Shown in pieces: positions 1 to 64,000 of a DNA stretch of 64,000 bases (positions within the stretch are counted from its first letter, which is position 1; every line of letters starts with the position of its first letter). This stretch comes from Escherichia coli (GTDB taxonomy: Bacteria > Pseudomonadota > Gammaproteobacteria > Enterobacterales > Enterobacteriaceae), in the NCBI RefSeq assembly GCF_013315695.1, contig NZ_CP054353.1. The stretch is one strand, 5' to 3'. Made by a program: the position numbers and the translations under genes. The notes beneath the pieces were generated by a model, which did not search any database, was not told the origin of the DNA, and saw only the letters and a list, made by a program, of their open reading frames with translations.

Positions 1-155
1 CAGGTGCGCAATTGATGACATGGTTCGGCGTGGCTTGCGAGCTGCACCGTGACTGGCGTAATGATATTGAAGGACTGGCGACGTTGTTCTCTAACCACAT
101 TCCTGATTATCGTAATTTGATGACCAGTTATGACACGTTAACGAAGCAGAAATAA
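1..155 (+). CDS. 3' end of an upstream gene (partial, ...NHIPDYRNLMTSYDTLTKQK*), possibly ycaC by synteny
   Basis: Open frame runs off the window start, stop at 153-155; convergent with dmsC as ycaC is in K-12 (synteny from memory). Confidence 0.4.
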   Translation, partial: GAQLMTWFGVACELHRDWRNDIEGLATLFSNHIPDYRNLMTSYDTLTKQK

Positions 156-162
156 AAGAGAA

Positions 163-180
163 CCGGGGCCGAAACCCCGG
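163..180. terminator. bidirectional intrinsic terminator hairpin between convergent genes
   Basis: ccgggg-ccgaaa-ccccgg stem-loop with A-run upstream and T-rich run downstream. Confidence 0.6.
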
Positions 181-190
181 TTGTTACTGA

Positions 191-1054
191 TTAGCTTGCG
201 ACGGCCATCCCCACGGTCATATGCAAACCATAGAATACGCCGCGACCGATTAATTCCCCTGCCAGAAGCAGAATGAATGATACGGAAAGTAGCGGAACCG
301 CAGGCTGATAACCTTTTAGCTGTGGTGCAATCCACAAGCACAGGGCAACGGCCAAAAGCACAATCCGCCAGGACATCAGCGCACCATAGTCCGGCACCAG
401 CGCTGCGGCCTGCTGCACAGAGCTATGAATAGTCGCCAGCTCTGCGCCCTGCATCACTGACATCACGCCACTCACTACCAGTGCCAGAACAGAAATGGCT
501 GGCAGCAGACGCATCGCCCAGCCATCGACGCCAGCCAGACTCAGCAACAGGTAACCCAGTAACGGGCCGCCCATAAACATCGTCAGGAAGAAGCCCGTCG
601 GTGTCCAGATGCTGTACCAGGTGGGTACTGTATCGATGCTGTTATACACACGCACCATCATCCAGACAAAGACTGCGCCAAGAACCATCGTCACCACCAG
701 CCAAAGCGTACGCAATGCCGGTGAAAGCTTTTTCAGCATTGCCAGCAACCAGCCGATGCCACCAACAGCAAAAAAGATCGAACCGCTGGCGATTTCGTTA
801 CTGAGTGCTGAAGCCCCTACCCGATTGAGCGAGTTAAAAGCGCGCATCGGTGAACCAAGATGAAGCATAGAGGCGATAAAGCCAATGCCCATCAGCACCC
901 ATAAACCCAACATGCAGGCAATAACACGCTGCTGGGCTTCTGCTCGCAGGTCGCCTTTGAGCAGCGCCAAAGCCAGAACGATAAAACCCCCCGCTACACA
1001 TTGCCCGAAGACCGTGAAGATCATCAGCGGCCATTCATGCCATCCACTTCCCAT
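191..1054 (-). CDS. dmsC: DMSO reductase membrane anchor subunit DmsC
   Basis: 287-aa hydrophobic protein starting MGSGWHEWPLMIF with RBS; ORF-track frame 191..1117 trimmed to the ATG; follows dmsAB. Confidence 0.9.
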   Translation of the reverse strand: MGSGWHEWPLMIFTVFGQCVAGGFIVLALALLKGDLRAEAQQRVIACMLGLWVLMGIGFIASMLHLGSPMRAFNSLNRVGASALSNEIASGSIFFAVGGIGWLLAMLKKLSPALRTLWLVVTMVLGAVFVWMMVRVYNSIDTVPTWYSIWTPTGFFLTMFMGGPLLGYLLLSLAGVDGWAMRLLPAISVLALVVSGVMSVMQGAELATIHSSVQQAAALVPDYGALMSWRIVLLAVALCLWIAPQLKGYQPAVPLLSVSFILLLAGELIGRGVFYGLHMTVGMAVAS

Positions 1055-1055
1055 C

Positions 1056-1673
1056 TCACACCTCCTTCGGGTTTGCCAGATAGCCAGTGGTATCCCCGGT
1101 CGGGCGGCTGTTGGCATTGGGTTTGATCACAATATTCGGTTTGGTAAAGTGAGCTCGCGGCAACGGCGCAACGGCCGCCAGATCGCCATGTTTTTTACGC
1201 AGCTCGTCGATAGGGCCGAAATCCAGCGCCCGCAGCGGGCAAGATTCAACACAGATCGGCTTTTTCCCCTCCGCAACACGGTCATAACAACCATCGCATT
1301 TGGTCATATGGCCTTTCGTTTCGTTATATTGCGGTGCGCCATACGGGCAAGCCATATGGCAGTAGCGGCAGCCAATGCACACATCTTCATCGACCACAAC
1401 AAAACCATCTTCACGTTTATGCATCGCACCGCTCGGGCAGACTTTAGTACAAGCCGGATCTTCGCAGTGGTTACATGAAATCGACAGATAGTAGGCAAAC
1501 ACGTTCTGGTGCCAGACACCGTTATCTTCCTGCCAGTCGCCGCCAGCATATTCATAAATGCGGCGGAAACTGACTTCTGGCGTCAAATCTTTGTAGTCTT
1601 TACAGGCCAGCTCGCAGGTTTTGCAACCGGTGCAACGGCTGGAATCAATAAAAAATCCATACTGGGTTGTCAT
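1056..1673 (-). CDS. dmsB: DMSO reductase iron-sulfur subunit DmsB
   Basis: 205 aa, MTTQYGFFIDSSRCTGCKTCELACKD with four ferredoxin-type Cys clusters. Confidence 0.93.
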   Translation of the reverse strand: MTTQYGFFIDSSRCTGCKTCELACKDYKDLTPEVSFRRIYEYAGGDWQEDNGVWHQNVFAYYLSISCNHCEDPACTKVCPSGAMHKREDGFVVVDEDVCIGCRYCHMACPYGAPQYNETKGHMTKCDGCYDRVAEGKKPICVESCPLRALDFGPIDELRKKHGDLAAVAPLPRAHFTKPNIVIKPNANSRPTGDTTGYLANPKEV

Positions 1674-1683
1674 CGGTTACTCC

Positions 1684-4128
1684 TTACACCTTTTCAACCT
1701 GAACAAGGTTTGTATGTGACGGATTCCCCTTAGCGAGAGGAGACGGACGTTGAGTGGTCAGTACGTTGATACAACCGCCCTTATCGACACGTTTTGTATC
1801 CGGGTCATACCAGGCACCTTCACCCAGTGCGACCACACCCGGCATCATTCGTGGCGTCACTTTCGCCTCAATATGAACCTCACCACGATCGTTAAAAATC
1901 CTGACTTTATCGCCGTTGTTGATACCGCGTTTTTGCGCATCAAGCGGGTTGATCCACATTTCCTGACGGCAAGCTGCTTTCAGCACATCAACGTTGCCGT
2001 AAGTTGAGTGAACGCGAGATTTATAGTGGAAACCCGTAAGCTGCAGCGGATACTGTTTGTTCAGCGGATCCTGATAACTTTCAAAGCCCGGCGTGTAGAT
2101 CGGCAGTGGATCGATCACATCACCTTCTGGCAATTCCCAGGTCGCGGCAATGTCAGCCAGCGCCTGCGAATAAATCTCAATTTTCCCCGATGGCGTGGTC
2201 AGTGGATTTGCCTGCGGATCTTCACGGAAAGCTTTATAAGCAACGTGATGCCCTTGTGGGTCGCGCTTTTTAAAGATCCCCTGCTTACGGAACTCTTCAA
2301 ACGTTGGCAGTTCAGGAATCGCTTCCCGCGACTGGGCATACAGATGCCGCATCCACTCTTCCTGGGTACGGCCCTCAGTAAACTGTTGCTCAACGCCAAG
2401 ACGTTTTGCCAGTTCGCTGGTCATTTCATAGATGGTCTTACATTCAAAGCGTGGTTTAATCACCTGATCGTTGAAAATCACGTAAGACATATTCCCGCAG
2501 GATGCATCCAGCGCAAAGTCCATCTGTTCGGAAGCGGTGCAGTCAGGCAGCAGGATGTCAGCGTATTTCGCCGATGAGGTCATGTGGCAGTCGATAACCA
2601 CAATCAGCTCGCACTTCTTATCATCCTGAAGGATTTCATGGGTACGGTTGATTTCAGAATGCTGATTAATCAGGCAGTTACCGGCATAGTTCCAGATCAT
2701 TTTGATCGGCACATCCAGCTTATCTTTCCCGCGCACACCATCACGCAGCGCTGTCATTTCCGGGCCACGTTCAATGGCATCGGTCCACATAAACATCGAA
2801 ATGCTGGTCTGGATCGGGTTTTCGAGGGTCGGCATACGGACAAACGGTAAGCTGTATGAACCTTCACGCGCGCCGCTGTTGCCTCCGTTAATACCAACGT
2901 TACCGGTCAGAATCGCCAGCATCGAGATAGCACGGGTTGCGATTTCACCGTTAGCGTGACGCTGCGGGCCCCATCCCTGGCTGATAAACGCCGGTTTGGT
3001 ACTACCGATTTCACGAGCCAATTTGATGATTTTGTCTGCCGGAACACCAGTGATTTGCGAGGCCCATTCCGGCGTTTTAGCCACGCCATCTGGCCCTTCA
3101 CCCAGAATATAAGCTTTATAGTGACCATTTTTCGGCGCACTGGCTGGCAGTGTTTTCTCGTCGTAGCCAACGCAATATTTATCGAGGAATGCCTGATCCA
3201 CCAGGTTTTCGGTGATCATGACATACGCCAGACCGTTAACCAGTGCGGCATCTGTTCCCGGACGAATAGGGATCCACTCATCTTCGCGCCCGGCACCGGT
3301 GTCGGTATAGCGCGGATCGATGATGATCATGCGAGCATTAGATTTCTGGCGCGCCTGTTCAAGATAGTAAGTCACCCCACCGCCACTCATTCGCGTTTCG
3401 CCAGGGTTATTACCAAACAGCACTACCAGTTTACTGTTTTCGATATCCGACGGGCTGTTACCATCTGCCCAGCCGCCGTAGGTATAGTTCAAACCTTCCG
3501 CAATTTGCGCGGAAGAGTAGTCACCGTAATGGTTCAGATAACCGCCGCAGCAGTTCATCAGGCGAGCGACCAGGGTATTTCCCGGCGGCCAGGAGCGGGT
3601 CATGGTGCCGCCCAGCGTACCGGTACCATAGTTCAGATAGATAGACTCGTTGCCGTACTCTTTGATCAGGCGCTGCATATTGGTCGCGATGATGTCGTAG
3701 GCTTCTTCCCAGCTAATGCGCTCGAATTTGCCTTCACCGCGCGCCCCGACTCGTTTCATCGGATATTTCAGGCGGTCCGGATTGTAGACACGGCGACGCA
3801 TGGAACGCCCACGCAGACAGGCGCGCACCTGGTGCAGGCCGTCATAGTTGTCATCGCCGGTATTATCCGTTTCAACATATTTAATTTCACCGTCCACAAC
3901 GTGCATACGTAGCGGGCAGCGGCTACCACAGTTAACTGTACAGGCGCTCCAGATTACCTTTTCGTCTGACTTTGCCGGAAGGGCACTATCAACAGCGTGC
4001 GCAATCCGACTAAAAGGTAATGTTAATGCGCTGCTGGCCATTGCCAGGCCGCCGATCGCTGTCGTTTTTACCAAACCACGGCGACTCACCTCAGCAGCCA
4101 ATACCGCATCAGGGATTTTCGTTTTCAT
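1684..4128 (-). CDS. dmsA: DMSO reductase catalytic subunit DmsA (molybdopterin oxidoreductase, Tat signal)
   Basis: 814 aa, N-terminal twin-arginine signal (SRRGLVKTTAIGGLAMA), molybdopterin oxidoreductase motifs. Confidence 0.95.
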   Translation of the reverse strand: MKTKIPDAVLAAEVSRRGLVKTTAIGGLAMASSALTLPFSRIAHAVDSALPAKSDEKVIWSACTVNCGSRCPLRMHVVDGEIKYVETDNTGDDNYDGLHQVRACLRGRSMRRRVYNPDRLKYPMKRVGARGEGKFERISWEEAYDIIATNMQRLIKEYGNESIYLNYGTGTLGGTMTRSWPPGNTLVARLMNCCGGYLNHYGDYSSAQIAEGLNYTYGGWADGNSPSDIENSKLVVLFGNNPGETRMSGGGVTYYLEQARQKSNARMIIIDPRYTDTGAGREDEWIPIRPGTDAALVNGLAYVMITENLVDQAFLDKYCVGYDEKTLPASAPKNGHYKAYILGEGPDGVAKTPEWASQITGVPADKIIKLAREIGSTKPAFISQGWGPQRHANGEIATRAISMLAILTGNVGINGGNSGAREGSYSLPFVRMPTLENPIQTSISMFMWTDAIERGPEMTALRDGVRGKDKLDVPIKMIWNYAGNCLINQHSEINRTHEILQDDKKCELIVVIDCHMTSSAKYADILLPDCTASEQMDFALDASCGNMSYVIFNDQVIKPRFECKTIYEMTSELAKRLGVEQQFTEGRTQEEWMRHLYAQSREAIPELPTFEEFRKQGIFKKRDPQGHHVAYKAFREDPQANPLTTPSGKIEIYSQALADIAATWELPEGDVIDPLPIYTPGFESYQDPLNKQYPLQLTGFHYKSRVHSTYGNVDVLKAACRQEMWINPLDAQKRGINNGDKVRIFNDRGEVHIEAKVTPRMMPGVVALGEGAWYDPDTKRVDKGGCINVLTTQRPSPLAKGNPSHTNLVQVEKV

Positions 4129-4298
4129 AATGGCTCACTCAAGCTTGCTCACGATTGATTCCAGTAACAAACCGTATTGTGTAATTATTTCTATAGCAGG
4201 TCGCTATATAGGATTGTATATATCGAATAATTTGAAAATCAAAGAGATAGGTAGATTTTCACTCGAAAGTAGTATTACGTGTAAGTGAGGAGTAATTA

Positions 4299-4312
4299 TT
4301 GTTCGGTATCAA
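4299..4312 (-). promoter_or_regulatory. FNR-type binding site upstream of dmsA (TTGATaccgAACAA on minus strand)
   Basis: Matches TTGAT-N4-ATCAA-like FNR consensus about 170 bp upstream of the dmsA start; dmsABC is FNR-activated (established). Confidence 0.6.
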
Positions 4313-4322
4313 AGGGAGACAA

Positions 4323-4338
4323 AAAAAGCGCCCGCAGG
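4323..4338. repeat. attL core: 16-bp direct repeat aaaaagcgcccgcagg
   Basis: Identical 16-mer at 43150-43165 next to the serS terminator; brackets the prophage with integrase adjacent. Confidence 0.65.
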
Positions 4339-4427
4339 AGATTTAACACACCTTACTCCCCTTGATGATTTACTTATTTTTCAATGACTAAATCAAAACA
4401 AGGGGAGCAAATTAACGCAAATTACAA

Positions 4428-5420
4428 CTAGTCAATGGACAGTTTATGGACACTATCAGCCAGCGGATTAAAGCTAATCGCATCCTGTAAAAAGTCCGGT
4501 GAAAAATGCGCATACGTCATCGTTTGTTGAATCGTGGCGTGCCCAAGGATTCGCTGTAACGTAACGATATTTCCGCCGTTCATCATGAAATGCGTGGCGA
4601 ACGTGTGACGCATAACGTGAGTCGCCTGACCTTTGGGTAAATCCGGTTTCACCTCCTGAAGGATATCCCGAAAACGGATGTAATCAGCCTGGTACAATAG
4701 CCCGGTTTTTCGGGTTTTTATCAACGAAAGCACCGTATCAGAAACAGGAACCGCGCGGGATTTTCCATTCTTTGTGTTAAAGAACATTACGCGGTTACCA
4801 ACGATATGCTCACCACGTAAGCCAGCTGCTTCCCCCCACCTTGCGCCAGTGGAAAGACACAGAACAGCAACACGACGCGCATCCCCCTCGAGTCGTTCAA
4901 GCAGCCGATCAATCTCATCATCTGAAAGAAAGGCCATTTCTGTATTCCTGACCTTGAGCTTACGTATTCCACGCACCGGGTTTTCGTTATGGAAAACCTC
5001 CGCATCAATCAACGCAGTAAACATTGCAGACAAGGCGCACAAATCACGATTAACACTGGAGGGCATTAATCCGGCCTGTAATTTGTCTGAACGATACCCG
5101 AGCATAAACTTTCGCGTCATCTCACTGGCGCGGGGGTCCCTCATCTCACGGTTTATTTTTTCCAGCCTGACCCTGTAAGTATCCCCGTAAGGCTGATTCC
5201 GGCCATCAAGCACCCACCAGGCATCTATCAGTTCGGATAACCGACGCTGATCAGCTGGCTTGGCCTGCCACGGTTTATCGTGGAAATTCTGCAAAACATA
5301 CCTTTCAAACTCCTGTGCCTTTGACTTCAGGGTAAAAATCTTACGGATCCGCTTTCCTTCCGTCCCTTGCGGTCTTACATCAACCTTATAACGCCCGTCT
5401 TTGAGTTGCTTAATCGACAT
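4428..5420 (-). CDS. int: tyrosine integrase, P2 Int-like
   Basis: 330 aa from ATG with GGAGGGG RBS; strong similarity to P2 Int as recalled (LSTGARWGEAA, HxLRHTFATHF, GHATIQQTMTYAHF). Confidence 0.92.
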   Translation of the reverse strand: MSIKQLKDGRYKVDVRPQGTEGKRIRKIFTLKSKAQEFERYVLQNFHDKPWQAKPADQRRLSELIDAWWVLDGRNQPYGDTYRVRLEKINREMRDPRASEMTRKFMLGYRSDKLQAGLMPSSVNRDLCALSAMFTALIDAEVFHNENPVRGIRKLKVRNTEMAFLSDDEIDRLLERLEGDARRVAVLCLSTGARWGEAAGLRGEHIVGNRVMFFNTKNGKSRAVPVSDTVLSLIKTRKTGLLYQADYIRFRDILQEVKPDLPKGQATHVMRHTFATHFMMNGGNIVTLQRILGHATIQQTMTYAHFSPDFLQDAISFNPLADSVHKLSID

Positions 5421-5489
5421 GATTAGCCCCTCCAACGGATGAATCAGCCGTACACTCTCTACGGGATGAAACCCGCTCGATGTACAGCG

Positions 5490-5831
5490 TTAGCCAGCAT
5501 TGCGACGAGATCGGGGTGATTTTTGGGTAATGCCGATTGAAACCTGATCGCCCTCCGACTGAATGGAGCCATCAAGAGAGAGAGCCGGAGCTATCTGACC
5601 GGCAGCAGGCATTGTCTTATCTTTTATTAGCCACATCATGTATTTTTCAAACCGATCAACTTGGAGAACCATCTCAACAATTTTGGCTCTGGCGCTTTTT
5701 TGCCCTGATTCATAGTTCCTTATGGCAGCTAAAGACAACCCCGTAATATCCGCAAATTCCTTTTGCGTTAGCCCTTCAGCCTTGCGTATTTGACGTAGCT
5801 TTTTTGCATAGTCTATTGACAAGATAACCAT
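5490..5831 (-). CDS. immunity repressor, P2 C-like HTH protein
   Basis: HTH (LTQKEFADITGLSLAAIRNYESG) and C-terminal GQIAPAL motif resembling P2 C as recalled; divergent from the early operon. Confidence 0.75.
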   Translation of the reverse strand: MVILSIDYAKKLRQIRKAEGLTQKEFADITGLSLAAIRNYESGQKSARAKIVEMVLQVDRFEKYMMWLIKDKTMPAAGQIAPALSLDGSIQSEGDQVSIGITQKSPRSRRNAG

Positions 5832-5852
5832 TTGAGTATTAACCTCTCGCGA

Positions 5853-5874
5853 AAGATACTCGTGCGAGTATCTT
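5853..5874. promoter_or_regulatory. candidate operator: 22-bp palindrome aagatactcg-tg-cgagtatctt in the C/early-operon divergent region
   Basis: 10-bp perfect inverted arms between divergent repressor and early genes; a related half-site tgagtatt lies at 5833-5840. Confidence 0.45.
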
Positions 5875-5935
5875 TTATAAACCTAAACAAACCTTCATGA
5901 GGCGCGACAAGCGCACCAACGCAAGAGGATAGCAA

Positions 5936-6460
5936 ATGCGGAAGTCAATTGCCGATAAAGAGTTATCTGACACACAAGCCCTTCAGGAAAACGACAGCAT
6001 CACCGAATCCGTTGGCGCGGCAAACGACGATGAACACCAAGAGGAAAAGAAAAAACGCACCTACAAAAAAGGGGCAACCTTGCGACTAGATGGCCCGGTA
6101 GCCGGACTTTGCTCACTTGAAAAAGGGGCAGCCTATATCGGGTTGACAAAAGCTGCATTGCGCGTGGCGCTTCAGCGAAATCAGATGCCTGGACACAAGA
6201 CCCGTTCAAACCCTGAAGATGAAAATTCGGATGGCGTGTGGTGGTTTAACGCCAGAGAGTGGGACAAGCTGGCTGACGAACTACCAGAATGCGAGCCGCC
6301 AGAATGGCACAACTGGAAAAGCTACTGGACATACGACCGACAGAAAAGAAAGTTTTCCCCGGCAAACAAAGAAGACTGCCAGACCATCAATGGAAAGCGG
6401 GTTTACACAGGAAGAAAGTCAAAACTGGAGCAACACCAATACAGTGGAGGCAACCAGTGA
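5936..6460 (+). CDS. first early-operon gene, Cox/excisionase-position protein with putative HTH and long C-terminal extension
   Basis: ATG with AGAGGA RBS; occupies the cox position divergent from C; 174 aa is about twice P2 Cox. Confidence 0.5.
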   Translation: MRKSIADKELSDTQALQENDSITESVGAANDDEHQEEKKKRTYKKGATLRLDGPVAGLCSLEKGAAYIGLTKAALRVALQRNQMPGHKTRSNPEDENSDGVWWFNAREWDKLADELPECEPPEWHNWKSYWTYDRQKRKFSPANKEDCQTINGKRVYTGRKSKLEQHQYSGGNQ

Positions 6461-6544
6461 CATCAAAACAAACCGGCAACAGCGAAATCCCAGGAATGAG
6501 ATTTCGCCGCAGATGCTGTGGAAAATGGTTGTTATGCAAGCAGC

Positions 6545-6955
6545 CTACCAGGCTGATGGATGATCATCATCAATATCAAACACATTTCTGTAAAAACGAG
6601 AATGTTGCAAGGGATGAATAAGCGACCCCCAACAATCATAAATATCAGCCAGTTCGAACACATCGTATGAGAGATGTTGAGCAAACGATTCGGCACCTTC
6701 AAAAGACTCAAACACCTCATCATACAAGTGAATGTTTTCAGGATACGAAAGTGACAAGCAAAAACCAGACGTAGATTCCGTAACCAAGAAGACAAGGTGA
6801 TATTTATCATTCACCAGTGACTGAGCACATTTTTTTACAGAGCGAAGAATCACAGGGGAACGCGCGCCAATACGAAAGAGTTCTGCATGAGCACGGGCAT
6901 CAACAAAACTGTGAAACCCCTCACTTCTTGCAAGCTCACGTTCGGCAGCACGCAA
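6545..6955 (-). CDS. hypothetical protein on the strand opposite the early operon (only non-ATG start available)
   Basis: 136-codon frame fills an otherwise gene-free 540 bp; first codon is TTG and there is no in-frame ATG. Confidence 0.3.
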   Translation of the reverse strand: MRAAERELARSEGFHSFVDARAHAELFRIGARSPVILRSVKKCAQSLVNDKYHLVFLVTESTSGFCLSLSYPENIHLYDEVFESFEGAESFAQHLSYDVFELADIYDCWGSLIHPLQHSRFYRNVFDIDDDHPSAW

Positions 6956-7000
6956 AACCCAAAATCACCGCCCAGATTCGGATGTAAGGATAATTTTCAT

Positions 7001-7264
7001 ATGAATAAAGAGAAATCTCCGGATTATTTTGTGAAACGATTACAGGATGCAACAGAGTCAATGTTGATTGCCCTGAATAATTACTCTTACGAAGAGGCCG
7101 TAACGGTACTTGAGTGGATAAAGGAAAAAATAACGGAAGACAGCATCGTCAAGATGCAGAGTATCAACATCTCCCGTGACAAAACATTTCCACTGCGAAT
7201 ACCGCCAAAACGACGACTGGTTTACTCGATACCAGTCTCAATGCAGTGCAAATTGCCGAAATAG
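7001..7264 (+). CDS. early-operon hypothetical protein (87 aa)
   Basis: ATG at 7001 with AAGGA RBS; ORF-track frame 6887..7264 trimmed. Confidence 0.55.
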   Translation: MNKEKSPDYFVKRLQDATESMLIALNNYSYEEAVTVLEWIKEKITEDSIVKMQSINISRDKTFPLRIPPKRRLVYSIPVSMQCKLPK

Positions 7265-7416
7265 TTTATGAGAAAACATAAATACTCCTTTGTGTGGTTG
7301 GTTATCGTTACAACAGTTCGGGCAAGAATTGCAAGGCGTAACGAAATTACCACAAAACCATGCGCCGGGCATGGCTAAAAACCCGGCACAAATTCACAGC
7401 AGCAGTAGGGATTTTT

Positions 7417-7761
7417 ATGAAGAAACCGGGAAATTTTTCACAGCAGAATTTTCGAACAAGTGCCGAACGCCACGTTGCACGCCAGCACTTCCGCAAAAAT
7501 AGTGCGACCACAACCACTGAAATCCATGCCACACCAGACGGTCACCCGGTAAAACAAACCGGCAAGCACACCTGGACGATTGGCGACACTGGCATCGTTA
7601 TTCACAAAAGTTTTCGCAGCCCTGTTACTGGCAGATTTAATTTCACCCTGACTCGCGGGGATGATTACTTCGGACAGGACTTCACATTTTTTGAAGCCTT
7701 AAGAACGGCAGACAGATTAATCAGCGGCCTGCGTTTTCAATATCCGGGAAGCAAGCACTGA
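7417..7761 (+). CDS. early-operon hypothetical protein (114 aa)
   Basis: ATG at 7417 after AGGGA; ORF-track frame 7360..7761 trimmed. Confidence 0.55.
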   Translation: MKKPGNFSQQNFRTSAERHVARQHFRKNSATTTTEIHATPDGHPVKQTGKHTWTIGDTGIVIHKSFRSPVTGRFNFTLTRGDDYFGQDFTFFEALRTADRLISGLRFQYPGSKH

Positions 7762-7779
7762 TAAATAAAGGATTCAGCC

Positions 7780-8022
7780 ATGATCGAAGCCTACAAAATA
7801 CTTATCAATAACGCGTTGCAACGTTATCACTTTGAACTCGCAAACCGGGGCGTAACTAAGGATGAAAGCCTTCGTAACTCACTGCGCGGCGCAATTATGG
7901 GGCTATACAACTGCGCACTGGGCAGCGATGACCGTGAAGCGCTGGAAGAATTAAAGTCGATTATGACAGAACTGTTTGAAGGTGAAATTGTTGAGCCTTA
8001 CTTCACAGGGGTAGCCGCATGA
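7780..8022 (+). CDS. early-operon hypothetical protein (80 aa)
   Basis: ATG start; stop overlaps the next start (ATGA). Confidence 0.55.
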   Translation: MIEAYKILINNALQRYHFELANRGVTKDESLRNSLRGAIMGLYNCALGSDDREALEELKSIMTELFEGEIVEPYFTGVAA

Positions 8023-8144
8023 GCATATTTCTTTCATGGGTAATTCTGATTATCTCCGTGCTTATGGCAATCGGCATTATGCGAATTATCTACACACTGA
8101 AGGATATCGAATTATTCTTTACCGGCGATAAACGCCGTAAATAA
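8019..8144 (+). CDS. small hydrophobic peptide (41 aa, MSIFLSWVILIISVLMAIGIMRIIYTLKDIELFFTGDKRRK), one predicted TM helix
   Basis: Below the ORF-track cutoff; ATGA-coupled to the upstream gene; single TM segment with basic C-terminus. Confidence 0.45.
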   Translation: MSIFLSWVILIISVLMAIGIMRIIYTLKDIELFFTGDKRRK

Positions 8145-8156
8145 AGCGAAAACCTT

Positions 8157-8252
8157 ATGAAGAATGTAAAAGCAATACTCACCATCGCCACTGTATGGGT
8201 GATATTTCAGGTGAGTGCGCTTATCTGGTTAGCCCTGAAGATCTGGGAATAA
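8157..8252 (+). CDS. small hydrophobic peptide (31 aa, MKNVKAILTIATVWVIFQVSALIWLALKIWE)
   Basis: Found by manual translation, 12 bp after the previous peptide; single TM segment; weak RBS. Confidence 0.35.
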   Translation: MKNVKAILTIATVWVIFQVSALIWLALKIWE

Positions 8253-8357
8253 CCTGAAGCCGAAAGCAGGCGCGGAATAACACCAGAAAACACACGAGCA
8301 ATTAATTAAGGCATTCATGCCTTCGGGTTCCCTTTGTCTTTTTTCAGGAGTCAACAA

Positions 8358-8588
8358 ATGAGAACAGCCGAATCACCCGGCAGAAAAATAACCGCCAGAC
8401 CAGCTAACCATCATGCACATATCAGCATTGCCGCAAGAAAAGCCGAGCGTGCGCATATCTGCGAATTGCTGCATGACCTGGTTAACACAGCGAGAGAGAA
8501 GCACACCTCCCCGGAGGAAACCTGTTCATCCATTGAACGACTGATTGCAATACTCGCCAACCCAGACGAACTGAAGGGGTGCGCATAA
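8358..8588 (+). CDS. early-operon hypothetical protein (76 aa)
   Basis: ATG at 8358 with AGGAG RBS; stop overlaps the exonuclease start (TAATG). Confidence 0.55.
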   Translation: MRTAESPGRKITARPANHHAHISIAARKAERAHICELLHDLVNTAREKHTSPEETCSSIERLIAILANPDELKGCA

Positions 8589-9169
8589 TGAACCATCTCA
8601 TGATTGACACCGAAACACTGGGTAACGGACCGGACGCAGCCATATTCACGATTGGGGCGGTGTTTTTCGACCCGTTCACCGGAAAGCTGGGCAAGCAGTT
8701 TGAGAAATTCATCGACCCGGTGGATTCAGAACGCAACGGCGGAACCGTCAATGCAGCCACCGCTGTATGGTGGGCCGGACAATCCGTGGAAGCCAGAGCC
8801 TGCCTGCGCAACGCAGATGGAACAGAGCTGGCAGCAGTGACCGAATTTCTGGCGTTCATTTCACGCAATATGCATGACGAAAGCCCGGGCAATTCACTGA
8901 ACATATGGTGTAAGGGCGCATCCTTCGATTTCCCGATCCTGAAATCCGCCATAACACGCACAGCCGGAGAAAAAAGCATCCCCTGGTGCTACTGGAACGA
9001 GCGCTGTATGCGCCCGCTTATCGCCATGGCTGAATCAACTGGATGGAAAATGCCAGGCAGATCAGGCAAAGAGACCATTGCTCACACCGCGCTGGGCGAC
9101 GCCGTTTACCAGGCAAAGGTCGTGTCAGAAATCTGGCAGCGCTTCACAACACCATTCCTGAACATATGA
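8588..9169 (+). CDS. 3'-5' exonuclease, DEDD (DnaQ-like) family
   Basis: 193 aa; MIDTETLG (Exo I D-x-E) and HTALGDA (Exo III) motifs. Confidence 0.75.
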   Translation: MNHLMIDTETLGNGPDAAIFTIGAVFFDPFTGKLGKQFEKFIDPVDSERNGGTVNAATAVWWAGQSVEARACLRNADGTELAAVTEFLAFISRNMHDESPGNSLNIWCKGASFDFPILKSAITRTAGEKSIPWCYWNERCMRPLIAMAESTGWKMPGRSGKETIAHTALGDAVYQAKVVSEIWQRFTTPFLNI

Positions 9170-9178
9170 GGTGAAGCC

Positions 9179-9406
9179 ATGGTCGCCATCCTGAATGTGT
9201 GTTGCTGCCCCCCCCTGAACGTGGAAAGAAAAGCCCGCGCATCGCTGCGTTTATTCCGCGACGGCGTGCGGAATTTTTCACGCATAAAACCCCACGACTA
9301 CCTGGTAATAAGAATCGGTTTTCGCTGGCGATTGCTGAGCAAAAACAACGGGGCGTCATGGGATTTATTAACGCACGAAACCTATAACAAAGAGGCCGCG
9401 TTATGA
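9179..9406 (+). CDS. hypothetical small protein (75 aa) between exonuclease and Dam
   Basis: ATG with GAGGTG RBS; stop overlaps the dam start (ATGA); odd composition (CCCPP). Confidence 0.35.
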   Translation: MVAILNVCCCPPLNVERKARASLRLFRDGVRNFSRIKPHDYLVIRIGFRWRLLSKNNGASWDLLTHETYNKEAAL

Positions 9407-10347
9407 GCAAAGAACTGTTATCCGGCACGCCGCTTAAATGGGTGGGCGGAAAAAGTCGCATCATGAACACACTGAAGGCGCATCTGCCAGAAGCAGACTG
9501 CCTGGTTGAGCCGTTTGTGGGTGGCGCATCGGTATTCATGAACACCAGTTACAAGCGTTACATCCTGGGTGATTCCAATGGTGCGCTGATTAATTTCTAC
9601 CGGCAAGCCAGGGACAACACCGACAGCCTGATCGACGAGGCGAAAACCCTGTTCCTGAACCACAACAACAGGGGTGACTATCTCATCATTCGCGAAACCT
9701 TTAACGCAGAGAATCATGCCTTCCTGAACAGCAGAACGGGAATAAGCGACCGCCGTGAACTGCGACTGGCCGCCATGTTTTTGTACCTGAACCGACACAG
9801 CTTTAACGGTTTGTTCCGCGTGAACGGAAAAGGCGATTTTAACGTGCCTTTCGGCTGCTACCGCAAGCCCTACTTCCCTGAGCGTGAAATCCGCGCATTT
9901 GCAGACAAGGCAAACAGCACCCGAACGCTGCTTATCCACGCAGATTTTAAGGATACGCTGAACTCTGCCAGTCACCTGTTCGGCATGGGCAACACGCTTT
10001 GCGTGTACTGCGATCCCCCTTACCTGCAATTCAGTGGCCGGGACAATTTTACCGCCTACGGAAAACCATTCGATGAAGACGAGCACGTTCGTCTGAGGGC
10101 AGCGCTCGACCGCCTTTCACAGGAAACGGGCGGCATGACCAGCATCACCATCTCCAATTCCGACACACCGGAAACACGACGCATTTATCGGGGTTACCGG
10201 ATGAACTGCATACAGGCACCACGAAGCGTTGGCGCAAGAACCCGGGAATCAGCACCGGAGGTTATCGCCACCCTGAGATGCATCACATCCGCCTTATCAA
10301 CGGTTCGCACTTCTGCGCCACGAACATGGAAGAAGTACGCGTGCTGA
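9403..10347 (+). CDS. dam: DNA adenine methyltransferase, Dam family
   Basis: PLKWVGGK, LVEPFVGGASVF, FLYLNRHSFNGLFR and DPPY motifs; about 35 extra C-terminal residues versus E. coli Dam. Confidence 0.85.
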   Translation: MSKELLSGTPLKWVGGKSRIMNTLKAHLPEADCLVEPFVGGASVFMNTSYKRYILGDSNGALINFYRQARDNTDSLIDEAKTLFLNHNNRGDYLIIRETFNAENHAFLNSRTGISDRRELRLAAMFLYLNRHSFNGLFRVNGKGDFNVPFGCYRKPYFPEREIRAFADKANSTRTLLIHADFKDTLNSASHLFGMGNTLCVYCDPPYLQFSGRDNFTAYGKPFDEDEHVRLRAALDRLSQETGGMTSITISNSDTPETRRIYRGYRMNCIQAPRSVGARTRESAPEVIATLRCITSALSTVRTSAPRTWKKYAC

Positions 10348-10375
10348 CAGCAACACGCAATACGGGAGGTAAAGC

Positions 10376-10726
10376 ATGGCAGTGATTTATATCGCCGGTC
10401 CCATGACCGGATGCAAAGACCACAACAGGACGGCATTTTGCGTGGAGGACCTGAAACTTCGGTGCGCCGGAAACATCGTTCTTAATCCTGCCGTACTGCC
10501 TGACGGATTAAGCCAGCAGCAGTACATGAGTATTTGTATTCCGATGCTCATGTGCGCCGATGCCATTTACTTACTGGATGGATGGGAAGAGTCCGCTGGC
10601 GCACGGGCTGAGTACGCAATGGCGCTCAAACTGAACATGCATGTGTCATTCCCGGAAAACCGGGCAGCCGGCGAAACCGTCGCGCAGCTGCTTCACAAAT
10701 CAAAAGCCGCACAGGCGACTGAGTAA
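10376..10726 (+). CDS. DUF4406 / nucleoside 2-deoxyribosyltransferase-like protein
   Basis: N-terminal MAVIYIAGPMTG signature and size typical of this fold (from memory); GGAGG RBS. Confidence 0.55.
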   Translation: MAVIYIAGPMTGCKDHNRTAFCVEDLKLRCAGNIVLNPAVLPDGLSQQQYMSICIPMLMCADAIYLLDGWEESAGARAEYAMALKLNMHVSFPENRAAGETVAQLLHKSKAAQATE

Positions 10727-11164
10727 CCGACCGGAGATCGAAACATGATTGCGCGCAGAGCTACCAACCGTCTCACAGGCTTTATTCCAGGCAAGGTTGA
10801 TCATGCACTCCATCACGGGGCTGTCACTTTCCTCAACAAAGGAGAGGCGCGCAATCATGCATTCCGGGGTGAGCATGTGGCGCTGGCTAATCAGTCTTTG
10901 ATAGCTAAGCGCCTGCCATTCAGCCTTTTCAGCTCTGATAGAAAGAGAGGAAGCCATGACCTGCCACACCAGAAAGAGCACCACACTGGCGAAAACAAAC
11001 GTTGCGCTGTCGCAAAAAATGAATGCGGCAACAATCGCAAGGAAAGCGCTAATCCTCAGAACCAAGGAAGCGCGACGGTGGAGAAGGCTTGTCATGTGTT
11101 CAAGCCAGTAGCTGTACCACAGGTCAAAAAGAATTTCGTAATCAGAAGGGAGCTTATCACTCAT
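10700..11164 (-). CDS. membrane protein (about 154 aa, two predicted TM helices) transcribed opposite to the early operon
   Basis: ATG at 11164; MSDKLPSDYEILFDLWYSYW, TM segments LVLRISAFLAIVAAFIF and FVFASVVLFLVWQVMASSL; 3' end overlaps the convergent DUF4406 gene. Confidence 0.5.
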   Translation of the reverse strand: MSDKLPSDYEILFDLWYSYWLEHMTSLLHRRASLVLRISAFLAIVAAFIFCDSATFVFASVVLFLVWQVMASSLSIRAEKAEWQALSYQRLISQRHMLTPECMIARLSFVEESDSPVMECMINLAWNKACETVGSSARNHVSISGRLLSRLCGF

Positions 11165-11347
11165 CAGAAACACCCCGCGTATGCAGACAATCACCAGTTG
11201 CCAGGTGATATTAATTCGCAACATTCTAACCACATCAGCACGCAACACAAAAACCGCTTGCCAGCGCTCGTCGTGTCAGGTTACATTTCCGCTGCACCTC
11301 ATAAAACGGGTGCCGGGTTTCGCAGCCTGCTGACAACCAAAGCGCAC

Positions 11348-11368
11348 AACCGCGCCAGCGGTTTTTTT
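11348..11368 (+). terminator. intrinsic terminator-like hairpin plus T-run (aaccgc-gcca-gcggtt-ttttt) in repeat copy 1
   Basis: 6-bp GC-rich stem followed by T7, nested in outer symmetry cgcacaa...ttgtgcg. Confidence 0.5.
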
Positions 11369-11547
11369 GTGCGTACTGTATTGCCACGTCTTTTTCGCGT
11401 CAGAATTATGGCGGGGCGTACGGGGCCGACTTCGGTCGGGCCGGGTTCTTTGCTAGCCGGTACTGCGAACCTCGTACGTCTCGCCACCCACAGTTTCGCA
11501 GCTCTGGATGGTGAGTTTTCACAACTTACTAGCAAAGAGGCCACACC

Positions 11548-11769
11548 ATGGCAAACCGCAAGCAACAGCGCGCCCGCGCTGAGCGTCTTCACATCCGCAG
11601 CGAAATCAACCGCAGACTTTTCCGCGCAACACGCGTCGCGCAAATCATGCATATCAACATGCTGCATGAGCGCACGCACGCACTATCAAACCGTTACTGC
11701 GCTGCTGTCTTCAGCTATCTCGCCGAAGATCTGGCAGAACTGCAAAGCCTCATCAACCAGCACCGATAA
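11548..11769 (+). CDS. small basic protein (73 aa, MANRKQQRARAERLHIRSEINRR...), repeat copy 1
   Basis: ATG with AAAGAGG RBS; identical copy at 12377-12598. Confidence 0.5.
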   Translation: MANRKQQRARAERLHIRSEINRRLFRATRVAQIMHINMLHERTHALSNRYCAAVFSYLAEDLAELQSLINQHR

Positions 11770-11837
11770 ACCACATCCGGAAGCTATCCCACACCTGCAC
11801 GCGGGAGGCTTCCGCACGTCTGTTACCGGAGGTTCTC

Positions 11838-12009
11838 ATGAAGAGCGTTAAGGGACTTTCAGATATTCAGGACTTCTTTAACTGGATGTGGGCGGTGGAT
11901 CCCCTGCTGGCTTCCCGCCTGAACAACTGGCACGACTATTACCGCCGCGCCTGTAAACAGGCTGCCCGCAGCGTCACCACATACGGGGCTTTCTCCTTCA
12001 CCGTTGACT
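11838..12009 (+). pseudogene. truncated 5' duplicate (about 57 codons) of the 138-aa gene, broken at the duplication junction
   Basis: Same RBS and first 57 codons as 12667-13083, then reads into repeat copy 2. Confidence 0.55.
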
Positions 12010-12176
12010 ATGCAGACAATCACCAGTTGCCAGGTGATATTAATTCGCAACATTCTAACCACATCAGCACGCAACACAAAAACCGCTTGCCAGCGCTCGT
12101 CGTGTCGGGTTACATTTCCGCTGCACCTCATAAAACGGGTGCCGGGTTTCGCAGCCTGCCGACTAGCAAAGCGCAC

Positions 12177-12197
12177 AACCGCGCCAGCGGTTTTTTT
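12177..12197 (+). terminator. same terminator-like hairpin in repeat copy 2
   Basis: Identical sequence at +829. Confidence 0.5.
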
Positions 12198-12376
12198 GTG
12201 CGTACTGTATTGCCACGTCTTTTTCGCGTCAGAATTATGGCGGGGCGTACGGGGCCGACTTCGGTCGGGCCGGGTTCTTTGCTAGCCGGTACTGCGAACC
12301 TCGTACGTCTCGCCACCCACAGTTTCGCAGCTCTGGATGGTGAGTTTTCACAACTTACTAGCAAAGAGGCCACACC

Positions 12377-12598
12377 ATGGCAAACCGCAAGCAACAGCGC
12401 GCCCGCGCTGAGCGTCTTCACATCCGCAGCGAAATCAACCGCAGACTTTTCCGCGCAACACGCGTCGCGCAAATCATGCATATCAACATGCTGCATGAGC
12501 GCACGCACGCACTATCAAACCGTTACTGCGCTGCTGTCTTCAGCTATCTCGCCGAAGATCTGGCAGAACTGCAAAGCCTCATCAACCAGCACCGATAA
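12377..12598 (+). CDS. small basic protein (73 aa), repeat copy 2
   Basis: Identical to 11548-11769. Confidence 0.5.
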   Translation: MANRKQQRARAERLHIRSEINRRLFRATRVAQIMHINMLHERTHALSNRYCAAVFSYLAEDLAELQSLINQHR

Positions 12599-12666
12599 AC
12601 CACATCCGGAAGCTATCCCACACCTGCACGCGGGAGGCTTCCGCACGTCTGTTACCGGAGGTTCTC

Positions 12667-13083
12667 ATGAAGAGCGTTAAGGGACTTTCAGATATTCAGG
12701 ACTTCTTTAACTGGATGTGGGCGGTGGATCCCCTGCTGGCTTCCCGCCTGAACAACTGGCACGACTATTACCGCCGCGCCTGTAAACAGGCTGCCCGCAG
12801 CGTCACCACATACGGGGATTTCTCCTTCACCGTGGACGGTCGTTACCGCGTGGACGTGAAAGGTGATGGTGATGGACTGGGTTTATTTCACATCAACGGC
12901 ACCGACAGTACCGCCATCAGCTGGTCGTCATCAGAGATGGCGCTGGTTCTGGAAATGACAACCCACAGCGTGGCCGTGAAAGGTATATACACCGCAGAAG
13001 GTTTTATCGGCGAATACCAGCGCCTTCTCGTGCTGTACCGCGCGGCGTTTCAGGTGGCAACTGCCGGGGAGTGCGACGCATGA
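12667..13083 (+). CDS. hypothetical protein (138 aa) immediately upstream of and coupled to gene A
   Basis: ATG with GGAGG RBS; stop overlaps the A start (ATGA). Confidence 0.6.
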   Translation: MKSVKGLSDIQDFFNWMWAVDPLLASRLNNWHDYYRRACKQAARSVTTYGDFSFTVDGRYRVDVKGDGDGLGLFHINGTDSTAISWSSSEMALVLEMTTHSVAVKGIYTAEGFIGEYQRLLVLYRAAFQVATAGECDA

Positions 13084-15593
13084 GCGACCATAACGCACAA
13101 CTGGCGTACCCGTGGAACGCCCCGCTACCGGTTATCGATCCTGAAACGTTCGGCAGAGCACAGCCAACCGCATTACGCCAGGCCATTCAGAGCTACATCA
13201 ACGAGGACATTCGCATTGATGCCAGACTGGATGAAGAAACCGTCGCCTTTCTGACAACCACAGACGAAGGGAAGCGAATTAATTCGCACCTTCACCACAA
13301 CGAAGAGCGTCGGATCAGACTGGAAAAACTGGCGCGGCACAAACGCGAGAATCCGCCCACGGTGGTATCGGAAGCCATGGCAGAACTTCGCGCCCTGCCC
13401 TCGTTTCTTGGCAACGCGCTCATTCGTGATCTGGCGCGTTTAAACCGCAAACAGCAAAGCGCCCGCCATGAAGGCGTGAAAAACAACAATACACACGTGG
13501 CTGATAACTTTGTTCGCCGTGGACTGCGCACACGCCTGAAACGCATCGAACAGGTGAATGAATGCTTCGCCACGACGGCATTCAAAGCCACCGCAGCACG
13601 CCATCGCCTTGATGAATTACTCATGCTGCCACAACTCAACCGTGATCAAATTCAGCGCCTTGCCACACTAACGGCGGCGGCATTTTCCACCGAACTGGAA
13701 CGCATATGTGATGAAGTTACTGAGCGGACAGGAAAAGGCGACGATAACCTGTTTACCTGGTTGCTGACTTACCAGCAGCTGGCGCGCATGGCAATAAAAC
13801 TGGGCGTGAACCCACCATACTGGCCGTCACTCGAGATCAGACGTGACCGCCGCACGGCACCAGACCCTGAACTGGTACCGGGCGCGGTAATGCGTATCAC
13901 CTGCGCCACCTGGTGGAACAACCAGCTGCGCCACCTCGCTGATCTCTGGCGGGAGGAATTACTGCGTGCCGCCGGAAGAGTATCGCGCAAGGCATCCCCC
14001 TACATCAGCCATGAGTCACTCCAGGAATTCCGGGAGAAACGCCAGCGCACCCGTGATTTTCTCAAAAGCTGGGACATTGAAAACGAAGACGGTGAACGCC
14101 TGAGCCTGGAGGACGTGTACTGGTCAGGGCTGGGGAATCCGCGCAACCGCCGCAACGAGATGATGGCCTGCGTCAGAGGGATGGAACAGGTCGCCGAATC
14201 GCGTGGTGACTCCGCGTTCTTCGTGACAGTGACCTGCCCTTCCCGCTTTCACAGCGTAAACGAGGACGGCAGCCTGAACCCGAAATACAACGGTGCCACC
14301 GTGCGCGATGCCAGTGATTATCTGGTTTACGACGTCTTTGCAGCTGCAAGAAAAAAACTCAACAAAGAAGGCCTGAGCTGGTACGGGGTGCGCACCGTTG
14401 AGCCACACCATGACGGCACACCGCACTGGCACATGCTGGTATTCACCGCCCCGGACAATGAAGAACGCATCATTGAAATCATGCGTGACGCAGCAATCAA
14501 ATCAGATCGCGCAGAACTGGGGAATGATATTTCTCCGCGCTTCAAGTGCGAAAAAATCGACCCGGCAAAAGGCACACCGGCAAGCTACATCGCAACCTAT
14601 ATTGGCAAGAACCTGGACGCCAGCACCTTTCACGACAATGACCCGAAAACCGGCAAACCTTACGCCGATAAAGAATCGGGAAAAACCATGGCGGAAACCG
14701 TGGAAAACGCCATTGCCTGGGCGAGTCTCCACCGCATCCGGCAGTTCCAGTTCTTCGGTATCCCGCCCCGCCAGGTATGGCGTGAACTCCGCCGCCTTGC
14801 CGGACAAATGGAGCGTAACCCCGCATCACCGAAGCGCCTGGACCATGACGACATTGACGCCATTCTGGCCGCCGCTGACGTGGGGTGTTTTGCCACCTAC
14901 ATCAACCGTCAGGGCGGCGTGCTCATTCCACGCAACCTGTACCTGATCCGCACCGCATACGAAACCGCAGATGAGGCCAACGACTACGGCGAATTCCCGC
15001 AGCGCATCTACGGAATTTGTGCCCCGTCGCTCGGCGAGCGCTACACCATCTGCACCCATCCGGACGAGTGGAAACTGGTCAGAAAAGAAGCGAAAGCCGA
15101 CAACAGCACGGACGAGGATTTTGACGTTGGGGGCGGCTTCGCCGCACCTTGGACTCGTGGCAATAACTGTCGCCATGATGAAAAAACAGACACCGAAGAG
15201 GGTAAAAACCCACCACCGGAAACCAGGAAAGAACAAAAACTGGTCGTCCCGGAAGGTGATTTGGGCGAGTGGTTAAGGTCACTGACCCCCACAGAGCGAA
15301 AACAACTCACCAGGCAGCTGAAAGATGCGCCATCTGACACAAAAACCGTGAAAACCGGCGGCCCCACCACGCCCGATGACGTCATACATGTGCGTACCGC
15401 ATTGCCGCTGGCTGACGTCACCACCACCGTGATCAAGTCGGCACTGAGCACGACGGGCGAGGAGCTGCACAGTGGCGCGGCACTTTCCGTACACAGAGGT
15501 GCACGCGTTCGCCTGCCTGACGGGCGGATTGTGCACTGGGATGAGAAATCACGAAGCCTGGTGGCAGCAGATCAACCGGAGGTGAACCCATGA
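13080..15593 (+). CDS. replication initiation endonuclease, P2 gpA-like (HUH rolling-circle initiator)
   Basis: 837 aa; GTPHWHMLVF H-hydrophobic-H motif; size and position as P2/186 A. Confidence 0.88.
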   Translation: MSDHNAQLAYPWNAPLPVIDPETFGRAQPTALRQAIQSYINEDIRIDARLDEETVAFLTTTDEGKRINSHLHHNEERRIRLEKLARHKRENPPTVVSEAMAELRALPSFLGNALIRDLARLNRKQQSARHEGVKNNNTHVADNFVRRGLRTRLKRIEQVNECFATTAFKATAARHRLDELLMLPQLNRDQIQRLATLTAAAFSTELERICDEVTERTGKGDDNLFTWLLTYQQLARMAIKLGVNPPYWPSLEIRRDRRTAPDPELVPGAVMRITCATWWNNQLRHLADLWREELLRAAGRVSRKASPYISHESLQEFREKRQRTRDFLKSWDIENEDGERLSLEDVYWSGLGNPRNRRNEMMACVRGMEQVAESRGDSAFFVTVTCPSRFHSVNEDGSLNPKYNGATVRDASDYLVYDVFAAARKKLNKEGLSWYGVRTVEPHHDGTPHWHMLVFTAPDNEERIIEIMRDAAIKSDRAELGNDISPRFKCEKIDPAKGTPASYIATYIGKNLDASTFHDNDPKTGKPYADKESGKTMAETVENAIAWASLHRIRQFQFFGIPPRQVWRELRRLAGQMERNPASPKRLDHDDIDAILAAADVGCFATYINRQGGVLIPRNLYLIRTAYETADEANDYGEFPQRIYGICAPSLGERYTICTHPDEWKLVRKEAKADNSTDEDFDVGGGFAAPWTRGNNCRHDEKTDTEEGKNPPPETRKEQKLVVPEGDLGEWLRSLTPTERKQLTRQLKDAPSDTKTVKTGGPTTPDDVIHVRTALPLADVTTTVIKSALSTTGEELHSGAALSVHRGARVRLPDGRIVHWDEKSRSLVAADQPEVNP

Positions 15594-15994
15594 CACGATT
15601 CCATTGCGTACTCCAGCGCCATGATTTCAGCACCATCATGAGTGGACGCATTCCGGCACTGACGCTGAGCGGCGTCAGTGTTCGGCCACAGCCAGGCGAC
15701 GAACTGGAGATCACGATCGCAAACCCCGATCGCAGCACAGATACCGTCATGACCGACATCCTGACTGCAAGAATCAACGCCGACAGAAGCGCATTCATCG
15801 TTGCCGTGCGTCCTCGTCGCGCCATATCAGAGCCTGAACCACTGACCCCCGTCGGAAAAATCATGCAGGCATACCACGAAAAACAGACCAGAAAACTCAA
15901 TGAAGAGCTGGCAAGAACGTTGGCCGTCGTTAACCGAAAAGCGGCAATTGCCCGCTATGTGCATTCAGCCGCCAACAGGCAATCACGCAGGTAA
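15590..15994 (+). CDS. hypothetical protein (134 aa) coupled to the A stop
   Basis: ATGA overlap with A; no recognisable motif. Confidence 0.5.
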   Translation: MTRFHCVLQRHDFSTIMSGRIPALTLSGVSVRPQPGDELEITIANPDRSTDTVMTDILTARINADRSAFIVAVRPRRAISEPEPLTPVGKIMQAYHEKQTRKLNEELARTLAVVNRKAAIARYVHSAANRQSRR

Positions 15995-16042
15995 CAAAAG
16001 ACCATGAACATGACCAAAAACACCAAACTGAAGGAGCACACC

Positions 16043-16213
16043 ATGAACGACATCAGGAAGATCAGCGACAAAGACCTGAAGAAAATGATTGAGTCGGCGC
16101 AGCAGCTGCTCTCACGACGAAATCCGGTTGTGGAAGAAACATGGTGGGAAAATTTACTGGCAGCGCTGACCGAACTCCGCGAACGCCGGAACAACGAAGG
16201 AGCTGCCAAATGA
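16043..16213 (+). CDS. hypothetical small protein (56 aa)
   Basis: ATG with AAGGAG RBS inside ORF-track frame 16004..16213; stop overlaps the next start. Confidence 0.45.
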   Translation: MNDIRKISDKDLKKMIESAQQLLSRRNPVVEETWWENLLAALTELRERRNNEGAAK

Positions 16214-16548
16214 AGACACCCAGAATGACCGGAAAGGAAATCATTTTACGCTACCTGAAAACGCACGCACGCTTCAGCGCACCAGAGCTGGTTGAAAAAC
16301 TGGGCGTGAAAAGGACCGTCATTAATCAGGCTGCCGGAAAGATGGTGCGCGAAGGGCTGCTGGTTGTGGATGGGTACACGGACAAGATAACGCATTACCG
16401 GAAGCCAACGAAAAAGGAGCTGCGGGAGCTGAAACGACGGGCAGAATGGCAACAGGAGCCGTCAGTAATTGAAGCCTGCAAGCGCAGCGAAATCATGAAG
16501 AGAATTCTGTTTATCTACGGCGCTGGCGAAGAGCTGCCCGTCATCTGA
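16210..16548 (+). CDS. putative winged-helix DNA-binding protein (112 aa)
   Basis: ATGA-coupled; HTH-like segment SAPELVEKLGVKRTVINQAAGKMVREGLLVV. Confidence 0.5.
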   Translation: MKTPRMTGKEIILRYLKTHARFSAPELVEKLGVKRTVINQAAGKMVREGLLVVDGYTDKITHYRKPTKKELRELKRRAEWQQEPSVIEACKRSEIMKRILFIYGAGEELPVI

Positions 16549-16580
16549 ACCCAACAATAAAACCAACACGGGAGACAAAT

Positions 16581-16898
16581 ATGCCAACACAGGTTGCAAC
16601 AGAGGGACGACTGGCAGCAGACCCGAACACAAGGAGAACAGCCAAAGGTACCAGCGTCACAACAGCACAACTGGCGGTATCACTACCCTGCCATGGCGCA
16701 GAACAGCCAACCACAATGTGGCTTTACCTTATCGCGTTCGGGAAGCAACACGAAGAACTGGCAAAACACAGAAAAGGCGATCTGATCCTGGTGCACGGGA
16801 ACTTGCAGGTAAACAGGTATCAGGACAAGTACGAGCAACAGAAAGAGGGCTGGCAGCTGCTGACGCAAAGCATTATCAGCTCAAGAACCGGGCGATGA
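16581..16898 (+). CDS. SSB-like OB-fold protein lacking the acidic C-terminal tail (105 aa)
   Basis: GGGAGA RBS; aligns by eye to the E. coli SSB OB fold ([25 protein letters not shown] vs [59 protein letters not shown] vs [35 protein letters not shown]); ends right after the fold. Confidence 0.6.
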   Translation: [105 protein letters not shown]

Positions 16899-16908
16899 CT
16901 TCACGCAT

Positions 16909-16947
16909 GTTACCCTCAGCAGCGAGGGTAACACAGGATTTCTTTTT
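16909..16947. terminator. bidirectional terminator between the convergent SSB-like gene and membrane-protein gene
   Basis: gttaccctc-agcagc-gagggtaac hairpin followed by a T-run. Confidence 0.6.
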
Positions 16948-17592
16948 TCAGTCAAACCGAAATCGGCCGCTTGTCGCGTATGCATAGGTGACCACCGCAC
17001 CCAGCGCATTCACACGCTTCTTCACATAAATCACATTACCATCCTGATAGTCACCGTATGGGTAGCAAATAAAGATTGTTTTTTGCAAATCAGGATCATC
17101 AACAAATGCCCCTGAACAACTTTTTGAGCTACCGCGACTGTACTCATAGGGAGCGGAATAGAATGAATCTTCACCCGGAAGAAAATATATCAGCGTAACC
17201 AGGAGGGTAAACAGAATCATCCAGGTAAGAAGGCACATACCCGAAAAAAACTTAAGATACGATGTAACCCCGGTAAATTTAGACCGATCAACCAGGTTCT
17301 TTTTCAACAGGCACAGTGAGACAAAAACCGAAAGCACCACAGACACTGAAACAAGGCAGTTTGTCGTGAACGAATAAAGGTAGGTAATTCTGTAAACATC
17401 GTTTCGCCACCAAATAAAAAGAAAAATCCCCCCCAAAACAGAAAGCGTGACAAAAGTTAAATAAGGATATGAGTAATTTTTCACAGTTCTCACCCGGCAA
17501 TACACCACTGATTCAGACAGATGATTATCATCACCACCCACCCCCAAAAATCGCAAGATAAAAAATGCACAAAAGCGCACGAAATTGCACAA
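16948..17592 (-). CDS. AT-rich cargo gene: multi-pass membrane protein (3-4 predicted TM helices) with about 70-aa soluble C-terminal domain; start codon unresolved
   Basis: ORF-track frame starts at TTG; first in-frame ATG gives only 96 aa; a GTG with GGTGA upstream gives about 177 aa; local GC far below flanks; sits where P2 carries old/tin. Confidence 0.5.
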   Translation of the reverse strand: MCNFVRFCAFFILRFLGVGGDDNHLSESVVYCRVRTVKNYSYPYLTFVTLSVLGGIFLFIWWRNDVYRITYLYSFTTNCLVSVSVVLSVFVSLCLLKKNLVDRSKFTGVTSYLKFFSGMCLLTWMILFTLLVTLIYFLPGEDSFYSAPYEYSRGSSKSCSGAFVDDPDLQKTIFICYPYGDYQDGNVIYVKKRVNALGAVVTYAYATSGRFRFD

Positions 17593-17688
17593 TTTTTCTT
17601 ATGTGTTTCATCCCCATTCAGCCCAGTAACGGCGCTGGCTGAGGCCGGTTTGCACGGTGCACGAAAAACGAGGCAATTGCAGCGCGCA

Positions 17689-17707
17689 GGCGACGAGGGA
17701 AGGGCGC
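17689..17707. other. candidate cos cohesive-end region (ggcgacgagggaagggcgc)
   Basis: GC-rich segment between the A-side cargo and the portal gene; resembles the P2 cos sequence as I recall it. Confidence 0.3.
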
Positions 17708-18038
17708 CCGAATTGAGGGGTGGAAGGCAGGTTGCTTTATTTGGGGTCGTATTGCGCGTGATACGCACGCAGTGAAGCCGGTTCTGAAAAAACCACACCG
17801 AAACAGAGTCAGAAAAACAGGCCGCCAGAATGCGTCTGGTTGAGTTTTACGGGGTCGGGATTAAATGCGGAAACATCACACCGCAGGCATGACGCGAAAA
17901 AGAGAAAAACCACAGCAAAACATAATGTTAAATGTTATTGATGAGTTGAGAAGCGAGAGGTGTATTGCGTTGACAGAGCTGGAGAGTCGGGGCATAAATT
18001 TTTTATGCCCCGGCGAAGCAGCCGACAAGCGAAGCGCG

Positions 18039-19082
18039 TCAGCTGGCGTTATCCTGAAGCAACGCATAGGGGTTAAAGCGCATTACCTCGCTTCCCAGCC
18101 ATTCATTGACATGCTTCATGGCCTCCATGACAGGTTGCAGCTCGTTGATGAAAAACACCCTCGCCGCTTTCTCAACGTCACCGAGCGCCGCGTTCCCGTC
18201 AGGCATTGCCCCCATCAGCTGAGGCGGTACACGGTGAGCCGCAAGGATATCGTCACGGGCGGTACCCTTGATGTTAAGGAATTCGTCCTTCGCGGTGATT
18301 TGCTGGAACGGCAGTATTTGCACACCATCCTTGCCGCCACCTGGCGCGTGCAGAAGGATATTGCGGAACGCCCCCTTGCCACGGGATTCCGTGAGGGTTT
18401 TCTTTACCGCCTCCACGCTTTCAGCGTTTGCCTGGGCGGCCCCGACATAGACAATGCACCCGGCATGTGAGCCGTTGTCATAGTAGAGCTTGCGGAACGT
18501 GTCCGCCGAGTTCGACAGGCTCACCGACAGCAGCCCACCGATATACTCCGGCATCCCGTAGATTTCCTGGTTGATATCAGGGTTCAGAACATGGCACACA
18601 GCCCCCTTCCGGAACGCGAATTCAGAACCATCATCATTGAGGTACCAGTACGTATCGAGATCACTGCCCCGCCGCGTGTATTTCGCCAGCGCCGGGCGGA
18701 GCGCAATGGGCTCACCGAACCTGTTACGGCGCACCTCAAGATAGGCATTACCGAACACAAACCAGTCGAGTGCAAACGCTGAAAACGCCTGGCGGGACAG
18801 GAGCGGATGAGGAACAAAGCACCCGTTCAGGGCGTTGCGCTTAAAATACAGGGCCGACTGGTGCCATGACGCACGACGGGAGGCGCGAGCAATGGCGTTC
18901 CAGTCCATGGGGGTGTCATAGTAGCGGCCATTATCGGCGCACGACATATTATCAAGAAGATCAAGACGGCTTGCTTCATAAGGACCGTCAAACGTGAAAG
19001 CACTGAGTGACGGCGCTGATTTCAGTGCATCGGCCAGTGAGCCCGTGCCGCGCTTTCCGGTGTATTTTTTACGTTTACTCAT
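18039..19082 (-). CDS. portal protein, P2 gpQ-like
   Basis: 347 aa; size and position next to terminase ATPase. Confidence 0.85.
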   Translation of the reverse strand: MSKRKKYTGKRGTGSLADALKSAPSLSAFTFDGPYEASRLDLLDNMSCADNGRYYDTPMDWNAIARASRRASWHQSALYFKRNALNGCFVPHPLLSRQAFSAFALDWFVFGNAYLEVRRNRFGEPIALRPALAKYTRRGSDLDTYWYLNDDGSEFAFRKGAVCHVLNPDINQEIYGMPEYIGGLLSVSLSNSADTFRKLYYDNGSHAGCIVYVGAAQANAESVEAVKKTLTESRGKGAFRNILLHAPGGGKDGVQILPFQQITAKDEFLNIKGTARDDILAAHRVPPQLMGAMPDGNAALGDVEKAARVFFINELQPVMEAMKHVNEWLGSEVMRFNPYALLQDNAS

Positions 19083-19087
19083 TGTGT

Positions 19088-20821
19088 TCAGAACTCCATT
19101 GCAAAGCCACGATTATCCTCACGCTCTGCGCCGATTGGCTCATTGATAACAGCAAGCATGGTTGCCCAGGCGAGATCACCATGACTGACACCCCGGGAGC
19201 GGTCAGTGTCATAGGTGATATAGCCGCCGGGCGTCTGTATTTTTCGCACCGATGAAAATGCCTGTATCAGGTCGCGTTCGCTGCGGTCATACTCCCACCG
19301 TCCGGCGCGGACCACCTGAAGCATCTTCATGACCAGCGCCCGTTTGGACGCGATATTGAAGTTGTACGGAACAGCCAGGGGGAAGAGCTTTTTCACAATC
19401 TGATAAACCCCTTCGCCGTTACCACCGGTCACATCAATACCAATATGTTTCACGTTATATTTCTTCGTGTACTCCTCGATCAGGGCAGCTTGTTGTTCAA
19501 ACTCCATACCCTGAACCCTGACTGTCTCCACCGTGCGAAAACGCCCACCGGCAACAAGGGGTGGCACGCACACCGACAGCGCCCCGCAGTCCCCTTTCCC
19601 GCTGCTGCCGTTGGCATCATAGCCAAGCCAGACCTCCCGAACGCCCATCGGACGGGACGCAAAAGGTTTCCAGTCAGGCCATTCATCGTAACCATCCACG
19701 CCGCAGCCGATGAGCGCATTCAGGCTGAAGGCCGCCTCACCATCACGGACAAATTCGCACATGTACAGATTGCGAAATTCACTTTCTGTATTCTCATCGC
19801 GAATATCATCAATACTGGTGAACTGCCATCCGTTAGCGACAGCATCCTCGATAGTGACAATCTGCCGCCACGTTTTATCGGGAAAGAGCACGCCCCCCTT
19901 CAGGTGGGCATGTGAAACATCAAATTCATTGCGTTTTGAGCGCGGCCGCTCGCTGTTCCAGCGGTCCCCTGTCCAGAACTGATACGCCTCATGCGTCTCA
20001 CCTGACGGCGTAGAGAAGTAAGTGCGCGTAAGCCCTTTCAGCGTCGCCATTGCCCCGGCAACCTTCCTGAGGTTCACAAAGTTACTGACCCAGAAAAATT
20101 CGTCGAATTTCAGATGACCGGTATAGGACTGCGCGGTGGCAGCTGACGTACCGAGGAAGTGCAGCTCGGCACCGTTGGACAGCACAATTTTGTCGCCGCC
20201 TTTGAGCTCAACATCCACCTCCTGAGCAGCCTGCTGAATGAAATGCTTGAACTGATACGCCTGACGACGGGAGGCGGACAAAAATATCTGGTTGCGCTGA
20301 TACCCGGCGGAGACATCATCACGCAGTGCATCAAGGAGCGCCTCGCGCGCAAAATACCAGGTCGCACCAATCTGACGCGACTTCAGGATCATGCGGTTGC
20401 GGTGGTGGCGGTTTTCGTACCATTCGCGTTGATGCCAGGCCAGTGACGGCAGGATTTTTTCCCTGAGCGCAGCAATCTGTTCTTCGGTGAAGTGATTTTT
20501 CAGTCTGCGTTTACGGGGCTTTTTACCGGAAACGGCATGCTCTCCCTGACTGTCATTCAGTTTTTTCAGCTGGCGCGTGAGAAGGTCAATTTCCTTAAAA
20601 TCGCTGCCGCTTTTCTCTGTTTTTGTGGTGAGCTGGATGAGGCGCGCATCAATGGACTGGGTGACCCGCTGGATCGGGGGGGTGGCATCCCACTCATCGC
20701 GTTTTTTCCATGAGTAAATCGTGTTCTGGCTGATCCCCATCAGTTGCGAGATTTCCGCAGGCGTGTACCCTTGCCAGTAAAGTTGTCTCGCTCCTATGCG
20801 GACAAATGCATCCTGAATCAT
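19088..20821 (-). CDS. terminase large (ATPase) subunit, P2 gpP-like
   Basis: 577 aa; divergent from the capsid operon as in P2. Confidence 0.85.
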   Translation of the reverse strand: MIQDAFVRIGARQLYWQGYTPAEISQLMGISQNTIYSWKKRDEWDATPPIQRVTQSIDARLIQLTTKTEKSGSDFKEIDLLTRQLKKLNDSQGEHAVSGKKPRKRRLKNHFTEEQIAALREKILPSLAWHQREWYENRHHRNRMILKSRQIGATWYFAREALLDALRDDVSAGYQRNQIFLSASRRQAYQFKHFIQQAAQEVDVELKGGDKIVLSNGAELHFLGTSAATAQSYTGHLKFDEFFWVSNFVNLRKVAGAMATLKGLTRTYFSTPSGETHEAYQFWTGDRWNSERPRSKRNEFDVSHAHLKGGVLFPDKTWRQIVTIEDAVANGWQFTSIDDIRDENTESEFRNLYMCEFVRDGEAAFSLNALIGCGVDGYDEWPDWKPFASRPMGVREVWLGYDANGSSGKGDCGALSVCVPPLVAGGRFRTVETVRVQGMEFEQQAALIEEYTKKYNVKHIGIDVTGGNGEGVYQIVKKLFPLAVPYNFNIASKRALVMKMLQVVRAGRWEYDRSERDLIQAFSSVRKIQTPGGYITYDTDRSRGVSHGDLAWATMLAVINEPIGAEREDNRGFAMEF

Positions 20822-20887
20822 GCGCCCCCCTTCATTAGCTGAAACAAAGAGTAAACGCCCCGCCCTTTACCGGATATTCGGCGCCGT

Positions 20888-20905
20888 TGTAGCGGTGTTC
20901 TTACA
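20888..20905. promoter_or_regulatory. Ogr-type late promoter element TGT-N12-ACA (tgtagcggtgttcttaca)
   Basis: Dyad in the divergent P/O intergenic region; shares GTTCTTACAAC with the element at 41115-41132. Confidence 0.6.
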
Positions 20906-20977
20906 ACAACCCCGCCTTGAGATGCCATCCCCTCCCCCCGCATGATGGAATACACCATTCCGGAAAGGAGATTTTTC

Positions 20978-21814
20978 ATGGCATCCAAAAACGCGCCAGT
21001 ACGAAAAAAATTCCGCGTCGCCGTCTCGGGCACAACCATCGACGGACGTGAAATTTCAGGCCAGATGTTGCGTCAGGCCGCAGAGAACTACGACCCGGAC
21101 GTGTGGGGATCACGGGTGAACGTGGAGCATATGCTTTCACGAATGCCGTCCAGTGAATTCAGTGCTGTGGGGGATGTGATTTCACTCTCCACCAAAGAAA
21201 TCACGGAAGGCAAGCTGGCCGGTCGCACCGCACTGTATGCCGAAATAGAGCCAACCCACCGTATGACGGAGATGTTGCGAGACGGCAAGAAAATCTACTC
21301 AAGCATCGAGCTTGAACCCAACATTGATGCCGTTGGCGGACCTTACGTAACCGGCCTGGCAATGACCGACACCCCGGCAAGTCTCGGCACTGAACGACTG
21401 AAATTTGCCGCTCAACAGCGCGCCAGCATCATGCAGTTCAGCAACCGCGCCGGTGAAGTTGCCATGTTCACCGAATGCATGGAAGCGGAACTGGTGGCAT
21501 CCGTCCAGGACAGCAGCGAAGAAAGCCGGAAGTGGTTTTCGCGCGTCATGGCACTCATCAGCAAAACCCGTGACACGGACAGCGAGCAGTTCGCTCACGT
21601 GCGCGAAGCCGTCGAGAGCATTGCCACGGAACAGGCCGGCCTTCTGGATCGCTTCCATGCGATGGAAGAGCAACAGCGCAGTGATAAGGCATCAATGGAA
21701 GCCCTGACCCGCGAACTGACTGAACTGAAGGCGCAGCTGAAAACCGAAGACGCAGACAAGGAACAGCGCTTTGCTTCAACCGGTGGCAACAGCCACGCCC
21801 TGGCTGATTTTTAA
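20978..21814 (+). CDS. capsid scaffolding protein, P2 gpO-like
   Basis: ATG with GGAG RBS; 278 aa; precedes major capsid gene. Confidence 0.82.
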   Translation: MASKNAPVRKKFRVAVSGTTIDGREISGQMLRQAAENYDPDVWGSRVNVEHMLSRMPSSEFSAVGDVISLSTKEITEGKLAGRTALYAEIEPTHRMTEMLRDGKKIYSSIELEPNIDAVGGPYVTGLAMTDTPASLGTERLKFAAQQRASIMQFSNRAGEVAMFTECMEAELVASVQDSSEESRKWFSRVMALISKTRDTDSEQFAHVREAVESIATEQAGLLDRFHAMEEQQRSDKASMEALTRELTELKAQLKTEDADKEQRFASTGGNSHALADF

Positions 21815-21829
21815 CAGAGGAACAAAATC

Positions 21830-22924
21830 ATGGGAAACCGCTTAACGCTTTCTCGCGAAGGCCGCAGCAATCTTGAGGCCTATCTTGCACGCCAGGCAGA
21901 ACTGGCCGAAACCACCGTAGAACGACTGGGGAAAACCTTCAGCGTTGATCCGGCTGTTCATCAGAAGATGGAAAACGCCATCAAAGAGAGCGACGAGCTG
22001 CTGAAAAGAATCAACAGCATCGGAGTTGACGATCAGGAGGGTGAAAAAGTCCTGGTGAATACCAGCGGCCCCATCGCCAGCACCAACTCAACCAGTGACG
22101 GCGTGAAGCGACGCAATCCAGCTGACGTCTCTGATCTGGCATCACGTCGTTATCGCTGCGAACAGGTGAACTACGACACTTTCATCAGCTACGCACAGAT
22201 TGACGCGTGGAGCAGCCAGAAAAACTTCCAGCAACTGCTGAGTGCACAAATCACCCGACAGATTGCACTGGACCGTATCATGATTGGCTTTAACGGTGAG
22301 TCGCACGCCCTCATCTCCGATCGTTCTGCCAACCAGAAACTTCAGGACGTTAACACCGGGTGGCTGAAACACATCCGTGAACACGCCGCGACGCGTGTCG
22401 TGAAGGCAATGACGCTGACCCGTCGCGATCATGAAAACAAACTGGTTGCAAAAGGCGACTACGGCAACGCTGACGCGATGGTTAACGACATTCGCTCTTC
22501 CGTACTGGATGAGTGGCACAAGGACGCCCCGGATCTGGTTGTTGTCATGGGCCGCAACCTGTTCAACACGCTGCGTCTGCCTATGATTAACGCCATCAGC
22601 ACCACCAACCCGAACACGGAGCTGGTCGCTGGACAGCTGATTACAGCCTCCCGCACCATTGGCGCGCTGCCAACCTTCTTTGCGCCGTACTTCCCGGACG
22701 ATGCCATGCTGATCACGTCGTTCAGCAACCTTTCGGTGTACTTCCAGAAAGGGTCACTGCGTCGCTTCATCCGTGAAGAGCCGGAGTACAACCGCATCGC
22801 CACCTACCAGTCCATGAACGACTGCTACGTGGTGGAAGACTACGGCAAATGTGCGCTGATTGAGGGTATTTCTTTCGCCGGTGAAGATCCGGAAGACAAG
22901 GAAGAGCCAGAAGAACGGGCGTAA
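21830..22924 (+). CDS. major capsid protein, P2 gpN-like
   Basis: 364 aa; C-terminal region matches recalled P2 N (YFPDDAMLITSFSNLSVYF, YVVEDYG). Confidence 0.88.
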   Translation: MGNRLTLSREGRSNLEAYLARQAELAETTVERLGKTFSVDPAVHQKMENAIKESDELLKRINSIGVDDQEGEKVLVNTSGPIASTNSTSDGVKRRNPADVSDLASRRYRCEQVNYDTFISYAQIDAWSSQKNFQQLLSAQITRQIALDRIMIGFNGESHALISDRSANQKLQDVNTGWLKHIREHAATRVVKAMTLTRRDHENKLVAKGDYGNADAMVNDIRSSVLDEWHKDAPDLVVVMGRNLFNTLRLPMINAISTTNPNTELVAGQLITASRTIGALPTFFAPYFPDDAMLITSFSNLSVYFQKGSLRRFIREEPEYNRIATYQSMNDCYVVEDYGKCALIEGISFAGEDPEDKEEPEERA

Positions 22925-22973
22925 CGCATCATGGCGGGCACATGCGCCCGCCGGTTAATCAGGAGTCGAACAC

Positions 22974-23783
22974 ATGCTGACACCGGCACAACGATACCTT
23001 CAGCGCACGATGGCGCATCATAGGGCTGATCCATTCAATCGCGAAGAGCAGAGAACACGAACGGCACATGAACAGGTTCTTCACCAGTTACGCCTCGCAC
23101 AGTTGCAGCTGAAGGGCGTGCAGTCAAACATCGCGAAAGCGGAGCTGAAGAAGCACCTGATACCGAATTTTGAAGGCTGGATCGACGGCACACTGGCAGG
23201 CGACAGCGGACGCCAGGACGAAGTCATTACCACCATGATGGTGTGGGCCATTGACTGCCGGGATTATCCGCTGGCGCTGCGTATCGGTGAGTACGTTATT
23301 CGTCACCGGCTGGCACTGCCGGACAACTTCGGGCGCGATGCGGCGACCGTACTCACCGAAGAAATTGCCGAAGTTGTGCTGACAGAAGCCGCCACCAACA
23401 GCGAAACCGACTTATCCGGCTATATCCGTATGCTGGACGAGCTGGATGCACTGGTTCACGACCAGGACATGCCGGATCAGGTCCGTGCAAAACTGCATAA
23501 GGCGCGGGCATTTTCACGACGCGCATCAGGCAGCACGGAAGACCTGACTGTGTCGCTTGGTCTGCTGCGTGAAGCCATGCGCATCAATCCGGCTGCGGGC
23601 GTGAAACGTGAAATCGCCACGCTGGCCAGAAAAGTGTCAAAGGTTCAGCCGGAACAGGAAAAACCGGCAGAAGAGAAAAGTAAATCGAAAGCAACATCAG
23701 GGCGCAAAAAGCCGGCTACAAAAGCGACGGCCAGAAAAGCCACGAAAAAAACCGCCGCAAAAGCGGCGCGTAAGGCGACCTGA
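22974..23783 (+). CDS. terminase small (endonuclease) subunit, P2 gpM-like
   Basis: 269 aa with lysine-rich C-terminus; P2 gene order. Confidence 0.8.
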   Translation: MLTPAQRYLQRTMAHHRADPFNREEQRTRTAHEQVLHQLRLAQLQLKGVQSNIAKAELKKHLIPNFEGWIDGTLAGDSGRQDEVITTMMVWAIDCRDYPLALRIGEYVIRHRLALPDNFGRDAATVLTEEIAEVVLTEAATNSETDLSGYIRMLDELDALVHDQDMPDQVRAKLHKARAFSRRASGSTEDLTVSLGLLREAMRINPAAGVKREIATLARKVSKVQPEQEKPAEEKSKSKATSGRKKPATKATARKATKKTAAKAARKAT

Positions 23784-23891
23784 TAACACCGGACCCGACC
23801 TCGTCGGCAGGCGGCGCGACCGGTGATCTGATCGCTGACTCCCGGTCATTTTCACCAGTCGCCCACCGCCTGATCTACAGGAGAAGACACC

Positions 23892-24386
23892 ATGAGCATG
23901 GTAGCCAGACCCCGTGTGAACGACGCCACGGATGACACGACAGACACCGAAGACGGCGAAGCGCGCATCAGTACAGACGCGTTCTGGCCGGATATCGTGC
24001 TGAAGGAGCTGCGGCTTGCCATGCGTATCCCGGGGCGAACCACAACGTCACGTCTGCTGCATGCCGCCACCGAAGCTGTTGCTCATGTGACGGCAGAGCT
24101 TGACGCCTGGAAGCAGGAACAGGAGGCGGCGGGACGGTCGACACTGGCGGACGTTCCGGCAGCACACATCAACGGTGAGAGCGTGAACGTGCACCGGTAC
24201 CGCCGGGCGGTGTATGCACTGACCCGTGCGGGTGTTCTTGAGCGTTCCCGGGATGTGGACACCACCGACAAAGGTGATCGCCGTGCCGATGCCCTGGACA
24301 TGCAGATTGAAGATATGTGGCGCGATGCGCGATGGGCCATATCGGACATCCGGGGCGTGAAACGGATTTATGCGGAGCTGATTTAA
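23892..24386 (+). CDS. head completion protein, P2 gpL-like
   Basis: 164 aa; P2 gene order. Confidence 0.75.
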   Translation: MSMVARPRVNDATDDTTDTEDGEARISTDAFWPDIVLKELRLAMRIPGRTTTSRLLHAATEAVAHVTAELDAWKQEQEAAGRSTLADVPAAHINGESVNVHRYRRAVYALTRAGVLERSRDVDTTDKGDRRADALDMQIEDMWRDARWAISDIRGVKRIYAELI

Positions 24387-24586
24387 TGAAAGTGATAGCG
24401 CAGGATGGCGACACCGTTGATTTACTCTGCCAGCGTCATTACGGCATGACAAAAGGCGTGACGGAGCGCGTCCTGGCAGCCAATCCGGGGCTGAGCAGCA
24501 CCGTATTTCTGGCGACAGGTCAGGAAGTGGAGCTGCCGGAAATCACACAGGAAAAACAGCGCGAAACCGTTCAGTTGTGGGATTGA
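24386..24586 (+). CDS. tail protein X, P2 gpX-like (LysM-like)
   Basis: 66 aa MKVIAQDGDTVDLLCQRHYG...AANPGL...; coupled to L stop. Confidence 0.8.
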   Translation: MKVIAQDGDTVDLLCQRHYGMTKGVTERVLAANPGLSSTVFLATGQEVELPEITQEKQRETVQLWD

Positions 24587-24588
24587 TT

Positions 24589-24879
24589 ATGTTTCAGAGA
24601 ATTTACGACCACATTACGTTTTTCACATCCGTCATGGTCACCGGTATAGGGGTTATGACGCTGAGCGAGAAGATGGCGCTGGCCGGGCTGATTCTGGGGG
24701 CTCTTTCTCTGCTGCGTGGATGGATGCACAGAACACGTATGGAGCAGGCACAGGAGCGCCGCAACGAGCTTATTGCACGCATAGCCGACCAGATGCAGCA
24801 ACGACCACTAAAAGGCAGCGAGAAACGCGCTCTGGAGGCGCTGAAAGCAGACGGAGATACTCATGGGAAACCAGGTTAA
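24589..24879 (+). CDS. holin (96 aa, two TM segments)
   Basis: Position before the endolysin; TM segments ITFFTSVMVTGIGVM and MALAGLILGALSLL. Confidence 0.7.
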   Translation: MFQRIYDHITFFTSVMVTGIGVMTLSEKMALAGLILGALSLLRGWMHRTRMEQAQERRNELIARIADQMQQRPLKGSEKRALEALKADGDTHGKPG

Positions 24880-25402
24880 ACGTTATACCGTTGCCGCCAT
24901 CGTGGCGCTGGGTTTTTCGCTGGCCCCCGGGGAACTGAGAACCTCACAGGAGGCACAGGAAAAAATAGCCACGTGGGAAGACTGCCGGGCCGTTCCGTAC
25001 AGGGATATCGCCGGGGTGAAAACCGTGGGCTGCGGCTCAACGGGAAACGTGCCCGACCGCCACCACACCCAACAGGAGGTTGCCGGTCGCTGGGTGAATG
25101 ATTTGCGACGGGCAGAGAACTGCATCAATCAGAACTTCAATGGCCGCGACATGCCACAGCGCCACTTCGAGGCAATGACGGATGCCGCCTTTAATCTGGG
25201 GTGCAAAGGTCTGATGTGGTTTAAGGGGCGTGACGGGAGAATGCACAGAACAACCATCTGGAAGTTCGCTCAGGGAAAGAACTGGAACGCAATGTGCGGC
25301 AGGCTGACGGATTTTGTGAACAGCGGCGGACGCTATTCACAGGGGCTGTTTAACCGACGGGACGACTTCCGGAAATGGTGTTCACAGGAGAACAAAACAT
25401 GA
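24863..25402 (+). CDS. SAR endolysin, GH24 lysozyme with N-terminal signal-anchor-release domain
   Basis: N-terminal weakly hydrophobic segment (YTVAAIVALGFSLAPG) then E-x8-D-x5-T catalytic triad (WEDCRAVPYRDIAGVKT). Confidence 0.8.
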   Translation: MGNQVKRYTVAAIVALGFSLAPGELRTSQEAQEKIATWEDCRAVPYRDIAGVKTVGCGSTGNVPDRHHTQQEVAGRWVNDLRRAENCINQNFNGRDMPQRHFEAMTDAAFNLGCKGLMWFKGRDGRMHRTTIWKFAQGKNWNAMCGRLTDFVNSGGRYSQGLFNRRDDFRKWCSQENKT

Positions 25403-25842
25403 GAGTCACCGTCATCATTGTCTGGCTGGTTGTGACGCTTCTGTTATGTGGGCTGGTCGGCTGGGAAGCATACCGCAAGGGGCAGGAAAGTCTGGGGAGA
25501 CAACAAATGATGGATGTCATCGAGGACAACCGGGCCGCCATGCATGAAGTCCGCGAGGCATACAGCGATTTTTCGCGGGTGATTAACATCATCCGGATCC
25601 TGGACCAGCAACGCATCACCGAAGGAGAGCAACGACGTGAAGCTATGCAGAAGGCCGCACAGAATGATGCGTGTGCTGGCGCTCATCCTCCTGGCGCTGT
25701 CACTGAGCGGCTGCAACAGCACATCGCACACGTTGAAAACCAGACTCGTTTACGAGCCGGTGCCGGAAGTACTGACAAGGCAGACGCCGATCCCCTTTCT
25801 GGAGCGACCGGTGACCTGGTACCGGATAACCGAATGGAGTGA
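25399..25842 (+). CDS. i-spanin (Rz/LysB-like, N-terminal TM anchor)
   Basis: MRVTVIIVWLVVTLLLCGLVG TM then coiled-coil-like region; ATGA-coupled to endolysin. Confidence 0.7.
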   Translation: MRVTVIIVWLVVTLLLCGLVGWEAYRKGQESLGRQQMMDVIEDNRAAMHEVREAYSDFSRVINIIRILDQQRITEGEQRREAMQKAAQNDACAGAHPPGAVTERLQQHIAHVENQTRLRAGAGSTDKADADPLSGATGDLVPDNRME

Positions 25843-25948
25843 CCAGTTACTGGCTGCGCTGGATACATGCAACACAGACAAAGCCGCAATAGCCTGGCTG
25901 GACAAGCAGAGGGCAGAACGGGCGCAAGATGCACCCAATCAGGAGTAG
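25664..25948 (+). CDS. o-spanin lipoprotein (Rz1/LysC-like), overlapping the i-spanin in another frame
   Basis: MMRVLALILLALSLSGC with lipobox LSGC; overlapping architecture typical of spanin pairs. Confidence 0.7.
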   Translation: MMRVLALILLALSLSGCNSTSHTLKTRLVYEPVPEVLTRQTPIPFLERPVTWYRITEWSDQLLAALDTCNTDKAAIAWLDKQRAERAQDAPNQE

Positions 25949-25951
25949 ACG

Positions 25952-27889
25952 ATGAGCAAAAAACATTTTGAGTTGATTACCGCCATGAGCCGTACGGAGC
26001 TGGCTGAGAAAGTTAACGAACGTCTGGCGCTGGGCTGGCAGCTTCAGGGCGACGCACAGGTTGCGTCAGAGCCGGGCGTGCCGTGGTATTTGATGCAGGC
26101 CATGACCGGTGATCAGCCCGTCACCGACGAGCCGCAAATTGCTGTGGATGACGAAGGGAACACAATCAACGAACCGGAATACTACTTCGTCATTGCTCTG
26201 GCCGGGCAATCCAACGGCATGGCGTATGGCGAAGGTCTGCCGCTGCCTGAGACATACGATCGCCCCGATCAGCGCATTAAGCAACTGGCACGCCGCAGTA
26301 CTGTCACGCCGGGTGGTGCGTCCTGTAATTACAACGACATTATTCCTGCGGACCACTGCCTGCATGATGTTCAGGATTTGAGTAAGTTTTCACACCCGAA
26401 AGCCAGCGCAGCTCAGTATGGATGCGTGGGGCAGGGATTACATATCGCGAAGAAATTGTTGCCGTTTATTCCGGCGAATGCGGGCATTCTTCTGGTTCCG
26501 TGCTGTCGTGGTGGATCTGCGTTTACTACAGGGGGTGATGGCGCTTTCAGTGAAACAACCGGTGCAACAGAAGCATCGTCTCGTTGGGGGGTCGATAAAC
26601 CGTTATACAAGGATCTACTCACCCGAACAAAAGCCGCACTGAAAACCAACCCTAAAAACATTCTGCTTGCAGTGGTCTGGATGCAGGGCGAGTTTGACTT
26701 AAAACAAACAACGGCATATTCCAACCAGCCAGCGGCGTTTGATGCCATGGTGGCAAAATACCGCTCCGATCTGGCGGGCGTATCAGGTCAGTGCGTTGGT
26801 GGCTCTTCATCATCAGTACCCTGGATTTGTGGTGATACAACTTATTACTGGAAAGAGACATATCCAACCGAGTACGGTGTTGTCTATGGCGCATACAAAA
26901 ACAAGCAGGCTAAAAACATCTTCTTTGTGCCGTTTATGACGGATGAAAACGGTCAGAATGTTGGCACCAACGAGCCAGATGAAGATCCTGATATCACTGA
27001 AATCGACTATTACGGTTCTGGATGGCGCAAAGATAAAACCACATGGACAACGGCAGATCGTAAAACTCACTTTGGCTCATGGGCACGTCGGGGAATTATT
27101 TCAGATCGTCTTGCTACAGCAATAATTGAGCATGCAGGTAAAACGGAAGCACTTGTTTATGGCAGGGTAACGCTCAGTAAAGAGGAAGAGCGCCCGGAAG
27201 AGGAAGATGAACCCATTGTAAAACCCACAGCTGAACAGTCAGTTATACTTTACGACGCTAAAAATGCCTCAGATACCAATTTACAGGCGCTGAACTGGGA
27301 GTTGAAGGATGTCACCCCCTCTCTGATTCAGGAGGGAAGTAATAAGGCGTTGCGTCTTGAGAAAAGCAACAGTGCGAAACCATGGTCATTACTTCATAGT
27401 ATTGCAGCCGAAAAATCAGGACAACTTCTGGAAAAAGGCGGAGAAATTTCCGTTCGCTTCAAAATACCTGAAAACACCTCTCTTGATACAGGAAAAAATA
27501 AGTATGTGTTAGGGCTGTACTGGAAAATAGCGGGATGGCCAGGTGATGGCGGAGAAGGCTATCTGAGTTCTTTTCTTGTTCAGACAGATAAAGCAAACCT
27601 GGATGTTGTTTACCATTACAACAGTAATCAACTGAAAGATATTGGTACATTTGATGAGTTTGATCATGACTGGCATACGCTCGCATTCAGGTTTGAAGGC
27701 GGTAACAGCCTCAGCGTTACACCGGTGCTCGATGGTAAAGATGGTCAGGCGTTTGATCTTGTTAAGTGGACTAATTCAGCTAATGAGGCCAATAAGTTTA
27801 TTTTGACCGATATTACTGGCACAGCTGAAACGTATCCTGTCCTTATTGAGACAATCGAAGTTAAAGCAAACCAGGCAGCAGCGAAATAA
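25952..27889 (+). CDS. sialate O-acetylesterase, NanS-p-like (SGNH/SASA domain with C-terminal lectin-like region)
   Basis: 645 aa; GQSN block (ALAGQSNGMAYGEG); size and domain order match prophage NanS-p esterases as recalled; inserted between lysis and tail genes. Confidence 0.7.
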   Translation: MSKKHFELITAMSRTELAEKVNERLALGWQLQGDAQVASEPGVPWYLMQAMTGDQPVTDEPQIAVDDEGNTINEPEYYFVIALAGQSNGMAYGEGLPLPETYDRPDQRIKQLARRSTVTPGGASCNYNDIIPADHCLHDVQDLSKFSHPKASAAQYGCVGQGLHIAKKLLPFIPANAGILLVPCCRGGSAFTTGGDGAFSETTGATEASSRWGVDKPLYKDLLTRTKAALKTNPKNILLAVVWMQGEFDLKQTTAYSNQPAAFDAMVAKYRSDLAGVSGQCVGGSSSSVPWICGDTTYYWKETYPTEYGVVYGAYKNKQAKNIFFVPFMTDENGQNVGTNEPDEDPDITEIDYYGSGWRKDKTTWTTADRKTHFGSWARRGIISDRLATAIIEHAGKTEALVYGRVTLSKEEERPEEEDEPIVKPTAEQSVILYDAKNASDTNLQALNWELKDVTPSLIQEGSNKALRLEKSNSAKPWSLLHSIAAEKSGQLLEKGGEISVRFKIPENTSLDTGKNKYVLGLYWKIAGWPGDGGEGYLSSFLVQTDKANLDVVYHYNSNQLKDIGTFDEFDHDWHTLAFRFEGGNSLSVTPVLDGKDGQAFDLVKWTNSANEANKFILTDITGTAETYPVLIETIEVKANQAAAK

Positions 27890-27896
27890 TAAAAAA

Positions 27897-27919
27897 CCCC
27901 CTCCGGCATTCGGAGGGGG
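27897..27919. other. strong GC stem-loop (ccccctccg-gcatt-cggaggggg) after the esterase gene
   Basis: 9-bp stem; A-run on the 5' side, so the T-run is on the minus strand. Confidence 0.5.
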
Positions 27920-28189
27920 AGAGAAACTAACCATTAAAAACGAATATCTATAAGCATCTCAATTCTGGCGTTTTACACCATCACACGCAATGCAAAGGAG
28001 CAATGTATGAATTTATTTCAACAGTCCATGTTGTATTTCAGTGCTGCAGTATGCGTCATATGGGTGTGATAAGGCAGACAGAACTTCCGGAACAAAAAAC
28101 AAATAAGGCAGCAGTAAGAAAAGCAGCTGGCGGTACAACTAACCGATCCTGAAATAGCCTGCCATACACAACAAACAGACGGTGTTTTT

Positions 28190-28660
28190 ATGCTGAAAAT
28201 GAACTCATTACGCGAAGCACTGACCAGCAACTGCCGGTGGTGCAAAGCCAATCCGGAAAAATTCACGGTATTCACTGAGTCCGGAGGCATTGAGACCACC
28301 GCAGAAAGACCGTCATTTCTGTATCGCTACAACCTGGTCGTTTTCATCATGGATTTCACGGAAAGCATCGACAACATCATGCTGCCGGTAATGGCGTGGC
28401 TGTACCGCAACCAGCCTGACCTGCTGCTTAATCCGGAGAAGAACAAAAGCATTAAATTTTCGACGGCCATTAACGACGATGACAGCGCCGATATCCTGCT
28501 GGAAATCCCGGTATGGGAACGCGTGATTGTACGCCGCAACGATGACGGCACGGTAACGGCAGAGCATATCGGTGAGCCACCGATAAGCCGGGCACTGGAA
28601 GCATGGCGAGTGGTCTTTGAAGACATGACATGGAAAACCGCAGAAGAGGCCGGGGCATGA
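28190..28660 (+). CDS. tail completion protein, P2 gpR-like
   Basis: 156 aa; MLKMNSLREALT start resembles P2 R; P2 gene order. Confidence 0.8.
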   Translation: MLKMNSLREALTSNCRWCKANPEKFTVFTESGGIETTAERPSFLYRYNLVVFIMDFTESIDNIMLPVMAWLYRNQPDLLLNPEKNKSIKFSTAINDDDSADILLEIPVWERVIVRRNDDGTVTAEHIGEPPISRALEAWRVVFEDMTWKTAEEAGA

Positions 28661-29292
28661 GAGACGCTCACGAACTGGATGCCATCTTTCAGGATATTCT
28701 TTCCGGCCTGTCGGCTGCTGGCATTCAGCGCACAGCAATGAACGTGGGTAAGATTATCCGGCAGCAACAGGCCAGGCGCATCAGAAACCAGGTATCCCCG
28801 GAAGGCCAGCCCTGGGAGAAACGAAAACGCCGCATAATGCGTATACAAAAAGGCGTGAAGTTTATCTGGAAAGACGGACAGGTGAGAAACCTGAAAAACT
28901 GGAGCACATCCCGGGGACGGTTCGGGCAGAAAATTACCGGCTACGATACAGACACCGGGGGTATCCGGACGTTTTACAAAGCGGATATCGAAGATTACCT
29001 GGAAATTAACACTCTGCGTGTTGGCGCGAAAACAACTCGCCCTTCCCCCATGTTTGAAAAGCTGAGAACGCCGCGCTTCATGAAAATAACCCCGGCTCCT
29101 GACGGCGTAAGCGTTGGGTTTCAGGGGCGGGCCGCGCGTATTGCCAGGGTACATCAGTTCGGAGAAGTGAGCCTGGTATCACCCGGGAACGCCACGAAAT
29201 ACCCCGTGCGCGAGCTGCTGGGCCTGAACGGGAAAGACAAACAGCAAATCACAGAAACCGTGATAGCCGGACTGGGGAAAGCGACGAAATGA
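28657..29292 (+). CDS. tail completion protein, P2 gpS-like
   Basis: ATGA-coupled to R; size and order. Confidence 0.75.
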   Translation: MRDAHELDAIFQDILSGLSAAGIQRTAMNVGKIIRQQQARRIRNQVSPEGQPWEKRKRRIMRIQKGVKFIWKDGQVRNLKNWSTSRGRFGQKITGYDTDTGGIRTFYKADIEDYLEINTLRVGAKTTRPSPMFEKLRTPRFMKITPAPDGVSVGFQGRAARIARVHQFGEVSLVSPGNATKYPVRELLGLNGKDKQQITETVIAGLGKATK

Positions 29293-29870
29293 ACATCGAG
29301 CTTATGCGACTGCTGCACAACATTGTCCGCATTGGCGTGGTCACAGAAATCAACACCGACAACTGGGAGGTTCGCGTGCAGAGCGGCGGACTGACCACCA
29401 ACTGGATCAGATGGAACTGCGGGCGGGCCGGAAAATTCAGAATCTGGATCCCGCCATCACCGGGCGAACAGGTGCTTATCCTGTGCCCCGGCGGCAACCC
29501 GGAAACCGCCGTCAGCGCGGGTAGCCTGTACAGTAATGACAACCCACCGCCGGACTCGCTGGAAAACGAAATGGTCATCACCGCACCGGACGGTGCAGTG
29601 TTTCGCTATAACGCACAGGAAAGCGCGCTGACTGCAACAGGCATTAAAACCGCAACCATCACAGCGGAAACCCGCATCACGCTGGACACGCCAAGGGTGG
29701 AATGCACGCAGCACCTGAAGGCAAAAACATTCGAGCTGACCGAAGGCGGGAAGATGACCGGTAACATCACGCACACCGGAGGAAGCCTGACCTCCAACGG
29801 CATCACGGTACACAGCCACGTACACGGCGGAGTCAGAAGCGGCGGAGACACAAGCGGAGGTCCACAGTGA
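29289..29870 (+). CDS. baseplate spike/assembly protein, P2 gpV-like
   Basis: 193 aa; order and coupling. Confidence 0.8.
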   Translation: MNIELMRLLHNIVRIGVVTEINTDNWEVRVQSGGLTTNWIRWNCGRAGKFRIWIPPSPGEQVLILCPGGNPETAVSAGSLYSNDNPPPDSLENEMVITAPDGAVFRYNAQESALTATGIKTATITAETRITLDTPRVECTQHLKAKTFELTEGGKMTGNITHTGGSLTSNGITVHSHVHGGVRSGGDTSGGPQ

Positions 29871-30235
29871 GCATTGACTACACCGGCATGAATCCGCACG
29901 GCACGGGAACAATTTCAGGGCACGAACACCTGAAGAACGCCATCATGGACATCATCATGACACCTGTCGGAACACGCGTCATGAGACGGGACTATGGCAG
30001 CCTGGTTCCCGGACTCATCGACAGCCCGATGAATGATGTAACCCGCCTTCAGTGCATGAGTGCAGCTGTAATAGCAATCAGCCGCTGGGAGCCGCGCGTG
30101 GCCGTGAGCGCCGTTGATGTGGCATGGGATAAACAGGGGCGGGCCATGCTGTCCCTGAACTGCCTGATTGTAAACACCATGGAAAAACTGGAGTTTTCTG
30201 TAGAGATGGGAGGAAAGGCGGATGCCGGCCATTGA
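29867..30235 (+). CDS. baseplate wedge protein, P2 gpW-like (gp25 fold)
   Basis: 122 aa; order and coupling. Confidence 0.8.
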   Translation: MSIDYTGMNPHGTGTISGHEHLKNAIMDIIMTPVGTRVMRRDYGSLVPGLIDSPMNDVTRLQCMSAAVIAISRWEPRVAVSAVDVAWDKQGRAMLSLNCLIVNTMEKLEFSVEMGGKADAGH

Positions 30236-31118
30236 TTTATCTGAACTGCCAAAACCGAACGTTATCGAAACGCTGGATTACGAGGTGATACTGGCAGAAA
30301 CGAAAGCATTCATCACCGGTCTTTACCCGGCAGAAATGCAGGCAGCCGTCACTGCCGCAATGACGCTGGAATCAGAACCCCTGAACATTATTGCCCAGGG
30401 CATGGCTTTTCGTGAGCTCATTATTCGCCAGAGAATCAATGACGCCGCAGGTGCCGTTTTGCTGAGCCATGCGGTATCCACAGACCTGGATCATGTTGCC
30501 GCGAACCTGAACACCATTCGCCTTGTCACCACACCTGCAACAGATACCCGTGACGCCATCATGGAAAGTGATACCGCTCTGCGTCTTCGGGCACAGTCTG
30601 CCTTTGACGGACTGAGTGTTGCCGGACCGGCAGGTGCATATGAGTATTTTGCCCGAAGTGTGAGCGGAAGCATTGCCGATGTAAGGGCGACGAGCCCATC
30701 CCCCGCCCAGGTCACCGTGGCAGTATTGTCCACTGACGGCGACGGCAGAGCTTCCGAAGACTTGATCGAAAAAGTCAGAACCGCACTGAGCGCGGAGGAC
30801 GTCCGCCCGGTGGGAGACCGTCTTACCGTAAAGAGCGCTGAAATCATTAACTACCAAATCAACGCCAGACTCTATTTTTATCCGGGACCGGAATCAGAGC
30901 CGATACTGAATGCGGCAAAAAACAACCTGGAAGCCTGGATCAGGGAGCAAAGAAAGATAGGCCGTGACGTTGCGCTTTCGGCCATCATGGCGGTACTGCA
31001 TGTTCAGGGGGTTCAGCGGGTGGAGCTGATTGAGCCAAAGCAAAACATTACCGTCAGTGATGTGCAGTCAGCCTATTGCACGTCATTCAATGTAAGCACC
31101 GGGGGAACCAATGAATAA
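30222..31118 (+). CDS. baseplate protein, P2 gpJ-like
   Basis: 298 aa; order. Confidence 0.82.
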   Translation: MPAIDLSELPKPNVIETLDYEVILAETKAFITGLYPAEMQAAVTAAMTLESEPLNIIAQGMAFRELIIRQRINDAAGAVLLSHAVSTDLDHVAANLNTIRLVTTPATDTRDAIMESDTALRLRAQSAFDGLSVAGPAGAYEYFARSVSGSIADVRATSPSPAQVTVAVLSTDGDGRASEDLIEKVRTALSAEDVRPVGDRLTVKSAEIINYQINARLYFYPGPESEPILNAAKNNLEAWIREQRKIGRDVALSAIMAVLHVQGVQRVELIEPKQNITVSDVQSAYCTSFNVSTGGTNE

Positions 31119-31644
31119 GACATCATTGCTGCCCCCTTCCGCCACAGAATTCATACGCAAAGCAGAGCGTGGCGGTGAACGGTTAATGGCGCTGCCCGTC
31201 GGTATTCGCCATCTCTGGGATCCTGACTCATGCCCCGTGCAGCTGCTGCCTTATCTGGCATGGGCGTTGTCGGTTGACAGATGGGATCAGAACTGGCCGG
31301 AGGAAACCAAGCGGCAGGTCATTCGCGATTCATGGGATATTCACCGGCATAAAGGCACCATCAAAGCCATTCGCCGGGTTGTTGAGCCGTTTGGTTATGT
31401 GATCAGGGTAACCGAATGGTGGGAAACCAACGAAACACCAGGAACATTCCGGCTGGATATCGGCGTACTGGATATCGGGATCACCGAAGAGATGTACAGG
31501 GAAGTCGAACGCCTGGTGGCCGACGCGCGCCCGGTCAGTCGCCACCTGATCGGCCTGAACATCATTCAGGACGTACCGGGTTACATGTACACCGGCGGCA
31601 TCGCCTACGACGGCGACATCATTACAATTTATCCGGCAGAGTAG
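31111..31644 (+). CDS. baseplate protein, P2 gpI-like
   Basis: 177 aa; order. Confidence 0.8.
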   Translation: MNKTSLLPPSATEFIRKAERGGERLMALPVGIRHLWDPDSCPVQLLPYLAWALSVDRWDQNWPEETKRQVIRDSWDIHRHKGTIKAIRRVVEPFGYVIRVTEWWETNETPGTFRLDIGVLDIGITEEMYREVERLVADARPVSRHLIGLNIIQDVPGYMYTGGIAYDGDIITIYPAE

Positions 31645-31650
31645 AGCACT

Positions 31651-34632
31651 ATGAGCGTGAAATTTAAAACTGTGATCACTAAAAGCGGCGCAGCAAAAAT
31701 CGCCGCAGCGACCAGCGCATCAGGAAAAAAAGTCAACATCACGCACATGGCCGTTGGTGATGGTGACGGTAATTTACCTACCCCCTCCTCATCCCAGAAA
31801 AAACTTATTCGTGAGGTCTGGCGCGGCACACCAAATAAGGTCGTTCAGGACAGCAAAAAACCAAACCAGATTATTGCTGAGCTGGTCATCCCTCCTGATG
31901 CCGGTGGATTCTGGATGCGTGAAATTGGGTTGTTTGATGACTCGGGAACGCTGATCGCTGTTGCCAATATGGCCGAAAGCTACAAACCGCTGCTGTCTGA
32001 AGGTTCCGGCAGGGCGATGACATGCCGCATGGTTATTGTCATCAGCGATGTAAGCGCGGTGAAGGTGTCTGTGGACACCACGACGATTATGGCAACCCAG
32101 GATTACGTTGATGATAAAATCGCTGAGCATGAGCAGTCGCGCCGACATCCCGATGCCACCCTGACCCAGAAAGGCTTCACCCAACTGGACAGCTCGGTAA
32201 ACAGTAGCAGTGAGGCGAAAGCTGCAACACCAAAAGCAGTAAAAACACTGAACGATACAAAGGCCCCGCTGAACAGCCCTAAGCTGACCGGAACACCGAC
32301 TGCCCCCACGGCAGCAAAAGGGGTCAACAACACCCAGATAGCGACAACCGCTTACGTGATGGCAGCAATCGCTAATTTAGTGGACTCATCACCGGACGCC
32401 CTGAATACGCTGAACGAGCTGGCGCAGGCGCTGGGAGATGACCCAAACTTTTCTGCCACCATGACAAAGGCACTGGCCGGAAAGCAACCCCTTGACGCCA
32501 CGCTGACAGCAATAGCAGCACTGGCTACAGCAGCTGATAAACTGCCTTACTTCACCGGAAGCGACAAGGCAGCACTGACAGCGCTGACGAAAGTTGGCCG
32601 GGACATTCTCGGGAAGGCATCCGTCAGTGAGGTCATTACATACCTGGGCCTCACTAACACCATCACGCAGGCATCGGGCGCACTTCAGAAAGCACAGAAC
32701 GGTAAAGACATCCCGAATAAAGCAACTTTTCTGACGAACATTGGCGTTACCAGCCAGACATTCATGAAGCACAACGGAGAACTGCCCGAAGATGCGGACC
32801 TGAATACCTATGGCCCGGTTGCGGCAACACTGGGAACATGGGGAAAAGCCTCATCAACCAATGCAACGATCGCTAAAAATTTCCCGGAAGAGAGCGCTGT
32901 GGGGATACTGGAAGTCCTTACTGGCGGATCATTTAACGGAACGCAAAGGTACACCTGCCGCAGCGGGAATATTTATGTTCGGACCCTGACCGCCAGATGG
33001 AACGGTACAAACGGACCATGGGGAGTGTGGCGAAACGTACAGATGGCGACCAGGCCACTTAGCACAACCATTGATCTGAATACCCTGGGGAATGCAGGTG
33101 ATATCGGCATATGGAGGAACAGTAACGCCAGTATTGCTTCATTCACCAGAAACTACCCCGAAGAAGGCAATAATGCCCAGGGGATTCTCGAGCTTATGGA
33201 AGGGGGTGCGTATGGGCGAACCCAGCGCTACACGACCATTCTCGGGAACGTGTATATTCGCACCCTTACAACAACATGGGACGCGTCCGCGCCGAAATGG
33301 GGAGGGTGGCACAGAGTCGGACATCAGTCTGACGGGGCATATCGTGATGATGACCTGAACACCATGAAAACGCCGGGCATTTACAGTGTGACCAACAAGG
33401 CAAAAAACGGCCCCATGAAGAGCGGAAATGAAAATTTGCTGGGGATCCTTGAAGTCATAAGGCGACTGGATGGCAGAACCTTTGTGCAGCGTTACACCAC
33501 AGCCGGAACGGCGACACTGACCCGGGGGCGATCTTTTGAAAGAACCTTCAGCGGTGACGCCTGGACAGAATGGCGGGAAATCTATAACTCATTCAGTCTT
33601 GCCCAGAGTCTGGGGATGGGTCGTGCGGTAGCAAGACTATCCAGCCTGGACTGGCAGACCTACGACTTTGTACCTGGCAGTTTGATCACCGTTCGGCTGG
33701 ATGACATGACCAACATTCCTGACAGCATGGACTGGGGGGTTATCGATGGCAACATAATAAATATTGCCGTTGGCCCGAGTGAGGATTCAGGTTCTGGCAG
33801 GTCAGTAATGGTATGGCGCGGTACAGTAAGTAAAGCGAACTACCGTTTCTTTATGGCACGAATTGCCGGGAATCCGGGAAATCGCACGATCACAACAAGA
33901 CGAGTACCAATTATTGATGAAGCCCAGACGTGGGGGGCAAAACAGATATTCAGTTCTGGCCTTTCAGGTGAGTTATCCGGCAACGCATCAACTGCAACAA
34001 AACTTAAAACCGCTCGCAAGATTAACGGCGTTGCGTTTGATGGTTCGGCAAATATTGAAGCGTTTCCCCCCGGCGTTCCACTGCCGTGGCCATCAGATAC
34101 ACCACCTGCTGGCTATGCCATTATGCAGGGGCAAACCTTCGACAAGGCAAAATACCCGAAACTTGCCATTGCCTACCCGTCAGGAAAGCTTCCTGATATG
34201 CGGGGATGGACAATCAAGGGGAAACCCGCCAGCGGTCGGGCGGTATTATCGCAGGAGCAGGACGGTATTAAATCGCATACCCATACGGCCAGCGTGTCAA
34301 AGACCGATCTGGGTTCGAAAACGACCAGTTCATTTAATTATGGAACCAAAACAACCAGCACAGGCGGGAGACACGAGCATGATGTTCCGCTCAAGTATCA
34401 GAACGGTGGCGGTGTAAACTTTGACTGGCTGGACGGAGCATCAAACAGTGGTGTTATTGCATACGGTAAAGTACCTGCCGCCGGTGAACACACCCACACC
34501 GTGGCAATCGGGGAGCACACTCATACCGTCCCATTGGGATCACACGGGCACGGCGTGACCGTTAACGCCACAGGCAACACGGAAAACACCGTGAAAAACA
34601 TTGCGTTTAACTACATCGTGAGGCTTGCATAA
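31651..34632 (+). CDS. tail fiber protein, P2 gpH-like N-terminus with long divergent C-terminal domain
   Basis: 993 aa; N-terminus [23 protein letters not shown] resembles P2 H; C-terminal HxH repeats ([24 protein letters not shown]). Confidence 0.85.
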
Positions 34633-35378
34633 TGACCTTTACAATGGAAGACGAAGCCAGAATGCTTCACGTATTTCATATTCACCCGGAAACCAGCGAA
34701 CTGACTGGAGAAAGCGACGTATATATCCCACCGTATACCGGGTTGCCCGCAGGCTGTACGACGACCGAGCCGCCACATATCCCGGAAGGGTTCGTGGCGC
34801 TTTTTGATGACGTGCGCCAGCGCTGGGAGCTTGCAGAAGATCACCGGGGAAAAGTGGTGTGGAATACGGCATCCGGGGATGAGATCGCAATTACGGAAAT
34901 CGGACCGCTACCTGAAAATACAACAACGGCAGCCCCGTCAACAGCCGCAGACAAGTTTATTGATGGCGAGTGGAGAGAAGATCGCAGTCTGGCAATCAGC
35001 ATAAAAAATAACGAGATAAACGAATGGCGAAGCACCATGGAAGCCGCGAATTACGTTTTCACGTTCAATGGTCGTAGCTGGGATTACGGAAAAGAAACCC
35101 AGTCCCGGCTGGATCCATCAGTGACAGCCGCAAAGTCCGGGTTATTACCGGAGGGATTTTTCTGGACGGATGCCGATAACAACGATATCCCGGTTACCGC
35201 AGATGAATTGATCGCACTGAGCAATGCTGCATCTGCTGCAATGTTTACCAAGGGAATGGAAATACATATCCGGCAACGGGAAATGAAAAAAGCCATAGAG
35301 GAATTACAGGACCCCGGCGAAATCATGGCATACCCGGTGGGATGGAAAACAGATACCGGAGACGGTGCCGGTGAGTGA
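34632..35378 (+). CDS. tail fiber assembly chaperone (gpG/Tfa-like)
   Basis: 248 aa directly after and overlapping the fiber gene. Confidence 0.7.
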   Translation: MTFTMEDEARMLHVFHIHPETSELTGESDVYIPPYTGLPAGCTTTEPPHIPEGFVALFDDVRQRWELAEDHRGKVVWNTASGDEIAITEIGPLPENTTTAAPSTAADKFIDGEWREDRSLAISIKNNEINEWRSTMEAANYVFTFNGRSWDYGKETQSRLDPSVTAAKSGLLPEGFFWTDADNNDIPVTADELIALSNAASAAMFTKGMEIHIRQREMKKAIEELQDPGEIMAYPVGWKTDTGDGAGE

Positions 35379-35383
35379 AAGTT

Positions 35384-35408
35384 AAAACGCCCGACTGACG
35401 GGCGTTTT
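35384..35408. terminator. bidirectional terminator between convergent G and U (aaaacgcccg-actgac-gggcgtttt)
   Basis: Perfect 6-bp GC stem flanked by A-run and T-run. Confidence 0.7.
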
Positions 35409-35410
35409 AA

Positions 35411-35887
35411 TTATCTTACCAGCGCCAGCGCAGAACTGATGCCGGACTTAATATTATTTGTCAGATCTCCCAGAGATGAAGACTGAAGACGTTCGCGGAG
35501 ATCTTCATTCACACGCTGAAAGGTCACCGTAAACTCAATCTTCCGCGCCTTGCCATAGCGATCAAGCTCTGAACGCGTGGTATTCAGAGCGGTAATAACG
35601 TACATACCGTAAATCTGCCCGACACCATCAATCAGCGGCCATGGACGTCCAGCATACGCCTGAGTTGTCAGCGCGGTAAGTGAGACTTCACCGCCTGTAA
35701 TTTCCGGGTAGAGAAGACCGGAAAGCGTGATGGTATCGTCACCCGCGCCGATATACTGCCAGCTGGCCGAGCGATTGATTCGCTCATTCTTCACGTGGCG
35801 CCAGTTACGGGACTGCTGTATTTGTTGGTGTGGCAGCGTGCTTAACTGAAAAACAAACATGCCGTAAATCATCATCATAATCACCAC
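35411..35887 (-). CDS. tail protein, P2 gpU-like
   Basis: About 155 aa; last gene of the FI-FII-E-T-U order; exact start among several Met codons unresolved. Confidence 0.75.
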   Translation of the reverse strand: MVIMMMIYGMFVFQLSTLPHQQIQQSRNWRHVKNERINRSASWQYIGAGDDTITLSGLLYPEITGGEVSLTALTTQAYAGRPWPLIDGVGQIYGMYVITALNTTRSELDRYGKARKIEFTVTFQRVNEDLRERLQSSSLGDLTNNIKSGISSALALVR

Positions 35888-35889
35888 TC

Positions 35890-38748
35890 CTAATCACGAT
35901 CGCGGAAGCTGTTCATCCCGGCGGATTGTCTGCGAATTTCTTCCCGTACAGCCTCCCCCACCATTCTGGCAAGGTCGCGCGGGTTCTGCGTCGCCACGTT
36001 GTGAAGATGAACGTGGATTTCCCCACCGAACACAGACGACGGTTCAGGAGAGCGCGAAGCCTCCCGGGTAGCCGGGGAGACTGGCGCCCACTGCTTAACC
36101 TCCACGGAACGGGAAGCATCCCGGGAGACCTCCGGAGGCACAGGCGAAACCGGAGGCATAACCGGTAGTCCTGGCGCAACAGTCGGCTCATTCCACTGCC
36201 CGCGAACAGCCAGCGCACGGGGGAGGTTTTTAAACACGATATCGCCGGGACCGATACGCTTGCGGGCTTCATGAAGCATGCCCGACGTATTACCCTCGAT
36301 ACCTTTAAGCCTGCGAAGAACGGCGCTGTTACCGCTGGTTATGCCGGGGGGATTGCTGGTTTTACCGTCATTCTGTGGATTACCATTCCCGTTGTTATTA
36401 TTGCTGACAGGAGCGGCCGGAGTGGGTACCCAGGACTTCTGAACCATTTTTTTCTGAACAGGGTCCCACTCCCACATAACCGGAGCCTTTGCAACTGCCT
36501 CAGCACGATTTTTCGCCCGCTCAACTTCAGAAGGGAGCACGCCGAGTTTTTCCAGCACCCATGCCAGGCCGTCCATCAACGCCTGAAGAGGAGTAAGCGC
36601 AAGCGATATCGCCCCGCTGAGCACGCGACCAAAAGTTTCCCCGACCGAGGCACACCGTTCAAGAGATTCATGGCTGGTCTGAACAGGTGTGAGTAACCGC
36701 CTGAACCAGTCATACACCGTGGACACCGCACCCGATACCAGATCAAACAGCGGCGCAAACTGAGCAACACCTTCACGAACAGGCGCAAGGCCAGCCCACA
36801 GCGCCCGGAATGTTCCGAGCATAAAAGCCTTAACCTGTTCCCAGTGACGCCATATGAGCAGCGCTCCACCGGCAAGGGCAGCAACCACGAGACCAACAGG
36901 ACTGAGAAGACCGGCAAGCGCCCCGCCCAGCACTGAAACCGCACCGGATACCATCCCCCACAGTGCCGGAAGGCCAGACAGGCGAAGGGCAAGACCACCA
37001 ACGCCAGTTGCAACAGAGGAAAACCCGCCACCAAGAAGCGCAGAGCCAAGCTGAAGTTTTGCAAAAATACCGGTCAGCACCCCGGAGGTCAGGGACAACG
37101 CCCCAAGGGCTGTCGTGGCCGCAAGAACACCACCGGCAACAATCGCCAGAGTACGCACCAGTTGCGGATTATCCTGAACCCATCCTCTGAGCCGTTCACC
37201 CCATGATACCGCTACCTGAACAAGTTCGCGGAGGTCATCGGTGACAAGGGCAACGACATCACTGCGTATACCGGAGAAGACACCAGACAGGCGATCGGCA
37301 TCACCGCCAAGGTTATCCCGCAGAACATCACCCATACGCCGGGCGGTTCCCTGCACCTGCCCCATACGGTCAGACACCGTTGCCAGCGAGCGGAGAAAAT
37401 CCGGGATCTGATCAACGGCCAGATCTTCGATGGGTGTGCCGAACAGCGCTATCGCCGCATTGGCTCGTTCCGCAGGATCCTGAATCTTCAGCAGCCCGGC
37501 AGCCGTTCGCTGCATTGCCTCGCGAGCAGCCGCGCCTCCGCTGGCAATCGCTGACAACATTTTTTCCGCATTAAGGCCAATCAGCCCATAAGCCTCAACG
37601 CTTGCTTTGGACATATCCGAGCCACGAATACTGAATTCCTTGACGGCATCGCCGGTTTTATCCAGGGCGAATTTCCCCTGCTGCGCCATGCTGACAAGCA
37701 GCGTCATGGTTTCAGAGCCGGAGAGCCCCATATTGCGGAAATGCGTGGAATACTCATGCAGAATTTCAGGAAGTTCGCCGCGCATTTCGGCGGACATTTT
37801 CTGCATGCCTGCCGCCATCAGGTCCACGGCCTCACCTGCATTTGCAGCGAGACCGTTTTTCAGCATGATGCCGGCCGCCTGAACCTGTTCAGCCACATTA
37901 CCGCCGGTGACCTGAGCAAGATCGATTGCCTGCCGTGTCACCCTCTCTAGTTCTTCAGTCCCTACAGTACCCAGTGCGCCAAGCGTGCTTTGCGCCGCAG
38001 CTGCCGCTTCGGAAATCATCGCGATATCCGTAGCCGCACCTGACGCACGGATGTTCTGAATCATACGGCTGTAGCGCTGGCCGTCTTCTGCGCTGCCTCC
38101 ACTCTGTGCCGCAATGAGCGCACCCTGCCGTTGCTCTTCAACAACAGGTGCAACCGCACGTCCGGCGGCGTACAGACCAGCACTGCCCGCTGCCATGGCA
38201 AGCGCACCGCGCTGGCTGAGTTTACCGGCGATATCCTGAACACGATCGTAACGTTGTTGTGCCTGCGTGACGCGCGCAAGCTGAGCCTGCTGGCGCTCAA
38301 GCTGATCGTTGTATTCCTGCGTTCGCCTGATTGCTTCTTCAGTGGTGCGGTTACTTCCGTCCGCCCGTATACCGTGAGACTCCAGCTCACGACCGGCTTC
38401 CCGTAGCCGGGACTGGTGAAGGGCGTAAACGGTATTAAGACGCTCAATCTTTGCAGTCAGTGAGCGGATAGCTTCCTGCTGTTTTTCCGTCAGTGTCGTG
38501 CCAGTACGCTGGACCTCCAGGAGGCGCTGAAGTCGCCCACGCGCCTCGTTCAGGCTGTTTTCAGTCGAGGCAACCTGCTGACGGGCACGGGAAAACGCAT
38601 CACTGCTTCGCTGGAGTGACTTAAGAGCGTTCTGCGTGGAGGAAAGAGATTCGGAAAGCGCGCCGGTCATTTCCCGGGCGCGCCTGACGGGTTGGGTGAG
38701 ACGGTCGACCGCAGTGAGGGCTACACGTATCTGGAGATTATTACTCAT
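35890..38748 (-). CDS. tail tape measure protein, P2 gpT-like
   Basis: 952 aa from ATG (MSNNLQIRV); Ala/Gly-rich helical protein; ORF-track frame extends to 38802. Confidence 0.85.
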   Translation of the reverse strand: MSNNLQIRVALTAVDRLTQPVRRAREMTGALSESLSSTQNALKSLQRSSDAFSRARQQVASTENSLNEARGRLQRLLEVQRTGTTLTEKQQEAIRSLTAKIERLNTVYALHQSRLREAGRELESHGIRADGSNRTTEEAIRRTQEYNDQLERQQAQLARVTQAQQRYDRVQDIAGKLSQRGALAMAAGSAGLYAAGRAVAPVVEEQRQGALIAAQSGGSAEDGQRYSRMIQNIRASGAATDIAMISEAAAAAQSTLGALGTVGTEELERVTRQAIDLAQVTGGNVAEQVQAAGIMLKNGLAANAGEAVDLMAAGMQKMSAEMRGELPEILHEYSTHFRNMGLSGSETMTLLVSMAQQGKFALDKTGDAVKEFSIRGSDMSKASVEAYGLIGLNAEKMLSAIASGGAAAREAMQRTAAGLLKIQDPAERANAAIALFGTPIEDLAVDQIPDFLRSLATVSDRMGQVQGTARRMGDVLRDNLGGDADRLSGVFSGIRSDVVALVTDDLRELVQVAVSWGERLRGWVQDNPQLVRTLAIVAGGVLAATTALGALSLTSGVLTGIFAKLQLGSALLGGGFSSVATGVGGLALRLSGLPALWGMVSGAVSVLGGALAGLLSPVGLVVAALAGGALLIWRHWEQVKAFMLGTFRALWAGLAPVREGVAQFAPLFDLVSGAVSTVYDWFRRLLTPVQTSHESLERCASVGETFGRVLSGAISLALTPLQALMDGLAWVLEKLGVLPSEVERAKNRAEAVAKAPVMWEWDPVQKKMVQKSWVPTPAAPVSNNNNGNGNPQNDGKTSNPPGITSGNSAVLRRLKGIEGNTSGMLHEARKRIGPGDIVFKNLPRALAVRGQWNEPTVAPGLPVMPPVSPVPPEVSRDASRSVEVKQWAPVSPATREASRSPEPSSVFGGEIHVHLHNVATQNPRDLARMVGEAVREEIRRQSAGMNSFRDRD

Positions 38749-39288
38749 CGTTATGATTCCCGGATCTGGCAGCCGCCCGCTCTCGCCAGGCAACAACCTC
38801 ACCAGGACTCATACCGAATATCTCTGCGGGCGACCAGTTAAAGACAACAGCGATATCAGCGACAAGCTCTTCGATATCGTCAAACAGGAGACGAATTACA
38901 TCACACCTGTATTCGTCTTTTTCTTGCCGGGCAAGGCCTTCGGCGAGAAAAAATACGTTGCCGCCGTGGAAAGCGCCCCGAAATCCTCCGTGCGCATGGT
39001 CGACAGTTCCGCTTCAGTAAGGCGGGGCTCTGTAACACGGCTGAGATAAACGCACATCGCGTTAAAGTTCAGGCTGTACAGGTGAGCCAGAGACAGACCA
39101 CGCAGTGAACCACTCTGACGGGCACGTTCGCCAATCTTCACATGTGTAATAACCTGTTCACCACGGACAACCGGAACGGTTAACTCAATGGGCTCACCGT
39201 TATAGGCAACCTCATTACCATCAGCAACATCAAAGTTGTCGACGTTATCAGCACCGGCAACCAGTACTTCGTTTTGTTTTTTTGACAT
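38741..39288 (-). CDS. predicted E+E' -1 frameshift product of the tail chaperone
   Basis: The -1 frame from the TTTTTTC site (plus 38947-38953) stays open to a TAA that overlaps the tape-measure ATG (ATGAGTAA). Confidence 0.5.
38896..39288 (-). CDS. tail assembly chaperone, P2 gpE-like (frame 0 product)
   Basis: 130 aa; lies between tail tube and tape measure; contains slippery heptamer T TTT TTC. Confidence 0.7.
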   Translation of the reverse strand: MSKKQNEVLVAGADNVDNFDVADGNEVAYNGEPIELTVPVVRGEQVITHVKIGERARQSGSLRGLSLAHLYSLNFNAMCVYLSRVTEPRLTEAELSTMRTEDFGALSTAATYFFSPKALPGKKKTNTGVM

Positions 39289-39333
39289 TGTGAAATTCTC
39301 CTGGCGGCCACACGACCGCCGTCAGTCAGTTAA

Positions 39334-39846
39334 TCAGCCAAGTCCCAGCATGGAGCGGGTGCGATCAGGCAGCACATCCTTGCCATCAACGCGCCAGATG
39401 AAGTTCAGCACGTCGATTTCAATAACATCGCTGTTATCAACGCTGAGCTTGTACCAGGTGCATTTCATCGCGTAGGTGTGTTCGGTATCTTCACCCTGTT
39501 TGGCCTCGCCCTTGTCGATTTCGACAATGCGACCACGGGCTTCAATATCGACGTACTCAATCCCTTCTTCGGAATAGTATTCACCCGAGAAGCGCACGCG
39601 TACCGCATCAATGCCAGCGGCATATTTGGCAAAGATGTGACGATCCATACCGCCAACCGCAAAGGAGAGATCCAGCGCACCATCATCAAGACCGAGATCC
39701 ACCGCCGCAGAGCCTGGCATACCCGCACCACGATATGCTTCCGTCTTGCGGGTCAGTTTCGGTGGGGTGAAGGAGGTCACCTTACCCAGTTTGTTGTCAC
39801 CGTCCACAAAGACGGTAAACACACGAAGTTTTTTTGGTACGGCCAT
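39334..39846 (-). CDS. tail tube protein, P2 gpFII-like
   Basis: 170 aa directly after the sheath gene. Confidence 0.82.
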   Translation of the reverse strand: MAVPKKLRVFTVFVDGDNKLGKVTSFTPPKLTRKTEAYRGAGMPGSAAVDLGLDDGALDLSFAVGGMDRHIFAKYAAGIDAVRVRFSGEYYSEEGIEYVDIEARGRIVEIDKGEAKQGEDTEHTYAMKCTWYKLSVDNSDVIEIDVLNFIWRVDGKDVLPDRTRSMLGLG

Positions 39847-41039
39847 CAGCTACCTCCCAGAGATGCAAAAGCAGAGCCAAAGAACTCGTCGGTAAACGTC
39901 TGATAGAGTTCCATGCATTCCATCGGTGGTACGGGCGTGTATTTGTAGCGAATGCGCACAATGCCCTGACGAAGACTGGTCGTGTTGTTGTCGACAATAT
40001 CGAACCAGCATTCCGCCCCAATGAGTTTTCCGGCCGTGACCAGGGAATCCAGTTTCGCCTTGATGGCACTTACTGCATCTTTCGCATTGGAAGGTGTCAG
40101 AGGCGAATCCACCACCTGAAGCTGCGCCTCTGCGATACTGTCAGCCAGTTGTTGCGCCGTGCGGGTGTACACCTCAAAGATATACTCCGCTGTTTCCGGC
40201 GTACGGTTCCCCCAGAAACGGAAGGAGCCGTCACCCTGGTGAATAATCGTGGTCACCTCACTGCTGTTCAGCGTGTTGGCATCGCTGTTTTCATCCTGAA
40301 GCGACCAGGAAACCGACGCAGAGATCCCGAGAACATTCTTCACAGGGATGTTTGAAAGAGAGCGATGCCAGCCCTGTTCGTGGTCGATTCGGGCACGAAG
40401 ACCGCACGCATACGCCGCAGCCGGGAAAGTTTCACTTTTACCGGACACGGGGTTGAACGCCGTGAAATCAGGCCACAGGAGCATGATTTCACGCCCGGAA
40501 ATCTTTTTGCGGAATGCAATGGCATCGGACGGTTTTGTGCATGCCGGACAGCCGGAATACGCAAAAGCTCGCATTTTGCCCGCAATCGTCACCAGTGCCG
40601 CCGTAACGGCATCGGACTCAAGACCGGGCGCTGCCAGGATACGCGGACGACAGCCAATCCCCTCCATCTGTTCAGCGACCAGAAGGGCCTGCATCCCCGT
40701 GTAACTGCCATCAGACTCCACAGTACCAATAACAAGCTGGTCCTGTGTCTTCTGGTCTTCCGCCTCCTTCGCTTCGGCAACACGCACGACGATAACGCGC
40801 GTGCTGACCTGATCGGAGATAGCCTTAAGGGATTTGTAGAGCGTCCCCTTTGTGCCAGCCTTACCCAGAACATTATTGACTCGTGTTAACAGCACCGGCG
40901 TGTCAAGCGGGAACTGCTCTTCGTCAGCATCATCTGCAACAGCAATAAGCCCAATGACGCTGGAATCAACGTCATTAATTGCCGTCACCAGATCGGTGTT
41001 TTCCCTGACGCGCACACCGTGAAATCGTGTTTCAGCCAT
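39846..41039 (-). CDS. tail sheath protein, P2 gpFI-like
   Basis: 397 aa; similarity to recalled P2 FI (WPDF, GLRARIDHEQGWH, FRFWGNRT, YTRTAQ). Confidence 0.88.
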   Translation of the reverse strand: MAETRFHGVRVRENTDLVTAINDVDSSVIGLIAVADDADEEQFPLDTPVLLTRVNNVLGKAGTKGTLYKSLKAISDQVSTRVIVVRVAEAKEAEDQKTQDQLVIGTVESDGSYTGMQALLVAEQMEGIGCRPRILAAPGLESDAVTAALVTIAGKMRAFAYSGCPACTKPSDAIAFRKKISGREIMLLWPDFTAFNPVSGKSETFPAAAYACGLRARIDHEQGWHRSLSNIPVKNVLGISASVSWSLQDENSDANTLNSSEVTTIIHQGDGSFRFWGNRTPETAEYIFEVYTRTAQQLADSIAEAQLQVVDSPLTPSNAKDAVSAIKAKLDSLVTAGKLIGAECWFDIVDNNTTSLRQGIVRIRYKYTPVPPMECMELYQTFTDEFFGSAFASLGGS

Positions 41040-41114
41040 ACGATTCACCATCAGTTGTGTTTATGTTCGCCGGAATCATCCATGACTGGCGCGCAGATCT
41101 CACGCGTTGGGGGG

Positions 41115-41132
41115 TGTGAGGGGGTTCTTACA
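41115..41132. promoter_or_regulatory. Ogr-type late promoter element TGT-N12-ACA (tgtgagggggttcttaca)
   Basis: Dyad between divergent FI and D; shares GTTCTTACAAC with 20888-20905. Confidence 0.6.
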
Positions 41133-41191
41133 ACAGAACCGAACGGAAACGACCGGAACTGCGTGGGATGATACGTATACGGGAGGGCTGC

Positions 41192-42337
41192 ATGAACATC
41201 ACTGAATCACTGACACTTCACATCAACAGTGCACTGGATACCGCAGAAGACACAGTGCGGGTACCGGATTTCAGTATCACACTGGAAGGGCGGGATGCCA
41301 GCCTGAAAAACATCACGCAGCGCATCATGCGTCTCACCATGACAGACAACAGGGGATTTGAGGCCGACAGGGTGACACTGGAAATCGACGACGCTGACGG
41401 TGAGGTGGTTCTTCCGGAACGCGGCACCCGATTATCGCTGACCATGGGATGGAAAGGGGGAAGCCTGACAAACAAAGGGACGTTTGTTGTGGATGAAGTG
41501 GCGCACGACGGACCACCGGATAAGCTCACCATCTCCGCGAACAGCGCGGATTTTCGCGAAGAGTTTAACGTGAAACGCGAAGTCTCCTGGCATGACGTGA
41601 CGGTGGAGCGCGTGGTGTCTGCCATTGCCCACCGTTACGGACTGAAGGCACAAATCAGCGAGATGTTGATGGATATTGAAATCGACCATGCAGACCAGAC
41701 AGAGGAAAGTGATATGTCATTCCTCACTCGCATGGCCGACATGCTGGGTGCAATAGCCACCGTAAAAAACGGGTGTCTGCTGTTCATTCTGCCGGGAGGC
41801 GGCGTCACCGCCAGCGGTCGCGCCCTCCCCTCATTCGCCCTGACCCGCTCTGACGGAGACGGCCACCGCTTTCGCATTGCTGACAGAAACGCCTATACCG
41901 GAGTGAAGGCCCACTGGCTGGATTTAAAGTTCGGTCAGAAGAAGGCCGTGAACGTGAAAAAGCGAAACGCGCAAACCACGAAGAAGCCGGAGAAAAGCAG
42001 TGCGCGGGAAGGTGGTTACATGGAAGGCGCAGAGGGTAACGTGTATGTACTGAGAAAAACCTACCCGAACGAAGAAGCCGCGCGTCGTGCAGCTGCCGCA
42101 CGCTGGCAGCAACTTCAGCGGGGCGCAGCGGAATTCAGTATCACGCTGGCGCGCGGACGTGCTGACCTGTATCCGGAGATGCACGGCACGGTATCCGGAT
42201 TCAAGAGCGACATTGACAACCAGGACTGGATTATTTCGCGCATTGAGCACGTCATCGACGACAGCGGCTTCACCACCAGACTGGAGCTGGAAGCAAAAAT
42301 CGCAGACTGGATAGCAGAGAGTAACACGACTGGCTAG
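41192..42337 (+). CDS. tail protein / late control gene D, P2 gpD-like
   Basis: 381 aa from ATG with GGGAGGG RBS; adjacent to ogr. Confidence 0.82.
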   Translation: MNITESLTLHINSALDTAEDTVRVPDFSITLEGRDASLKNITQRIMRLTMTDNRGFEADRVTLEIDDADGEVVLPERGTRLSLTMGWKGGSLTNKGTFVVDEVAHDGPPDKLTISANSADFREEFNVKREVSWHDVTVERVVSAIAHRYGLKAQISEMLMDIEIDHADQTEESDMSFLTRMADMLGAIATVKNGCLLFILPGGGVTASGRALPSFALTRSDGDGHRFRIADRNAYTGVKAHWLDLKFGQKKAVNVKKRNAQTTKKPEKSSAREGGYMEGAEGNVYVLRKTYPNEEAARRAAAARWQQLQRGAAEFSITLARGRADLYPEMHGTVSGFKSDIDNQDWIISRIEHVIDDSGFTTRLELEAKIADWIAESNTTG

Positions 42338-42378
42338 AATGAGCGCGAGCCCACCCCGTTTCAGCCAGGGGGACCATC

Positions 42379-42681
42379 ATGCATCCTTGCCCATACTGCG
42401 GAGCAAGCACCCGCACCAGAACAAGCCGCAACGCCAACGACACAGGAACAATCAGGGAGAAATACTATCAGTGCAACAACATTGAATGCAGCGCAACCTT
42501 TGTGACGCACGAGTTTGTCGTGAGAACCGTATGCCGTCCGCAACCCACCGAAGAACGGGGAATCATCCCCACAGACGCTTTCAAATCATGCCACCGGGGA
42601 AGGGAACAACTCAGCCTCCCCCTGGGCGATTGCTCCTCCCAGTCAAAAACTGTACATTACGCGCGGGTGCCTTTCGGCTGA
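42379..42681 (+). CDS. ogr: late transcription activator Ogr (zinc finger)
   Basis: MHPCPYCGAS...YYQCNNIECSATF: CxxC-N22-CxxxxC motif; N-terminal 70 aa resemble P2 Ogr as recalled. Confidence 0.8.
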   Translation: MHPCPYCGASTRTRTSRNANDTGTIREKYYQCNNIECSATFVTHEFVVRTVCRPQPTEERGIIPTDAFKSCHRGREQLSLPLGDCSSQSKTVHYARVPFG

Positions 42682-42812
42682 CGGCTGGAAGGATTACCTG
42701 AAGGCCGGATGTGGAAAGGCCCCGAGTCAAACATATTGTTTAACCCGAGGCCCTAACCATCCAACCGTGACAAGTGGAAGGTTAGCGCCTCTTTGAAAAA
42801 GGAGCAAGCGCT

Positions 42813-42953
42813 ATGCCGCAAAAAACGATCATCGTGAGCATTTTATGCTTAACCATGTTGTTGACCGTCTGGATGATACACCGTTCGCCGTGTGAATTCA
42901 GACTTAACATCATGTGGTCAGAATTTGCGGCGTTCTTGCAGTGTAAACCGTAA
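42813..42953 (+). CDS. Hok/Gef-family type I toxin peptide, HokA-like (46 aa)
   Basis: Below ORF-track cutoff; AAGGAG RBS; MPQKTIIVSILCLTMLLTVWMIHRSPCEFRLNIMWSEFAAFLQCKP resembles E. coli HokA as recalled (MPQK..., WMI, LCE, AAFL.CK). Confidence 0.65.
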   Translation: MPQKTIIVSILCLTMLLTVWMIHRSPCEFRLNIMWSEFAAFLQCKP

Positions 42954-42962
42954 GAAACCGCA

Positions 42963-42995
42963 GCGGGGGTGAAAGCCCCCGCTATCCGGTTGTTA
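42963..42995 (+). terminator. hairpin after the hok-like gene (gcggggg-tgaaa-gcccccgc)
   Basis: 7-bp GC stem 10 bp after the stop. Confidence 0.5.
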
Positions 42996-43047
42996 AAGGT
43001 TCAGTCGAAAGTCGCACCCTTGCATGCAAGTCACAAAGAAAAAACAA

Positions 43048-43080
43048 AGCCCGTAGCGTAAAAACTGCGGGCTTTTTTGT
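43048..43080. terminator. bidirectional terminator hairpin (agcccg...cgggct with flanking A/T runs)
   Basis: Stem-loop with T6 downstream and A-run upstream. Confidence 0.55.
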
Positions 43081-43149
43081 TTCAAAGATGGACGTTATAT
43101 GGACACCTGAAAATAAATTCCTTTTATTTTCAATTAATTAACATAATGC

Positions 43150-43165
43150 AAAAAGCGCCCGCAGG
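43150..43165. repeat. attR core: 16-bp direct repeat aaaaagcgcccgcagg, part of the serS terminator hairpin
   Basis: Identical to 4323-4338; continues as gcgcccgcaggcgc hairpin plus T-run on the serS strand. Confidence 0.65.
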
Positions 43166-43193
43166 CGCTTTTTAGATTCAGAAAAATTGGGTA

Positions 43194-44507
<1,314 letters not shown>

Positions 44508-44576
44508 TTAAATGGGAGATGTGGCCACAGCCTGCGACCACAGGGATACAGTAACAACATTACCGCAACGATAACA

Positions 44577-45920
44577 TTAACGGTAGCGTTTTATGGGGCT
44601 ATTTTGATCCTGTTCAGCCAGCCAGGCGAGCTTTTCGCCAATCTTGCCTTCAAGGCCCCTGTTTGTCGGGAAATAATAGCGTGTTTGTGCTATTTCCGGC
44701 GGGAAATAAACCTCACCGGCAGCATAAGCGTTTGCTTCATCATGAGCGTAACGATATTCCTGCCCGTAGCCCATTTCCTTCATTAATTTCGTCGGCGCAT
44801 TACGCAAATGAACCGGCACGTCATAATCCGGACGTTCGCGAGCATCGGCCAGCGCGGCTTTAAACGCGGTGTAGACAGCGTTGCTTTTTGGCGCGCAGGC
44901 GAGGTAAACAATCGCCTGAGCAATGGCGCGTTCACCTTCCGCCGGGCCAACGCGAGTAAAGCAATCCCAGGCCGCAATTGCCACCTGCATCGCTCGTGGA
45001 TCAGCATTACCCACATCTTCCGACGCTATCGCCAGACAGCGACGCGCGACATATAACGGATCGCCTCCGGCAGTAATAATTCGCGCATACCAGTACAGCG
45101 CCGCATCGGGTGCGCTACCACGTACCGACTTATGCAGTGCGGAAATGAGATCGTAAAAGCGATCGCCTTTGTTATCAAAGCGGGCGCTACGTTCACCGGC
45201 GATTTCGGTCAGTAATTCAGGTTTCAGGACCCGCTTACCGCTATCATCGACTTCGGCCATATCCGCCATCATTTCCAGCGTATTTAACGCCCGGCGCGCG
45301 TCGCCATTCACCAGTTCAGCAATGGCGCGTCGTGTTTCATCTGGCAGAACAATATCCTGACCACCATAGCCACGGGTCTTGTCTTCCATCGCCTGAGTTA
45401 GTACTTGCTCAATATCCTTTGTACTGAGGGATTTCAGCAGATAGACACGGGCACGGGAAAGCAGTGCCGAATTAAGCTCAAATGACGGGTTTTCAGTGGT
45501 TGCGCCAATAAAAGTGATGGTGCCGTCTTCAATATGTGGCAGAAATGCATCCTGCTGGCTTTTGTTGAAACGGTGAACTTCGTCAACAAAAAGAATAGTG
45601 CGGCGACCTGCATTGCGGTTTTGCCGAGCGCGCTCAATCGCCTCGCGAATCTCTTTCACGCCAGAGGTGACAGCAGAAATACGTTCCACATCAGCGTTCG
45701 CATAGCGGGCAATCACTTCAGCGAGGGTTGTTTTGCCGGTACCCGGTGGCCCCCAGAGGATCATAGAATGCAAATGCCCGGCTTCGATAGCGCGCGGCAA
45801 CGGCTTCCCCGCAGCCAGCAAATGTTGCTGGCCGATATACTGTGCTAAATTTTCTGGCCGCATACGCGCGGCCAGAGGTTGAAAAGTATTATCCGAAAAA
45901 TCGAGCGACAGATTGCTCAC
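44577..45920 (-). CDS. rarA: replication-associated recombination protein A (AAA+ ATPase)
   Basis: 447 aa, Walker [10 protein letters not shown]; position between serS and lolA. Confidence 0.93.
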
Positions 45921-45930
45921 TCAGGTGCCT

Positions 45931-46542
45931 CTACTTACGTTGATCATCTACCGTGACGCCTTGCGGCGGGGTGAAGGTAAATTTCGCTGCATCCACAGCC
46001 CCATTTTGCTGGGATTTCAGCTGATAACTGCTGCGCTGATCGTCCTGCTCCACCGCGCTAAACTGATGGATTGTGCCATCACGTCCCACGTTAATGGTGA
46101 ACTGCTTCAGATTGCCATTGCTGGCTTTCGGCGTCAGGACAAAGTCATCGCCATTCTGTTTGATATTGTACTGCTGCCAGTCGCTGGACTGGTTGCGGGC
46201 AATCAGCATAAACGGCGTATTACCGGTGGCATCTTTCAGCCAGGTTGCCGTAGCTTGCTCAACGAACGGGTTATAGAACCACAGTGTTTTACCGTCAGAA
46301 ACCAGAATGCTTTCGTCAGGTTGAGTCATATGCCAGTTGAATAAGTTTGGACGTTTCACCCACAGATCGCCCTGACCTTCCTGCACCGCCGCGCCGCTAC
46401 CGTCAGTCACTTTTTGTGTGAAGCTGGCGTGGAAGCTGCTGACTTTATCCAGGCGGCTTTTCAGATCGCTTGCGGCATCAGCCCAAACGCTGCTTGCTAC
46501 TAAGCTTGAGAGTAATGCACAGGTGATAGCAATTTTTTTCAT
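45931..46542 (-). CDS. lolA: outer-membrane lipoprotein carrier protein LolA
   Basis: 203 aa with signal peptide [21 protein letters not shown]. Confidence 0.93.
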
Positions 46543-46700
46543 CATTATTCCTCAAATTACGTCACTCCCGACCGGGAGCTCCCTCTACTCTCTATTCCAG
46601 GCTAATAATCAGCTTGAGGAAAGAAGAAAATACTGAATTTTCAGTTGATAGAGTGCCGGATGCGACGCTACCGCGCCTTTTCCGGCATACGATGCATTAA

Positions 46701-49700
46701 TTAGTCAAACGGCGGTGGGGCCAGCACTTCACGATTACCGTTGTGCCCCTGTTCGCTGACAATCCCCTGCGCTTCCATCTGTTCGATAATACGCGCTGCA
46801 CGGTTATAACCAATGCGGAACTGACGCTGTACGCCAGAAATTGATGCTTTGCGTTTTTCAGTGACAAACTGCACCGCCTGATCGAACAACGGATCCAGTT
46901 CTTCAGCGCCATCGAAACCGCCCGCGCCACCTTCGCTTTCACTGTCGGAGGTGATGCCATCAACATACTGTGGGCGGCCACGCGCTTTCCAGTCCTGCAC
47001 CACGGCATGAACTTCCTGATCGCGAACAAAAGCACCATGAACACGTACCGGCAACGTGGAGTTCGGCCCAGAGTAAAGCATATCCCCCATACCCAGCAGT
47101 GATTCCGCGCCAGCCTGATCAAGAATGGTACGTGAGTCAATCTTACTGGATACGGTAAAGGCGATACGGGTCGGAATATTCGCTTTAATCAGACCAGTAA
47201 TAACATCAACCGATGGACGCTGCGTTGCCAGTACGAGGTGGATACCCGCGGCACGGGCTTTTTGCGCCAGACGTGCTATCAGCTCTTCCACTTTTTTACC
47301 TACCGTCATCATCAGGTCGGCAAATTCGTCCACCAACACCACAATGTACGGTTCTTTTTTCAGCACCGGATGCTGGGCATCCATACTGTCACCCGGCTTC
47401 CAGTACGGGTCTGGAATCGGACGCATCATCCTATCGGCTTCAGCAATTTTTTCGTTATAACCCGCCAGATTACGCACACCCAGCGCAGACATCAGTTTAT
47501 AACGACGCTCCATCTCGTTAACACACCAGCGCAGCGCGTTGGCGGCATCTTTCATATCAGTAACGACTTCCGTTAACAGATGCGGAATGCCTTCATAAAC
47601 CGAAAGCTCCAGCATTTTCGGGTCGATCATGATGAAACGAACATCTTCTGGCTGTGCTTTATAAAGCATGCTCAGGATCATCGCGTTCACACCGACAGAC
47701 TTACCGGAACCGGTAGTCCCCGCAACCAACAAGTGCGGCATTTTTGCCAGATCGGCAACCACCGGCTCACCGGCGATATCTTTACCCAGCACCACGGTTA
47801 ATGGCGACGGATTATCGCGGAATTTGGCGTTATCCAAAACTTCGCGCAGATAAACGGTTTGTCGTTTTTTATTCGGTAACTCCAGACCTACATAGGGTTT
47901 GCCAGGAATAACTTCAACGACACGCACCGCCACCGTCGAAAGTGAACGGGCAAGGTCCCGTGACAAGTTAGAAATGCGCGCCGCTTTTACGCCAGGTGCC
48001 AGGTTAAGTTCAAAGCGAGTGATAACTGGCCCCGGAGAGTAATTGACGACATCGGCTTTAATACGGAAATCAGCCAGACGCGCTTCCACCAGACGCGCCA
48101 TTTGTTCAAGCGCAAAGGTATCTACCGGCTCCACTTCGCTCGGCGGAGGTGTCAACAAATCCAGAGAAGGCAGCGGCGTCGTCGGTTTATGCAACGGACG
48201 GCTGTCGCCATTACGCATCAACAGCGGATGAAGCAGGGTATCCTGCGGCTGTGGCGCAACTGGCTGTTGTGGCTGCTGATACTGCGGCTGCGGCGCAACT
48301 GGCTGTTGTGGCTGCTGATATTGCTGCTGCGGCGCAACCGGTTGTTGTGGCTGCTGATACTGCGGCTGCGGCGCAACTGGCTGTTGCGGCTGCTGATATT
48401 GCGGCTGTGGTGCAACCGGCTGTTGCGGCTGCTGATATTGCTGCTGCGGTGCAACCGGCTGTTGCGGCTGCTGATATTGCTGCTGCGGTGCAACCGGCTG
48501 TTGCGGCTGCTGATACTGCGGCTGCGGCGCAACTGGTTGCTGCGGCTGCTGATACTGTTGCTGCGGTGCAATCGGTTGTTGCGGCTGCTGTACAGGTTCA
48601 ACAATTGGCGTAAACAGCGGTTCGTGTGGACCATCATCCAGCAATGCTTTCATTGGCGAAAATTCAAAATCATCCAGAGTGAACGGATTCGCCCCAGCCG
48701 GTTGTTCGCCGGAATAACGTTGTTGTTGAGTTTGAGCAAACTGACGAGCCAGTTCAGCCTCTGCCGCAGCATCTGCATCTTCTGCGTTCACGGGCACATC
48801 ATGTTGATACTGTTCGCCGTAGCGTTGCTGCTGTGTCTGGGCGAATTGACGCGCCAGTTCATCCTGCTGCATCGCATCGATTTCATCATCGTTATACTGA
48901 TCGCCAGAATCATACTGATTGCGCTGGGCTTCACGGGCTTTTTCTTCTGCCGCACGCTGTGAGGGCAGCTTAATACCGTAAGACGCCAGTTCACGACGAG
49001 TTGGCACGCGGATGCGTTTCGGTCGTGGCAACTGGGGGCCAATCCCCTCTTTGACCTGTGGACGCGGTCCACCGCTATTTGCCAGACTGAAGACTGGCGC
49101 GGCAACGGTTGCGGCAGCCCCCGTCGCCAGTGTCGCTTTTTTCACGCCAGATGCCAGCGGAGAAACGGCGGCAGCGGCTTCCACTGGAGGTACTGCTGCA
49201 ACAGAAGGTGCTTTTAGCGAAGATTTGATCGGTTCTGGTTCTTTAACAGGTTCTGGAATCGGTTGATACCAGGCCGCAAGTTGTTCACGTTCACGGGCAC
49301 GCTTCTCTTCCACTTCTTCAAAATAGTAAAGCGGCGGACGCGCGGGTTTTGTCTCTTCTACAACGGGTTCAGGCTCCACAACAGGCTGCTGTTCAACGGG
49401 TTGCGGCTGTTGGTACAACGGCTCCTGAGCGGCTGGCTGCTGATAAGTTTGCTCCGTCTGGTATGTAGACTGTGGAGCAAAAGTGGATTGCTGCTCTTCG
49501 GCTTGCCAGGCGTTACCTGCCACCGATTGTTCTGGCGCAGGGGCGTAATACGGCTGTTGCGCAGACTGTTCCGGCGCAGGAGCGTAGTAAGGTTGTTGCG
49601 CAGATTGTTCAGCTGCAGGTGCATAATACGGCTGCTGTGGCTGTACTGGTTGTTGCAGCGGCTCATTATATTGCACTGCAGGCTGCGCATATTGTGGCTG

Positions 49701-50849
49701 CTGTGGGTAACCTTCCGGTGCAGGAGCAATAACCGGCTCTCCCGTTTGTGGCCCCGGTACAGGCTGCCAGGCTACTGTAGGTTGTGCAGGTGGAACATCA
49801 ACAGAGGCAACAGGCGGCGTCTGAGTCACAGGTTCAACCGGCGCAGCCCAGCTTTGTGTCGCCGTGGTAGCAGCAGCTGCTACAGCAACAGGTTCGGTAA
49901 TTGGCGCACCGTTTAATAATGGATCGTACTCGTCATATTCTGGCTGCGTTGCACGATTGCCCGAAAAGAGGACGTCGTCAGGGTCGGCAGCCACACCGCG
50001 TGCAGTGTAGGTAATCTCTTCGTCATCATCCATCCGCTTACCGGAGAACAACGCAGCGTCTGTTTGCCGCCCCATCGGATTAATGAATTTTTCCGCCAAC
50101 CGTTTACGACGCGCTAGCGCGCCGCGAAGAATACGGGCACGGCGTGATTCATGCTGTTTGCCGTGACTTTCATCTTCTTCATATTCTTCGTCGTCTTCAT
50201 ACTCATCTTCATCGACCCAGGTATCATCGCGACGGGTACGATTACTGGCGAAGGTAAGAATATTTAAAATCCAGCCGCCGAGTTTTTCAGCAATGGTCAC
50301 CCATGACCAACCGGTGAACAGCGTCAGGCCCGCTGCCCAAACGCAGAGCAGTGCAATAGTTCCCCCGCTACTGTGTAGCAGTGGTTGTAGCGTAGTGCTC
50401 AGTAAGCTGCCAATGACGCCACCGGAGGCAAAATACCAGATATCGTCAGCGTTGATTGCCGCCAGACCACAGGAGGTAAGGATGAGCGCCAAAACGCCAA
50501 TGATGCGTAGCGAAACGGCAAAATAATCAATGTATTCGTCGCTGGACTGATGACGCCAGGCAAACCAACAACCGCCGACAATAATGACGGGAATGGTGTA
50601 AGCCATCACGCCAAAAATAAAGAACAGCGTATCTGCCAGCCATGCACCGGGCATCCCACCTAAATTATGGATAGGTTCATGCCAGGCCGTTTGCGACCAG
50701 CTGGGGTCCGAAGGGTTAAAGCTTAGTAAGGCAGCCATCAACCAGACGGCAAACAGGACAATAAGGATCAGCAACGCCTCCAGAAGGCGGCGGCCGCTAC
50801 TTAACTTTGTCAATGTGACTTCTTTGTCTTCAGTGTATTCCTGGCTCAA
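46701..50849 (-). CDS. ftsK: DNA translocase FtsK
   Basis: 1382 aa; N-terminal membrane domain, Pro/Gln-rich linker, C-terminal motor with Walker A. Confidence 0.95.
48235..48600. repeat. in-frame tandem 33-bp repeats in the FtsK linker ([13 protein letters not shown] units, about 10 copies)
   Basis: Repeated CAGCCGCAACAGCCGGTTGCACC units visible in DNA and protein; locus is about 50 codons longer than the K-12 length I recall. Confidence 0.8.
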
Positions 50850-50927
50850 GAAAGGCTCTCCAGGTTACAGGCTTTTCCTGCCCGATGCTAAAACGGACAA
50901 CAGTACCAGGTTACCCCAGTACTGTTG

Positions 50928-50943
50928 CTGTATGGATTAACAG
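50928..50943. promoter_or_regulatory. LexA box (CTGT-N8-ACAG) upstream of ftsK
   Basis: ctgtatggattaacag about 80 bp upstream of the ftsK start; ftsK has an SOS-inducible promoter (established). Confidence 0.55.
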
Positions 50944-50983
50944 GAGTGTAATCAAAATACGCCGATTTTGCACCTGTTCCGTG

Positions 50984-51478
50984 TTAGCGCGTCTTAATAA
51001 CCAGACGATTACTCTGCTTGACTTCTTCCATAACAACGTATGTCCGTGTGTCATTGACGCCAGGCAGACGCAGCAGGGTTTCCCCCAGCAACTTACGGTA
51101 AGCTGACATATCCGGCACGCGTGTTTTCAACAGGTAGTCGAAATCACCGGACACTAAATGACACTCCTGAATTTCTTCAAGTTTTTGTACAGCGGTATTG
51201 AATTGTTCAAACACATCCGGTGCGCCACGATTCAGAGTAATCTCAACGAATACCAGAAGTGATGCATCCAGATAATGGGGGTTCAGCAGCGCCGTATAGC
51301 CCTGAATAAACCCTTGTCTTTCCAGCCGACGCACACGCTCAAGGCACGGCGTTGGGGAAAGTCCCACACGTTTAGAAAGCTCGACGTTAGAAATACGCCC
51401 ATCCTTTTGCAACTCATTAAGAATGTTACGATCGATACGGTCGAGATCTTTGCCAGGGCGCTTCTTGCTATCTACCAT
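50984..51478 (-). CDS. lrp: leucine-responsive regulatory protein Lrp
   Basis: 164 aa from MVDSKKRPGKDLDRIDRNILNELQKDGR; ORF-track frame is longer upstream. Confidence 0.95.
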   Translation of the reverse strand: MVDSKKRPGKDLDRIDRNILNELQKDGRISNVELSKRVGLSPTPCLERVRRLERQGFIQGYTALLNPHYLDASLLVFVEITLNRGAPDVFEQFNTAVQKLEEIQECHLVSGDFDYLLKTRVPDMSAYRKLLGETLLRLPGVNDTRTYVVMEEVKQSNRLVIKTR

Positions 51479-51905
51479 TATTATTGTCTCTCTGTATTCC
51501 TTCCCTACTCCTGTCTGACCCTGAAACATCACTGTTCAGAGTCGCTACCCGTCACGATAGACCGAAATCATGAAGATTCACGGCGCGCAATGCCTGGGTC
51601 TACGGTGAGAAGACCGTTGCCTTGTGGCAGCTATCGACATCACGAATGGCGTCTGTCCACGCCATACGTAGATTTCACTAGCACGGTAAACATGGTATTT
51701 ACATGCATGATTATGCGCATATAAGAATACTGTTTTTTTTCTTCCTAGAATGTTTTCGCAAAACACCAGGGGATTGTCAAAGCAAAACATCGATTTTTAG
51801 TACAACATGCCAGATATTCATTAACAGGGGCGTTTATTCATCATTTAATCGGCTTATAAAGCGGGAAATTTAAGTAGCAGAGGTGATAATGACGGGAGAA
51901 TTTGA

Positions 51906-52988
<1,083 letters not shown>

Positions 52989-53015
52989 TTTTACAAATCA
53001 GTAACAAAAGTAAAG

Positions 53016-53054
53016 AAGGCGACACCATGCGACTATGGGTCGCCTTTATTTTTT
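53016..53054 (+). terminator. trxB intrinsic terminator
   Basis: aaggcgaccca...tgggtcgcctt hairpin plus T-run. Confidence 0.65.
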
Positions 53055-53110
53055 CCTCGTTGTAACATTGCTCTGCAAATAATTCTGATAACTCACCTGC
53101 TAAGCGTGCA

Positions 53111-54877
53111 ATGAATAAATCCCGTCAAAAAGAGTTAACCCGCTGGTTAAAACAGCAAAGCGTCATCTCCCAACGTTGGCTGAATATTTCTCGTCTGCTG
53201 GGCTTTGTGAGCGGCATATTGATCATTGCCCAGGCCTGGTTCATGGCGCGAATTCTGCAACATATGATTATGGAGAATATTCCCCGTGAAGCCCTGCTGC
53301 TTCCCTTTACGTTACTGGTTCTGACCTTTGTACTGCGCGCATGGGTGGTCTGGTTACGCGAACGGGTGGGTTATCACGCCGGGCAGCATATCCGCTTTGC
53401 CATCCGCCGTCAGGTTCTCGACCGTCTGCAACAAGCAGGGCCAGCGTGGATTCAGGGTAAACCGGCGGGGAGCTGGGCGACGCTGGTACTCGAGCAAATT
53501 GACGATATGCATGATTACTATGCACGCTACCTGCCGCAAATGGCGCTGGCAGTGTCGGTGCCGTTGCTGATTGTGGTGGCTATCTTCCCCTCTAACTGGG
53601 CTGCGGCGCTCATTCTGCTGGGCACTGCTCCGTTAATTCCGTTGTTTATGGCGCTGGTTGGAATGGGGGCTGCCGATGCTAACCGACGTAACTTTCTCGC
53701 TCTTGCTCGCTTAAGTGGGCATTTTCTCGATCGCCTGCGCGGCATGGAAACATTGCGTATTTTTGGTCGTGGTGAAGCTGAAATTGAAAGTATTCGTTCT
53801 GCTTCGGAAGATTTCCGCCAACGGACAATGGAAGTGCTACGGCTGGCGTTTTTATCCTCCGGCATTCTCGAATTTTTTACCTCGCTGTCAATTGCTCTGG
53901 TGGCGGTCTACTTTGGTTTTTCCTACCTCGGCGAGCTGGATTTTGGTCACTACGATACTGGCGTGACGCTGGCTGCGGGTTTTCTGGCCCTGATCCTTGC
54001 GCCAGAGTTTTTCCAGCCATTACGCGATCTCGGTACGTTTTATCATGCTAAAGCCCAGGCTGTTGGTGCAGCTGACAGTTTGAAAACGTTTATGGAAACC
54101 CCGCTCGCCCATCCGCAGCGCGGTGAGGCGGAATTAGCATCGACCGAGCCGGTGACCATTGAAGCCGAGGATCTGTTTATCACGTCGCCGGAAGGTAAAA
54201 CGCTGGCCGGACCGCTGAATTTTACTTTGCCAGCAGGCCAACGAGCAGTGTTGGTTGGTCGCAGCGGTTCAGGTAAAAGTTCACTGTTGAACGCGCTTTC
54301 TGGTTTTCTCTCATATCAGGGATCGCTACGAATCAACGGGATAGAATTACGCGATTTATCACCGGAATCATGGCGTAAGCATCTCTCCTGGGTTGGGCAA
54401 AACCCACAATTACCGGCAGCAACACTACGGGATAACGTACTACTGGCACGACCTGATGCCAGCGAACACGAGTTACAAACAGCGCTGGATAACGCTTGGG
54501 TCAGTGAGTTTCTACCGCTCCTGCCACAAGGCGTTGATACGCCTGTTGGCGACCAGGCTGCCCGCCTTTCCGTGGGGCAGGCACAGCGCGTGGCGGTGGC
54601 CCGTGCGTTACTAAATCCCTGTTCGCTATTACTGTTGGATGAACCCGCTGCCAGCCTTGATGCTCACAGTGAACAGCGCGTAATGGAGGCGCTGAATGCC
54701 GCCTCTCTGCGCCAGACAACGTTAATGGTCACCCACCAGTTAGAAGATCTTGCTGACTGGGATGTCATTTGGGTAATGCAGGATGGTCAGATTATTGAGC
54801 AAGGACGTTACGCGGAATTAAGCGTGGCTGGTGGTCCTTTCGCCACATTGCTGGCCCATCGTCAGGAGGAGATTTAA
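53111..54877 (+). CDS. cydD: cysteine/glutathione ABC exporter subunit CydD
   Basis: 588 aa; six TM segments plus ABC ATPase (GRSGSGKSS, LSVGQAQR). Confidence 0.95.
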   Translation: MNKSRQKELTRWLKQQSVISQRWLNISRLLGFVSGILIIAQAWFMARILQHMIMENIPREALLLPFTLLVLTFVLRAWVVWLRERVGYHAGQHIRFAIRRQVLDRLQQAGPAWIQGKPAGSWATLVLEQIDDMHDYYARYLPQMALAVSVPLLIVVAIFPSNWAAALILLGTAPLIPLFMALVGMGAADANRRNFLALARLSGHFLDRLRGMETLRIFGRGEAEIESIRSASEDFRQRTMEVLRLAFLSSGILEFFTSLSIALVAVYFGFSYLGELDFGHYDTGVTLAAGFLALILAPEFFQPLRDLGTFYHAKAQAVGAADSLKTFMETPLAHPQRGEAELASTEPVTIEAEDLFITSPEGKTLAGPLNFTLPAGQRAVLVGRSGSGKSSLLNALSGFLSYQGSLRINGIELRDLSPESWRKHLSWVGQNPQLPAATLRDNVLLARPDASEHELQTALDNAWVSEFLPLLPQGVDTPVGDQAARLSVGQAQRVAVARALLNPCSLLLLDEPAASLDAHSEQRVMEALNAASLRQTTLMVTHQLEDLADWDVIWVMQDGQIIEQGRYAELSVAGGPFATLLAHRQEEI

Positions 54878-56599
54878 ATGCGCGCTTTGCTACCCTATCT
54901 GGCACTGTATAAACGTCATAAATGGATGTTAAGTCTTGGTATTGTGCTGGCAATTGTCACGCTGCTCGCCAGTATCGGTCTGTTGACACTTTCCGGCTGG
55001 TTCCTCTCCGCCTCAGCGGTAGCGGGGGTTGCCGGACTGTACAGCTTCAACTATATGCTACCCGCTGCGGGCGTGCGTGGCGCAGCAATCACCCGTACTG
55101 CCGGGCGCTATTTTGAACGTCTGGTAAGTCACGACGCGACTTTCCGCGTGTTGCAGCATCTGCGCATTTATACCTTCAGCAAATTGCTGCCCCTCTCCCC
55201 TGCCGGACTGGCGCGCTATCGTCAGGGCGAATTGCTCAACCGCGTGGTGGCGGATGTTGATACGCTCGATCATCTTTACCTGCGCGTTATCTCGCCGCTG
55301 GTGGGCGCTTTTGTGGTGATTATGGTGGTGACAATCGGGTTAAGTTTCCTTGATTTCACCCTCGCCTTTACGCTGGGCGGCATTATGTTACTGACGCTTT
55401 TCCTTATGCCACCACTGTTTTATCGTGCGGGAAAAAGCACCGGGCAAAATCTGACTCATCTTCGCGGGCAGTATCGCCAACAACTGACGGCCTGGCTGCA
55501 AGGGCAAGCTGAGCTGACCATTTTTGGTGCCAGCGATCGTTATCGCACGCAGTTAGAGAATACCGAAATTCAGTGGCTGGAAGCGCAACGTCGTCAATCT
55601 GAACTCACCGCATTGTCGCAAGCGATAATGCTGCTCATTGGCGCGTTAGCGGTGATCCTGATGCTGTGGATGGCGTCTGGCGGCGTTGGCGGCAATGCTC
55701 AACCCGGCGCGTTAATTGCCCTGTTTGTCTTCTGCGCGTTAGCCGCGTTTGAAGCACTGGCACCAGTAACGGGTGCATTTCAGCATCTGGGGCAAGTCAT
55801 TGCCTCTGCCGTACGGATCACTGACTTAACGGATCAAAAACCGGAGGTCACCTTCCCTGATACCCAAACTCGTGTTGCCGATCGCGTTTCGCTGACGTTA
55901 CGGGATGTTCAGTTCACTTATCCGGAGCAATCCCAACAGGCACTTGAAGGGATTTCTCTTCAGGTAAACGCCGGAGAACATATAGCGATTCTCGGGCGAA
56001 CCGGATGCGGCAAATCAACATTGTTACAACTGCTGACCCGCGCATGGGACCCGCAACAGGGCGAGATTTTGCTTAACGATAGCCCCATAGCCAGCCTGAA
56101 TGAAGCGACTCTACGACAGACCATCAGCGTTGTGCCACAGCGAGTGCATCTGTTTAGCGCCACGCTGCGTGATAATCTGTTACTCGCCTCACCTGGCAGT
56201 AGTGATGAGGCTCTGGCGGAGATCTTACGTCGCGTTGGTCTGGAGAAGCTGCTCGAGGATGCAGGTCTCAACAGTTGGTTAGGTGAAGGCGGACGCCAGC
56301 TCTCCGGTGGTGAACTGCGCCGTCTGGCTATCGCCCGTGCGCTGTTACATGATGCGCCGCTGGTATTGCTGGATGAACCTACAGAAGGCTTAGATGCCAC
56401 AACCGAAAGTCAGATCCTTGAATTGCTTGCAGAAATGATGTGCGAGAAAACGGTGTTAATGGTCACCCATCGACTTCGCGGACTCTCTCGTTTCCAACAA
56501 ATAATAGTGATGGACAACGGGCAAATTATTGAGCAAGGTACTCACGCAGAACTGCTTGCCAGACAGGGGCGTTATTACCAGTTTAAGCAGGGTTTGTAA
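54878..56599 (+). CDS. cydC: cysteine/glutathione ABC exporter subunit CydC
   Basis: 573 aa; ABC motifs (GRTGCGKST, LSGGELRR); coupled to cydD. Confidence 0.95.
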   Translation: MRALLPYLALYKRHKWMLSLGIVLAIVTLLASIGLLTLSGWFLSASAVAGVAGLYSFNYMLPAAGVRGAAITRTAGRYFERLVSHDATFRVLQHLRIYTFSKLLPLSPAGLARYRQGELLNRVVADVDTLDHLYLRVISPLVGAFVVIMVVTIGLSFLDFTLAFTLGGIMLLTLFLMPPLFYRAGKSTGQNLTHLRGQYRQQLTAWLQGQAELTIFGASDRYRTQLENTEIQWLEAQRRQSELTALSQAIMLLIGALAVILMLWMASGGVGGNAQPGALIALFVFCALAAFEALAPVTGAFQHLGQVIASAVRITDLTDQKPEVTFPDTQTRVADRVSLTLRDVQFTYPEQSQQALEGISLQVNAGEHIAILGRTGCGKSTLLQLLTRAWDPQQGEILLNDSPIASLNEATLRQTISVVPQRVHLFSATLRDNLLLASPGSSDEALAEILRRVGLEKLLEDAGLNSWLGEGGRQLSGGELRRLAIARALLHDAPLVLLDEPTEGLDATTESQILELLAEMMCEKTVLMVTHRLRGLSRFQQIIVMDNGQIIEQGTHAELLARQGRYYQFKQGL

Positions 56600-56640
56600 G
56601 CTATTATTGAACGATCCGACTTGCGTGGAGTTTTGCGGTC

Positions 56641-57345
56641 ATGCGCCTGGTTCAGCTTTCTCGCCATTCAATAGCCTTCCCTTCCCCGGAAGGCGCATTA
56701 CGTGAGCCTAACGGCCTGCTGGCACTGGGGGGCGATCTTAGCCCTGCGCGCCTGTTAATGGCTTATCAGCGTGGTATTTTCCCGTGGTTTTCTCCAGGCG
56801 ACCCCATCCTCTGGTGGTCGCCCGATCCTCGCGCGGTACTATGGCCTGAATCATTGCATATCAGCCGTAGTATGAAACGATTTCATAAACGCTCGCCCTA
56901 TCGTGTCACGATGAATTACGCCTTTGGTCAGGTCATTGAAGGCTGTGCCAGCGATCGCGAAGAAGGAACCTGGATCACGCGTGGCGTGGTCGAAGCCTAC
57001 CATCGTCTTCACGAACTCGGTCATGCCCACTCCATCGAAGTCTGGTGTGAAGATGAGCTTGTTGGCGGTATGTACGGTGTGGCCCAGGGAACACTATTTT
57101 GTGGCGAGTCCATGTTCAGCCGGATGGAAAATGCGTCTAAAACGGCGCTTCTGGTATTCTGTGAGGAATTTATCGGTCATGGCGGTAAACTTATCGACTG
57201 CCAGGTCCTTAACGATCACACAGCGTCGCTTGGTGCCTGCGAAATTCCCCGCCGGGATTACCTCAATTATCTCAATCAAATGCGCCTCGGACGATTGCCG
57301 AATAATTTCTGGGTACCACGGTGCTTGTTTTCACCACAAGAATGA
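56641..57345 (+). CDS. aat: leucyl/phenylalanyl-tRNA-protein transferase
   Basis: 234 aa; position between cydC and infA. Confidence 0.9.
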
Positions 57346-57625
57346 ATGTTTTCGGCACATTTCTCCCCAGAGTGTTATAATTGCGGTCGCAGAGTTGGTT
57401 ACGCTCATTACCCCGCTGCCGATAAGGAATTTTCGCGTCAGGTAACGCCTATCGTTTATCTCACCGCTCCCTTATACGTTGCGCTTTTGGTGCGGCTTAG
57501 CCGTGTGTTTTCGGAGTAATGTGCCGAACCTGTTTGTTGCGATTTAGCGCGCAAATCTTTACTTATTTACAGAACTTCGGCATTATCTTGCCGGTTCAAA
57601 TTACGGTAGTGATACCCCAGAGGAT

Positions 57626-57847
<222 letters not shown>

Positions 57848-57887
57848 TTGTTTTACCGCCTGATGGGCGAAGAGAAAGAACGAGTAA

Positions 57888-57915
57888 AAGGTCGGTTTAA
57901 CCGGCCTTTTTATTT
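57888..57915 (+). terminator. infA intrinsic terminator
   Basis: ggtcgg-tttaa-ccggcc hairpin plus T-run. Confidence 0.6.
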
Positions 57916-58100
57916 TGTGATATGTAGGAAGTACTTTGGAAGTATAAGTCCATAACTTGTCTCGATGTAGATATACTGCACAACTTGTTTACAGTATGAG
58001 CAAACAATAATTATCATTAAAATTCTTCTTGACCGTTTTACTCCAACTCCCTATAGTAGCGCCCCGTTGCCCCCCATGAGGTCAGGCAGCAAAACAATTT

Positions 58101-58188
58101 GGTGAGGTGTCCGAGTGGCTGAAGGAGCACGCCTGGAAAGTGTGTATACGGCAACGTATCGGGGGTTCGAATCCCCCCCTCACCGCCA
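58101..58188 (+). tRNA. serW: tRNA-Ser (anticodon GGA)
   Basis: 88 nt GGTGAGGTGTCCGAGTGG...GGTTCGAATCCCCCCCTCACCGCCA with long variable arm; anticodon loop cctGGAaag. Confidence 0.92.
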
Positions 58189-58202
58189 TATTCAAAGAAG
58201 AG

Positions 58203-58228
58203 CTCGTACGAAAGTACGAGTTTTTTTT
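58203..58228 (+). terminator. serW intrinsic terminator
   Basis: ctcgtac-gaaa-gtacgag hairpin followed by T8. Confidence 0.7.
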
Positions 58229-58238
58229 CGCATTTTAT

Positions 58239-58318
58239 CTGCCTGTACGGCAGTGAACGGTATAAAAATCGAGTTTTTCTTTCGGTTGGCTTTCTAAGCT
58301 GCCTGTACGGCAGTGAAC
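58239..58318. repeat. two copies of a 20-bp hairpin-forming motif (ctgcctgtacggcagtgaac) 60 bp apart
   Basis: Exact direct repeat in the serW-clpA intergenic region, each able to fold (ctgcc-tgtac-ggcag). Confidence 0.6.
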
Positions 58319-58529
58319 TCAAATACTACACGTTTAGCTCGTTGTTGATAAAGAAAAATCATCTCATTTTCCTGCCGCACCCTTTTTTATTCTTACCTTC
58401 CAGCACCATTAATTATCAACAACTTACCTTCACATCCAAAAATAGGGTTTTCACCGTTCCACCCTACAAACAAAAAGTCCGTAACCTCTTTCGAGATTAC
58501 GGACTTCACCAACCTACCTAACAATTAGA

Positions 58530-60806
58530 TTAATGCGCTGCTTCCGCCTTGTGCTTTTGTGCACTCTGGAATCCGTAAGTCAGCTCATTTTTCTCTTTAT
58601 CCAGCGCAACCGTCACCTGACCGCCGTCCACCAGCGAACCAAACAACAGTTCGTTGGCGAGCGGTTTTTTCAGGTTGTCCTGGATGACACGCGCCATCGG
58701 ACGTGCGCCCATTGCCCGGTCGTAACCTTTCTCGGCCAGCCAGTTACGCGCTTCCTGGCTCACTTCCAGAGAAACACCTTTCTGATCCAGCTGAACCTGC
58801 AACTCGACGATGAATTTATCCACTACCTGATGGATCACGTCGGTGGAGAGATGATCGAACCAGATAATGTTGTCGAGACGGTTACGAAACTCCGGCGTAA
58901 AGATCTTCTTGATCTCTTCCATCGCATCGGTGCTGTTGTCCTGGTGGATAAGACCAATCGATTTACGCTCAGTTTCTCGTACCCCAGCGTTGGTGGTCAT
59001 CACCAATACCACGTTACGGAAGTCCGCTTTGCGTCCGTTGTTATCGGTCAGCGTACCGTTGTCCATCACCTGCAACAGAATATTGAACACGTCCGGATGC
59101 GCTTTCTCGATTTCGTCCAGCAGCAGTACCGCGTGCGGATGCTTGATTACCGCATCGGTCAGCAGCCCCCCCTGATCAAAACCAACGTATCCCGGAGGCG
59201 CACCAATCAGACGGCTGACGGTATGGCGTTCCATATACTCGGACATATCAAAGCGCAGAAGCTCAATGCCCAAAGCTTTCGAAAGCTGTACCGTCACCTC
59301 TGTTTTCCCGACCCCGGTAGGGCCGGCAAACAGGAACGAACCGACCGGTTTATGTTCGTGACCTAAACCTGCACGCGCCATCTTAATGGCTTCAGTCAGC
59401 GCCTCAATGGCTTTATCCTGACCGAAGACCAGCATTTTCAGGCGATCGCCGAGGTTTTTCAGGGTATCGCGGTCACTCTGAGAAACACTCTTCTCTGGAA
59501 TGCGTGCAATACGGGCCACCACGGACTCAATATCCGCCACATTAACGGTTTTCTTGCGTTTGCTGACCGGCATCAGACGCGCGCGAGCGCCCGCTTCGTC
59601 GATAACATCAATCGCTTTATCCGGCAGATGACGATCGTTAATGTATTTCACCGCCAACTCTACCGCCGCACGCACCGCTTTTGCGGTATAACGCACGTCG
59701 TGGTGCGCTTCATACTTCGGTTTCAGGCCATTGATGATTTGAACAGTTTCTTCGATCGACGGTTCAGTAATATCAATTTTCTGGAAGCGACGCGCCAGAG
59801 CACGGTCTTTCTCGAAAATGTTGCTGAACTCCTGATAGGTTGTCGAACCAATTACGCGAATTTTACCGCTGGAGAGCAGCGGTTTGATCAGGTTAGCCGC
59901 ATCGACCTGGCCACCAGACGCTGCACCCGCACCGATAATGGTGTGGATCTCATCAATAAACAGGATGCTGTTAGTGTCCTGCTCCAGCTGCTTGAGCAAC
60001 GCTTTAAAACGTTTTTCAAAGTCGCCGCGATATTTTGTGCCCGCTAACAGAGAACCGATATCGAGAGAGTAAATCGTACAGTCAGCCATCACTTCCGGCA
60101 CATCGCCCTGAACAATTCGCCAGGCAAGACCTTCCGCAATCGCGGTTTTACCGACACCAGACTCCCCCACCAGCAGCGGGTTGTTTTTACGGCGACGGCA
60201 GAGAACCTGAATAGCACGCTCCAGCTCCTTCTCACGACCAATCAGTGGGTCGATTCCGCCCACTCGCGCAAGCTGATTCAGGTTCGTCGTGAAATTCTCC
60301 ATACGTTCCTCCCCACCAGCTTGTTCTTCGCTGTTTGGCTGGCTGCCAGGATCAGAAGACTGTGTCGGCTCGTCTTTACGCGTGCCATGAGAGATAAAGT
60401 TCACCACATCGAGACGGCTGACTTCATGTTTACGCAACAGATATGCCGCCTGCGACTCCTGTTCGCTAAAGATAGCGACCAGAACGTTTGCACCGGTAAC
60501 CTCATTGCGACCGGAGGACTGGACATGGAAGACCGCACGTTGCAGTACACGCTGAAAACTCAGCGTCGGCTGTGTGTCGCGCTCCTCTTCACTGGCAGGC
60601 AGAACGGGTGTGGTTTGTTCAATAAAGGCTTCCAGTTCCTGACGGAGCGCAACCAAATCCACAGAACACGCTTCCAGCGCCTCCCGGGCAGATGGGTTAC
60701 TGAGCAGCGCCAGTAACAAGTGCTCGACGGTCATAAACTCATGACGGTGCTCGCGCGCTCTGGCGAAAGCCATATTTAAACTGAGTTCCAGTTCTTGATT
60801 GAGCAT
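58530..60806 (-). CDS. clpA: ATP-dependent Clp protease ATP-binding subunit ClpA
   Basis: 758 aa from [22 protein letters not shown]; two AAA+ modules; ORF-track frame starts 5 codons upstream. Confidence 0.95.
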
Positions 60807-60836
60807 AGGCACCTCCCCCAATTTTTATGCCTGCAT

Positions 60837-61157
60837 TCAGGCTTTTTCTAGCGTACACAGCAATGGATGCTCATTCTCCCTCGCGTACTTGTTCACCATC
60901 GCCACTTTGGTTTCTGCAACCTCGGCGGTAAAGACTCCGCAAATGGCCTTCCCCTGGTAGTGAACAGCGAGCATCAATTGCGTTGCACGTTCTACATCAT
61001 AAGAAAAGAATTTTTGTAACACGTCAATAACAAACTCCATCGGAGTGTAATCATCATTGACTAATATCACTTTATACATAGATGGCGGTTTTAGCGCGTC
61101 GCGAACTTTTTCTTCCGCCAGTTGATCAAAGTCCAGCCAGTCGTTCGTTTTACCCAT
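60837..61157 (-). CDS. clpS: ClpA adaptor protein ClpS
   Basis: 106 aa [42 protein letters not shown]. Confidence 0.95.
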
Positions 61158-61779
61158 TGTCAGTTATCATCTTCGGTTACGGTTATCGGCAGAACGCCCT
61201 GCCGCTGACAAGAGCTTATTTGCCTGACCAATCTACTCCACATGATAGATAACTATCATTTATAACATCTCATTGATTAGTCTTTATTTTTCATTGTGTT
61301 ACAAATAACAGCTCTGTCAAAAACAGCGAAATTAACTACACCATTAACTACACCGTTTCACGAACAATATCGAACAACCACGAACAAAGATCAACACGCT
61401 TTAACCGTTATCATTTTCCGGCTATCCGTTATGAAGCTGGTGGATGTTCCCCGATATGGGGATCCCCACCTACCGGAATTTTTGCCAGGTTAAATGTTAA
61501 CCTCTGCCCTGTTAACATTTTTACCAAAAAGGTAGTTAACATTTTTTGCACGCAACCAGATGAATCATAAAGAAAAAATCAACAACAACGCTTCATCAGG
61601 CAGTTAACATGTTAACTACTACGAAACGGTAATTTTTTCTCTGCGTGAGAGGGGGCGCGGTGTCCAGCTTATTCGTTGTTCGTGGCTAACCACTCCCCCC
61701 CCATGCCGGATTTTTTTTCCGGTTAACTGTTAATCAGGCTGGTGGGTTTTACATACCCTTGATCACCGTAATGATGATC

Positions 61780-62000
61780 CAGATCTGCACATTTCCACCA
61801 ATGGTGGAAAAGCCCACAGCAGGCCGCCCAGCCTCCACCAATGGGGTAAAAGCATCAACCGTAACGAAAGTCGTTATGGTTGCCACCGATACCCCAAATT
61901 TGGGTATCACGAGTAAGCCCCAAAATCTGGGTGTTACTCTTACCACCCAAACTACGGGTAGTTTCCGTAGTTTCATGGTCGAGTTGCAGATCTGCAACTC
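61780..62000. promoter_or_regulatory. cluster of palindromic motifs (ccaccaatggtgg x2, acccaaatttgggt-like x3, tgcagatctgca)
   Basis: Several near-perfect 12-16 bp palindromes within 220 bp; the overlapping ORFs look non-coding. Confidence 0.35.
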
Positions 62001-62293
62001 CCCCATTAACCACAGGCGAATTTCCGCCTTCGGTCATTCCTTAATCATCTGCGTAATCATAATGATTATTCAGCAAGCGCAATTTTGCGCTTTGCTTAAA
62101 GTTCAGCGAGTTACCGCGCCGACTTCCTCAAATTGAGGTTTCCGAAAATATCAGCGGGTTAGCGATTAAGCTGATCATTAATTAAACTGCGAAAATTTCG
62201 TAGTTTGTGACTGTCTTTCAGGCAGCTTGTTAACAGTCCTCAGAAGCGAGGGATGTAGCCACCCATTTTTGGTCCGTCGGGAATATCAACCAG

Positions 62294-62575
62294 TTACCGC
62301 CGCAACCGCTCCGGCTTCTTCCAGTGGTACGTTATTTTCTCCTTCTCCCGATACATCTCCACGCGGCGACGGTAGGCCAGCAACTCAAGAACTCTGGTTC
62401 GTATGTTGCGCATATCCACGCCATTAAGTTCTATACCATCACGGCGCATCACCTCCGCAACAACACGCGCATAATTTTCAGCGGTCACGCTGTCCGGCTG
62501 CGTGGCCTGTTCGTCAACCTGCTGGCTGATTCCGGCAACGCGGCGGATTAATCCCAGTATTTCGGCTTCTGTCAT
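62294..62575 (-). CDS. hypothetical protein (93 aa, MTEAEILGLIRRVAGISQQVDEQ...)
   Basis: ATG-initiated ORF with protein-like composition; my hand count places the ATG one base from the ORF-track start. Confidence 0.45.
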   Translation of the reverse strand: MTEAEILGLIRRVAGISQQVDEQATQPDSVTAENYARVVAEVMRRDGIELNGVDMRNIRTRVLELLAYRRRVEMYREKEKITYHWKKPERLRR

Positions 62576-62610
62576 TGTGCCCCCATCGTTCTGATAGTCT
62601 GGTGTCGTCG

Positions 62611-63210
62611 GGTCCTTCCTGGAATTATGGCCCGTTACGGGGCGGCGACCTCGCGGTTTTTCGCTATTTATGAGATTTTTTGAGGGGGTGGTTGTTGTTT
62701 AATTGTTTGGTATATCTAATTGATAAGTAAGGTAAAAATAAAATAAATACAACAACCTTACGATGTATTTTGATGTCATTAATGTGAAAAAATTCAATGA
62801 TATCAAATGGTTTTGTAAAAACACATGGTTGTTGTATCGCGTATTTGATGGCGTAACAGAAAGTGATTTTTAACTTTACCGCTCTGTAACTACGGATTAT
62901 TCCATGCTGGCACGGAGAACGGCTACGGCATGACGCCACCCAGCCTATACAGCACAGTAAAGCCGATAAATTGTTAATCACGCGCAGCAATGCGTGTGAT
63001 TTTTGCACACTTCCGGTTAACGGGTACGATGTCCGGTTTTAGTGTCTGTTTTTTGCGCATGTCCGGTTCATAGAAAGCATGTTTTTATATTTTTCATATG
63101 GTTAACTTGCAGAGAAACCGGACATGGATCCCGGAAAATTTTCATAAATAGTGAAAACGCGCGAGGTCGCCGCCCCGTAACGGGTCCATATGCCGGAAAG
63201 GACCCGTAAA
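62611..63210. repeat. ~50-bp imperfect inverted repeats (25-bp perfect core cccgttacggggcggcgacctcgcg / cgcgaggtcgccgccccgtaacggg) flanking a ~500-bp AT-rich segment
   Basis: Left arm 62611-62660, right arm 63157-63210 in reverse complement; interior holds atgtccggtt repeats and no convincing ORF. Confidence 0.7.
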
Positions 63211-63232
63211 AAAAAGCCGGATTTCTCCGGCC
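63208..63232 (-). terminator. intrinsic terminator for the minus-strand operon (gccgga-tttct-ccggc plus T8 on minus strand)
   Basis: Hairpin immediately after the 137-aa gene stop, followed by a T-run on the transcribed strand. Confidence 0.65.
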
Positions 63233-63237
63233 TTGTC

Positions 63238-63651
63238 TCAGATGGTTTTCAGTATGCGATCGATGTCGCCGTCATCGCCCTGGTTTCTGCCATCGTACGC
63301 CATGCCAGCTGATACGGCTTGCGGGCTGTGCATGTCCATAAAGTTTTCAAAGGCTGCGGTAAGCTCTGGTGCAACCTTTGGGCGCTCCTGCTCTATGGTC
63401 ATGTTCAGGATTTCACGAGCATTATCGACGCTAATACATGGCACGTTTGCCATTGCACGTAACAGCGGCTGATAGTCGTTATGTTCATGAAGCGCCATAA
63501 TCGCATCAGCGCGCGGCTTGTCCTGTTCTTCCAGTTTGTTGAGTTGATATACGGCCTCGTAGGTTGATAAACCTCTGTCAGCCATTGCCCGCGCTTCTGC
63601 TTTAAATTTACTCGCCAGCGGTAGCGCCATGATGCTTTCATTCGTTGCCAT
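63238..63651 (-). CDS. hypothetical protein (137 aa) co-transcribed with the decoration-protein homolog
   Basis: ATG with AGGGGAAA RBS 12 bp after the upstream stop; terminator follows. Confidence 0.6.
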   Translation of the reverse strand: MATNESIMALPLASKFKAEARAMADRGLSTYEAVYQLNKLEEQDKPRADAIMALHEHNDYQPLLRAMANVPCISVDNAREILNMTIEQERPKVAPELTAAFENFMDMHSPQAVSAGMAYDGRNQGDDGDIDRILKTI

Positions 63652-63663
63652 CGTTTCCCCTGC

Positions 63664-64000
63664 TTATCGCGCCAGCGGCTGAACGGATACGCCAGAACCC
63701 GCAAAGGCGGCGCATTTTTTCGCGTCAGTGTCGGCGCTCTCAGGCCAGTTTACGGCGGCGATATTAAATATCCCCGTCTTGTAACACTGTGCTGATTTCT
63801 GCTTTGACGTGTCCACGGGGTACGAAGTCAGATAAACAGCCTTGCCAGATTCCTGACCATCCCACGGCTTAAACTCGCCATTGTCCGCCAGCATCAGCGG
63901 GGTAAATTCCTGAATAACGCCAGCATCAGCGGCAAAATGTACCAGCGTCGTGGATACCTGCTGACTGCCTGCAAATAACTCAATGTATGGAGTGTCCATA
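63664..64000 (-). CDS. phage head decoration protein, lambda gpD-like (5' end outside window)
   Basis: TPLMLADNGEFKPWDG...YKTGIFNIAAVNWPESADTDAKKCAAFAGSGVSV aligns with recalled lambda gpD (TPLMLD...WDG...[35 protein letters not shown]). Confidence 0.65.
   Translation of the reverse strand, partial: MDTPYIELFAGSQQVSTTLVHFAADAGVIQEFTPLMLADNGEFKPWDGQESGKAVYLTSYPVDTSKQKSAQCYKTGIFNIAAVNWPESADTDAKKCAAFAGSGVSVQPLAR

Follow-up and report, generated by a model that had tools for sequence, protein, structure and literature searches.

In Escherichia coli K-12, cspD lies close to clpS, and a sequence-only reading of a 64,000-nucleotide stretch of an E. coli genome (the window, by which we mean this whole stretch) saw no CspD-like ORF next to clpS and described in its place direct repeats, palindromes and a minus-strand operon with a gene for a lambda gpD-like decoration protein. 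Which element occupies this site, how far it extends and how it could be packaged are the questions addressed here. The expectation itself was borne out, clpS and cspD being 323 bp apart in K-12, and the absence of a CspD-like ORF was confirmed for the window (tblastn best E = 6.9). The features discussed below are the following (coordinates, strand, description).

60837-61157, minus: clpS
61243-61259, no strand: att core at the left junction, 17-mer TGATAGATAACTATCAT
61332-61354, plus: TTAACTACACC twice, candidate integrase arm-type sites
61361-61387, plus: CGAACAA three times with 10-bp spacing, second candidate arm-type array
61492-61700, minus: GTTAAC-rich region, homologous to the HNH-terS intergenic (cos) region of Stx-type phages
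61740-62060, no strand: cluster of 8-9 hairpins or palindromes, from folding against shuffles
62294-62575, minus: 93-aa conserved satellite protein (phrog_1561, function unknown, E = 3e-57)
62609-62680, plus: lambda-type cos on the 93-aa side (cosQ 62610-62622, cohesive-end 12-mer 62640-62651)
62681-62835, plus: cosB of the 93-aa-side cos, with GGTTGTTGT three times (62690 plus, 62749 minus, 62827 plus)
62879-62944, minus: rpp remnant, last 22 codons (tblastn with RppA and its NCTC86 homolog as queries)
62941-63134, minus: phage-type cosB of the 137-aa-side cos, with AACCGGACAT three times (63116 plus, 63059 minus, 63029 minus)
63135-63206, minus: lambda-type cos on the 137-aa side (cohesive-end 12-mer 63164-63175, cosQ 63193-63205)
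63213-63234, minus: terminator-like hairpin closing the capsid operon (9-bp stem with 5 G-C pairs, then a T run)
63238-63651, minus: 137-aa Nu3-like scaffold-domain protein (phrog_1999)
63664-63999, minus: gpD-like head decoration protein (phrog_49, E = 4e-27), homolog of EcCICFT073 c1500

The window follows K-12 as far as the 17-bp core, 86 bp upstream of clpS, and diverges from it beyond. K-12 has a single copy of this core, overlapping the yljB stop codon, and a 43-kb locus holding a full copy of the element (L001) has a second one, TGATAAATAACTATCAT, 11,181 bp away, where the integrase end adjoins yljB-cspD. The junction comparison that the sequence-only reading had suggested thus delimits the insertion by its two cores, and the proposed displacement of cspD by a phage-derived insertion is real, yljB-cspD having been moved 11.2 kb off in the near-identical copies. 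The direct-repeat arrays just inside the core are also real (attaactacacc twice at 61332-61354, cgaacaa three times at 61361-61387 and gttaacattttt twice at 61511-61546). The motif TTRACTACACC has four matches in L001 against 0.8 expected, arranged as a tandem pair inside each element end, all on the same strand and with no others in that locus, and two CGAACAA copies with 10-bp spacing recur inside the opposite end (L001 31531-31547), where their order with respect to the TTAACTACACC pair is unchanged. Because both arrays are present at both ends, they are candidate integrase arm sites, the CGAACAA array being, we infer, a protein-binding site.

Window positions 61243-64000 represent, with high confidence, the integrase-distal end of an rpp-less phage-inducible chromosomal island (PICI) of about 11.2 kb belonging to the family of EcCICFT073, the prototype Gram-negative PICI (Fillol-Salom 2018, PMC6092414; 2019, PMC6739421), and we infer that it is packaged by copying the cos site of a helper. 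The window stops at base 64000, and the part past this base was deduced from near-identical genomes. Two complete genomes, CEA601S and NCTC9112, are 99.8% identical to window 60800-64000, and the copy in CEA601S (99.9% identity to window 61101-64000) is complete, with all annotated genes intact and no pseudogene flags. Genes follow in the full copy in the order int, alpA, primase, SSB, PerC, capsid, decoration, 137 aa, cos, cos, 93 aa. In L001 the tyrosine integrase (412 aa, phrog_1) lies beside the att core and outside the window, a 69-aa HTH protein of AlpA type corresponds to phrog_2790/66 (excisionase and transcriptional regulator), and a 710-aa DNA primase and the SSB correspond to phrog_1139 and phrog_44; integrase, capsid and primase genes, which the sequence-only reading had advised looking for past 64000, are thus all found in the near-identical genomes. 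Examined as a PICI, the element shows the appropriate size and content (11.2 kb, with a phage-like annotation made up of capsid, decoration and small ORFs only), an integrase with att direct repeats, an AlpA and primase module and lambda-type cos sites; of an Rpp protein it has the last 22 codons only. The element belongs to a satellite type already described, as an rpp-less variant of it, and does not represent a new type of island. This integrase adjoins yljB-cspD in 364 of the 5426 complete E. coli genomes, and a PICI at this common att site explains the "missing" cspD beside clpS, which for genome annotation is a routine result at a commonly occupied site.

The decoration protein shares 37% of its residues with lambda gpD (E = 7e-14). 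Its gene had seemed unusual in lacking an adjacent major capsid gene, a claim that fails: in CEA601S and NCTC9112 a major capsid gene (351 aa, 43% identical to lambda gpE) ends about 12-13 nt upstream of it, just past base 64000, and the gene appeared orphaned because the window ends at its start codon. The minus-strand operon of decoration gene, 137-aa ORF and terminator was otherwise correctly recognised, the hairpin lying 4 nt downstream of the 137-aa stop with its T run extending into cosQ. The 93-aa gene does not belong to this operon, from which the terminator and two cos sites separate it.

The 137-aa protein is the homolog of an unnamed 137-aa ORF between c1500 and rppA (c1503) of EcCICFT073, and profile comparisons indicate that it is related to the Nu3 scaffold, the link being drawn from PHROG cross-hits, phmmer and hhalign via an intermediate, P0041. 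Besides phrog_1999, it matches the C-terminal part of phrog_53 (head maturation protease, E = 7e-10); it aligns with P0041 at an hhalign probability of 96.7% (E = 3.5e-10), and P0041 matches lambda Nu3 (E = 2e-16) as well as scaffold and capsid-assembly PHROGs. A tblastn match in phage 204576 is located between an S49 protease gene and a gpD-like gene. Compared directly with lambda Nu3 the similarity is weak and not significant by BLASTP; no match was found in Pfam, NCBIfam or PDB sequences, a word-based homolog search returned close relatives only, and the AlphaFold2 model (pLDDT 74) gave no Foldseek hit at E < 1 in PDB or BFVD. The name "head-tail connector" given by PGAP in some genomes was rejected in favour of this relationship to the Nu3 scaffold domain. 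With the 137-aa protein related to Nu3, these PICIs would carry homologs of capsid, decoration and scaffold together.

The palindromes of the earlier description are present as well, as a 72-nt inverted repeat (62609-62680 and 63135-63206, arms 83% complementary) and the hairpin cluster at 61740-62060. The inverted repeat consists of two convergent lambda-type cos sites, each with an exact 12-nt cohesive end. The lambda 12-mer GGGCGGCGACCT occurs in the window in these two inverted copies only, each accompanied by cosQ and by R-like sites, the first of which begins at bp 51 from the cohesive end. In EcCICFT073 two functional cos sites were shown experimentally (PMC6092414). The 93-aa-side site, whose cosQ and cosN align with those of lambda, sits where EcCICFT073 has cos2. 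Its cosB holds three of the six window copies of GGTTGTTGT (0.73 expected window-wide), the first spanning bp 51-59 at the place of lambda R3, which covers bp 50-65 (PMC9026076), and is 73-75% identical to the cosB upstream of a TerS-like gene in the PICIs of SCU-106 and UM146. The 137-aa-side site sits where EcCICFT073 has its rpp-proximal cos1. Exact 10-mers of AACCGGACAT are confined in the window to its cosB, the first spanning bp 51-60. Over the first 100 bp past the cohesive end this cosB is 97% identical to that of the lambdoid phage PhiR12_1 (94% over 184 bp with cosN and cosQ included), and it is 98% identical to the 93-aa-side cosB, that of cos2, in EcCICFT073. No second copy of the PhiR12-type cosB was found in CEA601S, and a literature search on PhiR12 phages gave nothing relevant.

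Next to this cosB lies what is left of rpp, matching only residues 123-144 at 73-82% identity (tblastn), and no other Rpp, Nu1 or TerS-like match was found by tblastn across the 11-kb element. The cosB beside the rpp remnant has been exchanged for one that is almost the same as in PhiR12_1. Simple inversion of the stretch between the cos sites was rejected as its source, because the remnant is in normal orientation, which fits better with replacement by recombination. An independent recombinant is seen in strain 2012C-4221, where roughly nine initial codons of a PhiR12-type Nu1 are fused in one ORF to residues 78-128 of Rpp. The inter-cos segment is rare, being found at ≥ 80% coverage in only 13 of 5426 genomes. 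The rpp-less cassette occurs, 97-99% identical, in PICIs with other integrase and replication modules at thiM/rcnR and yejO/tRNA-Pro, thus at a minimum of three chromosomal sites, in isolates from human, yak and chicken; this variety of PICIs, sites and hosts implies a recent horizontal spread.

Between the att core and the 93-aa gene the element is a mosaic without recognisable gene. ORFs inside 61296-62136 and 62664-63008 have no PHROG match, and those of the former segment no PADLOC match either, so both segments were treated as non-coding. Nine of the 25 GTTAAC sites of the window fall within 61496-63106, more than chance would give, and the GTTAAC-rich region matches 94 phage records at 76-80% identity along some 175 bp, including BP-4795, YYZ-2008, Stx1a and Stx2c phages and PPompW; in BP-4795 the match sits between an HNH endonuclease gene and terS. 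Its copies are of PICI type in 49 genomes and of phage type in about 1,140. By this homology the region is a possible third packaging site. The hairpin cluster has a minimum free energy of -142 kcal/mol on the minus strand (z = -8.5 against shuffles) and -119 kcal/mol on the plus strand (z = -9.0), and its mosaic modules are found in 940 of 5426 genomes. In the most divergent copy (74% identical) two hairpins are kept, one of them via a compensatory change, and two are broken. The cluster has no match in Rfam, PHROG or PADLOC, and an Rfam scan of 56000-64000 at E ≤ 1 retrieved serW and CRISPR repeats only, none inside the element.

The profile searches proposed for the two small proteins placed the 93-aa one in phrog_1561, as they placed the 137-aa one in phrog_1999. 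No match to the 93-aa protein was found in Pfam, NCBIfam, PDB sequences or PADLOC. Its homolog search gave about 1,000 matches, with identities of 88% or more throughout the best 120 of these; AlphaFold2 predicts three helices (pLDDT 63). In cf-PICI-like elements (FORC_042, KL53) a homolog of this gene, together with the hairpin module, is found after terL.

In the mechanism that we propose, a lambdoid helper phage would induce the island, Int and AlpA would excise it, and the primase and SSB would replicate it, after which the helper terminase would cut and package island multimers, filling each phage-sized head with four to five units. Rpp is the protein by which EcCICFT073 redirects the helper TerS to a PICI-specific cosB, and it is present in many but not all E. 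coli PICIs. With Rpp missing here, packaging would most likely rely on the helper's own TerS recognising the PhiR12-type cos as a copy of its own, as in P4 and SaPIbov5. No lambda-type helper lies within the window; its other prophage was rejected as a helper, being P2-like and without lambda cos.

The suspicion of a satellite rather than a prophage proved right. An ordinary lambdoid prophage whose capsid operon continues upstream would account for the capsid gene directly upstream and for the lambda-type cos, but such prophages span about 40-60 kb with head, tail, lysis and immunity genes, whereas the element measures 11.2 kb core to core, has only E, D and Nu3-domain homologs, and shows in its full-copy annotation no portal, protease, large terminase, connector, tail, lysis or cI/Q gene beside integrase, AlpA-like, primase, SSB, capsid, decoration and cos. 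This reading is already refuted for the near-identical full copies. A P4-like satellite would agree with the Icd-like gene and the primase, yet psu, sid, delta and epsilon are absent from the PGAP annotation and from PHROG scans of 15 of the 17 annotated ORFs, and we regard both of these explanations, taken together, as highly improbable. The idea of a capsid-building or remodelling satellite, in which its own gpE-, gpD- and Nu3-like proteins form satellite-sized or chimeric shells on the helper portal, draws on three encoded shell components (capsid 43% identical to gpE, decoration 37% to gpD, and the Nu3-domain protein) that are conserved across the family. Against it, portal, protease, large terminase and connector genes are absent, and in EcCICFT073 with lambda as helper, deletion of c1499 or c1500 left interference and transfer unchanged and all packaged DNA was phage-sized, so that the remodelling suggested by the sequence-only reading is unsupported for the prototype with this helper and appears unlikely here.

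If the element is an rpp-less PICI, it could still be a decaying one. Packaging of EcCICFT073 reportedly cannot do without RppA (PMC6739421), and an island that lacks rpp could therefore be beyond mobilisation: once rpp and the cosB belonging to it were gone, packaging would have stopped, leaving the cos sites, the Stx-cos homolog and the hairpins as debris. The reduction of rpp to 22 codons, the gene-free mosaic between att and the 93-aa gene and the rarity of the cassette (13 genomes) agree with such decay. However, every annotated gene of the full copy is intact, both cos sites keep a cosQ and an exact cosN, three exact phage-type R-like sites persist on the 137-aa side and three exact GGTTGTTGT copies at lambda-like positions on the 93-aa side, and the cassette is shared at 97-99% identity by PICIs that occupy three or more sites and differ in integrase and replication genes. 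We therefore consider decay rather improbable and prefer an rpp-less PICI packaged through a copied helper cos. A bolder version of the latter, which we put forward as a tentative and somewhat doubtful possibility, is a circulating functional rpp-less lineage carrying packaging sites of several helper lineages, which unrelated temperate phages, Stx phages among them, could mobilise without suffering interference from the island; that these sites would jointly comprise the PhiR12-type cos, the cos with the triple-repeat cosB and a diverged, HNH-dependent Stx-type cos region is equally speculative.

Comparison with described systems places the element within known diversity. A 2018 publication (PMC6092414) described the capsid (c1499) and decoration (c1500) homologs of EcCICFT073 along with its pair of cos sites, and the helper-dependent induction, replication and high-frequency transfer of EcCICFT073 come from experiments. 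The window element shares its gene order from int to the 93-aa gene, its two convergent lambda-type cos sites and, at 91-94% nucleotide identity, its decoration, 137-aa and 93-aa genes. It differs in being integrated at clpS/yljB and not at phoQ, in lacking rppA (c1503) and its cosB, in having the PhiR12-type cosB at the rpp-proximal and not the distal site, and in its Stx-phage cos homolog (61492-61700), largely absent from CFT073. The PICIs of SCU-106 and UM146, at the same clpS/cspD site, share the att core, integrase, arm repeats, capsid module and two convergent cos sites (SCU-106 being 89% identical to window 61101-62681); unlike the window element, they carry between the cos sites a full-length Nu1-like TerS of 180 aa, which has 34% identity to lambda Nu1, and their distal cosB shares 74% identity with the one in CFT073 phage 4. 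The TerS-like protein of SCU-106 was rejected as an Rpp, being a full-length Nu1 homolog without PDB-sequence match. P4 and SaPIbov5 copy the cos site of their helper and have no redirecting protein of their own (10.1101/2022.09.08.507074). The helper's own terminase would likewise recognise the satellite cos here, whereas gene content and helper phages are unrelated and the window element has a PICI backbone, the capsid, decoration and scaffold trio and two or perhaps three types of packaging site. Finally, cf-PICIs (EcCIEDL933 type) share the int-alpA-rep backbone, but they build their own capsids and encode portal, protease, connectors, HNH, TerS and TerL, all of them absent from the annotation of the full copy.

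A natural rpp-less PICI with a phage-type cosB offers a test of whether Rpp is indispensable in general or only when the helper is lambda or phi80. In EcCICFT073 the dispensable cos2 matches the cos of the PhiR12 phage group, which suggests why these islands keep two cos sites, and use of the third, cos-like region by Stx-type phages, if it occurs, would mean that PICIs move more widely among Shiga-toxin-producing E. coli than has been supposed.

Window 61243-64000 is the integrase-distal end of a phage-inducible chromosomal island (PICI) inserted between clpS and cspD; the element is of a known kind, that of the Gram-negative PICIs, in a variant form. The sequence-only reading had noted that cspD is missing beside clpS, and this absence is real: tblastn found no CspD-like ORF in the whole window, the insertion being there instead. 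In K-12, the two genes lie 323 bp apart with the small ORF yljB in between, and collinearity with the window holds through the 17-mer TGATAGATAACTATCAT (61243-61259) and is lost beyond it. A megablast search of 60800-64000 against 5,426 complete E. coli genomes gave end-to-end matches at 99.8% in two of them, CEA601S and NCTC9112. The CEA601S copy (L001), 99.9% identical to window 61101-64000, shows an insert of 11,181 bp, at whose far end the 17-mer recurs directly beside yljB-cspD. In 364 of the 5,426 genomes yljB-cspD adjoins the same integrase, indicating a common site for such islands.

Features of the insertion site and of the full-length element
58530-60821, minus strand: clpA
60837-61157, minus strand: clpS
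61332-61354: TTAACTACACC twice, candidate arm-type array
61361-61387: CGAACAA three times at 10-bp spacing, candidate arm-type array
L001, minus strand, from the cspD side: tyrosine integrase, AlpA-type regulator, Icd-like protein, DUF4222 protein
L001, next: 710-aa primase, SSB, PerC-family regulator, 68-aa ORF, 351-aa major capsid protein
L001, last: 111-aa decoration protein, 137-aa protein, 93-aa protein

The direct-repeat arrays signalled from sequence, the TTAACTACACC pair and the CGAACAA triplet, reappear just inside the opposite end of the element with order and orientation conserved, and the four matches of the 11-mer in 43 kb, for 0.8 expected, all fall at the two ends. This is the arrangement expected of arm-type sites, which an integrase or excisionase would bind. 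Also just inside the island end, a promoter-like site (61293-61320, minus strand; TTGACA, 16-nt spacer, CACAAT; 10 of 12 matches) faces clpS, so the insertion may have changed the source of clpS-clpA expression. Between serW and clpA are two CRISPR-DR4 repeats (58231-58318; Rfam RF01317, one above gathering score), and the infA-clpA interval of UM146 holds a full type I-F cas operon between two CRISPR arrays.

The suggestion of a satellite proved correct, since the annotation of the full-length element in CEA601S contains no portal, protease, large terminase, tail or lysis gene. Conversely, the decoration gene is not an orphan: in L001, 12 nt separate its start codon from the end of the capsid gene upstream, so its apparent isolation was an effect of the window end only. 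Nor is the arrangement unusual: the genes follow the order of EcCICFT073, the prototype Gram-negative PICI, which lies beside phoQ in CFT073 and whose genes for the decoration, 137-aa and 93-aa proteins share 91-94% of their nucleotides with the window. Its publication already describes homologs of capsid (c1499) and decoration (c1500) proteins as well as two cos sites shown to function (PMC6092414). The 93-aa protein matches phrog_1561 (E = 3e-57) and nothing in Pfam, NCBIfam, PDB sequences or PADLOC; its gene is also found after terL in cf-PICI-like elements. The PerC-family regulator (L001 24730-24978, outside the window) has a counterpart in EcCICFT073; the family counts activators of virulence genes in pathogenic E. 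coli among its members.

The decoration protein is 37% identical to lambda gpD and the capsid protein 43% to lambda gpE. The 137-aa protein has no match in Pfam, NCBIfam or PDB sequences, and Foldseek searches of PDB and BFVD found nothing at E < 1. It matches the C-terminal part of a PHROG head-maturation-protease family, and its sole tblastn match among the phages searched falls between the gpD-like gene of a lambda-like phage and an S49 protease fragment. Its match to lambda Nu3 is weak directly, but its family profile matches the 195-aa protein P0041 with 96.7% probability, and P0041 matches Nu3 (E = 2e-16) as well as scaffold and capsid-assembly PHROGs. From these relations we conclude that it is a two-repeat homolog of the C-terminal domain of Nu3, so the island holds capsid, decoration and scaffold-domain homologs.

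Palindromes had also been reported, and the largest, a 72-nt inverted repeat (62609-62680/63135-63206), consists of two inverted lambda-type cos sites. Each arm carries the exact lambda cohesive-end 12-mer GGGCGGCGACCT (62640, plus; 63164, minus), preceded by the cosQ-like GGGTCCTTYCYGG; these are its only two copies in the window. The sites are convergent, as in EcCICFT073, SCU-106, UM146, NCTC86 and 2012C-4221. The cosB on the 93-aa side contains GGTTGTTGT three times (+, -, +) and that on the 137-aa side AACCGGACAT three times, the first repeat of both lying at bp 51-59/60 from the cohesive end, the location of lambda R3 (bp 50-65; PMC9026076).

In EcCICFT073, rppA (c1503) begins 102 bp from the cohesive end of the 137-aa-gene-side cos, which is the published layout of the functional cos1, and RppA binds the helper TerS and redirects it to the island cosB, being essential for packaging and interference (PMC6739421). 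The window island, in contrast, retains only the last 22 rpp codons (about 62879-62944), and tblastn found nothing else resembling Rpp, Nu1 or TerS in the whole 11-kb element. Where EcCICFT073 has an Rpp-specific cosB, the 137-aa-side cosB here is of phage type. Its first 100 bp past the cohesive end are 97% identical to the corresponding stretch of the lambdoid phage PhiR12_1, whose cosB lies immediately upstream of Nu1, and it is 98% identical to the cosB of cos2, the second and dispensable cos of EcCICFT073.

We therefore favour a model in which a lambdoid helper would set off excision and replication of the island and its terminase would package island concatemers, four units making 44.7 kb and five 55.9 kb, compared with the 54.4 kb of PhiR12_1. 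Specificity, in the absence of Rpp, would have to derive from a cos site already recognised by the helper, a strategy described for P4 and SaPIbov5 in a cf-PICI preprint (10.1101/2022.09.08.507074). The main alternative is that rpp loss simply immobilised the island, as the essential role of RppA in the prototype would allow. We hold this to be rather unlikely: the rpp-less cassette is rare (13 of the 5,426 genomes at ≥80% coverage), but it also occurs, 97-99% identical, in islands inserted at thiM/rcnR and yejO/tRNA-Pro whose integrases and replication genes differ, which argues that the cassette is circulating rather than a lone dead end. A self-built capsid, or a remodelled one as suggested in the sequence-only reading, is compatible with the three structural homologs but more doubtful still; with a lambda helper the packaged EcCICFT073 DNA was all phage-sized, and deletion of c1499 or c1500 left interference and transfer unchanged (PMC6092414), so the prototype lends it no support.

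A ~38.8-kb insertion relative to CEA601S, between dmsA and serS (4338-43150), is a P2-like prophage with an integrase, a gpA-like replication nickase and a portal/terL plus scaffold/capsid/terS arrangement, presumably the first phage element of the sequence-only reading. It contains no lambda-type cos and was therefore rejected as a plausible helper.

A second helper type may have left its trace near the island end. Six GTTAAC sites fall inside 232 bp, and 61496-63106 holds nine of the 25 in the window. Across ~175 bp the array matches, at 76-80% identity, non-coding DNA of 94 phage records (BP-4795, YYZ-2008, many Stx1a, Stx2c and Stx2a phages, PPompW prophages). In BP-4795 this DNA separates an HNH endonuclease gene from terS, the position of the cos site in HNH-dependent cos phages, so we infer that 61492-61700 is a putative diverged copy of a packaging region. 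Genomes with the island-type copy number 49, those with the phage-type copy about 1,140. The adjoining 61740-62060 is packed with 8-9 hairpins (z between about -8.5 and -9, both strands) and matches nothing in Rfam, PHROG or PADLOC. Its modules are shuffled across 940 genomes, including the ends of cf-PICI-like elements, and in the most divergent copy (74% identical) two hairpins are kept, one through a compensatory change, and two are broken. The cluster sits in the 3' end region, which in PICIs often holds defence genes (PMC11364771); an EC190486 relative has an abortive-infection gene there, and PHROG and PADLOC recognised no gene in the window copy. The EC190486 island (L016 653-5138) is itself inside a lambdoid prophage, in its major capsid gene, a layout with the PICI embedded in a helper.

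Exchange with phages at the cos locus has occurred more than once. In 2012C-4221 (L009 2715-2924), a 69-aa ORF fuses about the first nine PhiR12-type Nu1 codons to Rpp residues 78-128, a phage-PICI recombination scar. Some family islands have, instead of Rpp, a full-length Nu1-like small terminase between the cos sites (L004 16007-16549, L005 15589-16130, L016 3054-3596; 180 aa with 34% identity to lambda Nu1, and frameshifted in UM146, L005), its gene preceded by a GGTGGTGGTGG-type cosB. At least three packaging solutions thus share one slot. The 2018 study of EcCICFT073 reported no phage cosB in the island (PMC6092414); the cosB of its cos2 (L006 8074-8339) is 97% identical to that of PhiR12_1 (L003 5001-5184). 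On this similarity, cos2 may be a true helper-type cos for the PhiR12_1 phage group, which would explain the retention of two cos sites across the family.

Follow-up and report, generated by a model that had tools for sequence, protein, structure and literature searches.

The dense palindromes at positions 61780-62000, located 300-500 bp downstream of the last conserved gene of the island, form part of a non-coding tail of about 550-850 bp that belongs to a phage-inducible chromosomal island (PICI). This tail is assembled from cassettes and rich in hairpins, and it combines an oriented family of IHF-consensus/stem-loop units with captured phage fragments. We tentatively propose, by analogy with BIME-1, that it may serve, bent by IHF and forming hairpins, as a barrier or stabilizer at the end of the late operon, and we place the probability of this reading at roughly 0.45. 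PICIs of the EcCICFT073 type serve as a model for the satellite hijack of phage packaging, and the PICI literature searched contains no description of the tract, which makes up their last ~0.5-0.9 kb. Far from being junk-like random sequence, the tail houses a satellite-private repeat family and constitutes a place where helper-derived cos sites and gene fragments accumulate.

The window, i.e., the whole 64-kb stretch of DNA that was analyzed, closes with infA, tRNA-Ser, clpA, and clpS, after which the DNA is foreign. In strain CEA601S, a complete copy with 99.9% identity defines an island of ~11 kb between clpS and yljB/cspD. Its genes all lie on the minus strand and encode an integrase, an HTH protein, an Icd-like protein, DUF4222, a DUF927 primase, SSB, and PerC, together with a major capsid protein, a head decoration protein, and proteins of 137 and 93 aa. 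The attL core ATAACTATCAT was located at 61249-61259, the same 11-mer being present at the integrase end of the complete copy L001, and the island runs rightward from this core past the end of the window. Two arm-type repeats ATTAACTACACC at 61331-61354 recur at the other arm. With int, an alpA-type HTH gene, a primase with its ori, capsid and decoration homologs, lambda-like cos, a size of ~11 kb, and a specific att, the island is classified from its gene content as an EcCICFT073-type Gram-negative PICI. The prototype in CFT073 carries the same capsid (c1499), decoration (c1500), 137-aa, and 93-aa genes, and the same kind of tail, at NC_004431 1388655-1388930, precedes phoQ. A 144-aa protein of the CFT073 island matches Rpp in the PDB (6hlk; RppA/RppC) with E = 5e-31; the copy in the window is devoid of rpp.

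The tail is bounded on one side by the gene for the 93-aa protein (PHROG 1561; 62575-62294, minus strand), the last conserved gene of the island, and on the other by the terminal Chi site, the helper-type cos, and attL. The tract always begins at the stop codon of the 93-aa gene. An earlier sequence-only reading held that no nearby gene explains the palindromes, which is half right: the tract invariably follows the same gene, and it lies between cos sites that had escaped that reading.

All of the palindromes that had been listed at 61780-62000 are present, and their density there is the highest in the 64 kb. Scored as the summed arm length of perfect palindromes in 1276 sliding 221-bp windows, this density exceeds chance. 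Only 2 of the 1276 match it, both overlapping the tract, and the eleven top-scoring ones all fall within 61401-62271. Some of the listed palindromes are less regular than described. Both members of a reported pair were located, the first as the perfect palindrome TTTCCACCAaTGGTGGAAA at 61792-61810 with 9-bp arms, the second, 40 nt further on, as the degenerate copy TCCACCAATGGGGTA (61834-61848), which is palindromic only approximately. Three acccaaatttgggt-type palindromes, reported at intervals of ~25-30 bp, do follow one another at 27 bp. The first, GATACCCCAAaTTTGGGTATC at 61888-61908, contains the perfect core CCCAAATTTGGG (61893-61904); the second and third, CCCCAAAATCTGGGT from 61918 and ACCCAAACTACGGGT from 61945, are weaker, approximate copies whose palindromy is not kept in the divergent relative L004. 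The perfect palindrome TGCAGATCTGCA was borne out and forms the center of a larger perfect 20-mer, GAGTTGCAGATCTGCAACTC, at 61981-62000. Among 120 matches of this 20-mer in IMG/VR, 100 lie inside KilA-N genes, in which it codes for ELQICNS and the wobble positions vary freely; these matches were judged coincidental.

Two further perfect palindromes complete the inventory of this segment, namely TAACGAaagTCGTTA (61862-61876), whose loop reads AAG, AAA, TGT, or TGA on the plus strand of different relatives, and AAACTACggGTAGTTT (61949-61964). The cluster as a whole extends over ~61450-62300. It continues rightward to ~62140 with TAATCATaATGATTA (62054-62068), AAGCGCAAttTTGCGCTT (62075-62092), and CCTCAAaTTGAGG (62126-62138), and leftward with TGGGGATCCCCA (61457-61468) and AGTTAACATGTTAACT (~61601-61616). 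Single-strand folding of 61740-62300 compared with dinucleotide shuffles gave z values of -9.2 and -8.6 for the two strands. When relatives were folded, non-homologous tract alleles included, z ranged from -3.4 to -8.2 in 11 of the 15 tested, with -11.3 for the window's own tract in that comparison and about -1 for coding controls. Self-complementarity is thus a property of the tract as such across most alleles. Many of the palindromes are perfect through the center, with spacers of 0-2 nt, as is more usual for symmetry in double-stranded DNA than for RNA hairpins.

Relatives were collected as 80 IMG/VR loci fetched via the 93-aa gene, plus copies in E. coli genomes and plasmids; about 70 tract copies were read, as against ~940 matching complete E. 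coli genomes. Compared across these relatives, the DNA between the 93-aa gene and the terminal core measures 200-740 bp and is mosaic. Cassettes are present, absent, duplicated, or reordered among islands whose 93-aa proteins are 84-100% identical. The tail is accordingly read, on comparative grounds, as a mosaic of short cassettes instead of one control region. One of its blocks is a conserved 123-bp palindrome cassette with sharp borders at 61883-62005, which accounts for the main part of the 220 bp singled out by the sequence-only reading. It contains GATACC-N9-GGTATC, the GAGTAAGCCCCA...TGGGTGTTACTC hairpin, an AAACTAC..GTAGTTT element that includes a 9-nt tandem duplication, and the 20-mer GAGTTGCAGATCTGCAACTC. 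Some part of 61740-62060 is matched in 940 of 5426 complete E. coli genomes, where the 123-bp cassette is the commonest shared block, and its neighbors vary by island (an Abi gene, a truncated prophage terL, or fis).

Sixteen variants of the 123-bp cassette were compared. The arms of three palindromes are nearly invariant and the centers vary; in the 20-mer, one G-C to A-T double change occurs, accompanied by a one-sided intermediate. Covariation among the 16 variants did not rise above shuffle controls, the double change being limited to one pair. Because the arms are almost invariant and the double change is not above the controls, structure in this cassette is not demonstrated by covariation.

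The tail includes further cassettes. Positions 61789-61833 (plus strand), with codons TFPPMVEKPTAGRPA, present a 44-nt match to Rha-family regulator genes of ~108-kb phage-like plasmids, and all seven differences fall at synonymous third positions. The palindrome at 61792-61810 corresponds to codons F-P-P-M-V-E-K of this fragment. The 45-nt fragment is a captured phage piece, palindromic by chance of its codons. It forms copy one of a 40-nt repeat, whose second copy starts at 61834, out of frame. In the plasmid search, the Rha fragment was the sole match besides PICI copies. A GC-rich hairpin cassette, AGGCGAATTTCCGCCTTCGGT at 62010-62035, is found in other islands on the opposite side of the 123-bp cassette, and the pair TAATCATaATGATTA and AAGCGCAAttTTGCGCTT occupies 62054-62092, AAGCGCAAttTTGCGCTT being the stem-loop of a degenerate ~48-nt unit described below. 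The palindrome at 61862-61876 represents a further element with a variable loop.

The ORFs overlapping the cluster had been described as non-coding in appearance, and the searches agree. None of the five overlapping ORFs matched Pfam or PHROG, and conservation of any of them as a protein was looked for with no protein family found. A search of the 125-aa plus-strand ORF against 5.8 billion proteins returned only sporadic E. coli "hypothetical" calls, which share the conserved cassette and differ in their flanks on both sides. The PGAP-annotated minus-frame ORF contains a stop codon in the divergent L004 and has no start in others. Moreover, a tblastn search of 50,697 phages with the cassette's two reading frames gave nothing credible. 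It is relevant to annotation that the "hypothetical protein" call within the cluster very probably does not represent a gene.

The sequence-only reading had suggested operators for a dimeric regulator. In its broader form, this proposal would make the tract an operator bank whose dimeric regulator comes from another part of the island or from the helper. Several palindromes perfect to the center would suit such a role, as would the three palindromes of the 123-bp cassette, in which conserved arms surround variable centers (for example, GATACC-N9-GGTATC) as half-sites would. Against this stand about nine palindromes of unrelated sequence without a common half-site. Each supposed type is represented by one good copy with degenerate ones instead of several copies of one palindromic consensus, and the cassettes are optional, gained, lost, and reordered among islands. 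In the operon, the tract occupies the 3' end, beyond the last gene. The only promoter-like feature nearby is a weak sigma-70-like match, TTTACA-16-AATGAT, found by consensus scan at its left edge (61748-61775, within an element at 61748-61786, plus strand) and pointing into the palindromes. Nor does the adjacent gene appear to supply a regulator. The 93-aa product belongs to a narrow family of 36 clusters, its AF2 model is all-helical (pLDDT 76), and comparison with the PDB gave neither a sequence nor a fold match, DNA-binding folds included; it was rejected as a DNA-binding regulator. Operators for one dimeric regulator are therefore not supported by the arrangement, and an operator bank served from elsewhere is regarded as highly unlikely.

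A structured non-coding RNA is a further alternative, for instance an antisense transcript that starts at the same promoter-like match (61748-61775) and reads rightward, or a small RNA residing in the 123-bp cassette. Three GATC sites (61761, 61776, and 61782) overlap the match, the predicted structure is strong, and the cassette is conserved, all of which fit this idea. The strands, however, behave alike: the sense strand folds more stably in 13 of 28 alleles, and mismatches in imperfect hairpins are evenly divided (8 G.T against 8 A.C). Given no bias in folding energy or in G.T/A.C mismatches, nothing points to an RNA made from one strand. An Rfam scan of 57.5-64 kb gave no match in the tract at E<=1, no intrinsic-terminator-like site was found in the tract, and the lack of covariation in the cassette also speaks against an RNA, which makes this alternative very unlikely. 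Integron attC, Ter/Tus, DnaA-box, LexA-box, and intrinsic terminator were also considered and dropped for want of the respective consensus, by scan for the terminator and by inspection for the others.

Just outside 61780-62000, an array of ~48-nt units (62075-62299, minus strand, i.e., the gene strand) sets in at the 93-aa gene's stop codon. Each unit consists of an IHF-type motif followed, after ~10 nt, by a stem-loop. On the gene strand, the motif reads YAA-N4-YTGATW, which is the IHF consensus WATCAR-N4-TTR in reverse complement, and its 5' flank is A-rich; WATCAR-N4-TTA, a predicted IHF site, is present in every unit, and we infer IHF binding from this consensus. The IHF-type site of unit 1 (62284-62296) overlaps the stop codon of the 93-aa gene and is accompanied by a weak hairpin. 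Unit 2 has its site at 62149-62161 and its stem-loop at 62126-62138, and unit 3 combines a degenerate site (62101-62113) with a stem-loop at 62075-62092. All three sites are on the minus strand. Distinct alleles totaling 13 kb contain 54 matches to the consensus, in one orientation only and with ~0.4 expected per strand, although these 54 sites are related copies and not independent events. The whole 64-kb window, by comparison, holds eight matches distributed over both strands, two of them in the tract.

The spacing between motif and hairpin is nearly constant. Hairpins most commonly start 23 nt after the start of the motif (28 of 87 hairpin-bearing units), followed by 22 nt (9 of 87). Seventeen distinct hairpins occupy this position, with the dyad center 28-30.5 nt (mostly 29-30) from the motif start, and they comprise about ten different stem sequences. 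Examples include CCTCAA/TTGAGG, CGCAA/TTGCG, GTGCA/TGCAC, CCCCCA/TGGGGG, CAGCC/GGCTG, TTCGCC/GGCGAA, GCTCA/TGAGC, and TTCCACAG/CTGTGGAA. With 17 hairpins of some ten stems at one position, the structure is kept and the sequence is not. The number of units ranges from one to six among near-identical islands. In 100,044 species-representative genomes, the unit pattern yielded only 14 scattered, chance-like matches, and the family is therefore private to these islands; the tract occurs at a median of one place per genome and in PICI context only. As far as these searches reach, the units appear restricted to PICIs of E. coli and Shigella.

A replication origin, the other suggestion of the sequence-only reading, is refuted by the position of the actual ori. 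The DUF927 primase gene is followed on its 3' side by an AT-rich stretch amid eleven TGCGGGTTA iterons (L001 22332-22646), ~4.5 kb from the tract and outside the window. This layout corresponds to that reported for PICI origins, in which two iteron sets flank an AT-rich stretch 3' of pri-rep and are bound by the island's own initiator (PMC6092414). The tract shares with PICI ori and P4 ori/crr the dense short repeats in non-coding satellite DNA. A second iteron cluster resembling P4 crr could further draw on one iteron-like AGCGGGTTA at 62154 and on the unit motif (A/G)CGGGTTA, which resembles the ori iteron TGCGGGTTA. Yet the ~48-nt units are found unchanged in islands whose iterons are of the GGTGAACAG or CCTCTACC type. 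The iteron/crr hypothesis was rejected because the units do not co-vary with the ori iterons, and an origin or crr-like function at this location can be practically discounted.

The surroundings of the tract contain three cos sites of two types, with cosN shared with helpers and terminase-binding repeats, features that 61780-62000 itself does not show. An HNH-dependent lambdoid-type cos site (61492-61668, minus strand), ~120 bp to the left of the tract, is 79% identical to the gap that separates the HNH nuclease gene from terS in phage YYZ-2008, BP-4795, and many Stx phages. Its 37-bp core (61631-61667) is identical to that of the phage, and four to five GTTAACAT boxes lie on its terminase side (~61490-61620). 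The 233-bp piece carrying this site is bounded by direct repeats of ~30 bp (61474-61503 and 61707-61736) and absent from most relatives; it was apparently captured from a helper phage. To the right, at ~350 bp, a lambda-type cosQ-cosN occupies 62609-62652 (plus strand), with cosN GGGCGGCGACCT at 62641-62652. A second, inverted cosN-cosQ follows at 63165-63200 (minus strand), with cosN at 63176-63165 and ATGTCCGGTT repeats to its left. The two lambda-type copies face each other. Relatives have a Nu1-like terS or an rpp gene between them, and the window's copy has only AT-rich DNA. The best-conserved part of the tail is a terminal core at 61697-61752 (plus strand), composed of a Chi site, a GTTAACnGTTAA box, and a CCGGA-T8-TCCGG hairpin. 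It is 87-100% identical in nearly all relatives and kept even where the flanks differ. A Chi scan placed GCTGGTGG at 61738-61745, within this core.

This neighborhood raises the question of accessory packaging DNA, i.e., an IHF-bent palindromic tract that aids the helper terminase at neighboring cos sites. It could do so by shaping a nucleoprotein complex or by slowing the motor ahead of the terminal cut. At lambda cosB, IHF is the classical host factor (PMC9026076). The tract lies between cos sites, and the conserved core again contains the GTTAAC boxes of the helper-type cos. The likeness extends to lambda cosB (R sites plus the IHF site I1) and to EcCICFT073 cos1/cos2, where IHF-type sites and short repeats likewise lie near cosN. 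The island is, moreover, of the same type as EcCICFT073, with its cos1/cos2 and Rpp-TerS system, and it has two lambda-like cosQ-cosN copies. The tract differs from lambda cosB in lying beyond the 93-aa gene and not between cosN and the terminase gene, in having palindromes rather than R-type direct sites, and in being independent of the cos sites present. It stays unchanged with or without the inverted lambda-type cos, the terS or rpp gene, and the HNH-type cos, and its distance to cos varies by hundreds of base pairs. None of 50,697 phage records has a similar tract beside its cos. In EcCICFT073, deletion of the two cos sites alone abolishes transfer (PMC6092414), and the tract is therefore unlikely to be a packaging site by itself. 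An accessory role in packaging counts among the main rivals but is considered rather unlikely.

Alternatively, the tail may be a recombination scar or capture zone with no selected function, in which illegitimate and homologous exchange with helper phages and sister islands leaves fragments behind and the palindromes are passengers or by-products. Much of the mosaic described above would follow from such exchange: the captured cos cassette between its 30-bp direct repeats, the Rha fragment, which differs at synonymous positions only, the duplications of 40 and 9 nt, and the changes in cassette order. The tract is flanked by Chi sites in active orientation, and the neighboring cos-flanked segment occurs inverted between near-identical islands. 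This reading, however, leaves unexplained the strong self-complementarity of non-homologous alleles, and it offers no account of the oriented IHF consensus or of the near-constant hairpin distance despite stem change. We hold it to be unlikely; if it were correct, it would bear on how satellites change helpers. A further reading, in which the units and conserved palindrome cassettes serve as recognition modules for a structure-specific protein and the tail, with its three cos sites of two types, works as an active platform for the capture and swap of helper packaging signals instead of a passive spacer of BIME type, appears distinctly doubtful. Candidates for such a protein include the helper terminase/HNH complex, a junction- or hairpin-binding nuclease, and the 93-aa protein, whose gene is always adjacent.

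[quoted passage not shown] REPs are imperfect palindromes of 30-40 nt with a y/z1/z2 consensus and a conserved 5' GTAG; in BIMEs, REP and inverted REP alternate with defined linkers, and in BIME-1 (RIP/RIB) the linker between the two REPs carries an IHF site (PMC3333891). In a comparable manner, the tract presents clustered short palindromes downstream of a gene, in a mosaic of few cassette types and linkers, with strong hairpin potential and no U-tract, a predicted IHF-type site inside the unit, and one to six units at one locus. Its hairpins, on the other hand, measure 12-25 nt, fall into about ten unrelated stems, and follow neither a y/z consensus nor the GTAG rule. All 54 units share one orientation with each hairpin self-contained, whereas REP and inverted REP alternate. 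The tract is confined to one phage-satellite lineage, whereas REP/BIME elements form hundreds of dispersed chromosomal copies. The tract thus lacks the REP consensus with its GTAG, the alternation of orientation, and the dispersal of copies, and it is best seen as an analog of REP/BIME and not as a member.

Under the preferred reading of the tail as an IHF-bent barrier or stabilizer, IHF would bend the DNA at each ~48-nt unit, and the palindromes would fold into hairpins, either in the late transcript or in DNA that is transiently unwound. The tail, as a structured and untranslated end to the late operon, could then block or stabilize transcript 3' ends and insulate the cos/att end. In addition, the tail may be prone to recombination and gain new cassettes and helper cos sites in this way. 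If IHF does bind the units, and if these influence late transcripts or the cos/att end, they would represent a compact cis-element that could affect island expression, transfer, and the engineering of PICI delivery vectors.

A second formal resemblance concerns the architecture of the units. In the lambdoid boxA-boxB (nut) sites, a linear motif is followed at a fixed distance by a hairpin with a variable stem, as in the ~48-nt units. The tract differs in having no boxA-like sequence and no strand bias, in its position at the 3' end of the operon, and in its loops of 0-4 nt, which are often perfectly palindromic.

The tail of the island, with its palindrome cluster (about 61450-62300), is always preceded by a gene for a 93-aa protein (62294-62575, minus strand), and the genes or sites ahead of that gene differ by island type, being terS, terL or cos. 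The protein ends in a nearly invariant C-terminus, KKPERLRR, and belongs to a very narrow family with no known fold, which comprises 36 clusters at 50% identity. The final codons of the gene form part of the first of the repeat units that combine an IHF consensus with a stem-loop.

The island has lambda-type cosQ-cosN twice, at 62609-62652 (plus strand) and, inverted, at 63165-63200 (minus strand). In relatives, such a pair encloses terS or rpp; in the island of the window, it contains neither gene. The rppA-carrying, cos-flanked segment is entirely inverted between strain CFT073 and strain WP4-S17-ESBL-08, at 99.4% identity (locus L224 2529-3340 versus locus L208), as if the inverted cos repeats had mediated the inversion. 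A third cos at 61492-61668 belongs to the HNH-dependent lambdoid type of YYZ-2008, BP-4795 and Stx phages. Its 37-bp core matches phage sequence at 100%, direct repeats of about 30 bp lie on both sides, and the site is missing in most sister islands. Together with the lambda-type pair, it equips a single satellite with the cos sites of two distinct packaging systems.

Chi sites (GCTGGTGG) occur 11 times in the 11.2-kb island, or about once per kb (17100-28300 in L001, the complete copy from strain CEA601S). Two are found on the plus strand at 61436 and 61738, the latter inside the best-conserved block of the terminal region and in an orientation that RecBCD coming in from the cos side would be able to read. 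A weak promoter-like site (TTTACA-16-AATGAT, 61748-61775, plus strand) is directed into the palindromes and overlaps a stretch with three GATC (Dam) sites in 25 bp (61761-61786). GATC also stands at the centre of several tract palindromes.

Two of the tract palindromes are also found in coding genes. A 45-nt piece at 61789-61833 matches genes that SSU5-like phage-plasmids carry for Rha-family regulators (TFPPMVEKPTAGRPA; locus L206 1201-1244), with all seven differences synonymous; the perfect 19-nt palindrome is thus also present inside coding Rha genes. The 20-mer palindrome (61981-62000), with wobble variants, recurs within KilA-N domain genes of lambdoid prophages (locus L087 2514-3311 and about 100 other IMG/VR loci), where it supplies the codons for S/T-ELQICNS. 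Because no similarity extends into the flanks at these loci, this recurrence is probably coincidental. That two tract palindromes both recur in 'Bro network' genes is odd despite the probable coincidence.

The origin of the island (L001 22332-22646) contains 11 TGCGGGTTA iterons. Sister islands (L118, L163, L201, L207) carry CTGTTCACC-type or CCTCTACC-type iterons in their place; the former contain TGTTCACC, the P4 type I iteron. One of these, NZ_CP148328.1 (L207), is a 10,790-bp circular 'plasmid' record from E. coli that is itself an excised PICI of the same family. It comprises a primase, a ClpP-capsid fusion, DUF1441, the 93-aa gene, the conserved 123-bp palindrome cassette and an att arm. 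In strain UMNF18, whose island is of the terL-carrying, capsid-forming type, TGCGGGTTA iterons and an AT-rich stretch form an origin-like cluster immediately past the palindrome tail (L209 1460-1650), which may represent a tandem or remnant second island.

Between tRNA-Ser and clpA, two type I-F CRISPR repeats (58231-58258 and 58291-58318, minus strand; Rfam CRISPR-DR4, 50 and 30 bits) look like a remnant mini-array.

Follow-up and report, generated by a model that had tools for sequence, protein, structure and literature searches.

PICIs are phage satellites that spread virulence and anti-phage defence genes, and the packaging signal carried by such an island sets which phages spread them. 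The model Gram-negative PICI, EcCICFT073, possesses two functional cos sites (Fillol-Salom et al. 2018, PMC6092414; Fillol-Salom et al. 2019, PMC6739421). The gene for RppA (c1503, 144 aa) lies between cos1 and cos2, and the protein binds the TerS of the helper phage and diverts it towards cos1, to the cosB of that site (PMC6739421). In Supplementary Figure S5 of the 2018 paper (PMC6092414), cos.1 is located upstream of rppA, and cos.2 is inverted and features ATGTCCGGTT repeats. Cloned cos2 alone renders a plasmid transducible, cos2 is dispensable for transfer of EcCICFT073 by lambda or phi80, and its deletion increased lambda-mediated transfer (Fillol-Salom et al., PMC6092414, PMC6739421), so that a second cos may be costly. 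The same authors found no phage cosB in the EcCICFT073 island (PMC6092414, PMC6739421), and the reason for the presence of two different cos sites in some PICIs was left open in the Rpp paper (PMC6739421). A subsequent analysis of PICI cos sites covers the cos-rpp site alone, with no mention of cos2 (Murialdo and Feiss 2022), and a search of later literature on cos1/cos2, or on satellites with two cos sites, yielded nothing beyond the 2018 and 2019 papers.

The locus described here is part of a 64-kb stretch of Escherichia coli chromosome, referred to below as the window, which is 99.9% identical to strain CEA601S. It belongs to an island of approx. 11 kb inserted between clpS and yljB/cspD, which extends beyond the right end of the window and was followed in the CEA601S locus (L001). 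The island encodes an integrase, an AlpA-like HTH regulator, an Icd-like protein, a DUF927 primase, SSB, PerC, a major capsid protein, a head decoration protein and small unknown proteins, and a 17-bp direct repeat is found at both of its ends, approx. 11 kb apart. The attributes of a PICI are thus present, i.e. a size of ~10-15 kb, integrase, AlpA regulator, primase/replication module and att repeats, as is a capsid/decoration operon (c1499/c1500 in EcCICFT073) followed by two putative cos sites. The features surrounding the segment of interest are the following.

61328..61344, no strand assigned: candidate left att repeat, AAATTAACTACACCATT; the 17-mer recurs past the integrase (L001 26078)
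62294..62575, minus strand: conserved island gene of 93 aa from the list of open reading frames, directly outside the putative left cos
63213..63234, minus strand: intrinsic terminator closing the capsid operon, immediately before the putative right cos
63238..63651, minus strand: gene of 137 aa at the end of the capsid operon, putatively scaffold (Nu3)-like
63664..63999, minus strand: head decoration protein homologue, equivalent of c1500 (phrog_49, E 4e-27; RefSeq)

The 93-aa protein belongs to a family of unknown function (phrog_1561, E 3e-57), and its gene is syntenic with the gene adjoining cos2 in CFT073. The 137-aa protein matches phrog_1999 and also, in the head-protease family phrog_53, the C-terminal part (positions 494-567), the latter match suggesting a Nu3-like scaffold; some of its orthologues are named 'phage head-tail connector protein' in RefSeq. 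A Pfam search gave no match for either of these two neighbours. Short tandem or direct repeats accompany the 17-bp att-like repeat (window 61328-61396; L001 26078-26150), with ATTAACTACACC present twice, a CACGAACAAC-like sequence about three times, and similar motifs at the other island end; these may be integrase arm-type sites. Further towards the segment, overlapping ORFs of 54-125 aa occur in four frames and on both strands at 61749-62140, where RefSeq has just a 52-aa hypothetical protein (61855-62013) and no PHROG match was obtained. The island is not integrated at the tRNA-Ser(GGA) gene at 58101-58188, which lies 3 kb away.

Attention had been drawn to this segment by an original prediction, made from the sequence, of a perfect 25-bp inverted repeat with an imperfect extension around an AT-rich, repeat-rich interval without any convincing gene. 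The perfect repeat, CCCGTTACGGGGCGGCGACCTCGCG, is indeed present at 62631-62655 and 63160-63184. Its imperfect extension was also borne out, but the estimate of ~50 bp was too short, as the actual arms (62609-62680 and 63135-63206) are 72 nt each, 83% complementary and separated by 454 nt. The reported three copies of ATGTCCGGTT, two direct and one inverted, were found at 63029 (plus), 63059 (plus) and 63116 (minus). These are the only copies in the whole 64-kb window, in which shuffling predicts 0.23 by chance and 0 of 100 shuffles reached three, and all are confined to the segment between the arms. A second triplet that had gone unnoticed, GGTTGTTGT, is located at 62690 (plus), 62749 (minus) and 62827 (plus), with 6 occurrences in the 64-kb window compared to 0.73 expected. 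The interval is AT-rich as described, with 28% GC at 62700-62899 compared to ~54% in the flanks, and RefSeq likewise places no gene between the arms in the identical CEA601S locus. Two inter-arm ORFs of 114 aa (minus strand) and 55 aa (plus strand) were rejected as genes, as they overlap two kinds of element described below, cosB arrays and an rpp remnant, and they also lack RefSeq annotation in the nearly identical loci inspected. An Rfam scan of positions 61000-64000 at E<=1 returned one chance-level match, outside the segment.

By sequence comparison, each repeat arm is a lambda-type cohesive-end site with the order cosQ-cosN. Both arms can be aligned with lambda over its cosQ, its 12-nt cosN and the initial ~45 nt of its left end. 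The 12-nt cosN, GGGCGGCGACCT, is identical to the lambda cohesive end in both, and a cosQ sequence, CGGGTCCTT(T)CC(T/G)GG, aligns with lambda cosQ in both, at the spacing expected of a lambda-type site (approx. 17-30 nt upstream of cosN). Since the left arm is read from the plus strand and its right counterpart from the minus strand, the two predicted cos sites are convergent, with their cosB sides facing inward, and it is because there are two of them that the inverted repeats exist. The putative elements of the segment, including remnants of rpp between the two cosB regions, are arranged as follows.

62609..62680, plus strand: left cos arm, with cosQ-like CGGGTCCTTCCTGG (62609-62622) followed by cosN and the initial ~30 nt of cosB
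62640..62651, plus strand: left cosN, GGGCGGCGACCT
62652..62840, plus strand: left cosB, N15/Monarch class, nearly identical to prophage cos regions
62690-62698, plus strand: R3 of the left cosB, GGTTGTTGT
62713-62725, minus strand: IHF-like site of the left cosB, TATCAATTAGATA
62749-62757, minus strand (inverted): R2 of the left cosB
62827-62835, plus strand: R1 of the left cosB
62874..62945, minus strand: remnant of the rpp 3'-end, 72 nt including the stop codon, 85% identical to CFT073 rppA (L004 3025-3096)
62941..62960, plus strand: 20-nt copy of the rpp 3'-end in opposite orientation, forming a tail-to-tail junction with the 72-nt remnant
62979..63006, plus strand: terminator-like hairpin and T-run, 91% identical to L004 3099-3144
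63029..63163, minus strand: right cosB of the PhiR12 class, the same as in EcCICFT073 cos.2
63029-63038 and 63059-63068, plus strand: inverted ATGTCCGGTT copies of the right cosB
63116-63125, minus strand (the cos strand): R3 of the right cosB, ATGTCCGGTT
63135..63206, minus strand: right cos arm, with outer half CGGGTCCTTTCCGG at 63193-63206
63164..63175, minus strand: right cosN, GGGCGGCGACCT on the minus strand

Of the features expected of a cosB, the left one has R3, an IHF-like site, inverted R2 and R1; the right one has three R sites, and no IHF-like site within one mismatch was found in it. Counted from the cohesive end, the R3 equivalent begins at bp 51 in both sites, where R3 is canonically located, given that the experimentally defined R3 of N15 spans bp 48-59 (Feiss et al. 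2015, PMC4669245) and that lambda TerS contacts bp 55-63 (Murialdo and Feiss 2022). In the right cosB, R2 and R1 are both inverted relative to R3, unlike the lambda and Monarch layout. The window copy retains each of its six R sites intact.

The two cosB regions have distinct phage counterparts, and each predicted cos reproduces almost exactly the complete cos of a lambdoid prophage class of its own. The right cos corresponds to that of phage PhiR12_1 (GenBank PV340549): the two are nearly identical from cosN through the three ATGTCCGGTT sites, and homology stops just before the phage Nu1 gene. The left cos is 98.8% identical to the prophage cos region of EC31 (L007) and 92% identical to that of 2015C-3107 (L006), with homology to both stopping at the start codon of terS. 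Between the two phage classes, TerS is identical in its C-terminal half and unrelated in its N-terminal winged-helix domain. Packaging-specificity alleles classically show this combination of a common C-terminal half and an unrelated DNA-binding domain. In the left-cos class, the DNA-binding domain of TerS is 65% identical to that of N15 gp1. N15 carries GGTTGTTGTTTAAT at bp 50-63, which falls in its experimentally defined R3, and GGTTGTTGT equals this R3. Among 5426 complete E. coli genomes, the PhiR12-class cosB-terS junction is found in 1155 (21%) and the N15/Monarch-class junction in 246 (4.5%). The CEA601S genome itself gave a single match to a 1.8-kb query holding the cos pair and has no evident resident helper; as there is no further cos-pair match, mobilisation would need an incoming phage.

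Comparison with EcCICFT073 shows extensive similarity, with 91-94% identity and the same order of capsid gene, decoration gene, 137-aa gene, cos, interior, inverted cos and 93-aa gene. The outer (cosQ) half of the left arm corresponds to the cosQ side of the published EcCICFT073 cos.2, and the outer half of the right arm matches the lambda cosQ and the cosQ side of cos.1. The ATGTCCGGTT-containing cosB of the window is that published for cos.2, and together with the hairpin at 62979..63006, which is homologous to the terminator following rppA in CFT073, it is 94% identical to CFT073. However, rppA and the Rpp-type cosB of cos.1 are missing from the window island, in which no rpp gene downstream of cos1 and no Rpp-specific cosB were found. 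Moreover, its cos.2-type cosB lies on the arm on the cos.1 side, next to the capsid operon, in opposite orientation, and the other arm bears a third type of cosB, of the N15/Monarch class, with its AT-rich GGTTGTTGT array. The possibility that the window locus is CFT073 with an inverted interior was rejected on the same grounds, i.e. absence of rppA and of the cos.1 cosB, and presence of the third cosB. By synteny and sequence, the island is accordingly assigned to the EcCICFT073 family, as a member without the Rpp mechanism, and its interior is composed of two cosB regions, arrays of sites for the terminase small subunit (TerS), placed tail to tail across a 72-nt rpp remnant.

The segment very probably represents the DNA-packaging module of an EcCICFT073-family PICI, with two convergent cos sites directed at two helper classes. 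The mechanism can be inferred from the established packaging biology of lambda, 21 and N15. A helper phage would induce the island, which would be excised and then replicated to concatemers; helper TerS would bind the R sites of the cosB that matches its DNA-binding domain, TerL would nick the neighbouring cosN, and the island would enter helper capsids. Having two cos sites of different specificity, one island could be mobilised by two helper classes. By analogy with these phages, the terminase of either class would likely package the island without Rpp, and the rpp-less variant would be mobilised by plain cos mimicry, with no need for an Rpp adaptor. Packaging by the homologous cos1 and cos2 of EcCICFT073 has been shown experimentally (PMC6092414, PMC6739421). 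The same analogy would explain cos2 of EcCICFT073 as the cos for a helper class other than lambda and phi80, which fits its dispensability with these two phages. The convergent cos pair of this family was already known, but in the window each cos corresponds to a different phage class, and the segment is flipped in some strains (see below).

Four inter-cos architectures were seen in the island family.

CFT073-type: cos1, rppA and a PhiR12-type cos2
L008/L020-type: cos1, rpp and a Monarch-type second cos
L019-type: PhiR12-type phage cosB and phage terS start fused in frame to rpp
Window type: rpp-less, with two phage cos sites

In the third of these, from E. coli 2012C-4221 (L019 1891-2100), an annotated ORF of 69 aa is preceded by the phage's own cosB and consists of the nine first codons of a PhiR12-type terS (VATQTEVAR) joined to the C-terminal half of rpp. 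This locus is a direct phage-to-island recombinant. The rpp-less variant was found in 11 copies at four att sites (clpS, yejO/tRNA-Pro, phoQ and thiM). Their interiors differ by 0-19 of 504 nt, as opposed to up to 158 of 1200 in the flanks, as would be expected if the module moves and is selected rather than drifting. Both cosN are exact in 9 of the 11 copies; the exceptions are L014, with one substitution in the flanking core, and L011, in which the left cosN is badly mutated (GGGCGTGGAACC) and the neighbouring 93-aa gene is frameshifted. The 93-aa gene is frameshifted in NCTC9112 too. A variant cosN, GGGCGTCGACCT, characterises the group formed by L015-L018 and L011, compared to GGGCGGCGACCT in the window group, and is present in both arms at once, pointing to a concerted change of the two sites.

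The orientation of the segment was investigated with a synthetic query in which the interior was reverse-complemented, counting full-length single-piece matches. The check for both orientations in related strains proved positive: in the rpp-less form, 8 genomes have the window orientation and 3 the flipped interior (95.7-99.1% identity). The flipped copies are located at the clpS site, as in the window, at the yejO/tRNA-Pro site and at the phoQ site. For the rppA-bearing form, the CFT073 orientation was observed in 38 genomes, counted as those with the rppA-cosB-cos2 junction in that orientation, and the flipped one in 15; at two flipped rppA loci that were inspected, an identical RppA is annotated on the opposite strand. 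Once re-oriented, the rpp-less interiors form two tight groups with both orientations in each. In one, the window, L012 and L013 are separated from flipped L009 and L010 by 0-3 differences in 504 nt; in the other, flipped L011 shows 0-1 differences from L015-L018. The segment must therefore have flipped independently at least twice. Strain GF4 (NZ_CP172217.1) harbours two islands, L011 at phoQ and L017 at yejO, with identical interiors in opposite orientations; in the flanks, 45 of 1200 positions (3.75%) differ between the two, with differences beginning 13 and 23 nt outside the cores. CFT073 shows one orientation in four independent assemblies, so that flipping is not obviously rapid.

The 72-nt inverted cos arms evidently permit inversion of the interior, and this has been repeated within the family. 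Inversion is most simply explained by exchange inside the 25-bp identical core. This core is the sole long identical tract between the arms, and recombination and cutting followed by religation consequently predict the same junction. Most likely, inversion is a by-product, either of recombination or of cutting and re-joining at both cosN, and not a regulatory switch. A bolder view, which we regard as unlikely, is that the cos pair constitutes a terminase-driven invertible and exchangeable cassette: a double cut at cosN would free the 0.5-kb interior with identical 12-nt overhangs, and it could be re-ligated either way or into another island. If this were the case, the reaction would flip or swap packaging-specificity modules and homogenise the two cosN sequences, and helper-range switching in satellites would be a direct by-product of the packaging reaction.

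Other readings of the segment deny it a packaging role. It might be a product of decay, that is, wreckage of a rearrangement without rpp, inefficiently packaged and with cos sites as mere relics; reduction of rpp to 72 nt with its odd tail-to-tail junction, the lesions in L011 and NCTC9112 noted above, and the lack of any other match to the cos-pair query in CEA601S would all be compatible with this. Such wreckage would hardly be encountered as one architecture in 11 copies at four att sites, with cosN exact in 9 copies, six intact R sites in the window and interiors far more conserved than the flanks, and we consider decay distinctly unlikely; the rpp-less variant looks maintained rather than decayed, as far as sequence conservation can tell. 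Alternatively, the second cos could be a decoy that titrates or misdirects the helper terminase and cuts helper yield without serving packaging. PICIs do interfere with helper packaging (Fillol-Salom et al., PMC6739421), and cos2 is dispensable for transfer of EcCICFT073 by lambda and phi80, but a plasmid with cloned cos2 alone is transducible, which marks cos2 as a working packaging site. A single site of ~200 bp per island copy would also be a weak sink, and packaging more simply explains an exact match to a common prophage class, making the decoy very unlikely.

The observed inversion raises the question of a programmed switch comparable to fimS or Hin, in which the repeats would be recombinase sites and flipping would regulate neighbouring genes or toggle rpp. 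Both orientations do exist in nature, in rpp-less and rppA-bearing forms and through at least two independent flips, and in flipped islands rppA is intact but antisense to the operon. Nevertheless, no invertase is found nearby, the only recombinase being the island integrase ~8 kb away, no promoter-like site exists inside the segment, the cos identity fully accounts for the repeats, and the single orientation in the four CFT073 assemblies speaks against fast switching. Of the proposed invertible segment, the occurrence of both orientations across strains therefore stands, and a dedicated invertase or regulatory switch, which appears very unlikely, does not. A promoter or operator region, also suggested at first, is not supported either: a promoter scan detected no sigma-70-like site between the arms, the segment lies downstream of the capsid operon terminator, and the repeats occupy the positions of terminase-binding R sites. 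The initial suggestion of a MITE-like element took inverted repeats around a short AT-rich non-coding interior for terminal repeats of a transposable sequence. The dispersed copies and target-site duplications of such an element are lacking, as the 1.8-kb stretch has one match in the source genome and no target-site duplication is visible flanking the arms; with arms that are lambda-type cos sites by sequence and a position fixed within one island family, this identity is refuted, and its probability is practically negligible. A packaging module with two helper specificities remains the best explanation of the segment.

This interpretation bears directly on why some PICIs have two cos sites. 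It provides a testable answer for cos2, as the intact cos of a very common E. coli prophage class represented in about one fifth of complete genomes, and PhiR12_1 is a cultivable representative of that class. The third module, of the N15/Monarch class, adds to this answer. The rpp-less variant suggests that the family can dispense with the Rpp adaptor by mimicking phage cos at both sites. The L019 fusion illustrates how modules are acquired, and recurrent inversion marks the module as structurally dynamic.

Beyond EcCICFT073, several known systems offer parallels. The satellites SaPIbov5, SaPIbov4 and P4 also carry the cos of their helper and depend on its terminase, and two putative cos sites have been reported for SaPIbov4 (Fillol-Salom et al., PMC6092414, PMC6739421). 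These are unrelated elements with unrelated helpers, however, and neither dual specificity nor inversion is described for them in the literature examined. The Monarch group of phages (PMC4669245) displays the same layout as the left cos, with N15 specificity and a complex cosB made up of R3, an IHF site, inverted R2 and R1. With the cos sites of lambda-like phages in general (PMC4669245), those predicted in the island share the order cosQ-cosN-cosB and the location of R3 at approx. bp 50-60 from the cohesive end. In PhiR12_1 and related E. coli prophages, cos is followed by Nu1/terS, whereas the island cos sites have no terS after them and face each other 0.5 kb apart.
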